Positions 1 to 64,000 of a stretch of 64,000 nucleotides of DNA are shown here, in pieces. The stretch comes from a virus. Made by a program: the position numbers and the translations under genes. Every line of letters starts with the position of its first letter. The first letter of the stretch is position 1. The stretch lies in IMG/VR virus record IMGVR_UViG_3300027969_000043, positions 96,001-160,000 of that record; one strand, given 5' to 3'. The notes beneath the pieces are model-generated. The model worked only from the letters and a program-made list of their open reading frames with translations. It made no database searches and was not told where the DNA came from.

Positions 1-75
1 GGTAATATCCTTAAAATGGATAAGTATCATAAAGACCTTATAAATAGAGGATTTAAATTAGTAAAACATGGATAA
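1..75 (+). CDS. 3' end of an upstream gene (partial), probably part of the glycan cluster
   Basis: Frame 1 is open from base 1 (GNILKMDKYHKDLINRGFKLVKHG) to TAA at 73-75 and overlaps the next start. Confidence 0.5.
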   Translation, partial: GNILKMDKYHKDLINRGFKLVKHG

Positions 76-787
76 ATTTACATTAGATTTTGACAATTTT
101 TGGTCAATGATTGAAAATAATATAAATTTTACGTTTGCAAGATATGCCGACGGAGAGGTTATGTTGATGGGTGGCGAAGCTGTTGGCAAAATAACACAAG
201 CATTTAAAGTAGATAAATGGGAGGCACCAAATACTTTAACAAGAGCGGGTAAAGAATTACTAGAAACAATAAATCATACTGAAGATAATTACCATTATGC
301 TATCTCAGGTGTTAATGACAATATTAATGATTATAGGTTTTTAAAAAATAAAATAAAACATAAAGAAAGTAATATAACATTTGTTAATCTTTGGATTAAT
401 GCAAATTACAGGAAATCGTTTAAAAAATATGCATCTTTAAAAAGAGATGTTATTTTAATATGTAACCAAGACGCAAAAAAAGAAAACTTCCCATTTAATG
501 TGGTTGATATCCACCCATTTCCAAATGACTGCATAACTTTTTGGGAAGAAAATTCGGATAAATTTATTAATGAATTACTAGAAAAATATGGTAGTTTAAA
601 TGACCAGTTATTTTTTATTTCATGTGGTCCAATATCTGAAATAATAATACATAAACTATATCAAAATAATCCTAATAACACATATATGGATGTTGGTTCA
701 TCAATCGATGAATTTGTACATGGCGAAATAACAAGGCCATACATGGACCCATCATCAATATATTCAAAATTTAAATCTAATTTTTAA
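68..787 (+). CDS. GT-D fold (DUF1792-like) glycosyltransferase
   Basis: N-terminal FARYADGE motif; C-terminal SCGP and DVGSSID; cluster context. Confidence 0.6.
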   Translation: MDKFTLDFDNFWSMIENNINFTFARYADGEVMLMGGEAVGKITQAFKVDKWEAPNTLTRAGKELLETINHTEDNYHYAISGVNDNINDYRFLKNKIKHKESNITFVNLWINANYRKSFKKYASLKRDVILICNQDAKKENFPFNVVDIHPFPNDCITFWEENSDKFINELLEKYGSLNDQLFFISCGPISEIIIHKLYQNNPNNTYMDVGSSIDEFVHGEITRPYMDPSSIYSKFKSNF

Positions 788-1485
788 TGGTACAAGTAGC
801 TTATTCAAACTCTAACTGCATTGACTTATGGGAAGCGTTTCAAAAACAAATGTTTAAACACTCAAAATTAAAACTTTATTTAATATCAGATAAAGAACCT
901 GTCGATTTTGGTCTTGCTGGTGTTAGTATATATGATAATAGTGAACCATACTATAAAGTTTGGGTGGATGGATTAAATAAATTCAATGAAGACTATTTCA
1001 TATATTTACAAGAAGACTTTTTCCTATACGACGACATAAACGAAAGCAAGTTAAACGAATATCTTGATTTTTTAAAAAATAACCCAAAGTATTCTTTTGT
1101 CAGATTGTTTAAATGCGGACATGTAAACAATAATAAAATTACTGAAACACTTTACGAAATTGAATCAAAAAATCATGATATTTTTTCAATGCAAACCACA
1201 ATATGGCGAACATCTGATTACATCAAATTAATGGAGTATGTTAAAGATGATAAATGGTTAGAAAACGATAAATATAGAAAAGCCGCTATCGAATTAAATT
1301 TAAATGGTGTTTATCATTATGATAACGAACAGAAAAGAGGGTGGACACATTATGATTCAAGCATATATCCTTGCATTTCAACAGCGTTAAATAAAGGTCA
1401 ATGGAATCTTAGTGAATACCCAAAAGAATTAAAACCAATTTTAGACGAATATTGTATCGATATATTAAAAAGAGGTGCCGTTTAA
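787..1485 (+). CDS. putative glycosyltransferase (GT-A-like)
   Basis: YFIYLQEDFFL acidic motif; coupled TAATG start; context. Confidence 0.55.
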   Translation: MVQVAYSNSNCIDLWEAFQKQMFKHSKLKLYLISDKEPVDFGLAGVSIYDNSEPYYKVWVDGLNKFNEDYFIYLQEDFFLYDDINESKLNEYLDFLKNNPKYSFVRLFKCGHVNNNKITETLYEIESKNHDIFSMQTTIWRTSDYIKLMEYVKDDKWLENDKYRKAAIELNLNGVYHYDNEQKRGWTHYDSSIYPCISTALNKGQWNLSEYPKELKPILDEYCIDILKRGAV

Positions 1486-1512
1486 TTAAATAATAAATAT
1501 CAAATTGAAATT

Positions 1513-2187
1513 ATGAAAGTTTTTTTATGTTTTTATACAAACGAAAAATTTAGGTCGCGTGAAGATTGGTTAATTAATGAATATTCAAAATCTGGATTTT
1601 CAAACATAATATCGTATCGTTCCGAAAATGTTAAAACTGGTGTTTTTTACGAAGAAAATAAGGAAATTTTAGATTGTAAAACTGGTGACGGATACTGGTT
1701 ATGGAAACCAAAAATAATATTAGACACATTTGAAAAAATGGAATACGGTGACGTATTGGTATATGTAGATGCTGGAGATTTTGTTAATGTAAATGAGAAC
1801 GAAATATTTGATTTTGCTAAAATTAATGATTACTATTTTACAAATTGGAATGGTGTTAGGTGGCCTCAAAAAATATGTACTAAAAGGGATTGTTTTATAT
1901 TAATGGATTGTGATACAGAAATTTATCATGAGACATCACAAATGGAAGCTGGATTTTTAATCTTTAAAAAAACGGACCAAGTCATTCTATTACTTAACGA
2001 TTATTTATATTATTGTAAAAACAAAAACATTGTCGATAACGAACCTAATATACATGGAGATAATTTTCCTAATTGGCAATTCCATAGAAATGACCAAAGT
2101 ATTTTAACAAATTTAATTGTAAAACATGGTTTAACATTTAATAGTACTCTTGACAATAAAATAAAATGTAATATTTTTATACCATGA
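1513..2187 (+). CDS. putative glycosyltransferase
   Basis: GYWLWKP, YVDAG and HRNDQSIL motifs of GT-A-like phage/capsule transferases. Confidence 0.6.
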   Translation: MKVFLCFYTNEKFRSREDWLINEYSKSGFSNIISYRSENVKTGVFYEENKEILDCKTGDGYWLWKPKIILDTFEKMEYGDVLVYVDAGDFVNVNENEIFDFAKINDYYFTNWNGVRWPQKICTKRDCFILMDCDTEIYHETSQMEAGFLIFKKTDQVILLLNDYLYYCKNKNIVDNEPNIHGDNFPNWQFHRNDQSILTNLIVKHGLTFNSTLDNKIKCNIFIP

Positions 2188-2945
2188 AATTTATAGCACT
2201 TAATTATAACTACGATTTGGATAAAATGTCAGATATTGGTAGAAAATGGGCTTACGATGTCTATAAAAATAATGACTTTATTTCCGAATATTCATCTGCT
2301 TCATACGCAACATTTATTGATAAAAATCCATCACATAAACTACATCTTTATACTGATAATGTAGATTATATGAAGACAAAAATGGATAAATACAATATCG
2401 ACCAAAGTCGAATTATATATATCGATTATTCAGAAAACTTAAAACAATATGATAAAAATTTAAAATATAGTTTTACAATTTTAAATGATTTTATTAACTT
2501 TGCAAAATCTGATACAGAATATACAATTAAAATAGACAACGATTTAATATTCACAAAAGAATTAAAACTTCCAGATTTAAATAGTATATTAGTTTGGAAG
2601 TATGAAAGAATTGTTAAACACGGCGATACTAGGTGGGGTGAAATAAAAATATGTAACGAAGTATTAAACAATACCGATTTTAAAGTATACAATTTAGGTA
2701 TTTTTGGTCTACCACCAGAATATCAAACGGTAGAAGCAAAAGAAATAATGGACAGAATGATTTCAGTTGACATTTCTGATGTAACTGACGTAGATTCAAA
2801 AATTTACCATTGTTGTGAGCAGACAGCAAACAATTGGATATTTAACAAATATAATTATAATATCATAGAAGCACATACACAAGTTGACCATCTATTTGAC
2901 AATAAAGGAATGTGTATAGAAAGAGCTAAATACTTATTAAAATGA
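2184..2945 (+). CDS. putative glycosyltransferase
   Basis: LYTD and KIDND (DxD), NLGIFG, CEQ; ATGA overlap with the upstream gene. Confidence 0.5.
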   Translation: MKFIALNYNYDLDKMSDIGRKWAYDVYKNNDFISEYSSASYATFIDKNPSHKLHLYTDNVDYMKTKMDKYNIDQSRIIYIDYSENLKQYDKNLKYSFTILNDFINFAKSDTEYTIKIDNDLIFTKELKLPDLNSILVWKYERIVKHGDTRWGEIKICNEVLNNTDFKVYNLGIFGLPPEYQTVEAKEIMDRMISVDISDVTDVDSKIYHCCEQTANNWIFNKYNYNIIEAHTQVDHLFDNKGMCIERAKYLLK

Positions 2946-3709
2946 AAACTACCTGTTTATTAACAATCCATAATAAAGAATTTTTAGCTGAAAGGGTTTG
3001 TCAATCGTTAGTTAATAATCTATCAGAGAATAACGACCAAATTATTGTTGTTTTTGATGGTTGTACAGACAATAGTGAAGCATTGGCTAGAAATGTTTTA
3101 GATAGCGTAACCAATAAAAAAATTGATTATGTATATACCAACGATGTTTATGAGACAAAAGCTAATAATGCTGGTTTAAAATTAGTTCAAAACGATTACG
3201 TTGTACTTATTCAAGACGACATGGTTGTAAATGAAAATAATTTTGATACGCGAATGCTAGAACCTTTTTTAAAATTTAATGATGTGTTTGCTGTCACGTC
3301 ATTTGTTGCTCATAATAACATATACAATGAAATAACAAAACAAATAAACTATATTGATGTAGCAGCAAAAGATTCTTCGGAGAGAGATATTTTTTATGCT
3401 AGAGAATATGCTAATAGAGGACCTTTAATGTATAATTTTAATGATGTTGTTAAACTTAATTTTTTGGATGAATATTTTGCACCACAAAATTATGATGATA
3501 TGGACATCTCAATGAGAGCGTTTAAAGAACTTGGTAAAGTATCTGGATTATATTGGGTTGACTATACATCTGACCCTAGTTGGGGAACGACTAGACAAAA
3601 GAAAACATCATTATATAATGATTTAGTTTATATTAACGCCGCAAAAATACTTGAAAAACATAAAGATTTGTTATACAGTAACAAATTTGTAGAAAATAGA
3701 AAAATGTAA
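2942..3709 (+). CDS. glycosyltransferase family 2
   Basis: IIVVFDGCTDNS, NAGLK, LIQDD, DDMDISMR. Confidence 0.85.
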   Translation: MKTTCLLTIHNKEFLAERVCQSLVNNLSENNDQIIVVFDGCTDNSEALARNVLDSVTNKKIDYVYTNDVYETKANNAGLKLVQNDYVVLIQDDMVVNENNFDTRMLEPFLKFNDVFAVTSFVAHNNIYNEITKQINYIDVAAKDSSERDIFYAREYANRGPLMYNFNDVVKLNFLDEYFAPQNYDDMDISMRAFKELGKVSGLYWVDYTSDPSWGTTRQKKTSLYNDLVYINAAKILEKHKDLLYSNKFVENRKM

Positions 3710-3711
3710 TT

Positions 3712-4302
3712 ATGAAAATTAAACCATCAGACGATACACAATGGAGAGCCGAAAATGGTGATAATACTTATCGAATAAACTATAATTTAAATAATGAATC
3801 TGTTATTGTTGATTTAGGGGCTAGACATGGAGACTGGTCAGACCTAATTAAACAAAAATACAACCCAAAAATTTATTGTTTTGAAGTGGTTCCAGAGTTT
3901 TGTAATCAATTAAAACACAAAGGGTATAATACTTTTTGTTCTGCCGTTTCAAATAAAAAAGAAAAAATAAAATTAGGTGTTTTTGAATCTGAAGCTTCTA
4001 TATTCTATACTGAATCAGACTTTGAATGTGATGCTATTTCGGCTAGTGAAATTTTTAATCTTATCAAAAAAAATCATATAGATTTAATGAAAATAAATGT
4101 TGAGGGTGCTGAATATAAAATACTTAATGAATTAATTGATAACAAAAATATAGATAAAGTCGATAACATACAAGTACAATTCCATTTATTTGACAATTCT
4201 GAAAATGATGAATATGAAAAATTATCTGAAAAACTATCAAAAACACATGAGATATCTTGGAGATTTCCATTTGTCTGGGAAAATTGGACATTAAAAAAAT
4301 AA
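3712..4302 (+). CDS. FkbM-family methyltransferase
   Basis: VDLGARHG, CFEVVP, LMKINVEGAEY. Confidence 0.85.
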   Translation: MKIKPSDDTQWRAENGDNTYRINYNLNNESVIVDLGARHGDWSDLIKQKYNPKIYCFEVVPEFCNQLKHKGYNTFCSAVSNKKEKIKLGVFESEASIFYTESDFECDAISASEIFNLIKKNHIDLMKINVEGAEYKILNELIDNKNIDKVDNIQVQFHLFDNSENDEYEKLSEKLSKTHEISWRFPFVWENWTLKK

Positions 4303-4308
4303 AAAAAT

Positions 4309-4893
4309 ATGATAAAAACACCAATTAAAAAAGAAAAATGGGTTGAAGCCCAAATAGAAGAAAAAATACATCACATGCACGAAAATGTTGATGCCTCAGT
4401 AAATAGATGGGGTGAAATATATAATTTTTATTTTAGATATTTAGACATTGATACTAATCTTGAAAATAAGACTATTTTAGAAATAGGTCCAGCTAAAATT
4501 GCTGCATTAATTTATTGTAATAATTATGGTCCTTCATTTATTGTTGAACCAACTAAATATGAAGATACTGAACATTTGTATGTTGATAAACCAATTACTT
4601 TTATTAGAGATACATATGAAGATTGCGAATCACCTGTTGTTGATGAAATTTGGCTTTTTAATGTTTTACAACACATTGTAGACCCTGATTTGTTTATTGA
4701 AAAATGTAAAAAAAGTGCTAAAATAATTAAATTTTTTGAACCGATAAACACACCAATAGAAGTACATCACCCACATTCATTTACTTTTGATGAATATGTT
4801 AAATATTTTGGTGATTCTGTTAAATTATATAACGGGTCCACAGAAATTTACCATACAGCAGATTGCGTATATGGTATTTATAAATGCCAATAA
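4309..4893 (+). CDS. class I SAM-dependent methyltransferase
   Basis: ILEIGPA, IVEP, FNVLQHIVDP. Confidence 0.7.
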   Translation: MIKTPIKKEKWVEAQIEEKIHHMHENVDASVNRWGEIYNFYFRYLDIDTNLENKTILEIGPAKIAALIYCNNYGPSFIVEPTKYEDTEHLYVDKPITFIRDTYEDCESPVVDEIWLFNVLQHIVDPDLFIEKCKKSAKIIKFFEPINTPIEVHHPHSFTFDEYVKYFGDSVKLYNGSTEIYHTADCVYGIYKCQ

Positions 4894-4906
4894 AAAATAA
4901 AATAAA

Positions 4907-5545
4907 ATGAAAACATATTCACAGTGTGGGCAAGATTTATTTGTCCTAAATCTTTTAAAAATTAAAAATGGTACTTTTTTAGATTTAGGTTGCTACTTGC
5001 CTAAAAATATCAATAACACATTTTTACTAGAACAAAATGGTTGGGTTGGTATCTCATTAGATATTAACGATTATTCGAATGAATGGTCGGTTAGAAAAAA
5101 TAAATTTATTCAATGTGATTGTTTAAATCAAGATTATAATGAATTGTTAAGTAAGAATTATGATAGTAACGTAATCGATTATTTAACATTAGATATGGAG
5201 GCCTTAGGTGACAGATATGCATTATTAGATATTATTTTAAAAACTAATTATGAATTTAAAATAATCACAATTGAACACGATTCACATTTAGGTCAACAAT
5301 ATGTTAATAATGAAAAAATACCGCAAAGAGAATTACTAACAAAAATGGGTTACGACCTTGTTTGTGCCGATGTTTCACATAAGGATTACCCTAATGATTT
5401 TTACGAAGATTGGTGGGTCAATAAAAAATATTTTACAGAAAATGAATATAAGTCTTGGATTTCAAACAAAGAAAGTTTTGATAAAATCCTAAATAAAAAT
5501 AATATAAATCATGAAAGTACTACCGAATCAATGTCGTGGTATTAA
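4907..5545 (+). CDS. FkbM-like methyltransferase
   Basis: YSQCGQD, FLDLGC, NNTFLLE, IDYLTLDME, ITIEHD, EDWWV. Confidence 0.8.
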   Translation: MKTYSQCGQDLFVLNLLKIKNGTFLDLGCYLPKNINNTFLLEQNGWVGISLDINDYSNEWSVRKNKFIQCDCLNQDYNELLSKNYDSNVIDYLTLDMEALGDRYALLDIILKTNYEFKIITIEHDSHLGQQYVNNEKIPQRELLTKMGYDLVCADVSHKDYPNDFYEDWWVNKKYFTENEYKSWISNKESFDKILNKNNINHESTTESMSWY

Positions 5546-5566
5546 TTAAAATTAACAATAAATAAA

Positions 5567-6592
5567 ATGAAAAGAATATTAGTACTAGGTGGTGGAGGAT
5601 TTATTGGTGGACACTTAGCAAAAAAATTAAAAGATGCGGGTCATTGGGTTAGAGTTGTTGACATTAAAAAACATGAATACTTTAAAACTGAAGAGTTCTG
5701 TAGTGAATTTATAATAGGTGATTTAAAAGATAGGATGCTAGTGTCTAGAGTTATGCTAAGCCCAACACAAACATCGTTAAACGATGCTGAAAATGCTTTT
5801 GATGAAGTATACCAGCTTGCTGCTGATATGGGTGGTGCTGGTTATATATTCACTGGTGAAAACGACTTTAACGTTATGCATAATTCATGTATGATTAATT
5901 TAAATGTTGTTGAGCATGCGGTTAAATTTAATGTTAAAAAATTATTTTATTCTTCATCAGCATGTATGTATCCAGAACATAATCAACTAGACCCAAATAA
6001 CCCAAATTGCGAAGAAAGTTCAGCATATCCAGCAAATCCAGATTCTGAATATGGTTGGGAAAAATTATTTAGTGAAAGAATATATTTAACAGCTAATCGT
6101 AATTATAATTTAAATGTTAGAATTGCAAGATTTCATAATATATTCGGTCCTCAGGGTACTTGGAAAGGTGGTAAAGAAAAGGCACCTGCAGCTATGTGTA
6201 GAAAAGCTTGCGAAACACCTGATGGTGGTACTTTAGAAGTTTGGGGTGATGGAAGTCAAACACGCTCATTTTTATATATTGATGAATGTGTTGAGGCAGT
6301 ATTACGATTAATGGACAGCGATTTTATCGGACCTGTAAATATTGGTTCTGAAGAAAAAGTTACAATTAATGAACTAGCTGAAATGGCGATTAAACTATCT
6401 GGTAAAAATATCCATATTAAAAACATATATGGTGAAGAGTTTATTCAAAAATACGGACACAAATGTCCACTTGGTGTAAAAGGAAGAAATTCTGACAATA
6501 AATTATACAAAGAAAAAATTGGATGGTCAGTAAACGAACCGTTAATTAATGGGTTAACTAAAACATACCAATGGATAAAGACAATGAATTAA
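5567..6592 (+). CDS. NAD-dependent epimerase, GDP-mannose 3,5-epimerase-like
   Basis: GGGGFIG, AADMGGAG, SSACMYP (catalytic Cys), YGWEK (YxxxK), EKAPAAMCRK. Confidence 0.85.
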   Translation: MKRILVLGGGGFIGGHLAKKLKDAGHWVRVVDIKKHEYFKTEEFCSEFIIGDLKDRMLVSRVMLSPTQTSLNDAENAFDEVYQLAADMGGAGYIFTGENDFNVMHNSCMINLNVVEHAVKFNVKKLFYSSSACMYPEHNQLDPNNPNCEESSAYPANPDSEYGWEKLFSERIYLTANRNYNLNVRIARFHNIFGPQGTWKGGKEKAPAAMCRKACETPDGGTLEVWGDGSQTRSFLYIDECVEAVLRLMDSDFIGPVNIGSEEKVTINELAEMAIKLSGKNIHIKNIYGEEFIQKYGHKCPLGVKGRNSDNKLYKEKIGWSVNEPLINGLTKTYQWIKTMN

Positions 6593-7197
6593 AACAAAAA
6601 TTTGCAATTGTAGTACAAGGGCCATCGAATCATGTTGAAGAAATAAAAAAAGCTTGGGATGGATTTACAATTATTTGGTCAACTTGGATTGGTGAAGAAA
6701 GTAAGTATAATTTTAATGATATTGTAATTTTTAACGAATACCCACAAGACCGAGGTGTTAATAATTTAGGATTGCAAAAAATATCAACAATTGAAGGTAT
6801 TAAAAAAGCAAAAGAATTAGGCTTTAAACATGTTTTAAAATGGAGAAGTGATTTAATACCAAATAATTCTAATGAATTAATAAAATCTTTTAAAGACAAC
6901 CATTTGAATTTTTTATCTTGGCATATTGAAGGTGAATATTTTATTGATTACTTTTTAGGTGGTGGTATTGATGATGTCTATGAAGCATGGAATTTAAATA
7001 CGACATCTGGTCCATTTCCTGAAAGAGTTATAACAGATAATATTCTTGATAAGAAATTTAAAAATTTTAATTTTATTGCTAACGAATTATCTAAAGATAA
7101 TGAAGTTTTTTGGCCAAAATATAATGTGTATCTTTCTAGTTATAATGGCCTACCAGGTAGCAATGTAGATGTTGTTAAATATAAAATTTTAGAATGA
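6571..7197 (+). CDS. WavE-like polysaccharide synthesis protein
   Basis: AIVVQGP, IWSTW, Q..ST..G, KWRSD. Confidence 0.65.
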   Translation: MDKDNELKQKFAIVVQGPSNHVEEIKKAWDGFTIIWSTWIGEESKYNFNDIVIFNEYPQDRGVNNLGLQKISTIEGIKKAKELGFKHVLKWRSDLIPNNSNELIKSFKDNHLNFLSWHIEGEYFIDYFLGGGIDDVYEAWNLNTTSGPFPERVITDNILDKKFKNFNFIANELSKDNEVFWPKYNVYLSSYNGLPGSNVDVVKYKILE

Positions 7198-8552
7198 TGA
7201 TTAAATTAATTATTTTTGATTTAGATGGTGTTTTATTTGATGGTAAAGATATACATTTTGATACACTAAACGAAGCATTAGGTCCAGAATATTATATTGA
7301 TTGGGGTGAACATTTAAGTAAATATGACGGACTTAAAACAATCCAAAAGCTTGAAATGTTAACAAAAGAAAAGGGGTTACCAATAAATAAATACGATGAA
7401 ATTTGGAAAAATAAACAACGGCTCACCATTGAAAAAATAAAAAATATTAAGTCATCAACACAACTAAAAGTCTGCATCGATACTTTATCAAAAAAAGGTT
7501 ATAAATTAGTTTGTTGTAGTAATAGTATTAGAAAAACAATATTAACTGTACTATCAAAATTAGAAATTATTGAATATTTTGATTTGATTCTTTCAAACGA
7601 AGATGTTAAAAATAGCAAACCACATCCAGAAATTTATTGGAAAGCAATATCAATAATGGGTGTTATACCAGAAGAAACATTAATTATTGAAGATTCACCA
7701 TATGGTTTATTGGCGGCAAGTAGAAGCAATTCTCATGTTATGAGAGTATCATCACCAAAAGATGTAACATATGATAATATATTTAAAAACTTAAATAAAG
7801 AAAAAATGAATATAATACCAAAATGGAAAGACGAAAAATTAAATATATTAATACCTATGGCTGGAGCTGGGAGTAGATTTGAAAATGCTGGTTACACATT
7901 TCCAAAACCACTTATTGATGTCAATGGAAAACCAATGATTCAATTAGTTGTTGAAAACCTAAATTTAGACGCGAACTATATTTACATTGTTCAAAAATCA
8001 CATCGTCAAAAATACAATTTGGATACTTTATTAAATTTAATAACGCCAAATTGTAAAATAATTGATGTTGATGGGTTAACAGAAGGCGCAGCTTGCACCG
8101 CATTATTAGCTAAAGATTATATAAATAATCAAAACCCTTTATTTTTTGCTAATTCAGACCAATTTGTTGAATGGGATTCAAATGAATTTATGTATAAAAT
8201 GCAAGAGACAAATACCGATGGTGGTATTGTTACATTTAAATCAACGCATCCAAAATGGTCATTTGTTAAATTAAATACAAATACTAATTTAGTTGAAGAA
8301 GTTGCAGAAAAAAATCCAATATCTGATAATGCGACTGTTGGTTATTATTATTGGAAACATGGTAGTGATTTTGTAAATTATGCCGAAAAAATGATTCAAA
8401 AAAACATACGTGTTAATAATGAATTTTATGTTTGCCCTGTATTTAATCAAGCAATCGAAGATAATAAAAAAATAAGAATTTTTAATGCCACAAAAATGTG
8501 GGGACTAGGTACACCAGAAGATTTAAAATATTTTTTAGAAAATAATAAATAA
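7194..8552 (+). CDS. HAD phosphatase fused to a sugar-nucleotidyltransferase-like domain
   Basis: N-terminal FDLDGVL, KPHP, IEDS; C-terminal IPMAGAGSRF..PKPLI, GLGTPEDL. Confidence 0.85.
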   Translation: MMIKLIIFDLDGVLFDGKDIHFDTLNEALGPEYYIDWGEHLSKYDGLKTIQKLEMLTKEKGLPINKYDEIWKNKQRLTIEKIKNIKSSTQLKVCIDTLSKKGYKLVCCSNSIRKTILTVLSKLEIIEYFDLILSNEDVKNSKPHPEIYWKAISIMGVIPEETLIIEDSPYGLLAASRSNSHVMRVSSPKDVTYDNIFKNLNKEKMNIIPKWKDEKLNILIPMAGAGSRFENAGYTFPKPLIDVNGKPMIQLVVENLNLDANYIYIVQKSHRQKYNLDTLLNLITPNCKIIDVDGLTEGAACTALLAKDYINNQNPLFFANSDQFVEWDSNEFMYKMQETNTDGGIVTFKSTHPKWSFVKLNTNTNLVEEVAEKNPISDNATVGYYYWKHGSDFVNYAEKMIQKNIRVNNEFYVCPVFNQAIEDNKKIRIFNATKMWGLGTPEDLKYFLENNK

Positions 8553-8573
8553 AACAAAACAAAACAAAAAAAA

Positions 8574-9182
8574 ATGGAAAAAAAGATTTATGTAGAAGTT
8601 GGTTCAAATACTGGAACCGATACACAACGATTTGTTAACGATGATTCAATAGTTTATTGCTTTGAGCCATCAATGGAATTATCGTTTAATTTATGGGAGC
8701 GATATAAACATCACGATAATGTAATTGTATTACCTTTTGCTATTGATATTGAAAACAGTATTAAAAAATTTAACGTTGCTGGTACATCAAATTGGGGTTG
8801 CAGTAGTTTAAATAATTTTGATAGTAATATTGCACATAAATGGCCAGGTAGACCTGATTTTATGTTTACCCATTCATATGTGGTACCAACAATAACACTT
8901 TACGATTTTATTAATTTATATAATATTGAACACATTGATTATCTGTGGATAGATGCCCAAGGTCATGATTTTAATGTTATTAAAAGCCTTAAAGATAAAA
9001 TTAATATAGTAAAAGAAGGCAGATGCGAAGCCGCTCATAATGTTACGTTGTACGAAGGTGTTAATAACAATTATCAAGATATTATCGATTATTTAAGTAA
9101 CTTTGGATTTGAATCAGAAATTGAATTAGACCGTTCTGGATTTGGTGCTGAATGTGATGTTTCATTTAAAAAAAGAATATGA
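8574..9182 (+). CDS. FkbM-family methyltransferase
   Basis: VEVGSNTG, CFEP, GCSSL, IDYLWIDAQGHD. Confidence 0.85.
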   Translation: MEKKIYVEVGSNTGTDTQRFVNDDSIVYCFEPSMELSFNLWERYKHHDNVIVLPFAIDIENSIKKFNVAGTSNWGCSSLNNFDSNIAHKWPGRPDFMFTHSYVVPTITLYDFINLYNIEHIDYLWIDAQGHDFNVIKSLKDKINIVKEGRCEAAHNVTLYEGVNNNYQDIIDYLSNFGFESEIELDRSGFGAECDVSFKKRI

Positions 9183-9628
9183 TATTAATATCACATAGAG
9201 GAAATACCATTGGGCCAATACCTAATTTGGAAAATGAACCAAAATATATAGATAATGCAATTTCTGATGGTTTTGATGTTGAAGTTGATGTTTGGTGTAT
9301 AAAAAATAAAGAAGATAATTGGCAATTATTTTTAGGTCATGATGAACCACAATATGGTATAAATTATGATTGGCTTTCTGATAGAATTGCAAATCTTTGG
9401 GTACATTGTAAAAATATCGAAGCTATTGAATTTTTTAAAAATACAAAAATTAATTATTTTTGGCATCAATATGATACATTAACACTAACATCAAACAAAT
9501 ATATTTGGGCGTATCCTGGAAAACAACCAATAAGTGGTAGCATTGCTGTTATGCCTGAAATTAATTCTGATAACATAACTAAATGTATTGGTGTTTGCTC
9601 TGATTATATAAAAAATTATAAAAAATGA
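9179..9628 (+). CDS. small glycerophosphodiester phosphodiesterase-like protein
   Basis: ISHRGN, EN, DVEVDVW, LGHD, HCKN, GVCSD. Confidence 0.7.
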   Translation: MILISHRGNTIGPIPNLENEPKYIDNAISDGFDVEVDVWCIKNKEDNWQLFLGHDEPQYGINYDWLSDRIANLWVHCKNIEAIEFFKNTKINYFWHQYDTLTLTSNKYIWAYPGKQPISGSIAVMPEINSDNITKCIGVCSDYIKNYKK

Positions 9629-10629
9629 TATTATTAACTTACGGGACTAGACCAGAATATATAAAAATTAAACCATTAATTAACGAAATGGTGAAACAAA
9701 ATATATCATTTAAAACATTATTTACAGGTCAACATAAAGACATAGTAAATAATGATGCTGATTTTGTTTTAGATATGAAAAATTATGGTGAAAATAGATT
9801 GGATAATATTATACAAAATTGTATGAATATGCCGTCAAGCTGGTTTGATGGGATTGACTATATTTTAGTTCAAGGCGATACAACATCGGTTACTGGATTA
9901 GCGCTAGCGGCACTACATAGAAAAATAAAATTAATACATCTAGAAGCTGGCCTTAGAACATATGACACCGAAAATCCTTACCCCGAAGAAAATAATAGAC
10001 GAATCGTTTCAACAATTGCTGACATACATCTATGTCCAACAGAGCAAAATAAAATTAATTTATTAAACGAAAACATTCCTGAGAATAAAATATATGTTGT
10101 TGGTAATACTGGTTTAGATAATTTATTAAATTTAAACTATGAAATAAAATACGATAATAAAATTTTAATAACTCTTCATAGACGTGAAAATCATGAAAAA
10201 ATGGATGAGTGGTTTATTGCTTTAAACAATATTGCAAAAAGATACAAAGATTACGAATTTATATTACCAATACATCCAAACCCAAATGTTCAAAAACATA
10301 AACATTTGTTAACAGACATTAAAGTTATCAACCCATTAAATCATGAAGAACTTATAAAATATTTATTTACTATAAAATTAGTTATTACCGATAGCGGTGG
10401 TATACAAGAAGAATGTAGTTTTTTAAACAAAAAATGTTTGGTTTGTCGAAAAATAACAGAAAGACCAGAATCGGTAGGTTTAACCAGTTTTTTAGTTGAT
10501 GAACCAGAAAATTTATATGGGCTGTTTGAAGAACATATTAAATCAGCAACATCAATGGATGACCAAAAATGTCCATTCGGTGACGGAAAATCATCCGAAA
10601 GAATTTGTAATATTTTTAGATATTTATAG
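9625..10629 (+). CDS. wecB: UDP-N-acetylglucosamine 2-epimerase (non-hydrolysing)
   Basis: GTRPEYIK, TGQH, VQGDT, HLEAGLRT, PEE.NR, TLHRREN, TDSGGIQEE, FGDG. Confidence 0.92.
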   Translation: MILLTYGTRPEYIKIKPLINEMVKQNISFKTLFTGQHKDIVNNDADFVLDMKNYGENRLDNIIQNCMNMPSSWFDGIDYILVQGDTTSVTGLALAALHRKIKLIHLEAGLRTYDTENPYPEENNRRIVSTIADIHLCPTEQNKINLLNENIPENKIYVVGNTGLDNLLNLNYEIKYDNKILITLHRRENHEKMDEWFIALNNIAKRYKDYEFILPIHPNPNVQKHKHLLTDIKVINPLNHEELIKYLFTIKLVITDSGGIQEECSFLNKKCLVCRKITERPESVGLTSFLVDEPENLYGLFEEHIKSATSMDDQKCPFGDGKSSERICNIFRYL

Positions 10630-10638
10630 TAAAAATAC

Positions 10639-11487
10639 ATGAACAAAAAAAGCACAGATAGAAAACCAAAAACAAGAAGAAATGCTGATATTGAACTATC
10701 AGCATTTTCTGAATCTAACGGTGAAACAACCCCAAAAAAAGAAGTCTTATCAACAATTAGACTTGAAATAAAACATAAAAACGAGACACAAAAAAAGTTA
10801 ACACAAGCAATAAAAAAGAACGATGTTACAATATGCGCTGGACCCGCTGGTACAGGCAAAACCCTGCTTAGTGTATTTGAAGCTTTGCTATTGTTGAAAA
10901 CCTATCCAGAAAAATATAAAGAAATCAAGTTGGTTAAATCAATAACACAACTTAAAAATGAAGACCTTGGTATACTGCCTGGTGATGAGAAAGAAAAAAT
11001 GAAATTTCTCATGATGTCTTATTTAGATGCTTTTTATAAAATTATTGGCGAAGGTCTTACAAATAAACTAATTGATTCTGGGTTAATTAAAATGGAGGTT
11101 TTTGGTGCTATACGTGGAAGGTCTTTTACAAACTGCATTATATTAGTTGACGAATTTCAAAACATTACCCACGATAATGCAAAAACATTCCTAACTAGAT
11201 TTTCAGACGATACAAAGGTTATTGTTTTAGGTGATACGGGTCAAATTGATTTAAAAAATAAAAAAGATAGTTCATTAGAAAGATTAATTGAAAGGGTAAA
11301 TTTAACACCAATCGAAGGCGTTGGAGTTGTTGAATTTAATGAATCAGAAACTGTTAGACACAGACTTACTAGCTACTTTATTAACGTATTTAAAGAACCA
11401 GAACAACCCAAACAAGAACAGCAACAAAACAAAAAAAATACAAAAAAATCTATTTTTAAAAGTTTTATCGATTTATTTAAAAAATAA
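10639..11487 (+). CDS. phoH: PhoH-family ATPase
   Basis: GPAGTGKT, LGILPGD, IRGRSF, VDEFQN, LGDTGQID, VRH. Confidence 0.92.
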   Translation: MNKKSTDRKPKTRRNADIELSAFSESNGETTPKKEVLSTIRLEIKHKNETQKKLTQAIKKNDVTICAGPAGTGKTLLSVFEALLLLKTYPEKYKEIKLVKSITQLKNEDLGILPGDEKEKMKFLMMSYLDAFYKIIGEGLTNKLIDSGLIKMEVFGAIRGRSFTNCIILVDEFQNITHDNAKTFLTRFSDDTKVIVLGDTGQIDLKNKKDSSLERLIERVNLTPIEGVGVVEFNESETVRHRLTSYFINVFKEPEQPKQEQQQNKKNTKKSIFKSFIDLFKK

Positions 11488-11522
11488 CTTGACTTTATTC
11501 TTATAATTACTATCATTCTACC

Positions 11523-12125
11523 ATGAATATAGGTATATCAATAAATGAAGTTTTAAGAGATTTTTTAGGTCAGTTATTATACACATACGACAAGTATATT
11601 GAAAAAACTGATATTAAAGAAACAGAAATTACCAGTCTAAACTTAACAGAATTTTTAAAATTCGAGAGCGTAGACGAATGTAATAAGTTTTTATATTTAG
11701 AAGCACCCCTAGAAATCTTTGGCCATGCAGATTTAAAATTTGATGGCGTAATGGCTCACTTTAATAATCTTTTAATGGACATTAAAGATGAGGAAGAACA
11801 CCAAATTATTTTGGTTGGTAAAGAAATAAACAAAAGCATCCCATCAACATTTTTCTTTTTATCCAAAACTGGATGTAGAGCAGAAAAAATAAATTTTGTT
11901 CAAAACGCAATAAACGAATGGGATAATGTTGATTTATTAATTACCGCAAACCCAGATGCGCTTCAAAATAAACCGAACGGTAAAATTAGCGTAAAGGTTA
12001 AAGCACCATACAACGAAAATGTATCCGCCGATTACGAAATCGATTCTATTTTAGATTTTATTAAAGACCAAGACTTAAGAGATAAAATCATAAATTCAAA
12101 AATAACAACTTACGAAGAAATTTAA
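11523..12125 (+). CDS. HAD-like (5'-nucleotidase-type) protein with a degenerate motif I
   Basis: N-terminal IGISINEVLRD resembles IGIDIDGVLRD; C-terminal APYN. Confidence 0.5.
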   Translation: MNIGISINEVLRDFLGQLLYTYDKYIEKTDIKETEITSLNLTEFLKFESVDECNKFLYLEAPLEIFGHADLKFDGVMAHFNNLLMDIKDEEEHQIILVGKEINKSIPSTFFFLSKTGCRAEKINFVQNAINEWDNVDLLITANPDALQNKPNGKISVKVKAPYNENVSADYEIDSILDFIKDQDLRDKIINSKITTYEEI

Positions 12126-12128
12126 ACT

Positions 12129-12488
12129 ATGTTAGAATTTGGTGACTCAGTCTTTTATATAGACTTAAAAGCTTTTGACAAAGCCATTACTATTATTGAT
12201 GGTAAAAACCCAGAAGATTTAAATGTAGAAACAGAAACAAAAACAACACTAAATGAAAAAGGTGAAATTTTAATGAGTGAAGTGTTTCAAAGAACAAGCC
12301 AAAGAGGTAAAGAAATTGATGCAACAAAATATGATTTACTTAAAACATTTATTGAGTACATTATAGATTATGAAGACGAAAGCGACGACACACTAGGTGC
12401 CGACAGAGCGCTATCTCAAACACCTCTAGGATATAAAATAGTATTTAATACCTTATTAAAGGAGAATATATTAAAAGAAAAACCATAA
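12129..12488 (+). CDS. hypothetical protein
   Basis: 119-aa ORF in operon, typical codon use. Confidence 0.6.
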   Translation: MLEFGDSVFYIDLKAFDKAITIIDGKNPEDLNVETETKTTLNEKGEILMSEVFQRTSQRGKEIDATKYDLLKTFIEYIIDYEDESDDTLGADRALSQTPLGYKIVFNTLLKENILKEKP

Positions 12489-12515
12489 TAAAAAATAAAA
12501 ATAAAAAAAAAAGAA

Positions 12516-13637
12516 ATGGTAGACGAAAAAGTAAAACAAGTTAATGAGATTATTGAAAAATTAGACAAAAAAGATTTTAGTCTATATTTTTTCACACTTG
12601 ACACAAAGGGAAACCCAACAGCAGGAATTGCAAACATTTATGAGCACGTAAAAGTATTAAATGAATTGGGTTACAATGCAAAAATTTTGCATGAGAAAAA
12701 TGATTACAAATTAAGAGGTGATGAAAGTGGTATGGGTATTGCAGATTGGTTAGGTGAAGAATATGCTGCACTACCACACGCATCAATCGAAAATCAAAAT
12801 TTAAATGTTTCACCAGCTGACTTTATTGTCATCCCAGAAATATTTCCAACACTAATGGACCAAATTAAAGGATTTCCATGTAGAAAAATTGTATTATCTC
12901 AGTGTTATGATTATTTATTGGACCTTTTACCAATCGGAAAAAGATGGGAAGCCGATTATGGTTTTGGACATGTGATTACAACTAGCGATAAACAAGCTAA
13001 TTATCTAAGAAATCTTTTTCCGTCTATTAAAACACATACAATACCTGTATCAATACCAAGTTATTTCAAACCAAATGAAAAACCAAAAGTTCCAGTTATT
13101 GCAATCTTAACAAGAAATCAAGGTGATGCGGCTAAAATGGCAAAATCATTTTATTTACAATATCCAATTTACAAATGGGTTAGTTTTAAAGAATTAAGAG
13201 GTCTATCTAGACAACAATTTGCTGAGGAATTATCTAAATGTTGTTTAGCTGTATGGATTGACGATAATTCTGGATTTGGAACATTCCCAATTGAAGCTAT
13301 GGAGTGCGGAACGCCTGTTATTGGTAAAATACCAAACATGGTTCCTGAGTGGATGGAAACAATTGACGAGACTGGTAATCAAGCTATCAATAATAACGGA
13401 GTTTGGACAAACACAACACTTAATATCCCAGAATTAATTGCAACATACATGAAGGTTTGGTTTGAAGATTCAGTACCATCTGATTTAATCGAATCAATTA
13501 AAAAATCTACTGGTTTATATTCACCTGAAAAACAAAAAGAAACAATTGAACGCGTATACGGTCAACTAATTGAAGAAAGAATACAAGAATTTAATAACAT
13601 TTTAAAAGCTCAAACAGCTGTAGAAGAAAGTAAATAA
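12516..13637 (+). CDS. GT-B (GT4-like) glycosyltransferase
   Basis: AGIANIYEH, IPE, SGFGTFPIEAMECGTPVIG. Confidence 0.8.
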   Translation: MVDEKVKQVNEIIEKLDKKDFSLYFFTLDTKGNPTAGIANIYEHVKVLNELGYNAKILHEKNDYKLRGDESGMGIADWLGEEYAALPHASIENQNLNVSPADFIVIPEIFPTLMDQIKGFPCRKIVLSQCYDYLLDLLPIGKRWEADYGFGHVITTSDKQANYLRNLFPSIKTHTIPVSIPSYFKPNEKPKVPVIAILTRNQGDAAKMAKSFYLQYPIYKWVSFKELRGLSRQQFAEELSKCCLAVWIDDNSGFGTFPIEAMECGTPVIGKIPNMVPEWMETIDETGNQAINNNGVWTNTTLNIPELIATYMKVWFEDSVPSDLIESIKKSTGLYSPEKQKETIERVYGQLIEERIQEFNNILKAQTAVEESK

Positions 13638-13646
13638 TTTAAAAAT

Positions 13647-14450
13647 ATGAAAAAAAGTAACTCAAATATCTCGGTAATCTTACCTGTACACGAATTAACC
13701 GAAGAAACAAAACCAATGTTTTTAAACGCCATTAAAAGCGTTGAACAACAAACTGTAAAACCTGATGAATTAGTTATTGTAATTCCAAAAGGTAGCGGTA
13801 TTGCTAAATATATCAAAACCGTAGATTTCGGCGAAATAAAAGAAATCGTGTCGGTTGTTGAAAATGACGGTGAAACTGATTTTGCTAGCCAAATAAATTA
13901 CGGTGTATCTAAAGCAAAATCTGAATGGGTTTCATTCTTAGAATTAGATGACGAATATGCTAACATCTGGTTTAAAAATGTTTTAGAATACACAAAGGCT
14001 CATACCAATGTTGAATTGTTTATGCCACTTGTTGTTGATGTAGATGCAAATGGCTCATTTGTTGGGTTTACTAACGAAGCTGTTTGGGCAACTGGATTCT
14101 CAGACGAATTAGGTGTGTTAGATTTAAACGCATTATTAATGTATCAGAATTTTAATATTGATGGTATTGTTGTTAAAAAATCTATATTTGAATCATATGG
14201 TGGATTTAAACCTAGTATTAAATTAACATTTATATATGAATTCTTATTAAGAATGACATTTAAAGATGTTAAGGTAATGACAATTCCTAGATTTGGATAC
14301 AAACACGTAAATCAAAGACCTGGTTCTTTATTTGATAATTACAAAAATACAATTGACCCAGCTGAAGCTAGATGGTGGTTAAGTCAAGCAAAAAAAGAAT
14401 ATTATTTCGATAAAGATAGAAAAATAACGTATGAAACACAAAAAGTGTAA
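13647..14450 (+). CDS. glycosyltransferase family 2
   Basis: ISVILPVH, SVEQQT, INYGV, FLELDDE, YGGF. Confidence 0.8.
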   Translation: MKKSNSNISVILPVHELTEETKPMFLNAIKSVEQQTVKPDELVIVIPKGSGIAKYIKTVDFGEIKEIVSVVENDGETDFASQINYGVSKAKSEWVSFLELDDEYANIWFKNVLEYTKAHTNVELFMPLVVDVDANGSFVGFTNEAVWATGFSDELGVLDLNALLMYQNFNIDGIVVKKSIFESYGGFKPSIKLTFIYEFLLRMTFKDVKVMTIPRFGYKHVNQRPGSLFDNYKNTIDPAEARWWLSQAKKEYYFDKDRKITYETQKV

Positions 14451-15179
14451 ATGGTTAGCAAAAGAGGACGCAAAAGAAAGAATGAAATGTATTTTGGTCC
14501 AGACGAAGAAAATGCCGTTAACGAATACTTAGCATCAACTGATGATACCGAAAGAAACTTGATTTACAACAAATGGTTAAAAGAGCCATTGGATAAAATG
14601 ATAGAATCTATTATTAGAAAATATAAATTATATAGAAAGGGTGAAACGTTTGAAGATTTACACAGCGACACCCTTTCATTTCTAATGACAAAAGCACATA
14701 AGTTTGAACATGGTAGAGGTAAAAAAGCATATTCTTACTATGGCACGATATGTAAACATTATATTTTAGGATTATTAATCAAGGATGAAAAGTATATTAA
14801 ACAAACAGCATCCTATGAAGATATATCTTCCGACTTAGAAGAACGTAAAGAGTTAAGCTATGTTATTGATGAAGATGATTTTCAAATGGATGAGTTTTTT
14901 AAAAAACTTACAAATGGTATCAAGGATGAATTAGACGATGAGAACTTACCACCAAAAAAACGATTAACCGAAAATGAAAAAAAAGTAGGTCAATCCCTGA
15001 TTGAAATATTACAAAATTGGGAAACATCGTTTGATGCTATGAGTGGTGGTTCTAAATATAATAAAAACTCCGTACTAGAAACCATGCGAAACTACACCAA
15101 TCTATCAACCAAAGATATAAGATTGGCTATGAGAAGATTTAAAGAGTTATACGAATTTTTAAAATTCAAAACCCTGTAA
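14451..15179 (+). CDS. gp55: phage sigma factor, T4 gp55-like (late transcription)
   Basis: Region-2-like EDLHSDTLSFLMTKAHKFEHGRGKKAYSYYGTICKH; position before structural genes. Confidence 0.7.
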   Translation: MVSKRGRKRKNEMYFGPDEENAVNEYLASTDDTERNLIYNKWLKEPLDKMIESIIRKYKLYRKGETFEDLHSDTLSFLMTKAHKFEHGRGKKAYSYYGTICKHYILGLLIKDEKYIKQTASYEDISSDLEERKELSYVIDEDDFQMDEFFKKLTNGIKDELDDENLPPKKRLTENEKKVGQSLIEILQNWETSFDAMSGGSKYNKNSVLETMRNYTNLSTKDIRLAMRRFKELYEFLKFKTL

Positions 15180-15203
15180 ACGTATTTAAAAATCTTTTAC
15201 TTA

Positions 15204-15211
15204 ATATTTAT
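15204..15211 (+). promoter_or_regulatory. candidate late promoter motif ATATTTAT
   Basis: Recurrent motif, 16 nt before ATG 15228. Confidence 0.65.
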
Positions 15212-15227
15212 ATAAAAATATATTATC

Positions 15228-15611
15228 ATGCCAAGGAAAAAAAAACAAGATGTAAAAGTAAATGACGTTGAAAGCTTAGAGGGTTTAATGCAAGAAACTT
15301 ACAATGATGCGTGTCTACAAATAAATGATGCTCAACGAAGCATAAATGAATTAGCATCAAGCGCCACACCACAAGATGTAGACGATTTAACAAAAATAGC
15401 TAAAGAAAAAGGTGGTCTTTTAAAGGTAAAAGATTCTGCGATTAGAATTAAACTAGAATTAGCAAAACTACAAAGCGATATACTTAAAAATAGAGGCGAT
15501 GCCGAAACAGCAATTCAAGAAAGAACTGATGGCAAAGCGTCTTTAAATGATTTTAAATCAATTAGGGAAATGCTTAAAAACGATAAGGATATTGAGAACC
15601 AACAAGATTAA
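15228..15611 (+). CDS. hypothetical coiled-coil protein
   Basis: 127-aa ORF after the late-type motif. Confidence 0.65.
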   Translation: MPRKKKQDVKVNDVESLEGLMQETYNDACLQINDAQRSINELASSATPQDVDDLTKIAKEKGGLLKVKDSAIRIKLELAKLQSDILKNRGDAETAIQERTDGKASLNDFKSIREMLKNDKDIENQQD

Positions 15612-15613
15612 TA

Positions 15614-17128
15614 ATGTCTAATTTAGTCAAAAAAAAGCAAATATTTGGTAACATTGCGGCAGACAGGACGATTACTGAGGGTATGCCAAAATTAAAGACT
15701 ACCTCATCAATGCCATCAATTAATAACACTGGCAATGTGGTTGCTTTTTTAACAGATTTAATCAAGGCGCTTGATGGTTATGAAGAACTAGTAGATACTG
15801 TAATTGATACAATCACAAAATATCTTGGTACAATTGAAACCGAGATAAAAAATGCGCTTCAACTAGAATTAAAAGCTATCGTAAGCTGTGGTGTCAACCC
15901 TAGCCTACCCGATTATATTAAATCAACAGGTAACGGGATAAAATTTACTGTTGATAAGATAGATTTTACAAACATATTAAAAATTGACCCAAGTTCAACT
16001 GCTGGTGGACTTATTTATACCGATTTAACACCAAATCTAATTGATAGCAAAGATTTTAATACTTTTTTATACCAAGTAATACAAAATGATGGGTCTGTTA
16101 ATGGATGGGGTCATCAAACAACGGGTGCTGACATATTAACGTTTCAGTTTAAATCTGTTGACATTGCGGGTATAGACCCAAACAATACTCTAACTATTAA
16201 AGCGGCTCAATCATATGATAATAAATCATTAAGCGACATAAACAATAATTTTATAAATAGTGTGACACTATTTGATTCAGCAAAACTATTAACAAAACTA
16301 GTTGATAATATATTTGGTACTGTATCTAACCTAGCAAAAACATCAAAAAACTTTTTAGAGAGTAAATCAAAAACAAATTTTATTATTAATAAAATTACAA
16401 ATACCGAGGGTAATGATATACTTTCAGACAATTTTTTTGATTTTTCAAATAAAGATAAAAAATTTTTTGAAGACGAAGCTAATTTATGGAAACAAGGAAA
16501 AGCCATATATAAAACATCTGGCGAATTCACTTCACAAATATCAGATGTATCATTAAAAAATATGACCAAATCTGTTTCTGGTGCAACAACCGAAGCAGCA
16601 AAAAAAGATGCGATAAAAAAATCTTTAAACGACTTAACAAATCAAATTACAAAAGCGTCAAATGATGCAACCAAATTGATTAACAATAGAAACAATCAAT
16701 TAAAAAAATTAAGTAATAAACTTGATTCTTTTAGTAAAATTAAAATTGACCATAAAGCATTAAGCTTAAATTTTATTCAACAAATTATAAATGATTTTGT
16801 TAAAGTTATTGTTAATGTTTTATTATCGCCAAAGATTGTTACAATATTTCTTTTAAATTTTAAAATTATATACGGCCCAAACGAAACATTTTCAGACCCA
16901 ATTGATTTTATCAAAAAAAATAGAAATTTAGTTAAAAATGTTGTAAAAAGAGTAAGTGGTATTATAATAAAAATATTATTAAAAAAAGTAATAAAAAGAA
17001 TAACAAAGTTAATTGCAGAATCTAGACTTAAAAAAGAAATTGATAAAAACAAAGCAAAAGTAACACAATTGTTAAGTTTAGTTGGCGTTCCGCAAGATGT
17101 ACTTAGACAAATAAACGGACTTATATGA
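15614..17128 (+). CDS. hypothetical protein, probably virion/baseplate-associated
   Basis: 504-aa ORF in operon with a gp5-like gene. Confidence 0.6.
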   Translation: MSNLVKKKQIFGNIAADRTITEGMPKLKTTSSMPSINNTGNVVAFLTDLIKALDGYEELVDTVIDTITKYLGTIETEIKNALQLELKAIVSCGVNPSLPDYIKSTGNGIKFTVDKIDFTNILKIDPSSTAGGLIYTDLTPNLIDSKDFNTFLYQVIQNDGSVNGWGHQTTGADILTFQFKSVDIAGIDPNNTLTIKAAQSYDNKSLSDINNNFINSVTLFDSAKLLTKLVDNIFGTVSNLAKTSKNFLESKSKTNFIINKITNTEGNDILSDNFFDFSNKDKKFFEDEANLWKQGKAIYKTSGEFTSQISDVSLKNMTKSVSGATTEAAKKDAIKKSLNDLTNQITKASNDATKLINNRNNQLKKLSNKLDSFSKIKIDHKALSLNFIQQIINDFVKVIVNVLLSPKIVTIFLLNFKIIYGPNETFSDPIDFIKKNRNLVKNVVKRVSGIIIKILLKKVIKRITKLIAESRLKKEIDKNKAKVTQLLSLVGVPQDVLRQINGLI

Positions 17129-17574
17129 GTGATGCTAACACAGAAAAAAAATCAGAATTTTCAACTGATGATTTAAATTTTAACTCTATTGGTAGTGTAC
17201 TAGATTTAATATTATCAGCCTTTAAATTACAAAAACCTCCAATCGAGGCATTACCACCACCATTATTATTAGCTGGCGGTCAATTACGCCCAGGCGTAAC
17301 CGCAACCGAAGTAGCCGCTAGAATAATATCTAGACAATCCGAATCGGGTGCGCTTGTTGGTGATGTTTTTGCTGATGGAGATAATATTGCTCAAGCAATG
17401 GAGTTAATTAGAATTCAAGAAATAATGGACTCCCTATTAACCGAAGGCAAAATAGAAGTTATAATACCACCTGGGATACCTGTACAAACACTTGGAATTG
17501 GTAATCTCGGTGCACCAGTCGCTTCATTTGGCGCAACTACAACATTTGCATCTGGATGGGGTGTTTTACGTTAA
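17125..17574 (+). CDS. hypothetical structural protein
   Basis: ATGA overlap; Pro/Gly-rich; context. Confidence 0.6.
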   Translation: MSDANTEKKSEFSTDDLNFNSIGSVLDLILSAFKLQKPPIEALPPPLLLAGGQLRPGVTATEVAARIISRQSESGALVGDVFADGDNIAQAMELIRIQEIMDSLLTEGKIEVIIPPGIPVQTLGIGNLGAPVASFGATTTFASGWGVLR

Positions 17575-17584
17575 AAAAATTTTT

Positions 17585-17788
17585 ATGGAAAAAAATGAAA
17601 AAAAATCTTTGTTTGAAGAATTAGAAGAAAAATCTAATAATGAAATTTTATTTGAAATCAAACAAATGGAGGCTGACCACGAAGCCTTAAAATTAAAAAT
17701 GATAAAAGATTACGATAAATTAATCGAAATCGAAAAAAAATTTGAAAGAGCAAATTTAATATTACTTAAAAGATTAAAAGGGGAATAA
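17585..17788 (+). CDS. small coiled-coil hypothetical protein
   Basis: ATG at 17585 (MEKNEKK) preferred over the track's TTG at 17492, which lies inside the previous gene. Confidence 0.55.
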   Translation: MEKNEKKSLFEELEEKSNNEILFEIKQMEADHEALKLKMIKDYDKLIEIEKKFERANLILLKRLKGE

Positions 17789-17789
17789 T

Positions 17790-18755
17790 ATGGGTGCCGA
17801 AAATAAATATATTACCAACCTACCAACCGTACTATCCGAAGTAAGCAAAGTCAGAACGGTTCAACTAGGTATTGTTGCAAGTGTTGAAGACCCAAATGGG
17901 TTAGGTAGAATAAAAATTAGAATTCCAGGCCAACCAAACGTTGGCGGTGACGCTGATTCAACAATTGACGAATTACCGTGGGCAACCCCAATGGAATCAA
18001 AATTTTTTACCAGCCAACCAAAAGTTGGTGAAGGTGTTTTTGTATTAACATTTAGTAATCAAAAAGCCCATTCTGATAGATTATATTTTGGGCCGATAAT
18101 ATCACAGCTAGACAAATTAAATTTTGATTCATTAAATGTAACTGGTTTAAATTCTTTTACATTTGGTACAACAACCCCAAATGTTTCAATGAATAGAATT
18201 CCAGCAATAAAGGGTGTTTTCCCAAAACAAGATGATATCTCGGTACAGGGTAGATACAACACTGATATTATACTAAGAAAAAATGAAATATTAATACGCG
18301 CTGGTAAATTTGTTGAATCAAAAGCCGATATAAATAATCCATACCCATTTCAATTTAATAATACAACACAAGGATTTATTCAAATTAAAAATAATGTTAA
18401 TTTAGTTAGGGATGGTCAAGATTTGGGTAGCGTAACAAATATTGTTGGTAGTAAAATCAATTTAATCACACATAAAGATGGTACCCCTAGATTTAATGTT
18501 ATGAATCAAGATTCACAAGTTAGTGATGAAGAAATTCTAAACATTCTTGAAAATGCACACCCACTACCATTTGGCGATTTACTTGTTGAATATTTAAGAC
18601 TCCTAAAAAATGCGTTTTTAAACCACGTACACAATTACCATGGCATACCACCAACCGATTTAACCGTCGGAGTAACACTTCCAGTTAAAGAATTTAATGA
18701 TAAAGCTGAAGACCTAGAAAGTAGAATGTTATCGAAGAATATCCGCATAAATTAA
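17790..18755 (+). CDS. baseplate hub/spike protein (gp5 / gpV N-terminal OB-fold-like)
   Basis: GIVASVEDPNGLGRIKIRIPG...LPWA...PKVGEGV; C-terminal NHVH metal-binding tip motif. Confidence 0.75.
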   Translation: MGAENKYITNLPTVLSEVSKVRTVQLGIVASVEDPNGLGRIKIRIPGQPNVGGDADSTIDELPWATPMESKFFTSQPKVGEGVFVLTFSNQKAHSDRLYFGPIISQLDKLNFDSLNVTGLNSFTFGTTTPNVSMNRIPAIKGVFPKQDDISVQGRYNTDIILRKNEILIRAGKFVESKADINNPYPFQFNNTTQGFIQIKNNVNLVRDGQDLGSVTNIVGSKINLITHKDGTPRFNVMNQDSQVSDEEILNILENAHPLPFGDLLVEYLRLLKNAFLNHVHNYHGIPPTDLTVGVTLPVKEFNDKAEDLESRMLSKNIRIN

Positions 18756-18764
18756 TATTACCAG

Positions 18765-18772
18765 ATATTTAT
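18765..18772 (+). promoter_or_regulatory. candidate late promoter motif ATATTTAT
   Basis: 12 nt before ATG 18785. Confidence 0.65.
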
Positions 18773-18784
18773 TAATAAAAAGAA

Positions 18785-20191
18785 ATGGTAATTAGAACAT
18801 TTTTCGACAAGAATAATACCATAGTTAGAAATGAAGTTGTTAATACAGCTAGAAACCCAGTAACCGAATTATTTTACGGTGGGCCTACTGGTGAAAACAA
18901 ATATAGCCGTTACTTATTTCATTTTGATGAAACTAGATTAGTCAACATGTATGATAATGGTACATTTACTGATTTAACTAAACTAAAACACACATTAAAA
19001 CTAACTAATACAGCGTCATTTGACGAAGGGTTATTAAATGGTTCGTATCAATCAAAAGAAAGAGCGTGCTCATTCGACCTAATTGTTTTTAAAGTGGGTC
19101 AAGAGTGGGACGAAGGTGTTGGTTATGACTATTTATCCTGTAACCTGCTAACTGGCGATTGTGCTATATCAACAAAACCATCAACATGGGTTAATCCACA
19201 AACTGGTATAGTTTGGACTGGCGGTTCTGGTGTCTACTCAGGTTCACCAAGTGGGTTAACAATTGCAACACAACATTTTGATTTAGGTAATGAAAACCTA
19301 GAAGTTGATATTACAGATTACGTTAATGGTGTTATGACAGGAAACACAAATAATGGACTAGGTATAGCATACGCTCTCCCGTTTGAAATAACAAGTACAC
19401 AAAATATGCAATACGTTGGTTTTTTTACCAAATATACACAAACATTTTACGAGCCATACATTGAAACCATATATAGCAATTACATAACAGACGATAGAAA
19501 TAATTTCTTTTTGGATAAACCAAATAAACTTTATCTATACGTTAACGTAGCTGGAAACCCAACAAATTTAGATAACCTACCAACAGTATCAATACTTGAC
19601 GAAAACGGTGTAGCGTATACCTTTATTGAATCATCTGGTGTAACGCACGTAACAAAAGGTGTTTATTCAGTTGATTTAACAATTCCATCTGGGGATGGTG
19701 AAATAGGAACATTATTTAATGATGTTTGGCAGGATTTAGTAATCAACGGGGTTTCTAGACCAGATGTTAATCTCTATTTTGAATTAAAAGATAGTTTTGG
19801 TTATTATAACCTAGGCGACAGTGATTCGTTACCGAAAAAAGTAGCTGTATCGATATCTGGGGTTAGAAACCAAGAAAAAATAAAAAGGGGTGACACTAGA
19901 AAAGTAATTGTATCAACTAGAATACCATATACCATAGAACAAACACAAAACATATCAAATATAAAATATAGAATATATGTAACCGAAGGTAAAAATGAAC
20001 TAACCGTAGTTGATTTTCAACCTGTTGAACTAGCATCTAATTATAATTATTTCTTATTAGACACCCTAAGCCTAATTCCAAATGTATATTATTTAGATAT
20101 GTTAGTTGAATCTAATTTAGAGGTAACAACGTTAAAAAATGTTTTAAATTTTACTATTGTTAGCGAATCAAACTTAAGACAATCACAATGA
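18785..20191 (+). CDS. virion structural protein (beta-rich)
   Basis: SRYLFHFD, WDEGVG, DITDYV, NNGLGI, FFTKYT..P; late-type motif upstream. Confidence 0.6.
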   Translation: MVIRTFFDKNNTIVRNEVVNTARNPVTELFYGGPTGENKYSRYLFHFDETRLVNMYDNGTFTDLTKLKHTLKLTNTASFDEGLLNGSYQSKERACSFDLIVFKVGQEWDEGVGYDYLSCNLLTGDCAISTKPSTWVNPQTGIVWTGGSGVYSGSPSGLTIATQHFDLGNENLEVDITDYVNGVMTGNTNNGLGIAYALPFEITSTQNMQYVGFFTKYTQTFYEPYIETIYSNYITDDRNNFFLDKPNKLYLYVNVAGNPTNLDNLPTVSILDENGVAYTFIESSGVTHVTKGVYSVDLTIPSGDGEIGTLFNDVWQDLVINGVSRPDVNLYFELKDSFGYYNLGDSDSLPKKVAVSISGVRNQEKIKRGDTRKVIVSTRIPYTIEQTQNISNIKYRIYVTEGKNELTVVDFQPVELASNYNYFLLDTLSLIPNVYYLDMLVESNLEVTTLKNVLNFTIVSESNLRQSQ

Positions 20192-20541
20192 TGAAAGAAT
20201 TTATAAGAGAAAACTTAAGACTTAATACCCTTATTACAGAGAAAATAATTGACGGCCAAAAAATGAATCCGCAATTACAAACATTATGTAACACAATGAG
20301 TGTGAGAAGTTACCATGAAGTTTTGGGTAGACTCATTGCTGCTATTGGACACCCAGAAGAAAACCATGAATTATGGGCTAAGATAAAAAAACCCCTAGAT
20401 ATGCTTGAAAAAGCTAGCAAAGATTTAAATAAAGAAAAAAAAGAAAATGGTATGACAGGTGATTCAGAAGTAGACGAAGCAAATACTTGGTGGTCCGCAA
20501 TACAATCAACTCTTTGTGAACAAGGTCCAGAATTTCAATAA
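20188..20541 (+). CDS. hypothetical protein with an N-terminal LxE leader (candidate head cargo)
   Basis: MMKEFIRENLRLNTLITE. Confidence 0.55.
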   Translation: MMKEFIRENLRLNTLITEKIIDGQKMNPQLQTLCNTMSVRSYHEVLGRLIAAIGHPEENHELWAKIKKPLDMLEKASKDLNKEKKENGMTGDSEVDEANTWWSAIQSTLCEQGPEFQ

Positions 20542-20594
20542 TTAACTTTACATTTTTTTATTTTTTATTATATTTATTTTATACGTTAACTCAC

Positions 20595-20650
20595 GTATTG
20601 GTATCGAGCTATAAGCTTTAGAGTTGTCTAGGCAACAAAGATATTAGTAC
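20595..20650 (+). ncRNA. candidate structured cis-regulatory RNA (three-way junction) in a 5' UTR
   Basis: 11-bp P1 (GTATTGGTATC/GATATTAGTAC, 3 G-U pairs) enclosing hairpins GAGCT-ATA-AGCTT and GTTGT-CTAG-GCAAC. Confidence 0.45.
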
Positions 20651-20680
20651 ATAATAACAAAAATTAAAAGTTAAAAAAAA

Positions 20681-21523
20681 ATGAAAAGAAGAATCTCTAT
20701 CGGGGAACCGATATCTAATCCTACAGCACAAATCTGTATCAACAAATCCAGACTTAAAGTCTACAACAAAGAAACCTCACCAACTTATTATTTAGAAAAA
20801 GGACAAGAGTTTCAAATCGAATTATTCAATCCAACAAAAAACACACTTTTAGCAAAAATCCAATTAAATGGAAAAGCTATATCACAAGGTGGTTTGGTGT
20901 TAAAGCCTGGCCAACGCGTGTTTTTAGAACGCTATTTAGATGTTGCTAAAAAATTCATGTTTGACACATACGAAGTATCAAATACAGAAGAAGTTAAAAA
21001 AGCCATCGAAGACAACGGCGATTTTAAAGTTGAATTTTATAAAGAATCTAATCCAACCCTTGTATATGGTACGGTAACAACATATAATACAAACAATCGA
21101 TTTACACTAACTGATAATTTTAATACTACAGCTCCTAATAATTACCTTAATCTTACTGGTAATATTACAAATACAACTTCGACGTATAGCTCTGGTATTG
21201 TAAATTGTAGTAATAGCTTTACTAATAATGTAACCAATGATAGCTTTGAACCTATACAACAAAAACCAAGACTTAGAAAAAGCTTAACCAAAAGCATAGA
21301 AACTGGTCGTGTTGAAGCTGGAAGTAGTTCAGACCAAAAATTTGAATATGTAAACAAAAGTTTTGATTACTACGCATTTCACACCGTAGAATGTAAACTA
21401 CTACCAATATCACAAAAAATAAATACGGCAGAAGATATCAACGTAAAAAGATATTGCACAAACTGTGGGACAAAACAAAAACCAGAATTTAAATTTTGTC
21501 CTAGCTGCGGAGAAAAATGCTAA
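20681..21523 (+). CDS. zinc-ribbon-containing hypothetical protein
   Basis: C-terminal YCTNCG...FCPSCG; Asn/Thr-rich linker. Confidence 0.7.
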   Translation: MKRRISIGEPISNPTAQICINKSRLKVYNKETSPTYYLEKGQEFQIELFNPTKNTLLAKIQLNGKAISQGGLVLKPGQRVFLERYLDVAKKFMFDTYEVSNTEEVKKAIEDNGDFKVEFYKESNPTLVYGTVTTYNTNNRFTLTDNFNTTAPNNYLNLTGNITNTTSTYSSGIVNCSNSFTNNVTNDSFEPIQQKPRLRKSLTKSIETGRVEAGSSSDQKFEYVNKSFDYYAFHTVECKLLPISQKINTAEDINVKRYCTNCGTKQKPEFKFCPSCGEKC

Positions 21524-21550
21524 AATAATAACTAGAGTTAACGTATTAAA

Positions 21551-21573
21551 AAAGCCCAGATTGTCTGGGCTTT
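21551..21573. terminator. bidirectional intrinsic terminator
   Basis: AAAGCCCAGA-TTG-TCTGGGCTTT between convergent genes. Confidence 0.8.
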
Positions 21574-21958
21574 ATTTATTTGGATATCTAATCATTGTAT
21601 TTCTAAACCTGAAATCTTTATACTTACCAGTATTTGAACCAAAACCAAATCGTTTATAGAAGCGTAATAAGCCTGTTTTAGAGCTTTCTGTGTCTTCTGG
21701 GGTTAATACACATAATAAATCATATTTATCACACAGCGCTGTTATTTCCGTCATCAATGCCGTTCCTAACCCCTGTCTTCTTTGCGCCTTGTCTTTTACC
21801 TTGATTGAGGCTACTTCAATTGCATCATTACCTTTCAAATATATCCAACAAGCCATACCCAATGCATCATATTTTTGTATGATACCATCTAATTCTGCTT
21901 GAATTTTAAATCTTGCATCATCTTCAACAACCTCTTGTAATATTTGTAATATTTTCAT
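21572..21958 (-). CDS. GNAT-family acetyltransferase
   Basis: QRRQGLGTALM (motif A), LLRFYKRFGF; leader MKILQILQE. Confidence 0.8.
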   Translation of the reverse strand: MKILQILQEVVEDDARFKIQAELDGIIQKYDALGMACWIYLKGNDAIEVASIKVKDKAQRRQGLGTALMTEITALCDKYDLLCVLTPEDTESSKTGLLRFYKRFGFGSNTGKYKDFRFRNTMIRYPNK

Positions 21959-21961
21959 ATA

Positions 21962-22726
21962 TTAATTTCTCATATTTTTACCCAGCAAACCTTCTCTATG
22001 CATTCTAAGTTTTAATTCTTTACGCCATTTGGCCCTTGTTTCACCTGTAAACTTATTATTAACACTATGCAATGATGGCGATAACTCTAACATATCTTGG
22101 AATGTCATCTCATCCCACATATCTTTATGTTTATTATACACTTGTTTAACATTATGAATTTGAGCTTGAATTTCCATTCTTGTTGCGTCTACAGGTATAC
22201 CACCTAAACTTGTTGTATTACGCTCCCTTGCTTTATCAACTCTTGCCTCAATATGTTTATTATTTAAAGTATCATCAATCCAATGTGCTAATTCATGATG
22301 TATACTACCTTTGATTCTTGCCTCGGTAAACTCTTTAATCAAGCTTTTTCTTTGTTTTTCATCGCTTAATTCGTCCAATGCCTTTTCTATATTGCCTTTA
22401 GCATAATTCATAACAAAACTAATAGCGTTTTTAAATGCGCCAATACCAATTATTTTATGTTTTGGGTTATAGAAATTAAGGCCTGGGTTTATTTTTATAA
22501 CGCATGGATTTAATTCATGACACTTAATTGAATCAGGTGACATTAAAATCGAAGTATCCGTTTCAGCCTCTTCAAACATTGAGCTAGTAACAAATCCTGT
22601 TCTTTCAATAGCATCAACATCATCCTTAAAATATTTATCATACAACATATCAACATCGCTATCAACTTCTGTTAATTTTTCTGACAAAAGATTTTCACGT
22701 AATAATTTTTTAATAAATGATTTCAT
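21962..22726 (-). CDS. putative zinc metallopeptidase with an LxE leader
   Basis: IHHELAH plus downstream MEIQAQ; leader MKSFIKKLLRENLLSEKLTE. Confidence 0.6.
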   Translation of the reverse strand: MKSFIKKLLRENLLSEKLTEVDSDVDMLYDKYFKDDVDAIERTGFVTSSMFEEAETDTSILMSPDSIKCHELNPCVIKINPGLNFYNPKHKIIGIGAFKNAISFVMNYAKGNIEKALDELSDEKQRKSLIKEFTEARIKGSIHHELAHWIDDTLNNKHIEARVDKARERNTTSLGGIPVDATRMEIQAQIHNVKQVYNKHKDMWDEMTFQDMLELSPSLHSVNNKFTGETRAKWRKELKLRMHREGLLGKNMRN

Positions 22727-22727
22727 A

Positions 22728-23318
22728 TTATTTTACCAAAAATTTAGAATAGTCCATAGTCGATGGTTTATCATTTTTAAAATAATACTTTTCAACTTTA
22801 TTACCGTACTTGATTGTTTTATAATAACCATCTGGAATTGTCGCACCTGTACTTAACTTAATTGATGATTTTGAAAAAACACATTGTATCTCAACATTAA
22901 CAATTTTATTTTCATTTGCCAATAATCTTTCACGCGCTTCTAATAATCGCCATGTTGTTCTATTTAAATCTTGATTTTGAAGTGAACAGTTTAAATAACT
23001 AAATGTTTTATACAGCATCTCTTTAGTACAATTAAAATCAGCTGCTGGTGCCATATGACCCTTATCATATATATTATTCACATAATCCATGTGGTCAGAT
23101 GTTTTAACACTATCTATGGTATAAAAATCCATACCCTTTCTAGACGCGTCGCCATTAGGACACTTTACAGTATATTTAACCCACACAGGTTGTTCCAAAA
23201 CTTCAGAATATATTACCTCGTAGATATCGGTTTTAATATGAACCTTATCTCTTAATTTTTGTGAAAATATACTTAACGGTATAATACCAATTAGTATAAT
23301 TAATAACATTTTTTTCAT
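22728..23318 (-). CDS. DNA/RNA non-specific endonuclease with a signal peptide
   Basis: YDKGHMAPAAD, TFSYLN..LQ..LN..W..LE; N-terminal MKKMLLIILIGIIPLSIFSQ. Confidence 0.85.
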   Translation of the reverse strand: MKKMLLIILIGIIPLSIFSQKLRDKVHIKTDIYEVIYSEVLEQPVWVKYTVKCPNGDASRKGMDFYTIDSVKTSDHMDYVNNIYDKGHMAPAADFNCTKEMLYKTFSYLNCSLQNQDLNRTTWRLLEARERLLANENKIVNVEIQCVFSKSSIKLSTGATIPDGYYKTIKYGNKVEKYYFKNDKPSTMDYSKFLVK

Positions 23319-24010
23319 ACTAATAAATATCTTGAACCCTTAGAAAGATTTTCAGTTCCCCATAGAGGTTGAAGATTACATAAATCCCAACATTCCTTAA
23401 ACTCTGGGTCATCCAATGATGTAAAATTAAAACTAGACATTGGTCTTATATGGTCAACATGCCATTGACCATAATTATCCCATGTCATACCTTCAGTAAA
23501 TTGTTTTTCCAAATGCTGCATCAACTCTTCAATTGTATAACCAAGTAATGCAAATGTAGAGCGATACTTAGCGACATTTTTTTCTTTTAAACATGTCCAT
23601 AGCGCTGTTCGTGTATTTCTACTTAACCTATATCTAGGGTCAATAGCGCATTTATTTTTATTGTATTCTCTAGAATATGCATTTACGTGCTCTCTATTTT
23701 CTTCCCTCCATTTAGTGTGTTGTTTGCGCACATAATTCCTATTTTTTTTAGACCATTTTTTATAAAATTCACTTCTTTTTAATCTTGTACCCACTTTAGT
23801 CTCATATTTTTTTTGTGCGACGGACCTACCACCAATGTTACGTCTTCCAGATGGACCAATCACAACCCCATTTTCTTTTAATGTTCTTATTATAATTGTT
23901 TTATGTATACCCATATGTTCACTTATAGTTGTGGAGCCTAATAATTCCTTAGTATACATTCTTATACACTCATCTACTTGCTCTTTTGTTAATTCAATTT
24001 TTTTACTCAT
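23315..24010 (-). CDS. HNH (homing) endonuclease
   Basis: WHVDHIRP...NLQPLWGTENLSK; N-terminal HTH-like segment; free-standing next to the capsid gene. Confidence 0.8.
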   Translation of the reverse strand: MSKKIELTKEQVDECIRMYTKELLGSTTISEHMGIHKTIIIRTLKENGVVIGPSGRRNIGGRSVAQKKYETKVGTRLKRSEFYKKWSKKNRNYVRKQHTKWREENREHVNAYSREYNKNKCAIDPRYRLSRNTRTALWTCLKEKNVAKYRSTFALLGYTIEELMQHLEKQFTEGMTWDNYGQWHVDHIRPMSSFNFTSLDDPEFKECWDLCNLQPLWGTENLSKGSRYLLV

Positions 24011-24059
24011 AATTATAAATATACAAACAACCTATATAAAAGTCAAGTTATTAAAACAA

Positions 24060-24085
24060 AAAAGGTGGAAATTATTCCACCTTTT
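24060..24085 (-). terminator. terminator after the major capsid gene
   Basis: AAAAGGTGGAA-ATTA-TTCCACCTTTT. Confidence 0.8.
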
Positions 24086-24107
24086 AAGTTTATAGTTTTA
24101 GAAATGA

Positions 24108-25958
24108 TTATCTCAATTCAGCAACATTAAATGTTGGAATACCATCTACTCTTACATGTCCGTAAAATCTATTATTGACACTCTTCTTAGCGTAACGAGT
24201 CATGATACCTTTAACTGGAGCAAAGTTAAATGGATTGTACATGGTTGGAGTTAATTGCAACGGCACGTATGGTGCGTAGATGTAACCTGTATCCAACAAT
24301 GACTTACCTTTATGTCCAATAATTATAGAGTATGATGGAGAATACGGGTCACGATAAACTTGATATCTACCGCCTAATGTACCGATTCTTTCAATACCCA
24401 TGTTATATTGGTCTTGCTCAGGATTAGCATCACTTACGTGGAAATATTCTAAATCATCGAATACTGCAGATACTTCTGAAGATACAACGATAAAGTTAGC
24501 ACCACCACGAAGAGTTGACTTGTGGATTTGAGCAGAAATTTGGTTAACTTTAGTTATTAAAGTTTGGTTCCAATCTTTCTGTGTGTAAGGACTAGAAGAT
24601 GAAGAAGCTTTTCTCCAACCGTTATAATCCCAACGTAATTGCCATGCAGCAACTTTACGCAAATCTCTCAAGATTTCTCTATCGATTTCCGCAGCAACTT
24701 GCTCAGATAACATTGCTGTTAATTCAGCTTCAGCATCGATGTTGTGGAATGCACTAACGTCTTGCGCTAATTCTGGAGACCAAGTAGCTCTTAATTTTCT
24801 TTCTTCTACAGAAACTACAACGTCAGTTAAAGTGAAAGAAACTTCACCCATTTCAGTTTCAAGTTCCAATGTAGCGTATTCAGCCCAAGCAGCAGTAAGT
24901 GCAGAGAATGAAGCTAATGTAGTTGCAGAAGCACCAACATAACCATCAAAAGTAGCCGTACCAGCAGCAGCAGAACCAGATGCAGTTGTACCAACTGGGT
25001 GAGTTAAGTCAAGACCCAAGAAGATATAACCAGTGTTATCAGTTAAATTTGTGTAATTAACGATACCTTGACCATATACTTGAGTAATAACACGGAAAGG
25101 AATAGCTCTGTTAGCAGCAACAATAACATTACCAGCATTATCTAAAATGTTAGAGCTAGTAACAACTTGTAAAGAAGCTAAGAAAGATTCTGTATCCATT
25201 GGGTTACCATCAGGACCAGTTAATACTTGTTTGTTAGAAGCACCACCTGTAAAACCAGATACAGCAACAACTAATTGTCTTAACGAACCATCAGCAGCAA
25301 CAGGACCTACAACAGCTGTAGAAACCGCAGCAACACGTGTGTATGAACCATCGCCGTTACCAGAGAAAACTGGAACATTACTCATAGTACGGATAGTCAA
25401 TGTACCTTTTGAGTTATCAAATAAACCATCATCATAGAATAAATCATAAAGATTTTTTGCTAAGAATGGTGTAACTACGCAAGTACCAGCAGCTGGTAAT
25501 ACGCAACTAGGAATACCAGAAGATGCAAAGCTAGTATGAGCTGAGAATGTTGTACCGTAAACATCAGAACCAGGTTGGTTTTGTGTATAGTCATTACCAG
25601 CAACACCAGAACCGTCTACACGACTAGAAGTCTGAGGTACGAAATAGAACAATTTACCAATTGGCATGTTCATAGCTTGTACAGACACGATGTCATTAGC
25701 TAATAATTTAGAGAATACTCTTCTCACGATAGGGAATACAACAGTTTCGAATGAACCTGAAGAGGTTGAAGTTGTTGATTCAGTTAATAATGAAGAAGCT
25801 TGGTTCTCATATAATTGAGCGATGTTTTCTTTTACGTGTCCTTTAAGACCTTCAAGAAAACCTAAGCTTTCCCATTTTGCTTGGGTTTCTTTACGGATAG
25901 CCTTCATGTGGTTTAATCCGATGTTCCCAACTTGTCCAGATGTTAATAAATGTGACAT
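24108..25958 (-). CDS. gp23: major capsid protein, T4 gp23-like
   Basis: FPIVRRVF, VSVQAM..P.G, RKLRATWSPELAQD, AEAEL..LSE..AAEIDREI, IYAPYVPL, P..GIMTRY. Confidence 0.95.
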   Translation of the reverse strand: MSHLLTSGQVGNIGLNHMKAIRKETQAKWESLGFLEGLKGHVKENIAQLYENQASSLLTESTTSTSSGSFETVVFPIVRRVFSKLLANDIVSVQAMNMPIGKLFYFVPQTSSRVDGSGVAGNDYTQNQPGSDVYGTTFSAHTSFASSGIPSCVLPAAGTCVVTPFLAKNLYDLFYDDGLFDNSKGTLTIRTMSNVPVFSGNGDGSYTRVAAVSTAVVGPVAADGSLRQLVVAVSGFTGGASNKQVLTGPDGNPMDTESFLASLQVVTSSNILDNAGNVIVAANRAIPFRVITQVYGQGIVNYTNLTDNTGYIFLGLDLTHPVGTTASGSAAAGTATFDGYVGASATTLASFSALTAAWAEYATLELETEMGEVSFTLTDVVVSVEERKLRATWSPELAQDVSAFHNIDAEAELTAMLSEQVAAEIDREILRDLRKVAAWQLRWDYNGWRKASSSSSPYTQKDWNQTLITKVNQISAQIHKSTLRGGANFIVVSSEVSAVFDDLEYFHVSDANPEQDQYNMGIERIGTLGGRYQVYRDPYSPSYSIIIGHKGKSLLDTGYIYAPYVPLQLTPTMYNPFNFAPVKGIMTRYAKKSVNNRFYGHVRVDGIPTFNVAELR

Positions 25959-25980
25959 AATTTTTTTAGGTTTTTATTTT

Positions 25981-27270
25981 TTAATATTTATCTTTATTTT
26001 CAACTCTATTAATTAAATCTTTAATTCTTTGAGTCGAAGGGTCAACATACGCAGTAGCTTCGTTTAATTGTTTTGAGCTACCTGTTGCAACCTCTTTGAT
26101 TATTTTACTACCGATTGATTCGTTAACTGGCTTTCTGCTAGATAATTCGTTAATGATAGTTTTGTATAACTTTTTAGACTCTTTAAGGTTAGTTACTTCC
26201 TCATCAAATCTTTGAATTATTTTTTTCTTTTCTTCTTTAGTAGTAGAATGTTCCATGAATAACTTAGTTACGTAACTTAAATTCGAATTGAAAACTACAG
26301 TTTCTACCAACATGCCTCTGAATTTCTTAAGAGCTTTTCTAAAGTCTTCATTTTCGGCTTTTAATTGTGTTGCTTCGTTTAACAATTTCTTGTACTTAAC
26401 CTCAGCTTCAATGATAACATTTTTAGAAGACACGGATTCTTTTTTTACGCCTGGACCTTTTGTGTAAATGTCTGGAAGATTAGAATGACCACCAACGCTT
26501 TTACCAACACCAGATTTAATTTTTTCTTGTACAGGGTTTTCGTCAGTTTCTTCTACTTCAGCAACAACTTCGTCAGATTCGTCAGACTCTTCTAAATTAG
26601 CATCATCTTTGTCTTCATCTTCCATCATTGTTGAATCTTCACCCATAGCTATTTCATAAGTTAACTCTTCTATTCCCTCATAGCCTTCTTCCATCTCATA
26701 TCCTTCCTCTTCCATAGACTCATCGCCCATTTCAGATTGGCCGCCCATTCCAAGTGCACCTTTTTTAACGATGTACTCGCCTGGTTCTGAGATGTTAAGG
26801 TGGATTTCATCACCAACAATTTCGATTTCATCATCACCACTCAATTTCTTGTAAATAGCGATAACGTCATCATCTGATGCGTCAGTCATATCCAAATCAT
26901 CTCCTCCTAGTGCATCGTCTGCACTCGTGCCTATTTCTTGGTCGTCTTCTGGACCAACTTCTGGAGACATTTCGTCGTCGTCATCAGATTCGTCGTCTCC
27001 GATTTCAATATCAGTATCATCATCTTCAGTACCTTCAACATCATCACCTTCTGGTGAATCAGTTTCGTCTCCTTCAGAATCAGAACCTTCAATCTCATCT
27101 TCAACGGCTTCTTCTTCGTAGCCAGCTTCTTCAAGCGACTCTTTCACCATACCATCAATTTCTTCTCTCGCAACGGAGCGAAGTATTTCTTTGGTGTTGG
27201 CATTTAAAGCTTCTTGGATAACTTTGATATCCAAAAGAGCTCCTTCATAAATTGATTTTTTTTCTGCCAT
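25981..27270 (-). CDS. prohead core/scaffold protein (gp22-like position)
   Basis: Highly acidic, C-terminal coiled coil, many (L/I/V)xE sites; lies between protease and capsid genes. Confidence 0.7.
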   Translation of the reverse strand: MAEKKSIYEGALLDIKVIQEALNANTKEILRSVAREEIDGMVKESLEEAGYEEEAVEDEIEGSDSEGDETDSPEGDDVEGTEDDDTDIEIGDDESDDDDEMSPEVGPEDDQEIGTSADDALGGDDLDMTDASDDDVIAIYKKLSGDDEIEIVGDEIHLNISEPGEYIVKKGALGMGGQSEMGDESMEEEGYEMEEGYEGIEELTYEIAMGEDSTMMEDEDKDDANLEESDESDEVVAEVEETDENPVQEKIKSGVGKSVGGHSNLPDIYTKGPGVKKESVSSKNVIIEAEVKYKKLLNEATQLKAENEDFRKALKKFRGMLVETVVFNSNLSYVTKLFMEHSTTKEEKKKIIQRFDEEVTNLKESKKLYKTIINELSSRKPVNESIGSKIIKEVATGSSKQLNEATAYVDPSTQRIKDLINRVENKDKY

Positions 27271-27334
27271 TGTATTTTTTTTGTTATTTTAATTATTATT
27301 AAATAATAAATAGTGAGTACACCCCACGTACATA

Positions 27335-27342
27335 ATAAATAT
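27335..27342 (-). promoter_or_regulatory. candidate late promoter motif ATATTTAT for the scaffold-capsid operon
   Basis: ATAAATAT on + strand, followed on the minus strand by hairpin GTGGG-GTGTA-CTCAC. Confidence 0.65.
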
Positions 27343-27391
27343 GTAATTATTTATGAAAAATTCTTTTTTGCTAAAAAATTTAGAAATATAA

Positions 27392-28090
27392 TTAACCGAT
27401 TAAGAAATTATCTAAACCCTCATTAAGATTTGATTTTTGTATGATTTTGTTTTCAACAAAGGGTTTTGCTTCTTCTCTGTTTTTAAACATCCAAGAGCCT
27501 GGGGTACTAGGCGCAGTAACAACGTCCCAACATATTAATTCAAAGTCGTCTTGAACAATGAAATCACCCTTGATTTCTTTTAATGAACCTACACCTCTAG
27601 AAGACACACCAATCATGATATTATTTCTTAATAAGTTTGCAACTTCGTCACCCTTTGTTGAAACAATACCGTAATTAATATACCCCTTGGTCATTAGGAT
27701 TTCCATTTTACCCATTAGGGTTTTTCCTTCCCACCATGTTTGTATGATATTATGGGATACTCTATCACCAGCAATAACGCTAGATTCAGGGTGGTCTAAT
27801 TCTCCAATCGCCCTTCTTTCCCTGATGGCTTGTTGATAAATTTCGTTTTGTGTTTTAAGTATTTCTTCTGGATAAATCCTTCCGTTTCTATTTTTTACAC
27901 CATATTTTTGGAGCACCACATAAACAACTAGGCTATCTGAGTCATCTTGACCCATTTCTAATTTTTTAAACTCTCTTATAAGAGATTGGTTTTTAGGGTC
28001 ACTAGGTGATATGAATCCAGCGTCATTTTCAATCAAATAACCTGTACCAACTTGACCAGCCTTTATTACTTTTAAATCCATATTTATCAT
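27392..28090 (-). CDS. gp21: prohead protease, T4 gp21-like
   Basis: KNRNGRIYP, GELDHP, VSH, GVSSRGVGS, VQDDF, DVV..PS. Confidence 0.93.
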   Translation of the reverse strand: MINMDLKVIKAGQVGTGYLIENDAGFISPSDPKNQSLIREFKKLEMGQDDSDSLVVYVVLQKYGVKNRNGRIYPEEILKTQNEIYQQAIRERRAIGELDHPESSVIAGDRVSHNIIQTWWEGKTLMGKMEILMTKGYINYGIVSTKGDEVANLLRNNIMIGVSSRGVGSLKEIKGDFIVQDDFELICWDVVTAPSTPGSWMFKNREEAKPFVENKIIQKSNLNEGLDNFLIG

Positions 28091-28120
28091 TTATTACAAT
28101 AAATATGTTAAAAGAATAAA

Positions 28121-28144
28121 AAACCCCGAATTAATCGGGGCTTT
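28121..28144 (-). terminator. intrinsic terminator
   Basis: CCCCGA-ATTAA-TCGGGG with flanking A-run. Confidence 0.7.
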
Positions 28145-28146
28145 AT

Positions 28147-28305
28147 TTATCTTTTAATTTTATCATTTTTGTGAAAGGAATCAATTAACTCATTAATTGA
28201 TATTAGTTTATCTTCAGTACTTAACGATGAATTTTGTAATATTTCACTTATTGGTAAAATGCAGTTATAGTACATTTCAGTTCTTGTGTATACTAAATAG
28301 TTCAT
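28147..28305 (-). CDS. small hypothetical protein
   Basis: ATG at 28305 directly after the upstream stop; ends before the terminator. Confidence 0.4.
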   Translation of the reverse strand: MNYLVYTRTEMYYNCILPISEILQNSSLSTEDKLISINELIDSFHKNDKIKR

Positions 28306-28306
28306 A

Positions 28307-28750
28307 TTATTTTTTTCTTTTGTAAAACTTAAAATACTCGTTATTTTCAAATACCGAATTAATAGATGTTTCGATTAGGTTATATATTGTTGGCTTTAAC
28401 GCATCCGAATTTACTGGAATCTCATTTTTCATGTAAAGCGTCACTTCACAGTTTGTAAAACTTCTTTTACCATACTTAACCCCCGATTCTCTAATATCAA
28501 AATCTACGATTGTTTTATCTTTAAAAAAAGGTACTAAAGTATTCGATTCAATCGAATTATAGACCGTTTGTCTTAAATTTTTATCGGTGTCTCGTATAAC
28601 TCTATTATAATTTGATAACCCCTCTATTTTTGGTTCGGCCCACGCTGAAATATTAATATAAATTGCTTTTGGGTTTTTATTGTTTACACTACCATAAACA
28701 ACATTGTAGTTTTTAAATTCGTTGACTTTTAATTCTTTTCCTTTTTTCAT
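28307..28750 (-). CDS. hypothetical protein
   Basis: 147-aa ORF preceded by TTGACA-N17-TATACT. Confidence 0.65.
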   Translation of the reverse strand: MKKGKELKVNEFKNYNVVYGSVNNKNPKAIYINISAWAEPKIEGLSNYNRVIRDTDKNLRQTVYNSIESNTLVPFFKDKTIVDFDIRESGVKYGKRSFTNCEVTLYMKNEIPVNSDALKPTIYNLIETSINSVFENNEYFKFYKRKK

Positions 28751-28771
28751 ATACCTGGTGTTTTTTATTCA

Positions 28772-28800
28772 AGTATAGTAAAAAATAATTAACCTGTCAA
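28772..28800 (-). promoter_or_regulatory. host-sigma-type promoter TTGACA-N17-TATACT(TG)
   Basis: tgtcaa at 28795-28800 and agtata at 28772-28777 on + strand. Confidence 0.6.
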
Positions 28801-28811
28801 TACCCCTAACC

Positions 28812-29144
28812 CTATTTTTTAAGGAAAAATATAACAAATCCTAGAACAATTTGTAAAAATGTGACAATAGCAACCGTAGCTACCCATTTATTTTTTTGAC
28901 TATAAATTTCGTCTTTGGCTTCTTTCATTTGCTGCGGTGACCAAACGTCATTAACTTTTTCAATCCAAGCCTTGTGGTCAGAAACTAATCTTTCGGTATT
29001 TTTAAAATCTGATAACGTATTTTGCATTTCTTGAAAACGAGAATCTATATCTAGTCTCATTTTTTCATAGTTATCATTTAATCTTTCTAGTTCTTTAAGA
29101 ACTAATTTACTATAATCACCCCAAGTTTCGTTTTGTGTGCTCAT
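28812..29144 (-). CDS. coiled-coil protein with a C-terminal transmembrane helix
   Basis: WVATVAIVTFLQIVLGFVIFFLKK; ATG at 29144. Confidence 0.6.
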   Translation of the reverse strand: MSTQNETWGDYSKLVLKELERLNDNYEKMRLDIDSRFQEMQNTLSDFKNTERLVSDHKAWIEKVNDVWSPQQMKEAKDEIYSQKNKWVATVAIVTFLQIVLGFVIFFLKK

Positions 29145-29146
29145 CT

Positions 29147-29398
29147 TTAACAAAATTTAAATTGACTCACCATTATTTTTAAATTTTGAAACATTTTTTC
29201 GTAACATTTTACTTTCTCGTCAACATCTTTTTGGTCACTAATTTTTGACGCTTCCAAATCTATTATTTTATTGATTTCAGACGCAATAATTTTATTATTA
29301 TTGTCATCAGTTTCTTCTTCAAAACTATTTAAACAAAGTTTATCACTTAGTTCTTTAAGTTTATTTAAATTTGAACTTGTTTCAATAGAACTATTCAT
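29147..29398 (-). CDS. hypothetical protein
   Basis: 83-aa ORF in operon. Confidence 0.5.
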   Translation of the reverse strand: MNSSIETSSNLNKLKELSDKLCLNSFEEETDDNNNKIIASEINKIIDLEASKISDQKDVDEKVKCYEKMFQNLKIMVSQFKFC

Positions 29399-29420
29399 TT
29401 TAATTATGAATTAAATTGTC

Positions 29421-30200
29421 TTAATTATCAATTAAGTTATTTTTCAATTCCATAAGTTTAGAAATCTTATCAAGAAATTTATCGTTGTCAATTTCTTGGT
29501 CTTCTAATAACTTAGCTTTAACCTTTAATAATTTTTCTTTAGCTTCACCTGATTCTTCAGTTAACAACGTATCAATTATCTTAACACACTCATTAACTTC
29601 TTTTTGGTATAACTCTTTTTTCGCGTCAACATCTGGATTGATTAAAACCTTGATTACTTCTTTGTCAGCCTCGCTTAATGATGAATATTTGTCATTATAT
29701 TTCTCAACCATTAATTTTGATAACATACTTAACGGTAAATCAAAACTCTCGTTGACTTCTTTTGGTTTATTGGCTAAAATATAATCTGTTATATTTTTAA
29801 CCTCGGTCATAACGCTCTCAATATTTTGAGGTGTTTTATTAATAAACGTTAATTTTGTGATTGATTCGTGTAAATTCGATAAATTATATTTATCATCAAC
29901 ATTGTGTTTAATACCAATCAACATTGATGCCAATTTTGAATTTTCTTTCAAAATATCTTTTTGATTATACTTTTCTAATAATCTTAAGTTTTCTGAAACA
30001 AAAGAAAAAACAGATAATGAATCATCACCTATTTTATTTTCTATATTACTATAAATTAAAAATTGAGTTCTTAATATTTCACTTTCTTTAATTGTTTTAA
30101 TGTATTTTTTAAACAACTTTTTAGTGTTTTCATCTTTTTTTGCAATAGCCTCAACTAGTAAATTATTGAACGTATTTTTAATTTTACCAAAATTTTGCAT
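29421..30200 (-). CDS. hypothetical head-module protein
   Basis: 259 aa; between portal and protease; ATATTTAT at 30218-30225. Confidence 0.65.
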   Translation of the reverse strand: MQNFGKIKNTFNNLLVEAIAKKDENTKKLFKKYIKTIKESEILRTQFLIYSNIENKIGDDSLSVFSFVSENLRLLEKYNQKDILKENSKLASMLIGIKHNVDDKYNLSNLHESITKLTFINKTPQNIESVMTEVKNITDYILANKPKEVNESFDLPLSMLSKLMVEKYNDKYSSLSEADKEVIKVLINPDVDAKKELYQKEVNECVKIIDTLLTEESGEAKEKLLKVKAKLLEDQEIDNDKFLDKISKLMELKNNLIDN

Positions 30201-30250
30201 TAGTACTATTTTACTTTATAAATATCATTATTTGTATGAAAAAAAATAAA

Positions 30251-32296
30251 TTATTTGTTTAACATGTCATCAATATCGTTAATCATATTGTTAATACCCT
30301 CATTTATTTTTAAATTTTTATTGTAAATTTTGGTATTTTCTATTGGTTTAGGTTCGTTATCAACCATAGTGATTAACCTGTCAACAAATATAGATTTATA
30401 TTTTTCAGCCCTTTCGTTTAATTTATTTTGAATTTTTTTCTTTTCCTCAACTAATAAATTATCAATTCTTTTAATTTCTTCAGCGGTTGTTTCAGCTGCG
30501 GTCTCTTCAGCACCAGCAACTTCACCAGCAGCCGCTGCTTCACCACCAGCTTCAGTAGAAGCTGCCGCTTCTTCACCCTCAGCACCAGCTTCACCACCAC
30601 TAAAATCTAAATCAGTTTCAGTTGTACCACCACCACCAAATCCGCCACCTAATCCAGCTGTGCTACCACCGCCTCCACCTCCACCCGCAGGGGCTGCACC
30701 ACCATCAGCTGCCGCACCACCGCCACCTTCCATTGCAGCATTAATATCACCATAAATTCTATCAACAGTATCAAACATACCAGTATGCTTGATAACTTGT
30801 GCTGTATTTGCAATTTCTGCAGCTGCTGCTTTTTCCATTCTTTGCTCTAGAAGGTCTTGCTTGATATCGTCATCAGACCAACCAAGAATTTCTCTCTTAG
30901 CTCTTGTCATTGACATAGCACCAAAACCATTACCAGCATCAGAAACAGCATCTTTGTACAACGTAACTTTTAATTGCGTATGTTCAACCTTAAGCATTTC
31001 GGCCTGTGTTGATGGGTTATTTAATGTTAATGTAAAATTATCCAAATCATCCTCAAAACCCAATACGTATAAGTGAATGATAACAATTTTATTTAATTCT
31101 TGTAACATTGCTTGCTGTATTCTATTAACGGTTCTAGAGAATCTGATATCCTGAAGCGCTAGGTTTTTACCCTCACCAGTTGTTTCATCAAAACCTAAAA
31201 ATGGTTTAGGAACTCTTAGTGCTGTAAATAATTTTTTCTGTAAGTATTCAATATCGGCTATCTGGTCTAGATTAGCAGCACCAGGCAACGTATCAATCGG
31301 ATTTGGTGCGTCCTCGGTTCTTACTGGAATGAAGTAATCTTGGTCGTTTGATAATTGATTGTATCTTAAATCAATTTGACCTGTTGCGGGGTCAACAATA
31401 GGTGCTCTTTTAAATCTATTGGCAATTTCATTTACGTATGCTTCAACATCCTTATCATCAATATTACCAACATAAATTTTATATATCCTTCTTTCTGGTG
31501 CTCTAGTAACACGATATACCAACATAGCATCTTCAGAAAGAATTAGTTGTTTCCAAATTCTTCTAGCCTTTTCCAAAACAGATGTACCGTATGGTAATCT
31601 TCTATCATCACCTAACAATCTAAAGTGCGCCATTTGCCAAGAATTAAACTCAACGTCACGACCTCTCCAGTAAAATTTAACCTTGTCTGATATATAATTT
31701 TCATCTGTTTTTTGTGTTAGCATATCAAATAAGCCACCATCACGTCTTTCCATTTCATAGTTTGGCATTTGTTTAACACCAACAACACCATTCTCATCGT
31801 CAATGTTAAGGTACACAAAATTATCACCATATTTACAAGTATTTCTTGTCCACATTGGTAACGATGTATGTATATCAAGTCTATTAAACAATAAATCCTC
31901 AACTATACCCTTAACTCTTTTGCTTTCAGAATAAACATTAACCATTCTACCGCTAGAATTTAATGTTGTTGATTCCTCCATCATGATATCCAAAGCAGCA
32001 GCAATTTCTGGATAAAATTCCATTGCTTCAAAATCAGAATAAGAACCAATTCTAGTTGTTTCATAATTTACAGCTTGTTGAAATAACCCAGTCTCAACTT
32101 TTTTCCATACTTGTCCTAAGTATCTATTTTGTTGCGCTTGTAATTTTGCTGTTTCGTATTCTTGCTTATCTGTTGTCTTTAGTAAGACATCCTTATTAAT
32201 ATTAAACCTTTGAGGTGCAGGTTCATTAATTTTAAATCCTTCAGGTCCTAATATTTTGCCTAGTTTCTGAAATATGGTTAAATTATTTTTTGCCAT
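30251..32296 (-). CDS. gp20: portal protein, T4 gp20-like, with a C-terminal low-complexity extension
   Basis: PEIAAALD, YGTSVLE, EDAMLVYRVTRAPERRIYKIYVGN, DYFIP, IDTLPG, DIEYLQKKLFTALRVP. Confidence 0.93.
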   Translation of the reverse strand: MAKNNLTIFQKLGKILGPEGFKINEPAPQRFNINKDVLLKTTDKQEYETAKLQAQQNRYLGQVWKKVETGLFQQAVNYETTRIGSYSDFEAMEFYPEIAAALDIMMEESTTLNSSGRMVNVYSESKRVKGIVEDLLFNRLDIHTSLPMWTRNTCKYGDNFVYLNIDDENGVVGVKQMPNYEMERRDGGLFDMLTQKTDENYISDKVKFYWRGRDVEFNSWQMAHFRLLGDDRRLPYGTSVLEKARRIWKQLILSEDAMLVYRVTRAPERRIYKIYVGNIDDKDVEAYVNEIANRFKRAPIVDPATGQIDLRYNQLSNDQDYFIPVRTEDAPNPIDTLPGAANLDQIADIEYLQKKLFTALRVPKPFLGFDETTGEGKNLALQDIRFSRTVNRIQQAMLQELNKIVIIHLYVLGFEDDLDNFTLTLNNPSTQAEMLKVEHTQLKVTLYKDAVSDAGNGFGAMSMTRAKREILGWSDDDIKQDLLEQRMEKAAAAEIANTAQVIKHTGMFDTVDRIYGDINAAMEGGGGAAADGGAAPAGGGGGGGSTAGLGGGFGGGGTTETDLDFSGGEAGAEGEEAAASTEAGGEAAAAGEVAGAEETAAETTAEEIKRIDNLLVEEKKKIQNKLNERAEKYKSIFVDRLITMVDNEPKPIENTKIYNKNLKINEGINNMINDIDDMLNK

Positions 32297-32338
32297 TTTT
32301 TTTATTTAATTATAACGATTTTTTAATTTAAATCAAGT

Positions 32339-32584
32339 TTATTTTACATAATCACATTCTACATATGCCAATCTTTGTTGTTCACCATTAAATACTGATA
32401 TGTCATAAACATAAGTACAAATCCAATCTTGACCTTGTGAGCCTGGTAAAGCGTCACAATATGATTTTTTATCACCCGTATTTTTTCCTTTGCTATATGT
32501 TGGGGTTTGGGGTGTCCAAGTATATAAATAATTGCCATAAGTTTTTATGGCGTATTTACCTCTAGATTCTGGTTTAGTACTCAT
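32339..32584 (-). CDS. small hypothetical protein
   Basis: 81-aa ORF between terminase and portal. Confidence 0.55.
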   Translation of the reverse strand: MSTKPESRGKYAIKTYGNYLYTWTPQTPTYSKGKNTGDKKSYCDALPGSQGQDWICTYVYDISVFNGEQQRLAYVECDYVK

Positions 32585-32595
32585 ATTATATTTTT

Positions 32596-34377
32596 TTATT
32601 TTGAACCGCTAAATAACCACATATACTGACCTTTTGGGTCCTGCATATTTTTAGCAACAACTGGGCTAAAATTTGGTTTCGGTGCGGCTGTTTTATGTCT
32701 ATTTTCTTTCGATACAAACCCATTACCTCTCTGCGCATCAGTATCAACTTGGGTTGTACTTGCTACCCAACTATTTAACATAGCTTTAGTTTGTTTTTCT
32801 AACTTCTCAAGATTTTTAAATGAATGCTCTATAACCCATAAACACATTGCCATTGACATAATTAAATCATCATGATACCCGTCCATATGGTCAGCGCGGC
32901 CATTTTTATAAATAAACGTTTTCATTTCTGAAATCATTCTAGCCGACCTTATCTTAACAATGTTGTTTCTAATCTTTTCTTCAAAGTTTGAAACCATTTG
33001 TGTTCGGATTGAACTTACCTGAAGGCCAGGCACCTTGTTATCTTTTTTATAAGCATCCATTTGTCTTTGCTTGGTTGACAATATTTTACCGTTAGGTGTA
33101 TCATAATGCAAACGTTTGTAATCAAATTCCAATAATTTTAACACCGTTGAAACACCCATACCACCAGTTATATCGACAACCGTATATGCTTTGTATAGCT
33201 CGCCATACTCCTCAACCAATTGAGCTAATAAATCTGGCTGTATTTTACCCTGATATTCCATAACTTGCTCCATTGTTGTAAAATCCAACATAACTATTGT
33301 GGACGAATCCTCGCTATCACCTCTAGATACATCGACACCCATTATATATTGGTGCCCTTCCTCAGGTTGTTTCCAAATCCAAACTTCATTTTCAGCCCCA
33401 CTAACAAATTCTGGTTCCATAACATTTAATCTATCCTGCTCTTGAATAATGTCCTCGCTGATAACGTTACCACCAGAACCAATAAATGATACGTCCAATT
33501 CCTGCGCTATCATTCTAGAATCATTATTCATACCCCTACACATTTCTTCATACCAAGATGACGTAGGTTTAAACCCCCCATCAATCATTCTAGTATATGA
33601 ATCAAAACAAAACTCAATCTCATCAAATATCTCATCACCCTTAACCCATTTAAGGTCTTTATTATACCTTAAATCTTCATACCATTTCATTTCAATGATA
33701 TTAAAGTTGTTCTTTTTTGCTTTTGATTGGGCGTATGTTTCATAATAAAGTTTATCCATACCATTTGGTGTTGATATAAGCGTGGCCTTACCACCAGTAC
33801 CAAGCGCTGTTAACGCAGCACCAAACACAATAGCACCATTATCAATATATGCGGCCTCATCCATAACAAGATATGTCGGCGTAAAACCTCTAAGGGCATC
33901 TTTTGAAGTTGCAACCGCTTTTACACGGCTACCGTTTGGTAATTTTATTTCTTTTTTGGAATCTGTAATGAAAATACTTTTTGATTCATTTTTGTGTGAA
34001 CCATAATACTCTGGGCCCCAAACCCATCTAGGTAATTGTGAAACAAAATCTTTAATTTTGGCCAAGAATTCAAAAGCCAATTCTTGCTTATTTGCGATGA
34101 TAAGAACCGCTTCTGGATTCTCTTCATCGGCAAAACCTACCTTAATTGATAGATAAGCTGCTGTTGTTGTAGATACACCCGCCTGTCTAGGTTTAGTTAT
34201 TAAATTAAACCTATGATGCTCATAAGCGTGGCAAATTTCTTTTTGTCTTGGGAATAGTTTAAATTGAACAAAGCCTTCTTGGGTTTTATCAAATGTTTCT
34301 AAATAAGTCTCAATAGCGTATATTGGGCTAGATAAACATTTTGCATACTCCTTCATTATTTCTTGTCTTGTCAACAT
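32596..34377 (-). CDS. gp17: terminase large subunit, T4 gp17-like
   Basis: KPRQAGVST, LVMDEAA, ISTPNG, QEL..SF.GSG, GVDVSRG, HDDLIMS. Confidence 0.93.
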   Translation of the reverse strand: MLTRQEIMKEYAKCLSSPIYAIETYLETFDKTQEGFVQFKLFPRQKEICHAYEHHRFNLITKPRQAGVSTTTAAYLSIKVGFADEENPEAVLIIANKQELAFEFLAKIKDFVSQLPRWVWGPEYYGSHKNESKSIFITDSKKEIKLPNGSRVKAVATSKDALRGFTPTYLVMDEAAYIDNGAIVFGAALTALGTGGKATLISTPNGMDKLYYETYAQSKAKKNNFNIIEMKWYEDLRYNKDLKWVKGDEIFDEIEFCFDSYTRMIDGGFKPTSSWYEEMCRGMNNDSRMIAQELDVSFIGSGGNVISEDIIQEQDRLNVMEPEFVSGAENEVWIWKQPEEGHQYIMGVDVSRGDSEDSSTIVMLDFTTMEQVMEYQGKIQPDLLAQLVEEYGELYKAYTVVDITGGMGVSTVLKLLEFDYKRLHYDTPNGKILSTKQRQMDAYKKDNKVPGLQVSSIRTQMVSNFEEKIRNNIVKIRSARMISEMKTFIYKNGRADHMDGYHDDLIMSMAMCLWVIEHSFKNLEKLEKQTKAMLNSWVASTTQVDTDAQRGNGFVSKENRHKTAAPKPNFSPVVAKNMQDPKGQYMWLFSGSK

Positions 34378-34390
34378 ATTCTTTTTACTA

Positions 34391-34398
34391 ATAAATAT
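34391..34398 (-). promoter_or_regulatory. candidate late promoter motif ATATTTAT
   Basis: 13 nt before the terminase ATG. Confidence 0.65.
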
Positions 34399-34423
34399 GC
34401 TAGTAGACGATTAAAACCGTATT

Positions 34424-35449
34424 TTAATGTTTTTTGAAATATTTAACCCATGCTTTTGTTGCAACCTCACCAGTCATGATAAGCCCTAATTTATTTAATT
34501 TTTGAAAATTAAATCTTCTAAACCTGTAAGCAAATTTCATTTTTTTTACGATATCATCACTTGATGTTTGGTTAGCTTTATAAAAACAACTTAACCAATT
34601 AATCTCATTAGAACCAACAATTGGTATATTATTAGAAACAAAATCAGCGGCAACAATATTAAATGTTTCGTTTAACGATACTTGTAATCCAATGTCCATT
34701 TTACGGATAACATCATTAAAATCTTCATGGCTATACCACGGATGTTCAACTAACGTATGAACTTCTTGGTTCTCAAATAACGCTCTAATATTTCTTAAAG
34801 CGCTATCACCCTTTTCAATCCTTTCACTGTTTATATGAAAGTGAACTGGTTTGGTAATTTTATTCCCAAAATCAATAGCGGACACTGCTTGTATTAGTTG
34901 ATTTTTCATTGGTCTTATCGCACCAAAACAACCTATATCAACATGATTCTTATCTTTAAAAATATTTTTGTCAGCCCCTACCACAGGATAATAGTTTGGT
35001 AAAAAAATCATATTTTTAACACCAGCTTTTTTCAAATCACCATACATTTTTTCAGTATTTGGGGCGATATGAATTTTGTTCCTCTTACCCATTTTATCAT
35101 ATATAAAAATCCATTCCATTGCCATACCCTCATTTGCTATGAACGGCATTTCGGAGTGTAATCTAATAATCCAATTTACTTTTGGATGTAATTTATGTAA
35201 CGCATCAAATTTTTCTGGTATCACCCAAAGAGCTTCGATAATAACATGTGTTGGTTTATATTTTGAAACTTCTCTATCAATACAATTGTTATCATCAACT
35301 TGTACTAAGTTAGATTCAATGCCATTACGATTAAGCATTTCGTTTACAAACGTTGCGCTATTAAAAAGACCTGAATGCAACGTTTTTGCTGTTGGCATGT
35401 TATACAGTCTTCTCTTTTTTAAAACAAATAAAATTTTTGGGGTTGTCAT
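34424..35449 (-). CDS. GT-B (GT4-like) glycosyltransferase inside the head module
   Basis: GCFGAIRPMKNQ, QVSLNETFNIVAADFVS..IPIVGS. Confidence 0.75.
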   Translation of the reverse strand: MTTPKILFVLKKRRLYNMPTAKTLHSGLFNSATFVNEMLNRNGIESNLVQVDDNNCIDREVSKYKPTHVIIEALWVIPEKFDALHKLHPKVNWIIRLHSEMPFIANEGMAMEWIFIYDKMGKRNKIHIAPNTEKMYGDLKKAGVKNMIFLPNYYPVVGADKNIFKDKNHVDIGCFGAIRPMKNQLIQAVSAIDFGNKITKPVHFHINSERIEKGDSALRNIRALFENQEVHTLVEHPWYSHEDFNDVIRKMDIGLQVSLNETFNIVAADFVSNNIPIVGSNEINWLSCFYKANQTSSDDIVKKMKFAYRFRRFNFQKLNKLGLIMTGEVATKAWVKYFKKH

Positions 35450-35522
35450 GTGAGGCTTTTTTAATAAATATAACTTACCCCCGCATTTTATAAACTATTT
35501 TTTAAAAAAAATGTAAAAAAAA

Positions 35523-35540
35523 ACACTCATTTTTGAGTGT
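35523..35540 (-). terminator. intrinsic terminator
   Basis: ACACTCA-TTTT-TGAGTGT, followed on the minus strand by a T-run. Confidence 0.7.
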
Positions 35541-35548
35541 CTTAATTT

Positions 35549-36757
35549 TTATAAAAATTCTTCAAAACCATCGTTGTTTTCTTCCCAATCATTACCCATA
35601 TTCAGTTCATTTATTGCTTGGTTAAACTCATCTTCTTGCAACCCTCTTTTAACACCATGTAATATTTCATCTATAACTTTTTGACCTCTCTTGGTACCTG
35701 CCATAATCTCTCTCATTTGATTATGAAATTCTTTTGCTGGCAATGATGCTAGTTCAGAATATACATGATGTTTTAAACCAAAATCATCAGCAGGTATTTT
35801 GTCTGTAAATTTACCCCAAACGGCTGGACCTAATCTCATGTCCCATGGTTCTGCTGCTAAGAAATCTGCTTTATTAACAACATAGTTTGCCATGCTTTTA
35901 TCTTTTGGTAAACCATGTGCTGAAAGCAATTCCATAACCCCCTTAACAATTTCATGGATTAACACAGGGAATACCATAGCCTGTGCATGTATTTTAGCTT
36001 TAGGATTTTCAGCTGTTGGAAATTCAACTCTAACAACACCACCATTAACTTGATTTTCCATTTTAGGTATAACATAATACATATAATCGGCTGCCGACAT
36101 CATCTTGTTATACTTATTTGGTAATTTAGGGTCCATATCAGTTAATTCGTCATCAGCCATATGAAACATGTGATTACATTTTTTAGCGGCACCCTGTGTC
36201 ATAGCGTTTAAAAATCTTCTTTTATAAACTTCATCAGTCGCATTAACCATATCATCATGAGACTCAAATTCCATACCTTCAACTGGCATTGGTTTTGCGT
36301 TTTTCTTGGTTCCTTCTATATTAATATTTGGTGTTAACTCAGCAATAATTTCAACCGCATCTTCACCCATATCATACTCTTGCCTAATCATCTTTATTGC
36401 CAAATCCTCAAGCTTTTTCTTATGCTTAGATTCTAATGCAATAGTTTCATAAACCATTGGCATCATTTCCATCATAACACTTTGATTGTCTATATTATCA
36501 ACATCAAATGCTCTTTTATAACGCTTACAAACTTCATTAAAACGCTCACCCATGATTTTTTGGGTAAATGAATGCTCGTCACCTTCAGGTATAGCTGGAT
36601 GTTTACCTATGGATGTTTTATCATTAGCCAATTCCTCTTCTAAACTCGGATGCATCCTTTCGGTTAACCCTTCTGGATACATAACAGCCTCGTTTAATAC
36701 TTTTTTTTCTTTTGACTTAGCCAAAGCTTTTTCTGCTAATTTTTTAAATTCGCTCAT
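35549..36757 (-). CDS. hypothetical head-associated protein with a degenerate HExxH-like motif
   Basis: Leader ...KKVLNE; IHEIVKG; AEPWDMRLGP. Confidence 0.6.
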   Translation of the reverse strand: MSEFKKLAEKALAKSKEKKVLNEAVMYPEGLTERMHPSLEEELANDKTSIGKHPAIPEGDEHSFTQKIMGERFNEVCKRYKRAFDVDNIDNQSVMMEMMPMVYETIALESKHKKKLEDLAIKMIRQEYDMGEDAVEIIAELTPNINIEGTKKNAKPMPVEGMEFESHDDMVNATDEVYKRRFLNAMTQGAAKKCNHMFHMADDELTDMDPKLPNKYNKMMSAADYMYYVIPKMENQVNGGVVRVEFPTAENPKAKIHAQAMVFPVLIHEIVKGVMELLSAHGLPKDKSMANYVVNKADFLAAEPWDMRLGPAVWGKFTDKIPADDFGLKHHVYSELASLPAKEFHNQMREIMAGTKRGQKVIDEILHGVKRGLQEDEFNQAINELNMGNDWEENNDGFEEFL

Positions 36758-36761
36758 AGTT

Positions 36762-37814
36762 TTATTTTATATCTTTTACTTTAATTATTCTTTTTTCTGT
36801 AACGGCTGCAGGTTCTTCAGCTGGTTTTCCTTGTGTTTGTTGTTGACTCTTTGCAATATCTTTAATACCAGTAATCAACGCTGACAATCCGTTTCTAGGT
36901 ACACCTATCAATTCGGCAAAAGCCGCAATAACTTCTCTTTGCGCAACTTTATTTGTTTTAATAGTATCAATTATGGTTGTAGGTATTCTTTTACCTATCA
37001 TCTTCATTAGTTTCTGAGCCTTAGCATTCATTTCTTCATCTGTCTCTTGACCTGTTGGTGTTACTTCATTAACAACACCCATACCTCTACCACTAGCACC
37101 AAATAAAGCTTCATCAACAAACTTTTTGAATTCTCTAATACCCATATATTTTTCATCTTCACCCATTTGAGCCTTAGCTAATTCTTCAATAGACTTAAAC
37201 TTTCTAGCTTTACCAGTTTTTTCGTTTACAATAAAGTGTTTATGGCCTGCAAAACTATTTTCTTTTTTTTCTTCTAACCCCATTAACGTTGCCATTTCAG
37301 GACCATCAGGTTCTACAACACCAGTTTCTTGAATTGCTTTTTTTGCTATATTTTCTTCAAAATGCTTAACATCATGTATGATATTATTACCCTCGTCATC
37401 AACTTCATCCATGCAATACACACCCATAACCTTTTGTCTATCGGGTGTCATTGCTCTAACCATTTGATATTTTTTATCAGCTATTGTGAACGGTTTAGAT
37501 ACTTCACCAGTTTCAAAGTCTTTAATTTCGGATAGATATTCTAATTTCATAGGTGTATTCATTTCAGATTCATTAACTATTTTAACGTCCATCTTATCTT
37601 GTTTTGCTTTTTCTATCGCTTTTTTTACTTTAGTCTTATTCATCTCAGCTCCACTAAAATAAAGAGTTCCCTCAGGACTTGGTTTTGCTGAAATTGATTT
37701 GCTAGGTGAACTAGTATCAGTTGTTGAGCTAGTATCATCCGTTGATGGCGAATCCCCAGTTCCGTCACTTCCCTTGGTTACATCTTCTTCTTTTATTTTA
37801 TTTTTGTTTTTCAT
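36762..37814 (-). CDS. hypothetical head-associated modular protein
   Basis: Multiple IKE/VNE/IQE/VTE sites separating segments; ATG at 37814. Confidence 0.6.
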   Translation of the reverse strand: MKNKNKIKEEDVTKGSDGTGDSPSTDDTSSTTDTSSPSKSISAKPSPEGTLYFSGAEMNKTKVKKAIEKAKQDKMDVKIVNESEMNTPMKLEYLSEIKDFETGEVSKPFTIADKKYQMVRAMTPDRQKVMGVYCMDEVDDEGNNIIHDVKHFEENIAKKAIQETGVVEPDGPEMATLMGLEEKKENSFAGHKHFIVNEKTGKARKFKSIEELAKAQMGEDEKYMGIREFKKFVDEALFGASGRGMGVVNEVTPTGQETDEEMNAKAQKLMKMIGKRIPTTIIDTIKTNKVAQREVIAAFAELIGVPRNGLSALITGIKDIAKSQQQTQGKPAEEPAAVTEKRIIKVKDIK

Positions 37815-38208
37815 ATTTGTCAAAATTTACCAATATTAAATCTTTTTCATAAAGCTTATCTTCAACTTCTTTTACTGATTCACCAAACTTAAAACACAAT
37901 CTGTGTTCTGGATACGAATCATAAGCGTTTACATTCTCCCAAGCCAACGCAATAACTCCGTCAACCGCGTCCCAAACAGCAAATGTATCACTATTTTGAA
38001 CAACATCCAATTTTAAATTAGAATCTAGTTTACCAACGTATTTTATAAATATTTCATGCGGCGGTTCAGGTCTTCCAGATGCGGGAAATGTATCCCACTC
38101 TTCACCATCAATACCACTTGTTGTATCGGAAAAAAGGAACTCATAGATATGGTTTCCTTTATAATTTTTCCCTACATGATTTACATATATTAAATACAAA
38201 TCTTTCAT
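37798..38208 (-). CDS. hypothetical protein
   Basis: 136-aa ORF; DAVDGVIALAWE; coupled start. Confidence 0.65.
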   Translation of the reverse strand: MKDLYLIYVNHVGKNYKGNHIYEFLFSDTTSGIDGEEWDTFPASGRPEPPHEIFIKYVGKLDSNLKLDVVQNSDTFAVWDAVDGVIALAWENVNAYDSYPEHRLCFKFGESVKEVEDKLYEKDLILVNFDKYEKQK

Positions 38209-40232
38209 TATACTTTAGCCTTAGGGTCTGTTTTGATTCCTGGGGCAACTTCTGGTAAAAATGGTTTATTTTTTCTACTTGGTTGCGCAGGTTTGTTTGG
38301 TTCAGTAGTTCTTGGTTTTGTTTCAGGTACCAATGGTTTTGTTGTTGGTTGTGTCATATTTTCATTTTTAACAAAGATACGACTATTTTCATCAAAACCA
38401 AAATTTTCTCCAACTATTTTAGAAACAGGTTTTTTAGACCACATTCTACAAGACCAATACTTAGGACTTGTTCTATCTTTAGCTTGAGCACATTTATGTC
38501 TAGCCCTAAATGATTTTCTTCTTTTTGGGTTATCACGCTTGATTTCCATATTCTTATCACCAAAGTTAACCTTTACAACTTTACCCTTTGCATTTTTAAC
38601 AAATACTTTGTATTTTTTAACATCACCTCTGGTTGGCTTACCCAATTGAACTTTTCTACCCTTATATTCGGCTTCATTCATAGGTACGTTATCAACACTA
38701 CCATACTCATCTTCATAACCACCTTCTGTTTCGCCGTCATAAGAATCTGGCTCATGCTCACCTAACGTCGCGCTTAAGAAATGATAAACCTCATCAATAT
38801 CATCCGCTGATGTAGCCAAATGGTCAGTAGCCCAATTATGACCATCTGATAATAATTGGTCAACAGCATGGGCATCCATTTGAAGAATTTCGTCAATTGC
38901 ATCTTTGATTGTTTTTAAGTTATTAAAGAACATATAGTTTTGGAATTCACCATGTCCTTCTTCTACCATTTCGTGTAATTTTTGTGTAATTAAGTTTTTC
39001 ATGTTTTCTTCTTTTAAGTCTTCAGTGTTAAAATATTTTTTTAAATCTATTTTATTATTTATAGCATCTTTTACCGTAATAGTTTCTGGCATCTCACCTT
39101 CTACCCATTTGGTATTAGGAACCGCTAATACTATATCTTCTAGTTTTATTATTTCAGCTTTTATTTCTGGTATACCACCAATTTTAAAAGCCCCTAATCT
39201 ATGGTTACCATCTATAACTAAATATTTTCCATTCATTAATGGATGTTCTAAAGCTATAATTGGTGGAAATGATTCAATACCTTTTTCTTTTGCTGATTTA
39301 ATTATTTTTTCAACATAATCTTTTTTTTCTGTATTGAAATAATTTAACCCTTTGTTTGGTTCATTTCCAAAACAATCACTAACGTTTAAAATTTTATTAT
39401 CGCCAGTTATATTGTCTTCATAATCAACACCTTGAAAATCTGGATAAACTATTACTTTGTTTTCAAAATTTTCATTTTCATTTTCATTAGTGCTCTTTTT
39501 ACCCCATTTTTTACCCTTGCCTCTTGTACCACAAGAAGCTGGTGTTGGTCTACAAGCTGGGTATTTTCTTTTTTCACCATCTTGTCTACCACATGGTTTA
39601 CATTTTTTCCTACCTGTTTTAGGGTTTTTTCTACATGTGTTGCAATCTACCCAACCACTACTTCCGCCACCACCTTTTCTAGCAAACCAACCATGCAAAC
39701 CCTGTGATTTTTCTTTTGAATAATCAGTTTTTTTAGCCTCATTCATGTGCTCATTACTAAATGATAATTTAAGATTATCATTAATATAAACATCAACTTC
39801 TCCCAATGCTTTGCCTGCTTGAATTAACCTTTTTTCGTTTTCATCATCGTATGAATGGTCAAAAAATCCAGAGCCGTGACCATTTCTAGTAAACCATATA
39901 TCATGACCTAATCTTTCCAACCCTTTTGTTTCTATCGCCTCTATTACGCTATCACCAGCCAAGTCTAAAAATTTTTTTATTTCGGTATATGCTTTTATTA
40001 GTGAATCTGGCTCAATATCCTCTCTGGTAAAATTTTCAAATGATTTTTTATTTAAATTAGCTGATAATTTAACTAATTTTTCTAATTCATCATCTTCGTC
40101 ATCATCTTCGTCATCTTCATCATAACCATATTCTGATTGATAGTCATCCTTCAATCGCTCTTCTTCAGTCCAAAGAGCGGCGTCGATGTAGCCTTTTAAT
40201 ATTTGATTAATATCGTTTGGTTTTAACGTCAT
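38208..40232 (-). CDS. modular polyprotein-like head protein containing a ParB/Srx-like domain and basic Cys-rich modules
   Basis: GHDIWFTRNGHGSGFFD module; WVDCN..KPCGR..YPACRP module; PPII..VIDGNHR; KVNFGD..RRKSFRARHKC..YWSC. Confidence 0.65.
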   Translation of the reverse strand: MTLKPNDINQILKGYIDAALWTEEERLKDDYQSEYGYDEDDEDDDEDDELEKLVKLSANLNKKSFENFTREDIEPDSLIKAYTEIKKFLDLAGDSVIEAIETKGLERLGHDIWFTRNGHGSGFFDHSYDDENEKRLIQAGKALGEVDVYINDNLKLSFSNEHMNEAKKTDYSKEKSQGLHGWFARKGGGGSSGWVDCNTCRKNPKTGRKKCKPCGRQDGEKRKYPACRPTPASCGTRGKGKKWGKKSTNENENENFENKVIVYPDFQGVDYEDNITGDNKILNVSDCFGNEPNKGLNYFNTEKKDYVEKIIKSAKEKGIESFPPIIALEHPLMNGKYLVIDGNHRLGAFKIGGIPEIKAEIIKLEDIVLAVPNTKWVEGEMPETITVKDAINNKIDLKKYFNTEDLKEENMKNLITQKLHEMVEEGHGEFQNYMFFNNLKTIKDAIDEILQMDAHAVDQLLSDGHNWATDHLATSADDIDEVYHFLSATLGEHEPDSYDGETEGGYEDEYGSVDNVPMNEAEYKGRKVQLGKPTRGDVKKYKVFVKNAKGKVVKVNFGDKNMEIKRDNPKRRKSFRARHKCAQAKDRTSPKYWSCRMWSKKPVSKIVGENFGFDENSRIFVKNENMTQPTTKPLVPETKPRTTEPNKPAQPSRKNKPFLPEVAPGIKTDPKAKV

Positions 40233-40235
40233 TAC

Positions 40236-41915
40236 TTACTTTTTTCTACCTTGACAATGCGCCTTTTGGCTAAATCCCTTTGGGTTATTACAATCTATGC
40301 TTTTTTTATATTTTGCTGACCACTTTTCTTTTAGTGCTTCCATATCAACAGATTCATCTGTACTATTTCCCCAGTTGGCAGCGCCAGCTTTTCTACACTT
40401 AACCAAAGCCCCAGAAGCATAAGCCGATGGCCATACATCATATCTAGCTCTTACTTTATGGTAACAAGCATCTTTTTTTGTTTTCTTTTTTTTCTTTTTA
40501 CCCTCTTCTACTACTTCATATATTTCATATTCATCTAAGATGTCATTAGAACCTTCTTGGAACATGTTATTTTTTTTAATGTTTTTTAATATAAATGCAT
40601 TTTCAAACATTTTGTTATAATCAACTTCTTCTTCATATGATTCAACATCAACACCTAAATTTTTTAATTTATCTAAGATATAATACATTTCCTCATTATC
40701 AGAAATTTCGGACTGAACGTCTTGTATGAATTCTTCTCGATTTATTTTATCACTAAAAGAAACCAATCTAGTTAAAATATGTAAAATTTTAGTATTTTCT
40801 TGTTTAAGATTATCATCATATATTTTGATTAACATCTTAGATTTCCAATCATCCAACGACATTTCGGCTAACATTGACGATTTCTCGAATTCATCTTGGT
40901 CAATTTCTCCACTTTTATATTTTTGTGTTATATCTCCTATTTTTTTACCATGCTCACCACTCAATCTTTGAAATTCGGCTTTCCAACCAGTTTTCATTGG
41001 TGTATTATCTTTTAATTTTTCAAAAGTATTTGGGTTAGCCAATTCGTTTACTTTAACGATTTCTTTTTCGTAAATCATTGATTTGAAAATATTATCATTT
41101 AACTTACGATTTTCACTACGAGTTCTATGCCACGTTACGAAAAAAAGTATACTATTTGATTTCCAATCAACTTTAGTTACTGTATAGTTACAATCCCTAT
41201 TTTTGTCGTAATATATATCACCTTCTTGTACCCATAAATCTGCCCATGGTGCCGATTCCCCATCCTCAAATAAATTTTCTGAATCATCAGTTTCTTCAGT
41301 ATCTTTAGTTTCGGTATCAGTTGTTTCACCGTCATCAGTGGTTTCGGTATCCGTAGTTTCTGTGTCAGTTGTTTCGGTATCGGTGTCATCAGTAGTTTCG
41401 GTGTCATCCGTTGATTCTTCATCGCCGTCACCCTTTCCAGAACTTTTTACTTTCTTTATGATATCTTTTTGGTCTTCAGCATCCATCTCACCAGTATGCG
41501 TTGCTGACAATAAAGAATTTACAGCAAATTTTTCTAAATCAAAATCTGGCTGACCTTGGTCTTCATTATATTTTCTAAGAGATTGTCCTAATTTACCTGT
41601 AAGTTGTTCTATGAATTTTTTAGGGTCTGACTCTTCGTCAGCTTCAACACCAGCATCAAACGGTTCGTCGTCAAATGGTTTATCACTTGAACCGCTATCA
41701 TCAGTTGCTGTATCATCAGTTGGAGTTTCTTCAGACGATGTATCTGCTTGGTCTTCTGTACCAGCATCATCTGTACTAAAATCTAAATCATCTGTAGGTT
41801 CTTCAGCGGGCGCTGAATCGGTTGGGGGTTCAGCTGGAGCTGGGGCCGCTTTAGCCCCTAGCTTCAACTTGTATTTTACTTCTTCTAATGGAGCTTCAAA
41901 AGACTCAATTAGATT
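40236..41915 (-). CDS. acidic modular head protein, likely the -1 frameshift extension of 41909..42850
   Basis: Frame opens right at the A10 run; no ATG for about 130 codons; C-terminal DACYHKV..WPSAYASGALVKCRK and KWSAKYKKSIDC..KGFSQKAHC modules. Confidence 0.65.
   Translation of the reverse strand, partial: NLIESFEAPLEEVKYKLKLGAKAAPAPAEPPTDSAPAEEPTDDLDFSTDDAGTEDQADTSSEETPTDDTATDDSGSSDKPFDDEPFDAGVEADEESDPKKFIEQLTGKLGQSLRKYNEDQGQPDFDLEKFAVNSLLSATHTGEMDAEDQKDIIKKVKSSGKGDGDEESTDDTETTDDTDTETTDTETTDTETTDDGETTDTETKDTEETDDSENLFEDGESAPWADLWVQEGDIYYDKNRDCNYTVTKVDWKSNSILFFVTWHRTRSENRKLNDNIFKSMIYEKEIVKVNELANPNTFEKLKDNTPMKTGWKAEFQRLSGEHGKKIGDITQKYKSGEIDQDEFEKSSMLAEMSLDDWKSKMLIKIYDDNLKQENTKILHILTRLVSFSDKINREEFIQDVQSEISDNEEMYYILDKLKNLGVDVESYEEEVDYNKMFENAFILKNIKKNNMFQEGSNDILDEYEIYEVVEEGKKKKKKTKKDACYHKVRARYDVWPSAYASGALVKCRKAGAANWGNSTDESVDMEALKEKWSAKYKKSIDCNNPKGFSQKAHCQGRKK
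41330..41415 (-). repeat. imperfect tandem repeat (about 15 nt) encoding TDTET/TDDTET
   Basis: Protein segment TDDTETTDDTDTETTDTETTDTETTDDGET; boundaries approximate. Confidence 0.6.
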
Positions 41916-41923
41916 TTTTTTTT
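41884..41923 (-). other. candidate -1 frameshift site: A_AAA_AAA slippery run plus 3' stem-loop
   Basis: AGT-A10-TCTAAT-T-GAG-T-CTT-TTG-AAG-CTC-C-ATTAGA on the minus strand. Confidence 0.6.
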
Positions 41924-42850
41924 ACTTCTAGACTCTTGTAACTCATCAATCATCTCATCCATCATACCCATTGCTCTTTCGATTGATAATTTACCTTCAT
42001 TTTTTTTATTCATTTTACCAGCTCTTAAAGCAGCTAAATCATCAGCGCCAATCTCATCAGGGTCACCAGCTAATTTAGCAATCTTTTCTTGTGCTGGGCT
42101 TAAGTCTTTTTCCATCATTCCATGAACAGCAGCCATTTCTGGCATTAAATCTTCATCAACCCCATGAACATCAACCCAATCATCACTCATACCTTCATTT
42201 TTTTCAAATGTTTCTGGGTCACGGTCTTGTTTATTAGCTGTAGCGTAATAAACTTTTTCACCCTTCTCGTCACCGTATTGTTTTTTCATGCTACCCATAG
42301 CTGGTTTGTCATACTCTTCCATTCCACCACCCATACCATAGGCTGAACCACCACATTCTAAACACATGCCCTCCATTGTCTGCGCTCCGCAACATTCGCT
42401 TGTCATATGACCTTCCATATTACCCTCTGCTTTAAAACCAGAACCTGACATTGATTCAAAAGCTGCATAATCTTCAGTTAAAAGTTTATCATCCAAGAAA
42501 ACATTAACCTGTCCAGATTTACCATAAGCCTCGTTAAGGCTATGAAACTTAAGATTTAAGTGCTTTAGAGCTTTAGCATAAGAAGGATATACCTCTTGTT
42601 TCTTATTTTGAAGACCACCCATGTATTGGAAATCTTCAACAACAAGATTGTTTTGCTTTTTAGTTATTTTAATATAATATTCGTGATTTTCTCTTACGAT
42701 ACCGTAAACATTACCATCTGGTCCTTTTTTTGTTAATTCAACAACCGATGTTTTTTTGTTTTCATTAATAGGCTTAATACCCATCAACTCTTTCATGCGC
42801 TCGGTTACTTGATAACCTTTAAGCCCAACTGGATTTATTTTTTCGTTCAT
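41909..42850 (-). CDS. hypothetical prohead core protein (short product ends ...SKKKI)
   Basis: INE/LNE/LTE sites; SECCGA..CLEC; MKKQYGDEKGEKVYYATANK; ATATTTAT at 42866-42873. Confidence 0.7.
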   Translation of the reverse strand: MNEKINPVGLKGYQVTERMKELMGIKPINENKKTSVVELTKKGPDGNVYGIVRENHEYYIKITKKQNNLVVEDFQYMGGLQNKKQEVYPSYAKALKHLNLKFHSLNEAYGKSGQVNVFLDDKLLTEDYAAFESMSGSGFKAEGNMEGHMTSECCGAQTMEGMCLECGGSAYGMGGGMEEYDKPAMGSMKKQYGDEKGEKVYYATANKQDRDPETFEKNEGMSDDWVDVHGVDEDLMPEMAAVHGMMEKDLSPAQEKIAKLAGDPDEIGADDLAALRAGKMNKKNEGKLSIERAMGMMDEMIDELQESRSKKKI

Positions 42851-42880
42851 AATTTTATTTATTTAATAAATATCTTAATT

Positions 42881-43135
42881 TTATGCAAAATAGCCACCTA
42901 AATAAGGTGTGCCAAGTACGGTATTTATATTCTCACCTAAAAGGTAAGTGCCTGTTCCGTTAGAAATACTTCTAACCACAATTTTTATAGATGTTCCAGC
43001 TACCATTGACACCGAAACACCATTAATTATTGGTGTTACCGTCGTCGCAGCATATACTTCAGTATAACTGTGAGCTGAAAAATTAGGACTTCCACCTGAA
43101 ACTATAATACTATGTATATCATTTAATAATGGCAT
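42881..43135 (-). CDS. small beta-rich hypothetical (possible virion) protein
   Basis: 84 aa; ATATTTAT at 43149-43156. Confidence 0.6.
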   Translation of the reverse strand: MPLLNDIHSIIVSGGSPNFSAHSYTEVYAATTVTPIINGVSVSMVAGTSIKIVVRSISNGTGTYLLGENINTVLGTPYLGGYFA

Positions 43136-43170
43136 AATGTTTTTTATTATAAATATTCGTAAAAAATAAA

Positions 43171-43195
43171 AAAAGCACTAACTTATAGCGCTTTT
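43171..43195 (-). terminator. intrinsic terminator
   Basis: Minus strand AAAAGCGCTA-TAAGT-TAGTGCTTTT. Confidence 0.7.
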
Positions 43196-43402
43196 CTATT
43201 TTAATTTCTTTATTTTGTCTATTTTACCATCTTTCCAATGATAAACCATCCAACCGTCGCCATCTATATAAACCATAGGTAGGTCATTACCCCAAGTATC
43301 TTTCTCAATTTGCTTTCTAAACGCTTCTTTAAACTCCTTAGATTCAAAAGCTTCTTTTACACGATTATTATTTTCGATATTATCTAAACTTTCTTTTTTC
43401 AT
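43196..43402 (-). CDS. small hypothetical protein
   Basis: 68-aa ORF in operon. Confidence 0.55.
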   Translation of the reverse strand: MKKESLDNIENNNRVKEAFESKEFKEAFRKQIEKDTWGNDLPMVYIDGDGWMVYHWKDGKIDKIKKLK

Positions 43403-43407
43403 ATTTT

Positions 43408-43986
43408 TTATAATCTACCACCATTTAAGTATATTCTTTTATAAAATGAATCGTTTAAATCACTAATCATCACATTTCTACCCTTGCCTGAAGCATGTAC
43501 AAATTTATCATCACCCAAAAAAACACCAACATGCCAACCAGAACCCCTTTTGGTTCTAAAAAATATCAAGTCACCTAACTCTAAACATTCTTTTTTTACT
43601 TTCTTTACTATTTGATATTGGTAAATACAAGTTCTGGGTAATGAAACGTCATAAACAGATTTATATAATCTACGAACAAAAGCAGAACAGTCAATACCCT
43701 TTCTACTATCACCACCAAAAACATACCTAACCCCCATCCAATTGTTTATAAAATCTTTTAATTTATCTTCGGTTTCAGGAATTTCTTTTTTCGGTGCTTC
43801 TGGCTCAATAATAACCATTTTTGCTGAGCTATCAACCACTTTATTTTCAATAACAGGTTGTTTTTTAGGTTCTACCTTAGAAACACTTTGTGGTTTTGGC
43901 CTATTCCAATTTATTCTAATCTTATATTGTGAATAGCATGTATTAATTAAAAAAACAGATATAAAAAGTGATATCAATTTTTTCAT
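43408..43986 (-). CDS. NlpC/P60 (C40) peptidoglycan peptidase with a signal peptide
   Basis: GVRYVFGG..GIDCSAF, LPRT, GDLIFF, HVGVFLG..FVHAS; hydrophobic N-terminus. Confidence 0.9.
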   Translation of the reverse strand: MKKLISLFISVFLINTCYSQYKIRINWNRPKPQSVSKVEPKKQPVIENKVVDSSAKMVIIEPEAPKKEIPETEDKLKDFINNWMGVRYVFGGDSRKGIDCSAFVRRLYKSVYDVSLPRTCIYQYQIVKKVKKECLELGDLIFFRTKRGSGWHVGVFLGDDKFVHASGKGRNVMISDLNDSFYKRIYLNGGRL

Positions 43987-44015
43987 GGGTATTTTTTTAT
44001 ATAAATACTCAAAAA

Positions 44016-44492
44016 TTAAGCCGAAATAGCGTCACCATTTAATTCTTTGAAAAATTCATCAATAGTTGTTTTAAGCACAATTAAGTTTTCTAAAAATAAC
44101 GTATCCCACTCATTAGTTTTTTGTTTGGTGTCATTGATATGTGCTAAATAATTAATTTTATTTACCACTTCTAATTTTTTTGCCTCGATAAGCGCTGCCT
44201 TTTCTTGATGTTTTAAATCATCAGCCTCAATTGAAATCTTAGAAGTATCAATATCGTCTAATTTTACATATGAATACTTCTTAATATGGGTGTTAAAAAC
44301 TTTACCTTGACTTTCAGCAATCTCAAATCTCATGTAATCTGATTTGGAAACACCATTATATTTGTATTGGGTTCCAGCTTTAAAAATTAAAGTCAAATCA
44401 CCAGTATTTGAATCATACGTTGACCCTAATATATTGGATGAGTCATAAAGTGCTTTAATTTTGTTTTCTTTTTCTTTTCTTTTTAATATCAT
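44016..44492 (-). CDS. KTSC-domain protein
   Basis: SSNI..YD..LTLIFKAG.QYKY.GV..Y..F..AESQGK.FN..IK. Confidence 0.85.
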   Translation of the reverse strand: MILKRKEKENKIKALYDSSNILGSTYDSNTGDLTLIFKAGTQYKYNGVSKSDYMRFEIAESQGKVFNTHIKKYSYVKLDDIDTSKISIEADDLKHQEKAALIEAKKLEVVNKINYLAHINDTKQKTNEWDTLFLENLIVLKTTIDEFFKELNGDAISA

Positions 44493-44504
44493 AAATTTAT
44501 TTTT

Positions 44505-44741
44505 TTAAACGGCGTGTGTTTTATATGCAATAACATTGTCAAGATGAAAAATCTTGCCAGTGCTAGTCAGTGTGTTATTTAATTCATCTTTCTCGTCAAT
44601 TACTACGATAATATGGTTACCTGTTATCATCAATCCAGAATCTAAAAATTCAATTCGTTTTGATGGTTGAATATCTTTATCTCTAGTATGTGGTTGTTTT
44701 AATAATAACTCTATTTTTCCAAATTTTGGTGCTCTATTCAT
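44505..44741 (-). CDS. small hypothetical protein
   Basis: 78 aa; preceded by TTGACT-N17-TATATTTG. Confidence 0.6.
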   Translation of the reverse strand: MNRAPKFGKIELLLKQPHTRDKDIQPSKRIEFLDSGLMITGNHIIVVIDEKDELNNTLTSTGKIFHLDNVIAYKTHAV

Positions 44742-44756
44742 TATTTACATTTTACC

Positions 44757-44819
44757 CAAATATACAAATATTTATCTTAAGAGTCAAGTTGACAAGTTTC
44801 AAAATAAAATGTATATTTG
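44757..44819. promoter_or_regulatory. back-to-back divergent host-type promoters with the Bacteroidota -7 element TAnnTTTG
   Basis: + strand: TTGACA 44789-44794, N17, TATATTTG 44812-44819; minus strand: TTGACT 44787-44782, N17, TATATTTG 44764-44757. Confidence 0.75.
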
Positions 44820-44834
44820 CTAAAAGGTTATAAA

Positions 44835-47354
44835 ATGAATAGAGAGATATATCCAAAAGTTAAATTAATAATGAGGGAAGCAATGAAAGAGGCAAAAACT
44901 TTTGATGATATAAAAGTTAGGCCAGAACATATTGCTTTATCAATGATTAATGACAACGATAATGAGAGCATTACAATCTTAAATAAATTAAAGGTTGATA
45001 CCGCTGAATTACACGACAAAATAAGTGATTACCTTAGAAAAAACGACCTTAATCCTAGGATAACACAAACTAGCAGAGGTAAATTACCGTTATCCGAGGA
45101 AACAAAATTGGTTTTTAGAAACGTTGATAGTGAATCTGAAAAATTAAATGACAATATGATAGATACAACACATGTCATGTTATCAATTTTAGCCAGCAAG
45201 ACACCAACAACAAAAATAATGTCTGACATGGGAATTAATTATAAAAGTTTTAAAAAAGTAGCAATGGATATTAGAAACAACACAAAAAACATGGGCGGCC
45301 TAGATGAAGAACAATTCAATGACGACTTCAGCGAACAAGACCGCTTTAAGAAAAACAAAAAAAAGAACGACTTGTCAAAAACACCTGTTTTAGATAACTT
45401 TTGTAGAGATATCAGCAAAGCAGTTGAAAAAAATGAGATTGACCCTGTCGTTGGTAGAACAAATGAAATTAAAAGAATTTCACAAATTCTTTCTAGAAGA
45501 AAGAAAAACAATCCAGTTCTTATCGGTGAACCAGGCGTAGGTAAAACCTCAATTGTTGAAGGGTTAACACAATTAATTAAAGACGGTAATGCACCAAGAA
45601 CAATTGCAAACAAAAAGGTATACAGCCTAGACCTAGCATCAATTGTCGCTGGTACAAAATATCGCGGACAATTTGAAGAAAGAATGAAAGCAATCTTAGA
45701 AGAGTGCAAAGCAAATCCAGATATCATTCTTTTTATTGATGAATTACATACAATCATTGGTGCGGGCAACGCATCTGGTTCGTTAGATGCCTCAAACATC
45801 TTTAAACCAGCATTAGCGCGTGGAGAAATTCAAATCATTGGTGCCACAACTCTTGATGAATATCGTGAACACATTGAAAAAGATGGTGCATTAACTAGAA
45901 GGTTCCAACAAGTCCTTGTTGAAGAACCAACACTAGAGGAAACCAAAATCATCCTTACCAACATCAAAGAAAAATACGAAAAGCACCATAAAGTTCAATA
46001 TACTGACGACGCCATCGAAGAATGTGTAAAATTATCACATAGATATATAATGGATAGGTCAATGCCAGATAAAGCTATTGACGTATTGGATGAAGCTGGC
46101 GCCGCAACAAATGTTACCATCGAAAAACCACAATCAATTAAAGATTTGGAGGCTAAAAGAAACCAAATCTTAGATAAGAAAAAAGATGTTGTTAGCAAAC
46201 AAAAATATGAAGAGGCTGCTAAGCTTCGTGATGAAGAAAGAAAAATTGAAGAGCAATTAGCTAACGCTTTAACTGATTGGGCGAATAAATTAGAGAAAAA
46301 AATCACAACTGTTGGTGTTGAGCAAATTTCAGAAGTTGTATCTATGATGACTGGAATACCGCTAACAAAAATCTCAACCCAAGAAAGCAAACGCTTGATG
46401 AATCTTGATAAAGAATTGATGGGTAGGGTAATTGGTCAAGACCCAGCGGTTACAAAGGTTGTTAAAGCAATCAAAAGAAATCGTATTGGTATTAAAGATA
46501 AAAACAAACCCATTGGTTCATTTATATTCTTAGGTCCAACAGGTGTTGGTAAAACATACCTTGCTAAATTACTTGCTGAACATGTGTTTGGTGATGAAGA
46601 AGCTCTTGTTAGAATCGATATGAGTGAATATATGGAAAAACACTCTGTATCTAGATTAATCGGACCCCCACCAGGCTACGTCGGGTACGACCAAGGTGGT
46701 CAATTAACCGAAAAAGTTAGAAGAAAACCACACTGTGTTATTTTATTTGATGAAATTGAAAAAGCACACGATGACGTATTTAATTTATTGCTTCAATTAT
46801 TGGATGAAGGACAATTAACCGACGGATTAGGTAGAAAGATTAATTTTAAGAACTCTTTAATCATCATGACATCAAATATTGGTGTTAGAGAATTAAGTTC
46901 TTTCGGTAAATCAATGGGCTTTGACACTGGCGCATCAATTGCTGATGAAGAAGCTAGGGCTCGTGCTATCATCGAGAAAGCACTTAAGAAAAAATTCAAA
47001 CCTGAATTCTTAAATCGTATTGATGAATCAATTGTGTTTAATGGTCTAAAACAAGAGGACATCCATAAAATTATCTATATGGAAATTGAAAAACTTGAGT
47101 CTAGAATTTCAGAAGTTGGGTACAAACTTAAAATAAACAAATCAGCTATTGAGTATTTAGCCAAAGAGGGATACGATGAAGCATACGGCGCCAGACCACT
47201 CGCCAGAACAATCCAACGGTTCATAGAAGACCCTGTCGCAGATGAAATACTAAGTGGCAATGTTAAAGATGGTGATACAATTAAAATAACACTAGATAAA
47301 ACAACCAACCAAATAGTACTAAAATCCGATAAAACGGTAAAAATAGAAGAATAA
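44835..47354 (+). CDS. clpC: ATP-dependent Clp protease ATP-binding subunit (ClpC-type)
   Basis: Clp N-domain, GEPGVGKT/LFIDE, UVR coil (QKYEEAAKLRDEE), GPTGVGKT/LFDEIEK, GARPL; ATG at 44835. Confidence 0.93.
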   Translation: MNREIYPKVKLIMREAMKEAKTFDDIKVRPEHIALSMINDNDNESITILNKLKVDTAELHDKISDYLRKNDLNPRITQTSRGKLPLSEETKLVFRNVDSESEKLNDNMIDTTHVMLSILASKTPTTKIMSDMGINYKSFKKVAMDIRNNTKNMGGLDEEQFNDDFSEQDRFKKNKKKNDLSKTPVLDNFCRDISKAVEKNEIDPVVGRTNEIKRISQILSRRKKNNPVLIGEPGVGKTSIVEGLTQLIKDGNAPRTIANKKVYSLDLASIVAGTKYRGQFEERMKAILEECKANPDIILFIDELHTIIGAGNASGSLDASNIFKPALARGEIQIIGATTLDEYREHIEKDGALTRRFQQVLVEEPTLEETKIILTNIKEKYEKHHKVQYTDDAIEECVKLSHRYIMDRSMPDKAIDVLDEAGAATNVTIEKPQSIKDLEAKRNQILDKKKDVVSKQKYEEAAKLRDEERKIEEQLANALTDWANKLEKKITTVGVEQISEVVSMMTGIPLTKISTQESKRLMNLDKELMGRVIGQDPAVTKVVKAIKRNRIGIKDKNKPIGSFIFLGPTGVGKTYLAKLLAEHVFGDEEALVRIDMSEYMEKHSVSRLIGPPPGYVGYDQGGQLTEKVRRKPHCVILFDEIEKAHDDVFNLLLQLLDEGQLTDGLGRKINFKNSLIIMTSNIGVRELSSFGKSMGFDTGASIADEEARARAIIEKALKKKFKPEFLNRIDESIVFNGLKQEDIHKIIYMEIEKLESRISEVGYKLKINKSAIEYLAKEGYDEAYGARPLARTIQRFIEDPVADEILSGNVKDGDTIKITLDKTTNQIVLKSDKTVKIEE

Positions 47355-47358
47355 CAAT

Positions 47359-47382
47359 AAAACCCACATTTTTGTGGGTTTT
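47359..47382 (+). terminator. terminator after clpC
   Basis: AAAACCCACA-TTTT-TGTGGGTTTT. Confidence 0.8.
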
Positions 47383-47398
47383 ATAATATTTATTTGAT

Positions 47399-47791
47399 AT
47401 GAAAAAGTCATTATTAAAAGAACATCTATTTGACAGGGATTCTGAACCGCAAATAAAGCTGTTAAAATTATTCCTTAATTTTACCTGTAAGTTCTTGGGT
47501 ATTAAATGCCCAAAAATAAATCTAAGGTTTAATAGAGATGGACTGACAACAACTGCAAGTTATAGTACTAACAATGTTATCATATATGCTAAGGATAGAG
47601 CTTTGGTCGATATCATGAGGTCAATTGCTCACGAACTAGTACACCTAAAACAAGATGTTGAGGGTAGACTAGAACAAACTGAACATGACAAAAATAACGA
47701 AGCTGGCTCACCAATTGAAAACGAAGCAAATGCTGTAGCTGGACAGATAATAAGAAAATTTGGTGAAGAACACCCAGAAATATATGTATAA
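47399..47791 (+). CDS. small zinc metallopeptidase-like protein
   Basis: SIAHELVH plus ENEAN; leader MKKSLLKE; ATATTTAT at 47386-47393. Confidence 0.7.
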   Translation: MKKSLLKEHLFDRDSEPQIKLLKLFLNFTCKFLGIKCPKINLRFNRDGLTTTASYSTNNVIIYAKDRALVDIMRSIAHELVHLKQDVEGRLEQTEHDKNNEAGSPIENEANAVAGQIIRKFGEEHPEIYV

Positions 47792-48638
47792 TATTAAAAA
47801 AATATTAAACGAAGAACTCTTACTGAATAGTAGAAAAAATCTATTGTCAGAACAATCTCTTATTTTAATCAACGACCATAGTCATATAAACCACGTTCTA
47901 GGTATAAAAACACCTATCAATGAAATTTACTCATTAGCATTAAGAAAACAAATCATAGAAGAACAATTAATGTTGGAAGACCTTTTAGGTTCGATAAGCA
48001 AATTTGTTGGTTCAGCTGTTGAAAAAGGAAAAGAAAAAGTTATATCTGTTGTAGACTCAATAAAAAATGTTAAAGATATTGCTTTATTATTTAAAGACTT
48101 GATACTATCACCAGAATACATGGCAAAAGCTACAACCGTTATGGGTAAAACCTGTAATAATATTGCTGATAGATTAAAAAACAAACTAGTAACAATAGGA
48201 ACCAAACTAGGCGATGCAGCTGGAAATATGTTAGATAAATTTAATGCGTTGATTCAAAAAGCTATTGACCTTCTGATTAAACTAGCTAATGGTACTGGAT
48301 GGAAAGGATTTTTAACAATGTTAGGGTTTAGTATTTTAATGACACTACTCGAAACAAAAATACTTGATATGATTATTAATCAAGGTATTAAAATTTTAGA
48401 TAAATTCACAAATATCATTGATGGAGCAACAGACATGCTGAACGGTTTTAAAGAATTCGCAACTAGCATTATTTCAACTCTAGAAATCTCACCGATAATA
48501 TCTTGGATTACAGATAACGTAATCAAAACAACGTTGGGTAGTTTTTTTAGTGGTGTTAATATAATTAATGTTATAGGACTTATTTTGATTCCAGTAATCA
48601 AAGCAATCGATTGGTCAAAAAAATTAGTAAAAAAATAA
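47784..48638 (+). CDS. hypothetical protein with LxE leaders and hydrophobic helices
   Basis: MYNIKKILNE..LLSE..INE..MLE; hydrophobic segments FLTMLGFSILMTLL and IINVIGLILIPVI. Confidence 0.6.
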   Translation: MYNIKKILNEELLLNSRKNLLSEQSLILINDHSHINHVLGIKTPINEIYSLALRKQIIEEQLMLEDLLGSISKFVGSAVEKGKEKVISVVDSIKNVKDIALLFKDLILSPEYMAKATTVMGKTCNNIADRLKNKLVTIGTKLGDAAGNMLDKFNALIQKAIDLLIKLANGTGWKGFLTMLGFSILMTLLETKILDMIINQGIKILDKFTNIIDGATDMLNGFKEFATSIISTLEISPIISWITDNVIKTTLGSFFSGVNIINVIGLILIPVIKAIDWSKKLVKK

Positions 48639-48641
48639 AAA

Positions 48642-50084
48642 ATGAATAGAGAAGAACTTATTGCAAAAGCTAGAGATATCGTTAATCAAGACGTTGTTAA
48701 AGGATTTACAGCAGATTTTTTAAAAATGGCAGCTAATGATACCGTTAACCCAAATAGATTTGAAACATATTTAAAAAATATCTCAGAACAAGCTTGGGAC
48801 CCAGGCACTGAAGAAAATACTATCTTTACATATAGTCAAGAATTGGTTGATATTGTAAAAGAATTATTCCCCAAAAATCTAGATTATCCATATCTTCAAG
48901 AAAGCGGCGTAAATACAGTTACAACAACACATATAAAAAGTAAAAAAAAAATCGAAAAAGGTCCTAATGAGATGAAAACATTTATTAAAAGTTCATTACG
49001 CGAATCTATCGTACCCCAAGAACCATTAACACCAAAAGAAGCGGCTATAAAAGTATTAAAAATGACCAAGGCAAGAGAGTTTCCAACGAAACCGCTACAT
49101 AAGCTAATGGTAAATATGATAGAGCATATTGAAGGTTTAGAGGATGTTAAACTTATTGAAGAATACCTATTAGAAAAACTTAGAGATAAAAAAATATCAC
49201 ACGCTGTAAGAGTTTATGTTATTAATAAGGCTAGAATGGCACTTATTGATGCCAATACACCGCCACCCTCAATAAACGAAGGTAGAGAACACACCGATGA
49301 CGAAATTGTAGATTTTAATGAGATTGACCTTCAACAAGAATACAATAAATTAAATCAGCTGCTATTTAATGGTAATCTTCAGCCAGTAACAATGTTATGG
49401 AATAAAAGAAAAGGAGCACACGGCGTTGTTAAAGGTACTAGAAGCAGAGCTACAGGTAAAATAACCCTTAAATCCCTTAGCATGTCCCAATTCCTTAAAG
49501 TACCATATAGATTCTTTAAAGATGTCTTAGCACATGAAATGATTCACGTATTCTGGATGCAACAAGATGTCAATGCTAAACATGGTCCTTTGTTTGTCCA
49601 ACAAATGAACAGAATTAACTCAATGGGGTTAGGATTTAACGTTAGTGTAAGGTCTGATTCATCAGAAACATCTAAGTTTGAAATGTCTTCAGACGTTGTA
49701 AAGGAAGGTATGGAACTTGTTTTTCTATTAATGAAGACAGATAAAGATGATAATATGTTTTCGGTTATGAAATATGATGCATATAAATCACAAGGATATA
49801 GAATTATTGATATCTACAATTACTTAGTTAACAAAAAACCTAAGTATAGATTTGCCGATGGTGAATTCTTTTTATCAACAAATCCAAGACTACAAGCTTC
49901 AAAAATACAAAGAAGCTTTGGTAGCGTAAGTTATTCAAGGATAGATAATGCTGTGGCTAATGAACTTAAGCAAAACGCTAAATTTTTGTGTAAATTTGAA
50001 ATTAATAATTCAAATGACGAACCACAGTTGTCTGGCCCTGACCAACCAAATCCAGCACCACCAAAAAGCTTATTAGGATTTTAA
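48642..50084 (+). CDS. modular protein with a SprT-like metalloprotease domain
   Basis: YNKLNQLLFNG..LAHEMIH..KHGPLF; internal leader MKTFIKSSLRE. Confidence 0.7.
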   Translation: MNREELIAKARDIVNQDVVKGFTADFLKMAANDTVNPNRFETYLKNISEQAWDPGTEENTIFTYSQELVDIVKELFPKNLDYPYLQESGVNTVTTTHIKSKKKIEKGPNEMKTFIKSSLRESIVPQEPLTPKEAAIKVLKMTKAREFPTKPLHKLMVNMIEHIEGLEDVKLIEEYLLEKLRDKKISHAVRVYVINKARMALIDANTPPPSINEGREHTDDEIVDFNEIDLQQEYNKLNQLLFNGNLQPVTMLWNKRKGAHGVVKGTRSRATGKITLKSLSMSQFLKVPYRFFKDVLAHEMIHVFWMQQDVNAKHGPLFVQQMNRINSMGLGFNVSVRSDSSETSKFEMSSDVVKEGMELVFLLMKTDKDDNMFSVMKYDAYKSQGYRIIDIYNYLVNKKPKYRFADGEFFLSTNPRLQASKIQRSFGSVSYSRIDNAVANELKQNAKFLCKFEINNSNDEPQLSGPDQPNPAPPKSLLGF

Positions 50085-50094
50085 ATATAAAAAT

Positions 50095-50117
50095 AAACCC
50101 CGATTAAATCGGGGTTT
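50095..50117. terminator. bidirectional terminator
   Basis: AAACCCCGAT-TAA-ATCGGGGTTT between convergent genes. Confidence 0.8.
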
Positions 50118-50153
50118 TATATTACCAAAATCTATACCAGTACATGTCAACAA

Positions 50154-51239
50154 TTATTTAATGTAAAATTCACCATTTTTCATTAACCACTTATGAAAAT
50201 CAACATCTCCGTTCTCTAATGGGGAGATAATATATTCAGTAAATATTTCACTTTCATAGTTACCTATTATACCCTGATGAATTTTATTAATAATATCGTT
50301 ATCTTCATTTTCAACATCATTCATAGCATCTAAAAACAATTTGTTAATTTCAGATTCTTCAAATAAATCTTTATCACACAACCAAAAATTATGTATCATA
50401 TATCTATCTAAACTAATTGGCTCAACATAAACAATGTTAATTTGCTGTGCCCATAAATCAATAAAAACATTAGGAAATATGTTTAACCATGTAACAGCAT
50501 AATCATTAACACCATCATTTTTAATACTAAAACCTAAAGATTTTAATTTTTTAAAATATTCAGTAAACCTGTTGTTTTTTTTATTTTCCCAGTTAGAGCT
50601 AAATTTTAGTCTATGTGCTGAGTAATCTACCCCAAACTCCCATTCTATTGATGTTTCATCAATAACTTCATTCATTTCTGGATGAAAAAACTTAATATGA
50701 TTTGAATCGTTAAATACAATACCATATTCTTTCCAATTACCTCTTTGCTCATAACTGTTTTTTTCTAAAATTTCATATTTTGAAAAATCAAAGTCTTTTA
50801 AAAATTTTGATTTTTTTAATTCATCCGCTAAACTTTCACTACTAAATAAAAACATTTCGTATTCAAAAATTTCTTTTTTACTTTTTATAGATAAATTTTT
50901 TGATTTACAATCAAAATTACTACAAGGGGCTACTAACAATTTACCATCCAAATCATATGTCCAAAAATGTACAGGACAAATTAATTTATCTTTTTTAACA
51001 TCTTTTTCGCTTGAAATTAACTTGGCATTTTTATGAAGACAAGAATTATTTAATAAATTATATTTATCTGTTTTTGTTATAATATATCTTTCTGACAAAA
51101 AATCAACAACGTAAAAGTTCCTATCATTAACTAATTGCTTTAAACCTATAAAATTAGAAGGTGAAAAAAAATTTACAATTTCATTATAAAAAATATCATA
51201 ATTTGTAAAATTTTTTTTATTCCAGTTAATCTCAAACAT
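50154..51239 (-). CDS. Rieske non-heme iron oxygenase alpha-subunit-like protein
   Basis: CLH-x18-CPVHFWTYDLDGKL; NWK..DSNHIKFFH (D-x2-H-x4-H); NEDNDII..HQG. Confidence 0.8.
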   Translation of the reverse strand: MFEINWNKKNFTNYDIFYNEIVNFFSPSNFIGLKQLVNDRNFYVVDFLSERYIITKTDKYNLLNNSCLHKNAKLISSEKDVKKDKLICPVHFWTYDLDGKLLVAPCSNFDCKSKNLSIKSKKEIFEYEMFLFSSESLADELKKSKFLKDFDFSKYEILEKNSYEQRGNWKEYGIVFNDSNHIKFFHPEMNEVIDETSIEWEFGVDYSAHRLKFSSNWENKKNNRFTEYFKKLKSLGFSIKNDGVNDYAVTWLNIFPNVFIDLWAQQINIVYVEPISLDRYMIHNFWLCDKDLFEESEINKLFLDAMNDVENEDNDIINKIHQGIIGNYESEIFTEYIISPLENGDVDFHKWLMKNGEFYIK

Positions 51240-51259
51240 TTCTATTTTTTATATAAATA

Positions 51260-51736
51260 TCACACCTCCCCAATAAATTCATGGCTAAAACAAATTCTCC
51301 TATTGTCAAAGTAATGTTCTTTATACATGTTTTTTATGGAAACATCTTTTCTAAGTTTTTTATTTTTACTTGTTGCAACCCACAATGGCGAATTTTCTCG
51401 ATAATACCCCATCTTAGGGTGCGCGGTTCTTGAAAAGAATCTAAGACCTTGTTCCACGTGGATTTCACCTATTCCATTAGAAAATCTAACACCCATACCC
51501 ATACCTTGATAATCTGGGAGAATAACCGTCCTATGACTACGCCATGCATCCTTTAGTGTACCACTCGGCATTGCAATACTAGCACAAAACGCAACAATCT
51601 CATCTTCCCATACACCTAAATAACACCTAGCTGCTTTATTTATGTTACCATCTAAATAATGATAGTCTTTAAACATGGGCCAGATATTATGGCTTGTTCG
51701 ATATATCTCGAGATTGATTTTTGGGCGGGCAAAAAA
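51260..51736 (-). CDS. GNAT acetyltransferase domain, likely expressed by -1 frameshift from the upstream ABC ATPase
   Basis: HRTVILPDYQGMGMG; frame open from the slippery site (FARPKINLEIYRTSHNIWPMFKDYHYL); track start is 51676. Confidence 0.75.
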   Translation of the reverse strand, partial: FFARPKINLEIYRTSHNIWPMFKDYHYLDGNINKAARCYLGVWEDEIVAFCASIAMPSGTLKDAWRSHRTVILPDYQGMGMGVRFSNGIGEIHVEQGLRFFSRTAHPKMGYYRENSPLWVATSKNKKLRKDVSIKNMYKEHYFDNRRICFSHEFIGEV

Positions 51737-52329
51737 AAACCCTGATGGAATTCACCAGTATCAGTATCTATAACCCAATCAGGTTCTAACCAATCTAGTA
51801 TATCGCGGTGACATGTAGCTAAAACAATATTGTTTATATCATTATTTTTAACATATTTACTCAAAGACACGCTAGCAGCTTTTGCTACATTCCTATCTAC
51901 AACGCTTGTAAACTCATCAATGACAGCATTTGACTTTAATTTTCTAGCTAAATCAGCTCTAAACTTTTCACCGTTTGATAATACATGATATGGTTTATAC
52001 CAAGAAGGTATTGTATTTAACCCAACGGCACCTAACTTGTTTATTGATTCATCTGGAGATTCAAAATGTGATACGATTGATTTTGTACCATCCCATTCTG
52101 GTGAATCTTCAACACCAAAGTTTTTTAGTAATGTTGACTTACCAGAACCGCTGGAACCAACAATTACACCAATCTTAAATTGTTTTGGAATGTTACTTGG
52201 AAGAATCCAAGGATAAAATTTAGATGTACCGTCAAATATACAATCAAATGCTCTTTCACTGGCTTTGATAAAATCATCTCTATCTACTGTAGAGATTAAA
52301 GGGGTTGAAGTTTTAATTAATTTTTCCAT
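51652..52329 (-). CDS. soluble ABC-family ATPase
   Basis: GSSGSGKST, LSNGEK, AVIDEFTSVVDR, ATCH; no membrane partner gene nearby. Confidence 0.85.
   Translation of the reverse strand: MEKLIKTSTPLISTVDRDDFIKASERAFDCIFDGTSKFYPWILPSNIPKQFKIGVIVGSSGSGKSTLLKNFGVEDSPEWDGTKSIVSHFESPDESINKLGAVGLNTIPSWYKPYHVLSNGEKFRADLARKLKSNAVIDEFTSVVDRNVAKAASVSLSKYVKNNDINNIVLATCHRDILDWLEPDWVIDTDTGEFHQGFFLPAQKSISRYIEQAIISGPCLKTIII
51731..51742 (-). other. candidate -1 frameshift site G_GGU_UUU / U_UUU_UUU
   Basis: Minus strand CAG GGT TTT TTT TTG; the -1 frame is closed by TGA just upstream and open downstream. Confidence 0.65.
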
Positions 52330-52382
52330 CTATGATAAATATAGATATCTACCATACGATGTAAAGTATATAAAATACAATA

Positions 52383-52408
52383 GCTATTGGGTCTCTCAAC
52401 CCAATAGC
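52383..52408 (-). terminator. hairpin, probable terminator
   Basis: GCTATTGGGT-CTCTCA-ACCCAATAGC. Confidence 0.6.
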
Positions 52409-52436
52409 CTTTAATATTTTTAAAACTTAATTTAGA

Positions 52437-52643
52437 TTACTTACCTTCAGTAAGTTTGTTGATTTTAGCTTCCAAAGCAGCTAATTTTGTTTCTAAAATA
52501 GAGTTTTTGTTACCTTTAGATGCTTGTTCTGCTAACCATTCTGTTTTCTTGATTTGAACCGCTTCACTAACGATATTGTCGATTAAGTTAACTAAATCGC
52601 TTTCAGAAATTTTAACTGTTTTTGTTGTTTTAGACATATGCAT
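52437..52643 (-). CDS. small hypothetical protein made mostly of leader-like LxE segments
   Basis: VKISESDLVNLIDNIVSE..LAE..ILE..LTE; ATATTTAT at 52676-52683. Confidence 0.6.
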   Translation of the reverse strand: MHMSKTTKTVKISESDLVNLIDNIVSEAVQIKKTEWLAEQASKGNKNSILETKLAALEAKINKLTEGK

Positions 52644-52711
52644 AAGTTTTTTAAAAAGATAGATTATCTTAATATATAAATATATTAAATTTTATAAAAA
52701 GATAAAAAAAA

Positions 52712-53221
52712 TTACTTGGCATATTTATCGCCGCAATAACTTGCAGCCCACGCACTCGGCTTTACCTTAAACTCATAACCCATACCCAATATATAACCAA
52801 TGGCTTGACTTAACGATTTGCTAGATTCCCATTTTGGGTCTGGGTTTATATCAGCATGAATCTCCATGCTTATACCATACAATTCAAGCAATGGCGCAAT
52901 CTCATAAGCAACCTCAATTGATTTGCCAACTTCTGTTAACATCCTTTCATTCACGCCCTCTTTATCTTTACCAAAAACATTGATATTATATGTTGCAGAT
53001 ATAATCTTCCCACCCCTACCAACTGTTACACCACCACCAATATCTTCTCTAACGGTAATCAAGATAACTGTTGCAAACTTATAACCCCTACTATTTTTTT
53101 GTGAGTCGGTACCAACAGAAACCCTTAACTCATGTTTCAATTCTAATTCTTCCTTGATTAAAGATTCTAAATACTCTAACAATGGAACATTAATTTTTTT
53201 ACCAGCTCTTTCCCATTTCAT
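52712..53221 (-). CDS. RNase H-like YkuK/DUF458-family protein
   Basis: SVGTDSQ, RGG, RMLTEV..S, EIHADIN, VKP.AWAASY.GD. Confidence 0.8.
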   Translation of the reverse strand: MKWERAGKKINVPLLEYLESLIKEELELKHELRVSVGTDSQKNSRGYKFATVILITVREDIGGGVTVGRGGKIISATYNINVFGKDKEGVNERMLTEVGKSIEVAYEIAPLLELYGISMEIHADINPDPKWESSKSLSQAIGYILGMGYEFKVKPSAWAASYCGDKYAK

Positions 53222-53352
53222 AACTTTTAATTTTTTAAAATATTTATGTATAACATTTAGTTTTTATATGACGATAAAACAAATACAGTCTGTTAATAAT
53301 ACAATAATATGTATTATTATAAACCCTATTATCGCTATAATAGATACTAAAC

Positions 53353-53378
53353 AAAAGTCCCCATTTCTGGGGACTTTT
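53353..53378 (-). terminator. intrinsic terminator
   Basis: AAAAGTCCCCA-TTTC-TGGGGACTTTT. Confidence 0.8.
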
Positions 53379-54788
53379 TTATAATTTAACTGAAGGCAAC
53401 AACTTTTTGAGCCTTTCATAATTATTTTCCCCTATTTGTTCTTTTTTAACTGCTAAACGAAATAACGAACCACCATTTGATTTATCTAATTTAGAAATCT
53501 CATCAGGAATCTCCGTTATCGGATTACCAATTAGATTTAAAAACGTTAGATTTTTTAAATTACCTATTTCTCTTGGTAATGCTTTAATTTTATTTTCCGA
53601 CAATACCAACATCTCTAGGTTTTCAAGCGCCCCAATTGACGGATGCAATTCAACCATACCCGCGTTTGTTATTATCAACTGGTCAACATCTTTAAACTTA
53701 CTAATATCTGGCATTCTAGGAATTTCCCTAGTCATAAATCTAATAACAGGTGTTTTTTCATCCAACAACTCAAATAAACTCTCACAAAAGCCAAATTTAA
53801 TTAAGAAATCTAAGTATTTGTTATTATCTAATCCTGTTGAAACCATTTTAGCCATTTCCATCAACTCATCATGAAAAAAACTTGAAAGGTTTTCACTTTG
53901 GTTAATTACATTTTCAAAAATACTAACATTTTGTGAATTATGCCTGTCCTTTATCTGACCAGTTTCAAAATGAATTTGATAGATTTCATTTGATTCATTT
54001 TCAAAAAACTTATTGTTTATGATAATGTAAATCTTAGATTTATCACCATTTGGTTTTCTATTGTTTTCGGTATAACTCTTAAACATACCATTCTCTGGTT
54101 TAGCCGTACACCAGTTAGCAAACTTATCAAACACAACATTAGCATCCCTTACTTTTGGTATAAACAACGTAAACTTTCTATCTCTGACTGGTATCTCTGC
54201 TTGACCTAAATTAACAAACCTTTCCATCATGCTCTCAACTTCACTTGGTTTACGTTCAATAAACGGGTCAACAGCATCAAATAATTGCGCTAATGAAACA
54301 TACTGATTAATATCCGTTGGGTCTTTAATATGTTTTAATATATGAGAAGAGCTGCAAAAATCTTTAAACTTTTTCTTCCTTTTGTTCGATTCAAATAGCG
54401 TAATATATGAACTAGCCTGCGGTAAATCTTCAACAACAAATCTAATAGCTACATGGGTGTTACTACCACCAGATTTAATCAATCTAGTAAAAACATTTAA
54501 CATCCATTGAACACATGATTTGTTTGGTGTCGGGTCTGCTTCAATTATTTTGGTGAAAATATCAAAAGATATGCTGACATTTTTCTGTATACGACCTTCA
54601 TTTTTTTTATATGAAACTAAACATAGCAACACATCTGATGAAGTTATATTACTAACTTCAAACTCATCATCATTTAACTTTTTTATCTTACGCTCCACAG
54701 CTTTGGCGTCTTCTGTCTCGAAAACATCAAATTTTTCAGCTAAAAATGTTAACCTATCTTTTACTATATTTTTTTTGTCGTCAAACAT
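53379..54788 (-). CDS. leucine-rich-repeat protein with an N-terminal phage domain (ADPT, DINQY, WCTA)
   Basis: LRRs LHPSIGALENLEMLVLSENKIKALPREIGNLKNLTFLNLIGNPITEIP; ATG at 54788; TATATTTG at 54812-54805. Confidence 0.75.
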   Translation of the reverse strand: MFDDKKNIVKDRLTFLAEKFDVFETEDAKAVERKIKKLNDDEFEVSNITSSDVLLCLVSYKKNEGRIQKNVSISFDIFTKIIEADPTPNKSCVQWMLNVFTRLIKSGGSNTHVAIRFVVEDLPQASSYITLFESNKRKKKFKDFCSSSHILKHIKDPTDINQYVSLAQLFDAVDPFIERKPSEVESMMERFVNLGQAEIPVRDRKFTLFIPKVRDANVVFDKFANWCTAKPENGMFKSYTENNRKPNGDKSKIYIIINNKFFENESNEIYQIHFETGQIKDRHNSQNVSIFENVINQSENLSSFFHDELMEMAKMVSTGLDNNKYLDFLIKFGFCESLFELLDEKTPVIRFMTREIPRMPDISKFKDVDQLIITNAGMVELHPSIGALENLEMLVLSENKIKALPREIGNLKNLTFLNLIGNPITEIPDEISKLDKSNGGSLFRLAVKKEQIGENNYERLKKLLPSVKL

Positions 54789-54836
54789 ATAACCGTATTT
54801 ATTACAAATATACAAAAACTAAATTGATTATACAAA

Positions 54837-55181
54837 CTATTCAAAAAATCTTTTGTAAAAATCATCCTCAGCGTATTCTTCAAGTCTTCGTTTAAGATTC
54901 CAAACTAAATAACTTAAATCAGATTCTTTATATCTAGAAATAACATCTAATATGACATGATTTGGGTCCTCGCCATCGGTTATCCTGTATTTTATTTCTT
55001 GGAAATATTTACCCCCGTCGGTATCACATAACTCACTTATTATTAAATTGTAAGTTTCCCATCTAATCTCCTTATCTTCATCATTTGTTAAAATGACATT
55101 ATTGATTATTTTTCTGTATTCATTATCTAATGTCGTATGTTTACCCGTCCCAGCTTTTACGATAAAATTAAAAATCTCCAT
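54837..55181 (-). CDS. hypothetical protein (paralog of 55287..55610)
   Basis: W.TYN.II.EL...EIKYRITD..DPN.V. Confidence 0.65.
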   Translation of the reverse strand: MEIFNFIVKAGTGKHTTLDNEYRKIINNVILTNDEDKEIRWETYNLIISELCDTDGGKYFQEIKYRITDGEDPNHVILDVISRYKESDLSYLVWNLKRRLEEYAEDDFYKRFFE

Positions 55182-55286
55182 AGGTCTAGTTTTTAATAAA
55201 CGTTATATACATAAATATCTTTTAAATCTTCATAGGACTAACCCAAATAAAGCTAAAAGGTTAAATTTAAATTTTTTCAAAATTTT

Positions 55287-55610
55287 TTAAATGAAATTAA
55301 TTATTTTGTAATATAGTCTCTCTAATTCGGGTGAACGATGTTTAACATCTTCCATCACCTCTATACAGACCTCATTCGGGTCAAGATTGTCGGTTAGTTT
55401 ATATTGTAGTTCTTTGACTTTTAGATTATCTTTAATTGAATGCTTGAGCTCTAAAATGACTTGATTGTAGGTGAGCCAAGCTTTCTTATTTTTCATGTTA
55501 CCACCAATTAAAATATCGGTCACCTTATCTTCGTATATGTGCTCTAAATGAGTTTTAAAATCACCATATTCCGTTCTCAAAGTTTCTTTTATCTTATTCT
55601 TGATGTTCAT
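55287..55610 (-). CDS. hypothetical protein (paralog of 54837..55181)
   Basis: W.TYN.VI.EL...ELQYKLTD..DPN.V. Confidence 0.65.
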   Translation of the reverse strand: MNIKNKIKETLRTEYGDFKTHLEHIYEDKVTDILIGGNMKNKKAWLTYNQVILELKHSIKDNLKVKELQYKLTDNLDPNEVCIEVMEDVKHRSPELERLYYKIINFI

Positions 55611-55616
55611 ACCATC

Positions 55617-55955
55617 TTAATTTATAGGCACATTTTTGGTTAGCTGGTTGTTTTTAATATTACCAAACATCCAATCTTGAATTACTTGTTGGGTAAATGA
55701 ATCACCCAATTTATATTTCTTTTTAAAATATTCAAATAACTCTTTAGGTGTTATCCCCTCGCCATCAACTTTAATTTTAATCATTGGTTCTTCCTTATAT
55801 TCACCGTTCTCCCTCACCACACCAAGCATAGGCTCATAATTCATATCTAAATCAGAAACCAATTCCGCAACCAATTTTTGGTGGGTATTGCTCTCATTGA
55901 TATGATTTAGTATTTTTTTATACTGATTTTCCGTTATAATTAATTTAACACTCAT
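55617..55955 (-). CDS. hypothetical protein with an ITENQY leader
   Basis: MSVKLIITENQYKKILNHINES; ATATTTAT at 55961-55968. Confidence 0.65.
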   Translation of the reverse strand: MSVKLIITENQYKKILNHINESNTHQKLVAELVSDLDMNYEPMLGVVRENGEYKEEPMIKIKVDGEGITPKELFEYFKKKYKLGDSFTQQVIQDWMFGNIKNNQLTKNVPIN

Positions 55956-55981
55956 ATACCATAAATATCTTTATAAATAAA

Positions 55982-56004
55982 AAAGAGCTGTCAAGCAGCT
56001 CTTT
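55982..56004 (-). terminator. terminator after thioredoxin
   Basis: AAAGAGCTG-TCAAG-CAGCTCTTT. Confidence 0.75.
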
Positions 56005-56007
56005 AAT

Positions 56008-56322
56008 TTAATTTTTAAATTCGTCTATAACGCTTTGTAGAGCTGATTTAGGTACCGCACCCTTTTGTCTGTAAACCTCAGCACCATCTTTTAAAAAGAT
56101 AATTGTTGGGATGCTGGTAACACCGTATTTTGCCGATGCTTCTGGGTTGCTAGTAACATCTACCTTGCCAATAACAACGTCAGTGTTTTCATTAGCTAAT
56201 TCGTTAATGATAGGTCCTATCATTCTGCATGGGCCGCACCAAGCCGCCCAAAAATCCATAACAACAAGTTTTTCACTTGTTAAAACCTCACCAATGTTCT
56301 GGTCTGTAATCTCTAATGCCAT
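56008..56322 (-). CDS. trxA: thioredoxin
   Basis: DFWAAWCGPC, KVDV, SIPT; 104 aa. Confidence 0.95.
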   Translation of the reverse strand: MALEITDQNIGEVLTSEKLVVMDFWAAWCGPCRMIGPIINELANENTDVVIGKVDVTSNPEASAKYGVTSIPTIIFLKDGAEVYRQKGAVPKSALQSVIDEFKN

Positions 56323-56370
56323 AATTTAATTTTTGTTTAATATAATTTTATTGTTCTGAAAATAAATACC

Positions 56371-56679
56371 TCAATTTAATGAGTTTTTAAAATATTCGTT
56401 GATTAACCTTATAGGTCTTTCAAATTCTCTAAATTTTTCCTCTATAAAGTATTCCTTGATATAATCACCACTCTCGTTGTATTCCAACCCGTATATTTTT
56501 CTGATATAATCAAATATATCCATAATTCTATGACTATCCGCATAATCCATTTCTTCCAATAAAATAGAATTCTTTATACCGTTACAAAAAGCGGTATACG
56601 TCATATAGTTTGTTTTTTCAAACAATTCATATGATTTCTCACATATACTATAATAAATATAATTTTTTAAATTGTCCAT
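56371..56679 (-). CDS. hypothetical protein
   Basis: 102 aa; divergent from 56707 around a palindromic motif. Confidence 0.55.
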   Translation of the reverse strand: MDNLKNYIYYSICEKSYELFEKTNYMTYTAFCNGIKNSILLEEMDYADSHRIMDIFDYIRKIYGLEYNESGDYIKEYFIEEKFREFERPIRLINEYFKNSLN

Positions 56680-56688
56680 TTTATATTA

Positions 56689-56702
56689 GATAAATATTTA
56701 TC
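56689..56702. promoter_or_regulatory. palindromic bidirectional late-type motif GATAAATATTTATC
   Basis: Two overlapping ATATTTAT copies, one per strand, between divergent genes. Confidence 0.65.
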
Positions 56703-56706
56703 ATAT

Positions 56707-56955
56707 ATGATAGAATTGCAAGAACAAGAATTAATGCTAAAATTTCTTAAAAAGAATTTTCCTGTTTATAGGTTAAAAAATGGTCTAAGATTTAAAAGGA
56801 CAATAATACTTGAAACTGGAGAATCGTACTTATTAAGCAACAAGGATTCGGTTAATGACCTGTATTTTAAATTATACGATGTACTTAGAACCGTATTTAA
56901 TACCGATAAAAATACGAATAAATTTGTTTTAGATAAATTTTTAAACGTAAAATAA
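56707..56955 (+). CDS. hypothetical protein
   Basis: 82 aa after the palindromic motif. Confidence 0.55.
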   Translation: MIELQEQELMLKFLKKNFPVYRLKNGLRFKRTIILETGESYLLSNKDSVNDLYFKLYDVLRTVFNTDKNTNKFVLDKFLNVK

Positions 56956-57061
56956 TATTAGTTCTAATAAAACTAACTAGTGGTATTATACCTAAAAAGT
57001 ACAATATATTTGGGTGTCCATCTCCGCACAGCCCAAATGAATGCTTTAAAATTTCTATCAT
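56897..57061 (-). CDS. small membrane-associated hypothetical protein
   Basis: H..GLCGDGHP then a hydrophobic stretch; TATCTTTG at 57084-57077; 3' overlap with a convergent gene. Confidence 0.4.
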   Translation of the reverse strand: MIEILKHSFGLCGDGHPNILYFLGIIPLVSFIRTNIILRLKIYLKQIYSYFYRY

Positions 57062-57115
57062 TTTATTTTTTTGCAACAAAGATACAAATTTTTGACACAA
57101 AAAACAAATTTTTTC

Positions 57116-57541
57116 TTAAATTTCTAGCGGTTTAATATTATTAAACTGAGCCGTTATATTGAAATCTTCTTGGTAATCTTGAATCTCTTCCAATTTGTCT
57201 AATATTAATGTAAGGTTTGTAGCTTTATCCGTAACAACATCTGCCATATCATATATTGCCGATTCTATTTCGCCATCATCGTCCTGTCCGTACATGCTCA
57301 TGAACTGTTTTCTTGCTTTATACATAAAATCCTCAATACTATACACAATCTTGCCAAGATTTTTTATGTTTATGTTCATAGATAAGATATCACCAACACT
57401 CTCAAATGTAATTTTTGAATATATTTTATCCAGTTCAGCAGATTTTTCATTACACAATTGCTTAAATTTGGCTAATTGGTCTTCGCTCTCCTTTATAAGC
57501 CTAATTTTATTATACTGATTTTCAGTTACTTTTATTTTCAT
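57116..57541 (-). CDS. hypothetical protein with a VTENQY leader
   Basis: MKIKVTENQYNKIRLIKES; ATG at 57541; ATATTTAT at 57557-57564. Confidence 0.65.
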   Translation of the reverse strand: MKIKVTENQYNKIRLIKESEDQLAKFKQLCNEKSAELDKIYSKITFESVGDILSMNINIKNLGKIVYSIEDFMYKARKQFMSMYGQDDDGEIESAIYDMADVVTDKATNLTLILDKLEEIQDYQEDFNITAQFNNIKPLEI

Positions 57542-57566
57542 TTTCTTTATTTTAATATAAATATAT

Positions 57567-57595
57567 TTGACAATCACAAAAATATTTAGTATATT
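57567..57595 (+). promoter_or_regulatory. host-sigma-type promoter TTGACA-N17-TATATT
   Basis: Directly upstream of ATG 57603. Confidence 0.6.
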
Positions 57596-57602
57596 TTAGC
57601 AT

Positions 57603-58097
57603 ATGGCTAATTACAATTTTAATAAAGACCTTATACTAGGTGAAGAAGGTGAAGAAGTTATAATAAAAGACCTGCTAACGATGGGCGCTAATTATGACTC
57701 AAACAATAAAAATAACACACATGACGTTATCGTTACCTATTTAGGTAGAAAAATTAGTTATGAGTGTAAAACAGATTTCTTTGATGATACTGGTAATATG
57801 TTTATTGAAACATCTTGTCGTGGTAAAGAATCAGGTATATCGGTAACAAAAGCCGATTGGTTTGTAACATACTTTAAAGTATTAAATGAAATCTGGTACA
57901 TCAAAACGGCTAAATTAAAAGAAATCTTAAGTAGCCATGACCATAAAAAAGCTACCCAAAGCGGTGACCTTGGTAGCGATACCGAAGGTGTCCTTCTAAA
58001 TAAAAACATGTTTCGTGACGATTTTATTGTTAGACATGCGACAAAACATATTGAAATCATTAAAAAATGGCAAAAAAAGTACAAGAGCCAAAACTAA
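57603..58097 (+). CDS. PD-(D/E)xK-like nuclease
   Basis: GEEGE, HD, YECKTD, TGNMFIE, SGI..TKAD. Confidence 0.65.
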   Translation: MANYNFNKDLILGEEGEEVIIKDLLTMGANYDSNNKNNTHDVIVTYLGRKISYECKTDFFDDTGNMFIETSCRGKESGISVTKADWFVTYFKVLNEIWYIKTAKLKEILSSHDHKKATQSGDLGSDTEGVLLNKNMFRDDFIVRHATKHIEIIKKWQKKYKSQN

Positions 58098-58645
58098 TCG
58101 TAGAACTAATACCTAAAACTTGCCAATACTCAAATGTCAGAACCACACTCAAAAAAAAAGAATGGGATAAAATACGATTAATCGTATACGAAAAAGCTGG
58201 ACATAAATGTGAAATATGTCACCAAACTGGTTTAGAACAAGGTTATCGACATAAATTAGAATGTCACGAAATCTGGAAATATAACGACACAAAAAAAATA
58301 CAAAAACTTGTTGGTCTTATAGCACTATGCCCACTATGCCACCAAGTAAAACATATCGGAAGAACCTCATTCATTGGCAAACAAAAAATAGCGCTAGATA
58401 GACTATCCAATATAAACAAATGGAATCTAGAAGAAGTTACACAACACGTAGCTGAAGCCTATGAAAAAAATAAAGAAAGGTCCAATTTTGATTGGACCCT
58501 TGATATATCTTTATTGAAAAAATCACCCTATAATATTGTTATCAATTCAACAGAAACTCGTAAATACGAAAAAGTTAAATACAAAAAACGTAAATATATA
58601 AAAAAGAAAACCGCTAAAAGAAAAAGACCAAAGAAAAAAAATTAG
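58067..58645 (+). CDS. HNH endonuclease-like protein
   Basis: W..IR..VY..AG..CEIC, LECHEIW, ALCPLCHQVKH; basic tail. Confidence 0.75.
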   Translation: MAKKVQEPKLIVELIPKTCQYSNVRTTLKKKEWDKIRLIVYEKAGHKCEICHQTGLEQGYRHKLECHEIWKYNDTKKIQKLVGLIALCPLCHQVKHIGRTSFIGKQKIALDRLSNINKWNLEEVTQHVAEAYEKNKERSNFDWTLDISLLKKSPYNIVINSTETRKYEKVKYKKRKYIKKKTAKRKRPKKKN

Positions 58646-58872
58646 CCTTTATTGCTAGCAGGTATGCTCTTAAATAATATACCAAAAAGGGTATAAAGTG
58701 CAAACGATTCCCAATAGCTAATTGCTGGCAATTGGAAAATATCTACAATAACCCAATTCCATAACCACATCACTGGAAAGGCCAACAATAACGCCGCGCC
58801 AAATAATCCAATGGTAACAAGCGCTAACGCACCTAAAAAAACTCCTAAATACTGTAATAAATTTCTTTTCAT
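58642..58872 (-). CDS. small membrane protein
   Basis: Hydrophobic; PVMWLWNWV...LPAISYWES; ATG at 58872. Confidence 0.6.
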   Translation of the reverse strand: MKRNLLQYLGVFLGALALVTIGLFGAALLLAFPVMWLWNWVIVDIFQLPAISYWESFALYTLFGILFKSIPASNKG

Positions 58873-58882
58873 TTTTTTAATT

Positions 58883-59056
58883 TTATTTTTTATCATTATT
58901 AATAATTGATTTATATCTAATACTGTCTTCTTTTGTAAATTCCACAATTTTCCACACTTTTGGATTAAATGTAAAATTTATATTTTCTTTTTTAACTGTT
59001 GTCATTGATGGTTTACATGCTGTAAACAACAAAGCAATTAATAATAATTTTTTCAT
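58883..59056 (-). CDS. small lipoprotein
   Basis: MKKLLLIALLFTAC lipobox; ATG at 59056. Confidence 0.55.
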   Translation of the reverse strand: MKKLLLIALLFTACKPSMTTVKKENINFTFNPKVWKIVEFTKEDSIRYKSIINNDKK

Positions 59057-59090
59057 AATTTTTTTTATAAATGTGTAAAGCAAAACCCTA

Positions 59091-59357
59091 CTAATATGTA
59101 AACTCGTATTCAGAATTACCAGTTTTAAACTTAACGTAGCCATCCCGCTCCTCCAATATCTCAGTAACTGTTGTTGTTAGCCAATAATCTTGACCCGAAT
59201 AACTTCTAGCCGTTACAGCGCCAACCAATAAACTACACCCAATCGTTGGTCTGTTGCCAACAACCTCTTTAAATGTGCCATCTTCATTCCAAGATATTGC
59301 TTCAACCCTAGAACCAGAATCACCAGCACCATCTCGTAAACGTTTTAAATTTGCCAT
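59091..59357 (-). CDS. hypothetical protein
   Basis: 88 aa; WLTT.VTEI..FKTGNSEY. Confidence 0.6.
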   Translation of the reverse strand: MANLKRLRDGAGDSGSRVEAISWNEDGTFKEVVGNRPTIGCSLLVGAVTARSYSGQDYWLTTTVTEILEERDGYVKFKTGNSEYEFTY

Positions 59358-59421
59358 GATATAATTTTTGTGTAAATATACGCACTTTCTTTATAAAATG
59401 CAAATATTTATAATAAAAACT

Positions 59422-60276
59422 GTGATATTTTATAAAAACATATTATTAGAAGCTGACGACGTTATTAAACGCCCAATATTTCATTTTACGGAATTAACAG
59501 GTATGTATGAAACGGCTATGAAAGGGTTGGATACAGAACTAAACATTCCAAAGGATGTGTTTAAAAGTTTCCAAATAAAAGATGAACTATACCCAAAAAT
59601 GTGGGCAAATGAACAACTTAAACCAGAAATTAGAAAACAATTACTCAAAATAGCTGTAGATTTTTTTACAAAATTAGAATTACCAGATGAAATAAAACTA
59701 AAAGATGTCTTGTTGGTCGGCAGCCTAGCTAATTATAATTGGTCCGAATACTCAGATGTTGATATGCATCTTGTTGTTGATTTCTCACAATTTAAAGAAG
59801 ATGAAGAATTTATAAAAAAATTCTTTGACGCACAAAAAAATCTTTATAATATAAAACACGACATCAAAATCGCTGGCCATGACGTAGAAGTCTACGTACA
59901 AGACAAAAACGACAAGGTACACGCTGGCGGCATATACTCATTGCCTAAAGATAATTGGGTACGTATGCCTATTAAAAATAGATTTACAGTTGATAGAAAA
60001 AATGTTAAACTAAAGGTAGATAAGTTCTTTGATAAAATCAAAAGCATTGAAAACACTTACAAAAAAGAAAATTATAAAGACGTAATCACTAAAATAGACG
60101 CACTAAAAGACTCGATAAAAAAAATGAGACAGGCTGGATTAGAAAAAGGTGGGGAGTACTCAATAGAAAATATTGTCTTTAAAGTGCTAAGAAGAACCGA
60201 TTTTATGGAACTTCTAGATACATATAAAAATAAATCTTACGATAAAATGGTAAGTGTAAACGAAGAACAACCATGA
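59422..60276 (+). CDS. Pol-beta-superfamily nucleotidyltransferase
   Basis: VGSLANYNWSEYSDVDMH (GS..DxD), VEVYVQD, R..GL..GEYS.EN; GTG start at 59422 after ATATTTAT at 59404-59411. Confidence 0.8.
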   Translation: MIFYKNILLEADDVIKRPIFHFTELTGMYETAMKGLDTELNIPKDVFKSFQIKDELYPKMWANEQLKPEIRKQLLKIAVDFFTKLELPDEIKLKDVLLVGSLANYNWSEYSDVDMHLVVDFSQFKEDEEFIKKFFDAQKNLYNIKHDIKIAGHDVEVYVQDKNDKVHAGGIYSLPKDNWVRMPIKNRFTVDRKNVKLKVDKFFDKIKSIENTYKKENYKDVITKIDALKDSIKKMRQAGLEKGGEYSIENIVFKVLRRTDFMELLDTYKNKSYDKMVSVNEEQP

Positions 60277-61295
60277 AAAATCTTATTTTAGAAAAATTAC
60301 ATATATTGCTTGAAGATAAGGGCTATAGGATTGCACCCCAAGACTACGGTGCGGAATTTAGACAAACTGGCTCAGGTAAGTCTATGACTGGTATTCCAAA
60401 CAAAAATGTTATCTCTGACGAAAAACTTAATCAAGTAATGGCTCAATTAGCCCTAGCAAAAGAAATATCTCTAAAATATAAAAGAGCTTGGGATAAAGGT
60501 GAAGAAGGCATTTTCGTAAATTGGATGGGTAGAAAAATGCTTATGAGAATTCCTAAAGAACTTAGAACAGCTACAGACCCTAACGGAAGACCAGTAGACT
60601 ATTCTAACTACTTTAATATCGCAACAATTGGTGATGGCGGATTCCAATACAAATTATACCCAAACGGAAATATACTAGGTGGTGTTGTACAATCTAGACC
60701 AGATATGGCCGATAGACCAAATTTAACTGGCGCCGTAGATGCTGGATATGACAAAACATTTGACGATAGAATCAAATACTTTTTTGTTAAAGCTGGTATC
60801 ATGGGCAAATATAAAGAAGAAGCTGGCAGATTCGCTAGCGTATTGGACACACCTGCCATAGACGCATCTGTTAAAGTACGTGTAATATTCCATGACGAAA
60901 TACTAGACTTTCTTACCAAAGATAAAGGTGCAGCACAATATACCGCAGATAAAAAAGGTGCCGAAATAGCAAACAAAATGGAATTCGAAAAGAAATTAGA
61001 AAAGATTAGAAAAGACGCTGAAATCGCAATCGGTAAACCAGTTTATGGTAGCAAAACTTGGATGGACTTTAAAGATAAGCTTAAAATCATGTTTGATAAC
61101 CCAGAAGAACAAAAGGCTATGGATATCAACCAAATGACCAAAGATTTTATTAAACAATATCAAGAAACCAATACCGTTCTATATAAAGGTAAACAACAAA
61201 TAACCATGGACCCAGACGAAGAAGCAGAATGGGAAAAAGAACAAAAAGAAAAATTAGCTAGAATAACAGCTGCTAAAGCTAGAATGAAAAAATAA
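60273..61295 (+). CDS. hypothetical protein with an LxE leader
   Basis: MKNLILEKLHILLED; ATGA overlap. Confidence 0.65.
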   Translation: MKNLILEKLHILLEDKGYRIAPQDYGAEFRQTGSGKSMTGIPNKNVISDEKLNQVMAQLALAKEISLKYKRAWDKGEEGIFVNWMGRKMLMRIPKELRTATDPNGRPVDYSNYFNIATIGDGGFQYKLYPNGNILGGVVQSRPDMADRPNLTGAVDAGYDKTFDDRIKYFFVKAGIMGKYKEEAGRFASVLDTPAIDASVKVRVIFHDEILDFLTKDKGAAQYTADKKGAEIANKMEFEKKLEKIRKDAEIAIGKPVYGSKTWMDFKDKLKIMFDNPEEQKAMDINQMTKDFIKQYQETNTVLYKGKQQITMDPDEEAEWEKEQKEKLARITAAKARMKK

Positions 61296-61299
61296 ACAT

Positions 61300-61992
61300 A
61301 TGAAAAAGAAACTATTAAAACAAAAAGAAAGGGCTATCATCGAAAGCTTTGCTAAGAATTTTAATAAAATTAAAAGACTTGACGAAAATGAAATTAGTGA
61401 AGAACCATTAAACGCCACCAATCATTTACAGGTGGGCGATAGATTAGAAAAAATAAATACATCAACACCAGACACTTTAACTATTGTAAAAATAGATGGT
61501 AATAAACTTTTTATAAAATCAGATGCGGCCAACCACGAATTTCAATGGACTCTAGATAGCGTCGATGATGAAATTAAAAGAGGTAAATTAAAATGGTTTC
61601 CAAAAAATGAATCACTAGATGAAATCAACCTTAAAAAAAGTTTGGCAACCCTAGGGTTAGCAGCAACCATGATGGGTGCACCTAAAGACGCTGCAGCTCA
61701 AATGCCACAACAACCACAAGGTATAGAAAAATCGGTTGCTAGTGCTCAAGCTTTGGGCTTGCCAGAAGACAATCGCAAAGCGGGTAAAGTAGTTATTGAT
61801 TCTTACACAAGAAATCCTTTTACTGCCGATATGTGGAGCAAAAAAAGCCGTGAAAATCTAAGGTTTTTTAAAACACTTAAAAAACTTGTTGATTATTATA
61901 TGGGCGGTGGACAAGTAGACGATTCTGATATTGAAGAATTAGGCGCAATGGTAAAACAATCACCAGTTGCTATGGATTTCTTACAAAGATAA
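61300..61992 (+). CDS. hypothetical modular protein with LxE sites
   Basis: IIES, LDE, ISE; internal SLDEINLKKSLATLGLAATMMG. Confidence 0.65.
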   Translation: MKKKLLKQKERAIIESFAKNFNKIKRLDENEISEEPLNATNHLQVGDRLEKINTSTPDTLTIVKIDGNKLFIKSDAANHEFQWTLDSVDDEIKRGKLKWFPKNESLDEINLKKSLATLGLAATMMGAPKDAAAQMPQQPQGIEKSVASAQALGLPEDNRKAGKVVIDSYTRNPFTADMWSKKSRENLRFFKTLKKLVDYYMGGGQVDDSDIEELGAMVKQSPVAMDFLQR

Positions 61993-61996
61993 TAAA

Positions 61997-62017
61997 AAAG
62001 GGGCCTAAAGCCCCTTT
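61997..62017. terminator. bidirectional terminator
   Basis: AAAGGGGC-CTAAA-GCCCCTTT between convergent genes. Confidence 0.8.
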
Positions 62018-62023
62018 CTTATT

Positions 62024-63364
62024 TTAAAATGGTAATATATTATTCTCGGTAAAATCATCGACGTCCATTAAATTTAATCTATCCGCCATTGTAATTTCTC
62101 GTATCTCAAACTCTTGGACATTGTTCTCAAAATTAACATCGTACATCATAACCTTTGGCTTATTCTGAATCAACAATTGCATATCCCCGTCACACTTATG
62201 AGCATTGGCCAAAGCCTTGTTAAATGCCAATATCTTTTCTTGAACCTCAATCTGTAATTCAACAGGTGTATTACAATTATACTTGCCCCTGAATTGACCA
62301 TTTTCCAAATATTTGTTTTGAGTACTTACCGTCCTAAAATTATCACCAATACCATATGATGATAATTGACGATAGTTTAATTCTAATGTATAACCGTTAA
62401 TGTGATATATCCCAGCACCACCGTTGTCAATTTTATTGATGTAAGTGGCAACACAATGCTTTTGTGTCATACCCTCATATAGAACCTCTCTATTGGTTGT
62501 CAATAACTTATACCCAGTCACCTCAGCAAACTTACGATATATCTTGGCAACATTTAATTCACGATGCTCCTCAAATTCTAATACCGTGTTGGTAATCTCT
62601 TTGGACCAATCATTATGCATTTGAACCAATCGCTTAACACTCCAAGAACAATTAACCTTCATATCTAGTGTTCTGGCCATCTTACACGTATCAACAAACA
62701 TATGATGTGACATCAATTCTGGCTTGAGGCTCTCGATGTTTGTCAAAACCTGTTTCATCTCCTTCCAAATCTTAAATGTATCTGTGGCTTGGTATTCTTT
62801 AAAATGAGCAATTAAAACCTTGATGACTGGAGCTGGCACCTTGAACTTAAATTTTAAAGCGTCGGTTTGATTAAAAAGCTTATTTCTAACAATCGTGTTA
62901 AACGCCATGCCTTGTAAAGCTGGTGTCTCAGATATAAATCTTATCCAAGAAAACTTCTTCATAAAGGCCTTCATTATTGGATGCGTATCGATGCTGTCCC
63001 AACTAGCAATATTGCCAACATAAGCACGCAACCCAGCATATGTTAATTGAGAGAATTTACCGTGGCCACGCTTGCTAGAATACCAAAACTTACCCCCCTT
63101 ATAAATGATGCTCTCCATTTTCTTTTTTCGGATATACATCTTGTTCGTAATGCTAATACCAACGGTCTCATGAAACGTACAAATCTCAAAATCACCATTT
63201 TCTTGTGTAAACTTAACAACTCGTGTGATGTAATAACTACCTCGATTGTTGAAATACAAAATCCTAGCCTTGTACTTGTCTTTCGCGTAAACTTCAAATA
63301 GTTTGTCAACCAACGAAGATTTGGACTCCTGTATCAAGGTCCACTCTGGTTTATTTTTTTCCAT
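62024..63364 (-). CDS. PcfJ-like domain protein
   Basis: MHND..., EVLYEGMTQKHCVATY, YTLEL, QFRGKYN; TATATTTG at 63393-63386. Confidence 0.7.
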   Translation of the reverse strand: MEKNKPEWTLIQESKSSLVDKLFEVYAKDKYKARILYFNNRGSYYITRVVKFTQENGDFEICTFHETVGISITNKMYIRKKKMESIIYKGGKFWYSSKRGHGKFSQLTYAGLRAYVGNIASWDSIDTHPIMKAFMKKFSWIRFISETPALQGMAFNTIVRNKLFNQTDALKFKFKVPAPVIKVLIAHFKEYQATDTFKIWKEMKQVLTNIESLKPELMSHHMFVDTCKMARTLDMKVNCSWSVKRLVQMHNDWSKEITNTVLEFEEHRELNVAKIYRKFAEVTGYKLLTTNREVLYEGMTQKHCVATYINKIDNGGAGIYHINGYTLELNYRQLSSYGIGDNFRTVSTQNKYLENGQFRGKYNCNTPVELQIEVQEKILAFNKALANAHKCDGDMQLLIQNKPKVMMYDVNFENNVQEFEIREITMADRLNLMDVDDFTENNILPF

Positions 63365-63417
63365 ATGTAAATTGATTTATTTTGGCAAATATACCAAAAA
63401 AAATCAAATCACCAAAA

Positions 63418-63897
63418 TTATTTTTTAAGATTTGCATAATATACTATGTAACTCTTTAAACACTTAGATTTAAAATCTATCCACGTATCCATATTTATCT
63501 TAATCCCCAGCCGATTACCCAATTTCAATCCCTCATCCCAAGCAGCAAATTCTTCCTCTAGGCTCGCAACAACATAAGAATCCCTACGCATATATCTTTT
63601 ATCATTGGTTGTTAAATTAACCTCTTCAGCATACGCCGAAGTTGGAAACCGCTTGGTAAACTTCTTCCAATTCTTTCTAATTTCGTGATGACCCAACTCA
63701 TGTAACATCAAATAGGTTTTTATCTCTACACCATATTTACCCTCGATATATATTGATTTTGGCTCATTTAAGGTTTGTAGGTTCCATTTTATCATGGATA
63801 CACCCTTGTGATTAAGACTTATGTTAGCATAACCCTCATTAACAGCATATTCAGTTAAATGCCCAATTGCCCTCTTGTAACTATATCTACCTGCCAA
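63418..63897 (-). CDS. zinc metallopeptidase-like protein
   Basis: MLHELGHH plus EEFAAW; ATATTTAT at 63910-63917; TTG start. Confidence 0.65.
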   Translation of the reverse strand: MAGRYSYKRAIGHLTEYAVNEGYANISLNHKGVSMIKWNLQTLNEPKSIYIEGKYGVEIKTYLMLHELGHHEIRKNWKKFTKRFPTSAYAEEVNLTTNDKRYMRRDSYVVASLEEEFAAWDEGLKLGNRLGIKINMDTWIDFKSKCLKSYIVYYANLKK

Positions 63898-64000
63898 AAC
63901 CTTTTTTTTATAAATATCCAGTATATCTATATTAACATGTGAAGGTCAAACAAGCTCTGCAATTTACACTTCCAAAAGCAGGTACGGCGACATCGCCAGC

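What the first reader, a model, noticed from the sequence alone, without database searches (positions are those of the whole stretch)
51652..51755. Apparent programmed -1 frameshift fusing the ABC ATPase to the GNAT
Seen: the minus strand reads CAG GGT TTT TTT TTG, containing G_GGU_UUU and U_UUU_UUU heptamers. The -1 frame has a TGA just upstream (TGA ATT CCA TCA GGG TTT), then runs open as FARPKINLEIYRTSHNIWPMFKDYHYL into the GNAT. The zero frame continues only a short tail to TAG. Inference: two products are made, a 225-aa ATPase and a fusion of about 356 aa, which would set the ATPase:transferase ratio. Transcriptional slippage on T9 would give the same result.
Basis: partly seen in the sequence, partly recalled or inferred. 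Interest (0 to 1): 0.75.

Follow-up and report, generated by a model that had tools for sequence, protein, structure and literature searches.

The report
Conserved T9 slip site, ATPase-acetyltransferase gene
A run of nine T's splits a giant-phage gene so that one-base slippage makes both a short ATPase and a full ATPase-acetyltransferase fusion; about 60 diverged relatives keep this design, so it is a real programmed signal and not a sequencing error.

Summary
On the minus strand CAG GGT TTT TTT TTG (T9 = 51739-51731) ends the ABC-type ATPase domain. The zero frame runs 28 more codons to TAG 51654-51652 (225 aa). The -1 frame continues without gap into the GNAT domain (356-aa fusion).

It is not an artefact. 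62 of 66 close relatives from independent metagenome contigs have the same -1 break at the same codon. Every frameshifted locus, window included (64; 51 distinct sequences), has the zero-frame stop at the same position. All 55 more distant relatives checked in one scan are in frame, with no slippery run.

Synonymous variation falls to 0.05 of expectation at the slip codons and 0.38 across the 26-codon overlap, against 0.82-1.13 elsewhere. So both products appear to be selected.

The four distinct variants without T9 (A_AAU_UUU, and T8 followed by C) all have a strong hairpin 6 nt downstream. The 46 distinct T9 sequences, this window included, mostly do not.

I therefore read T9 as working mainly by RNA-polymerase slippage, possibly with some ribosomal slipping, and the variants as classical ribosomal -1 frameshifting. 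This parallels dnaX in Thermus versus E. coli. Recoding real: about 0.9. The mechanism at T9 is unresolved.

This scan had already reported the same site on other genomes. I found no paper describing it. A second conserved A10 slip site lies at 41914-41923.

The parts
51652..52329 (-). Zero-frame ORF: ABC-type ATPase (residues 1-199) plus a 26-28 residue alternative tail; the 225-aa short product
   Evidence: Pfam ABC_tran and phrog_11143 positions 40-194. AF2 gives a confident ATPase domain and a disordered tail, pLDDT about 30. Walker A, signature, Walker B and H-loop residues are invariant.
51731..51739 (-). T9 slippery run. It holds the in-register heptamers U_UUU_UUU (51739-51733) and U_UUU_UUG (51736-51730), and is also long enough for RNA-polymerase slippage.
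   Evidence: T9 is kept in 59 of the 64 frameshifted loci while flanking wobble sites vary. Synonymous diversity at the three Phe codons is 0.05 of expectation.
51260..51739 (-). -1 frame continuation that encodes the GNAT acetyltransferase domain (157 codons from 51733 plus stop); with residues 1-199 it forms the 356-aa fusion
   Evidence: phrog_11143 positions 200-351 and phrog_7693 acetyltransferase. tblastn conservation starts at the first residue after the run. AF2 of the in-frame relative L056 gives pLDDT 90.9, and Foldseek finds GNAT chains.
51652..51730 (-). Dual-coded overlap: zero-frame tail and the N-terminal strand and helix of the GNAT in the -1 frame
   Evidence: Synonymous diversity is 0.38 of expectation here against 0.82-1.13 elsewhere, and it recovers right after the zero-frame stop. 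No zero-frame stop occurs in any of the 51 distinct sequences, although that register carries 6.3% stops per codon elsewhere.
51652..51654 (-). Zero-frame stop (TAG), conserved in position
   Evidence: It lies at the same codon in all 64 frameshifted loci (window included). It is kept through different codon pairs: TTA+G = TAG, TTA or CTA+A = TAA, TTG+A = TGA.
51674..51676 (-). ATG in the -1 frame (Met of WPMFKDY); a possible but unlikely independent start of the GNAT
   Evidence: It is ATG in most relatives, GTG in L025 and L026, and absent in L047 (CTG) and L060 (ATC). The Met is not conserved in in-frame relatives. A start here would remove strand beta-1.
51678..51726 (-). Degenerate remnant of the stimulatory hairpin register (arms 51726-51715 and 51689-51678)
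   Evidence: Alignment A1 columns 16-27 pair with 53-64: 67.6% of cells are paired, against 20-41% when the partner is slid. The stem is perfect in L036, L061, L062 and L066 (-18 to -25.5 kcal/mol). In the window, by my reading of its A1 row, 7 of the 10 outer pairs form; MFE is -8.1 and z is -0.34.

Best explanation
The T9 run is a conserved programmed recoding site inside a gene that is ancestrally one ORF (ABC-type ATPase fused to a GNAT acetyltransferase).

Unslipped expression gives a 225-aa ATPase with a short alternative tail that ends at a conserved stop. A one-base slip, equivalent to the -1 frame, gives the 356-aa ATPase-GNAT fusion. Both products are kept by selection.

In genomes with T9, including this window, I think the slip is made mainly by RNA polymerase, which adds one U on the nine-base homopolymer. 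Ribosomal -1 slipping on U_UUU_UUU or U_UUU_UUG may contribute.

In the few relatives that lost T9, the same fusion is made by classical ribosomal -1 frameshifting on a heptamer backed by a hairpin.

Shown here: the conserved break, motif and stop, the overlap constraint, and the hairpin dichotomy. Inferred: which machine slips, the product ratio, and the role of the short form.
For: Family and collinearity
- phrog_11143 (357 positions) matches the ATPase at 40-194 and the -1 frame part at 200-351.
- All 55 distant relatives from the second scan, and those from the first, are in-frame fusions without a slippery run.

Conservation of the break
- 62 of 66 close relatives have the GNAT in the -1 frame at the same codon (ATPase identity 66-83%, GNAT 53-75%).
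- GG-T9-G is invariant in nearly all of them while neighbouring wobble sites vary.
- The frameshifted clade has 100% support on the tree.
- Upstream gene order is conserved, so the loci are orthologous.
- The top 120 database clusters of similar length are 224-254 aa (all but three 224-229) and cover the tail.

Evidence that both products are made
- The zero-frame stop is at the same codon in all frameshifted loci (64 with the window), through TAG, TAA or TGA.
- Synonymous diversity is 0.05 of expectation at the slip codons and 0.38 in the overlap, against 0.82-1.13 elsewhere.
- No stable conserved RNA structure explains this.

Evidence that the fusion is needed
- The AF2 model of the in-frame relative (pLDDT 90.9) places strand 207-212, which lies between the slip site and the ATG, as GNAT beta-1.

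Mechanism
- All four distinct non-T9 variants have a hairpin of -18 to -25.5 kcal/mol that starts 6 nt after the heptamer, with one compensatory pair. These are A_AAU_UUU in L061, L062 and L066, and T8C in L036.
- The 46 distinct T9 sequences average -7.8 kcal/mol, and none is below -15.9.
- Nine A or T is the run length at which bacterial RNA polymerase slips efficiently in vivo, as used in Thermus dnaX and Shigella mxiE (PMC5009743).
- A second -1 junction in this window sits on a conserved A9-A11 run in 64 of 65 distinct relatives.

Not an assembly error
- T9, T10 and A10 runs lie inside intact long ORFs of the same contig.
Against: - No reads, transcripts or peptides were available, so no product has been seen.
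- T9 always contains an in-register heptamer, so sequence alone cannot separate the two mechanisms.
- The 8th and 9th T are also fixed by the two overlapping codings (Leu in frame 0, Phe in frame -1). T9 conservation therefore does not by itself need RNA-polymerase slippage.
- T9 sequences keep a weak version of the hairpin register (67.6% paired), and one T9 locus (L052) has the full stem. This fits some ribosomal contribution.
- The phage's own RNA polymerase usage is unknown.
- The contig does not avoid runs of 9 or more in coding DNA. I counted 16 against about 13 expected from base composition (my estimate). Slippage at such runs may therefore be mild.
- The zero-frame tail is predicted disordered, so its function is unclear.
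Confidence: 0.5

Rival explanations
1. Same programmed recoding and the same two products, but the slip at T9 is made mainly by the ribosome. This would be a -1 frameshift on the tandem heptamers U_UUU_UUU and U_UUU_UUG without a strong stimulator, with RNA-polymerase slippage minor.
For: - The heptamer is in register in every frameshifted sequence.
- Relatives at the very same codon use a canonical A_AAU_UUU heptamer with a hairpin at 6 nt. That can only be ribosomal, so the ribosome of these hosts does shift here.
- T9 sequences retain a partial stem in the same register, and L052 (T9) has a full one.
- T9 length is explained by dual coding alone.
Against: - A structure-free U-rich heptamer is expected to shift poorly (my recollection of reporter work, not checked here). 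Yet the fusion is the ancestral full enzyme.
- The hairpin is strong in all four non-T9 variants and absent in nearly all T9 sequences. Something else appears to do the work at T9.
- A second junction in the same phage family keeps A9-A11, far longer than a heptamer.
Confidence: 0.37
2. No fusion is made. The ATPase (225 aa) and a 138-aa GNAT that starts at ATG 51676 are separate proteins, and the T9 run merely marks an old split of the gene.
For: An ATG or GTG is present at this position in most frameshifted relatives. Bacteroidota-type hosts do not need a Shine-Dalgarno sequence (general knowledge), so an internal start cannot be excluded from sequence.
Against: - The 20 codons between the run and the ATG are conserved as protein in the -1 frame and match the in-frame relatives (RP.I...IY).
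- In the AF2 model they form GNAT strand beta-1.
- The ATG is missing in L047 and L060.
- The slip motif would have no reason to be invariant or to be replaced by a heptamer plus hairpin.
- In most relatives the -1 frame opens only a few codons before the run.
Confidence: 0.06
3. Artefact or decay: an assembly error (true T10), a pseudogene, or DNA-level phase variation between T9 and T10 in the phage population.
For: Three related contigs (L056, L063, L064) have T10 and an in-frame fusion. Long homopolymers are error-prone and mutable.
Against: - About 60 independent assemblies from different samples share T9 and the break.
- Both halves stay under purifying selection.
- Other T9, T10 and A10 runs in this contig sit inside intact ORFs of up to 7.1 kb.
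- The non-T9 variants keep the break with a heptamer and hairpin.
- DNA-level switching is likely too rare to supply the fusion in each infection (inference).
Confidence: 0.04

Closest known systems
dnaX tau/gamma (E. coli: ribosomal -1 frameshift at A_AAA_AAG with hairpin; Thermus thermophilus: RNA-polymerase slippage on a nine-base homopolymer run); review PMC5009743
   Same: One gene gives a full-length and a C-terminally truncated ATPase-containing product through a one-base slip. Different lineages reach the same outcome with a homopolymer of nine or with a heptamer plus hairpin.
   Different: Here the slipped product is the long form in the T9 genomes, and the short form carries a conserved 26-28 residue alternative tail. 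The protein is an ABC-ATPase-GNAT enzyme of a phage, not a clamp-loader subunit. Both solutions occur within one clade of orthologous phage genes.
Shigella flexneri mxiE (transcriptional slippage on a T run joins two ORFs into an extended product); cited in PMC5009743
   Same: A homopolymer T run on the coding strand lies at the junction of two overlapping ORFs, and one added U gives the extended protein.
   Different: mxiE is a bacterial regulator. No heptamer-plus-hairpin alternatives or dual-coded tail are described for it, as far as I read.
Phage tail assembly chaperone G/GT -1 frameshift (lambda and most long-tailed phages)
   Same: A conserved programmed -1 shift in phages that makes a short and an extended protein at a fixed ratio (PMC10885494).
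   Different: The gene class is different: an enzyme, not a chaperone. The zero-frame stop lies 28 codons downstream with a conserved tail, and the slip site is a homopolymer.
ABC-ATPase-GNAT fusion family (phrog_11143; JGI name 'ABC-type ATPase with predicted acetyltransferase domain'), predicted by Iyer et al. to acylate a DNA base, e.g. Tenacibaculum phage pT24 (PMC7824862)
   Same: Both halves match the family collinearly, and the catalytic motifs of both domains are conserved.
   Different: In this clade of giant phages the fusion is interrupted by a recoding site. No paper I found mentions that.

Membership tests
ABC-ATPase-GNAT fusion family (phrog_11143) | Collinear match of both domains to one family profile | tested here: met
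   ATPase residues 48-197 match profile positions 40-194 (E 6.5e-63). The -1 frame part, residues 5-158, matches 200-351 (E 5.8e-39).
ABC-ATPase-GNAT fusion family (phrog_11143) | ABC ATPase motifs (Walker A, signature LSGGQ-like, Walker B D-E, H-loop) | tested here: met
   GSSGSGKST, LSNGEKFR, IDEF and TCH are invariant in alignments A2 and A3. Pfam ABC_tran scores 27.1 bits against a cut-off of 25. Foldseek finds MalK, Wzt and MetN nucleotide-binding domains.
ABC-ATPase-GNAT fusion family (phrog_11143) | GNAT fold with acetyl-CoA loop (Q/R-x-x-G-x-G/A) | tested here: met
   Q275, G276 and G278 are invariant. The window has YQGMGMG. The AF2 model shows the beta1-alpha-beta2-4-alpha3-beta5-alpha4-beta6-7 order. 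Foldseek finds GNAT chains 1y9k, 2ae6 and 4e2a. Pfam itself gives no GNAT hit for the window's part.
ABC-ATPase-GNAT fusion family (phrog_11143) | Acyl transfer to a DNA base (the predicted function) | not testable with these tools
   This is only a published prediction (PMC7824862).
Canonical -1 programmed ribosomal frameshift | X_XXY_YYZ heptamer in the zero-frame register | tested here: met
   U_UUU_UUU at 51739-51733 and U_UUU_UUG at 51736-51730. Each of the 51 distinct frameshifted sequences has T9, T8 or A_AAU_UUU at the same codon position, so each holds an in-register heptamer.
Canonical -1 programmed ribosomal frameshift | Stimulatory structure 5-9 nt downstream | tested here: not met
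   Window: MFE -8.1 to -9.6 kcal/mol, z -0.34. The RNAalifold consensus is -0.4 kcal/mol. The mean MFE profile shows no dip downstream of the site. The feature is met only in the relatives L036, L061, L062 and L066 (-18 to -25.5 kcal/mol, 6-nt spacer).
Canonical -1 programmed ribosomal frameshift | Trans-frame protein product | not testable with these tools
   This needs mass spectrometry or a reporter assay.
Programmed transcriptional slippage (Thermus dnaX, Shigella mxiE type) | Homopolymer of at least 9 A or T at the junction of the two frames | tested here: met
   T9 is present in the window and in 59 of the 64 frameshifted loci. The threshold of nine comes from PMC5009743.
Programmed transcriptional slippage (Thermus dnaX, Shigella mxiE type) | Heterogeneous transcripts (U9 and U10) | not testable with these tools
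   No transcript data are held.
Two-isoform recoding with both products functional | Selection on the zero-frame extension and its stop | tested here: met
   The stop position is fixed through three stop codons. The overlap has 0.38 of the expected synonymous diversity. Caveat: the tail is predicted disordered.

The most novel reading that the evidence does not exclude
One clade of giant phages switches between two different recoding machines at the same codon of the same gene. The T9 genomes would use RNA-polymerase slippage, and the derived lineages ribosomal -1 frameshifting on a heptamer plus hairpin. Throughout, a dual-coded 26-28 residue tail is kept on the short ATPase. The same phages use a second homopolymer junction (A10 at 41914-41923). 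Programmed polymerase slippage would then be a general gene-expression device of this phage family, and the short ATPase isoform a regulatory partner of the DNA-modifying fusion enzyme.
Probability: 0.4. Interest if true: 0.7.

Novelty: new member of a known kind. Interest (0 to 1): 0.55.

Why it matters
Gene callers split this enzyme into an 'ABC ATPase' and an orphan acetyltransferase in well over a hundred protein clusters (top 120) and about 60 viral contigs. Annotation of these giant phages is therefore systematically wrong at this locus.

The site adds a well-supported recoding case outside the usual phage tail-chaperone genes. It lies in an enzyme family predicted to modify DNA bases.

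The natural series gives a ready-made comparative experiment on how polymerase slippage and ribosomal frameshifting substitute for each other. The series runs: T9 without hairpin, T8 or A_AAU_UUU with hairpin, and T10 in frame.

The conserved short isoform suggests that an ATPase-only partner matters for the enzyme, perhaps through mixed dimers. That is testable.

Tried and rejected
- **Conserved RNA structure downstream of T9.** RNAalifold on 36 sequences gave -0.4 kcal/mol and no covarying pair. A sliding MFE profile over 53 sequences showed no dip after the site. The window's own 126-nt fold (-29.2 kcal/mol, z -3.3) is not conserved, so I dropped it.
- **Conserved ABC-ATPase/GNAT/Rieske cassette.** The Rieske oxygenase gene downstream is found in none of 63 related loci. 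It is a local insertion.
- **Close relatives among cultured phages.** Megablast of 24 kb found nothing relevant. The best protein matches among deposited phages are 51% identical (Aeromonas PX29 group), so no cultured host system was identified.
- **Homopolymer assembly error.** Rejected.
- **AF2 of the short form.** This was run to see whether the tail docks on the ATPase. The tail came out disordered, which does not say what it does.
- **Literature.** Five full-text searches ran; four looked for a frameshift in this gene family, and the review PMC5009743 was checked only for dnaX and mxiE terms. None described this frameshift. Two further searches failed on term format.
- **Complex prediction.** I did not run a dimer prediction of the ATPase. 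ABC dimers would pass by likeness to solved structures and would not change my odds.
- **Flawed first pass on the A10 site.** One search used a wrong-frame query for the downstream ORF. It was redone correctly.

Full report
**What is there**

The window lies in a 168,871-bp viral contig of about 32% G+C, estimated to be half complete. Earlier notes of this scan call it an uncultivated freshwater giant phage of Bacteroidota. I did not check that.

On the minus strand the ORF 52329-51652 encodes a 225-aa protein with ABC-ATPase motifs. At codons 197-200 it reads GGT TTT TTT TTG, so T9 is 51739-51731. The zero frame goes on for 26 more codons (tail residues 200-225) to TAG 51654-51652.

The -1 frame is closed by TGA (51754-51752) four codons before the run. 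From the run it reads FFFARPKINLEIYRTSHNIWPMFKDYHYL... to the stop at 51262-51260. A shift after Phe199 gives a protein of 356 aa.

**The two ORFs are halves of one gene**

The profile phrog_11143 (357 positions) matches the ATPase at positions 40-194 and the -1 frame part at positions 200-351. JGI names relatives 'ABC-type ATPase with predicted acetyltransferase domain'. More distant relatives, 52-63% identical, are single in-frame ORFs with no slippery run at the joint (all 55 of the second scan).

The AF2 model of a natural in-frame relative (L056, 77% identical in the ATPase) is confident (pLDDT 90.9, pTM 0.84). It shows an ABC nucleotide-binding domain followed by a complete GNAT fold. 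Foldseek returns MalK, Wzt and MetN for the first half and GNAT acetyltransferases for the second.

Iyer and co-workers predicted that this ABC-ATPase-GNAT family puts an acyl group on a DNA base, and named Tenacibaculum phage pT24 (PMC7824862). pT24 is among my tblastn hits.

**The break is conserved, so it is not an error**

A scan of IMG/VR with the ATPase gave 80 loci.
- Of 66 close relatives (ATPase 66-83% identical, GNAT 53-75%), 62 have the GNAT in the -1 frame at the same codon.
- They come from different samples and from contigs of up to 368 kb.
- They share the upstream gene order (a 68-aa protein, an RNase H-like protein, an LRR protein), so the loci are orthologous.
- GG-T9-G is invariant in nearly all, while third-codon positions around it vary freely.
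- On a tree the frameshifted sequences form one clade with full support and a long stem. The in-frame sequences without a slippery run lie outside it (quick IQ-TREE, careful search not finished).
- In the large protein database the top 120 clusters of similar length are 224-254 aa (all but three 224-229) and cover the query fully, tail included.
- Within this contig, other T9, T10 and A10 runs sit inside intact ORFs of up to 7.1 kb.

**Both products appear to be selected**

- In all 64 frameshifted loci (window included; 51 distinct sequences) the zero-frame stop is exactly 30 codons after residue 195.
- The stop is built from the -1 frame Leu codon plus the first base of the next codon. It survives through TTA+G (TAG), TTA or CTA+A (TAA) and TTG+A (TGA). 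Ser after this Leu is always AGY and Arg always AGR, which are the choices that keep a stop.
- The 28 zero-frame codons before it never contain a stop. The same register elsewhere in the gene carries 6.3% stops per codon, which gives P = 0.16 for one sequence to be open.
- Synonymous differences between sequences, corrected for amino-acid type, are 0.05 of expectation at the three slip-site Phe codons and 0.38 over the 26 overlap codons. Every other block of either domain gives 0.82-1.13, and the value returns to 0.88 immediately after the zero-frame stop.
- A conserved RNA structure does not explain this. Dual coding is the best reading.
- AF2 predicts the tail to be disordered, so what it does is open.

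**The GNAT does not simply start at ATG 51676**

- The 20 codons between the run and that ATG are conserved as protein in the -1 frame and align with the in-frame relatives (RP.I...IY).
- In the model they form strand beta-1 and the start of the first helix of the GNAT.
- The ATG is replaced by CTG in L047 and ATC in L060.
- The Met is not conserved in in-frame relatives.

Five frameshifted loci (four distinct sequences) lack T9.
- L061, L062 and L066 (with L067, a duplicate of L066 at this site) read GGA AAT TTT AC. That is the canonical heptamer A_AAU_UUU at exactly the same codon register.
- L036 reads GGT TTT TTT TCA, that is T8 followed by C.

All four distinct sequences have a long hairpin that begins 6 nt after the heptamer. 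Its energy is -18 to -25.5 kcal/mol and z is -3.8 to -5.5. One pair changes in a compensatory way (GACC...GGUC against GGCC...GGCC). This is the textbook signal for ribosomal -1 frameshifting. Polymerase slippage cannot act on A3T4.

By contrast, the 46 distinct T9 sequences average -7.8 kcal/mol over the same stretch (range -2.7 to -15.9). The window gives -8.1 (z -0.34), and only L052 has the full stem. A weak remnant of the same pairing register is still visible across the whole alignment: 67.6% of cells are paired, against 20-41% in slid registers.

Nine A or T is the length at which bacterial RNA polymerase slips efficiently in vivo. Thermus dnaX and Shigella mxiE use this (PMC5009743).

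The simplest reading is that T9 needs no hairpin because the polymerase makes the shifted message, and that a hairpin becomes necessary once the run is shorter. I put about 0.5 on polymerase slippage being dominant at T9 and about 0.37 on the ribosome. The reasons for caution are these:
- T9 always contains in-register heptamers.
- Its length is also fixed by the two codings.
- A partial stem persists.

Three loci have T10 and thus an in-frame fusion. They sit in two separate places inside the T9 clade. In L063 and L064 the T10 is followed by TAA in the -1 frame. There a slip would give the short form instead, which is the dnaX layout.

**A second site supports the habit**

At 41914-41923 (minus strand) an A10 run lies two codons before the stop of a 317-aa ORF. 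The -1 frame opens at the run and continues as a 561-aa ORF.

In 64 of 65 distinct related loci the downstream ORF is again in the -1 frame, overlaps by 13-70 nt, and the overlap holds an A9-A11 run, mostly A10. Runs this long, kept this well, are more than a ribosomal heptamer needs.

**Comparison and novelty**

The closest known system in logic is dnaX: one gene, a full and a truncated ATPase-containing product, with a heptamer plus hairpin in E. coli and a nine-base run in Thermus. mxiE is the closest in layout (a homopolymer T run joining two ORFs into an extended protein).

The gene family itself is known. The recoding within it is not described in any paper I could find. Earlier reports of this scan found the same T9 site on other genomes and reached similar conclusions. 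One of them prompted my hairpin test. I had seen the A_AAU_UUU variants before reading it.

I class this as a new member of a known kind of recoding. Its unusually clean natural series bears on mechanism.

**Limits**

- Nothing here shows a transcript or a protein.
- The product ratio, the role of the short form and the biochemical function are inferences.
- The host assignment is taken from unchecked notes.

Noticed in passing
window 41914-41923 (minus strand), ORFs 41909-42862(-) and 40236-41921(-): A second candidate programmed slip site. An A10 run lies two codons before the stop of a 317-aa ORF, and the -1 frame opens at the run and continues as a 561-aa ORF. In 64 of 65 distinct related loci (L151-L230) the same -1 arrangement holds, with an A9-A11 run in the 13-70 nt overlap. 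Four loci also carry A_AAA_AAG 9 nt before the stop. The function of both ORFs is unknown.
   Followed up: partly
window 50154-51239 (minus strand): The Rieske/ring-hydroxylating oxygenase gene just downstream of the GNAT (Pfam Rieske and Ring_hydroxyl_A) is absent from the 3-kb flanks of all 63 related frameshifted loci. It is a local insertion and not a conserved partner of the ATPase-GNAT gene.
   Followed up: yes
proteins P0002-P0013: Close homologs of the ATPase (62-82% identical) are 575-711 aa long because they carry an intein with a homing endonuclease (PF05204, PF05203, PF14528). P0013 (711 aa) also has GNAT domains, so it is an in-frame fusion with an intein.
   Followed up: no
L063:3586-3605 and L064 (same sequence): These two contigs (368 kb and 274 kb) have T10 followed by AAAAG. 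The fusion is in frame and the -1 frame hits TAA directly after the run, so a slip would make the short ATPase. This is the reverse of the T9 layout, like E. coli dnaX. The old tail frame is still open, with its stop in place.
   Followed up: partly
whole contig G000 (window = 96001-160000): There are 16 homopolymer runs of 9 or more A or T in 169 kb, close to the roughly 13 I estimate from base composition. Several lie inside long intact ORFs, so such runs are not avoided in coding DNA of this phage.
   Followed up: partly
window 52330-52345 and relatives: In the window the ATPase ORF starts at ATG 52329. In most relatives the aligned codon is Ile and the start is an ATG four codons upstream, which explains the 229-aa forms in the database.
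   Followed up: yes
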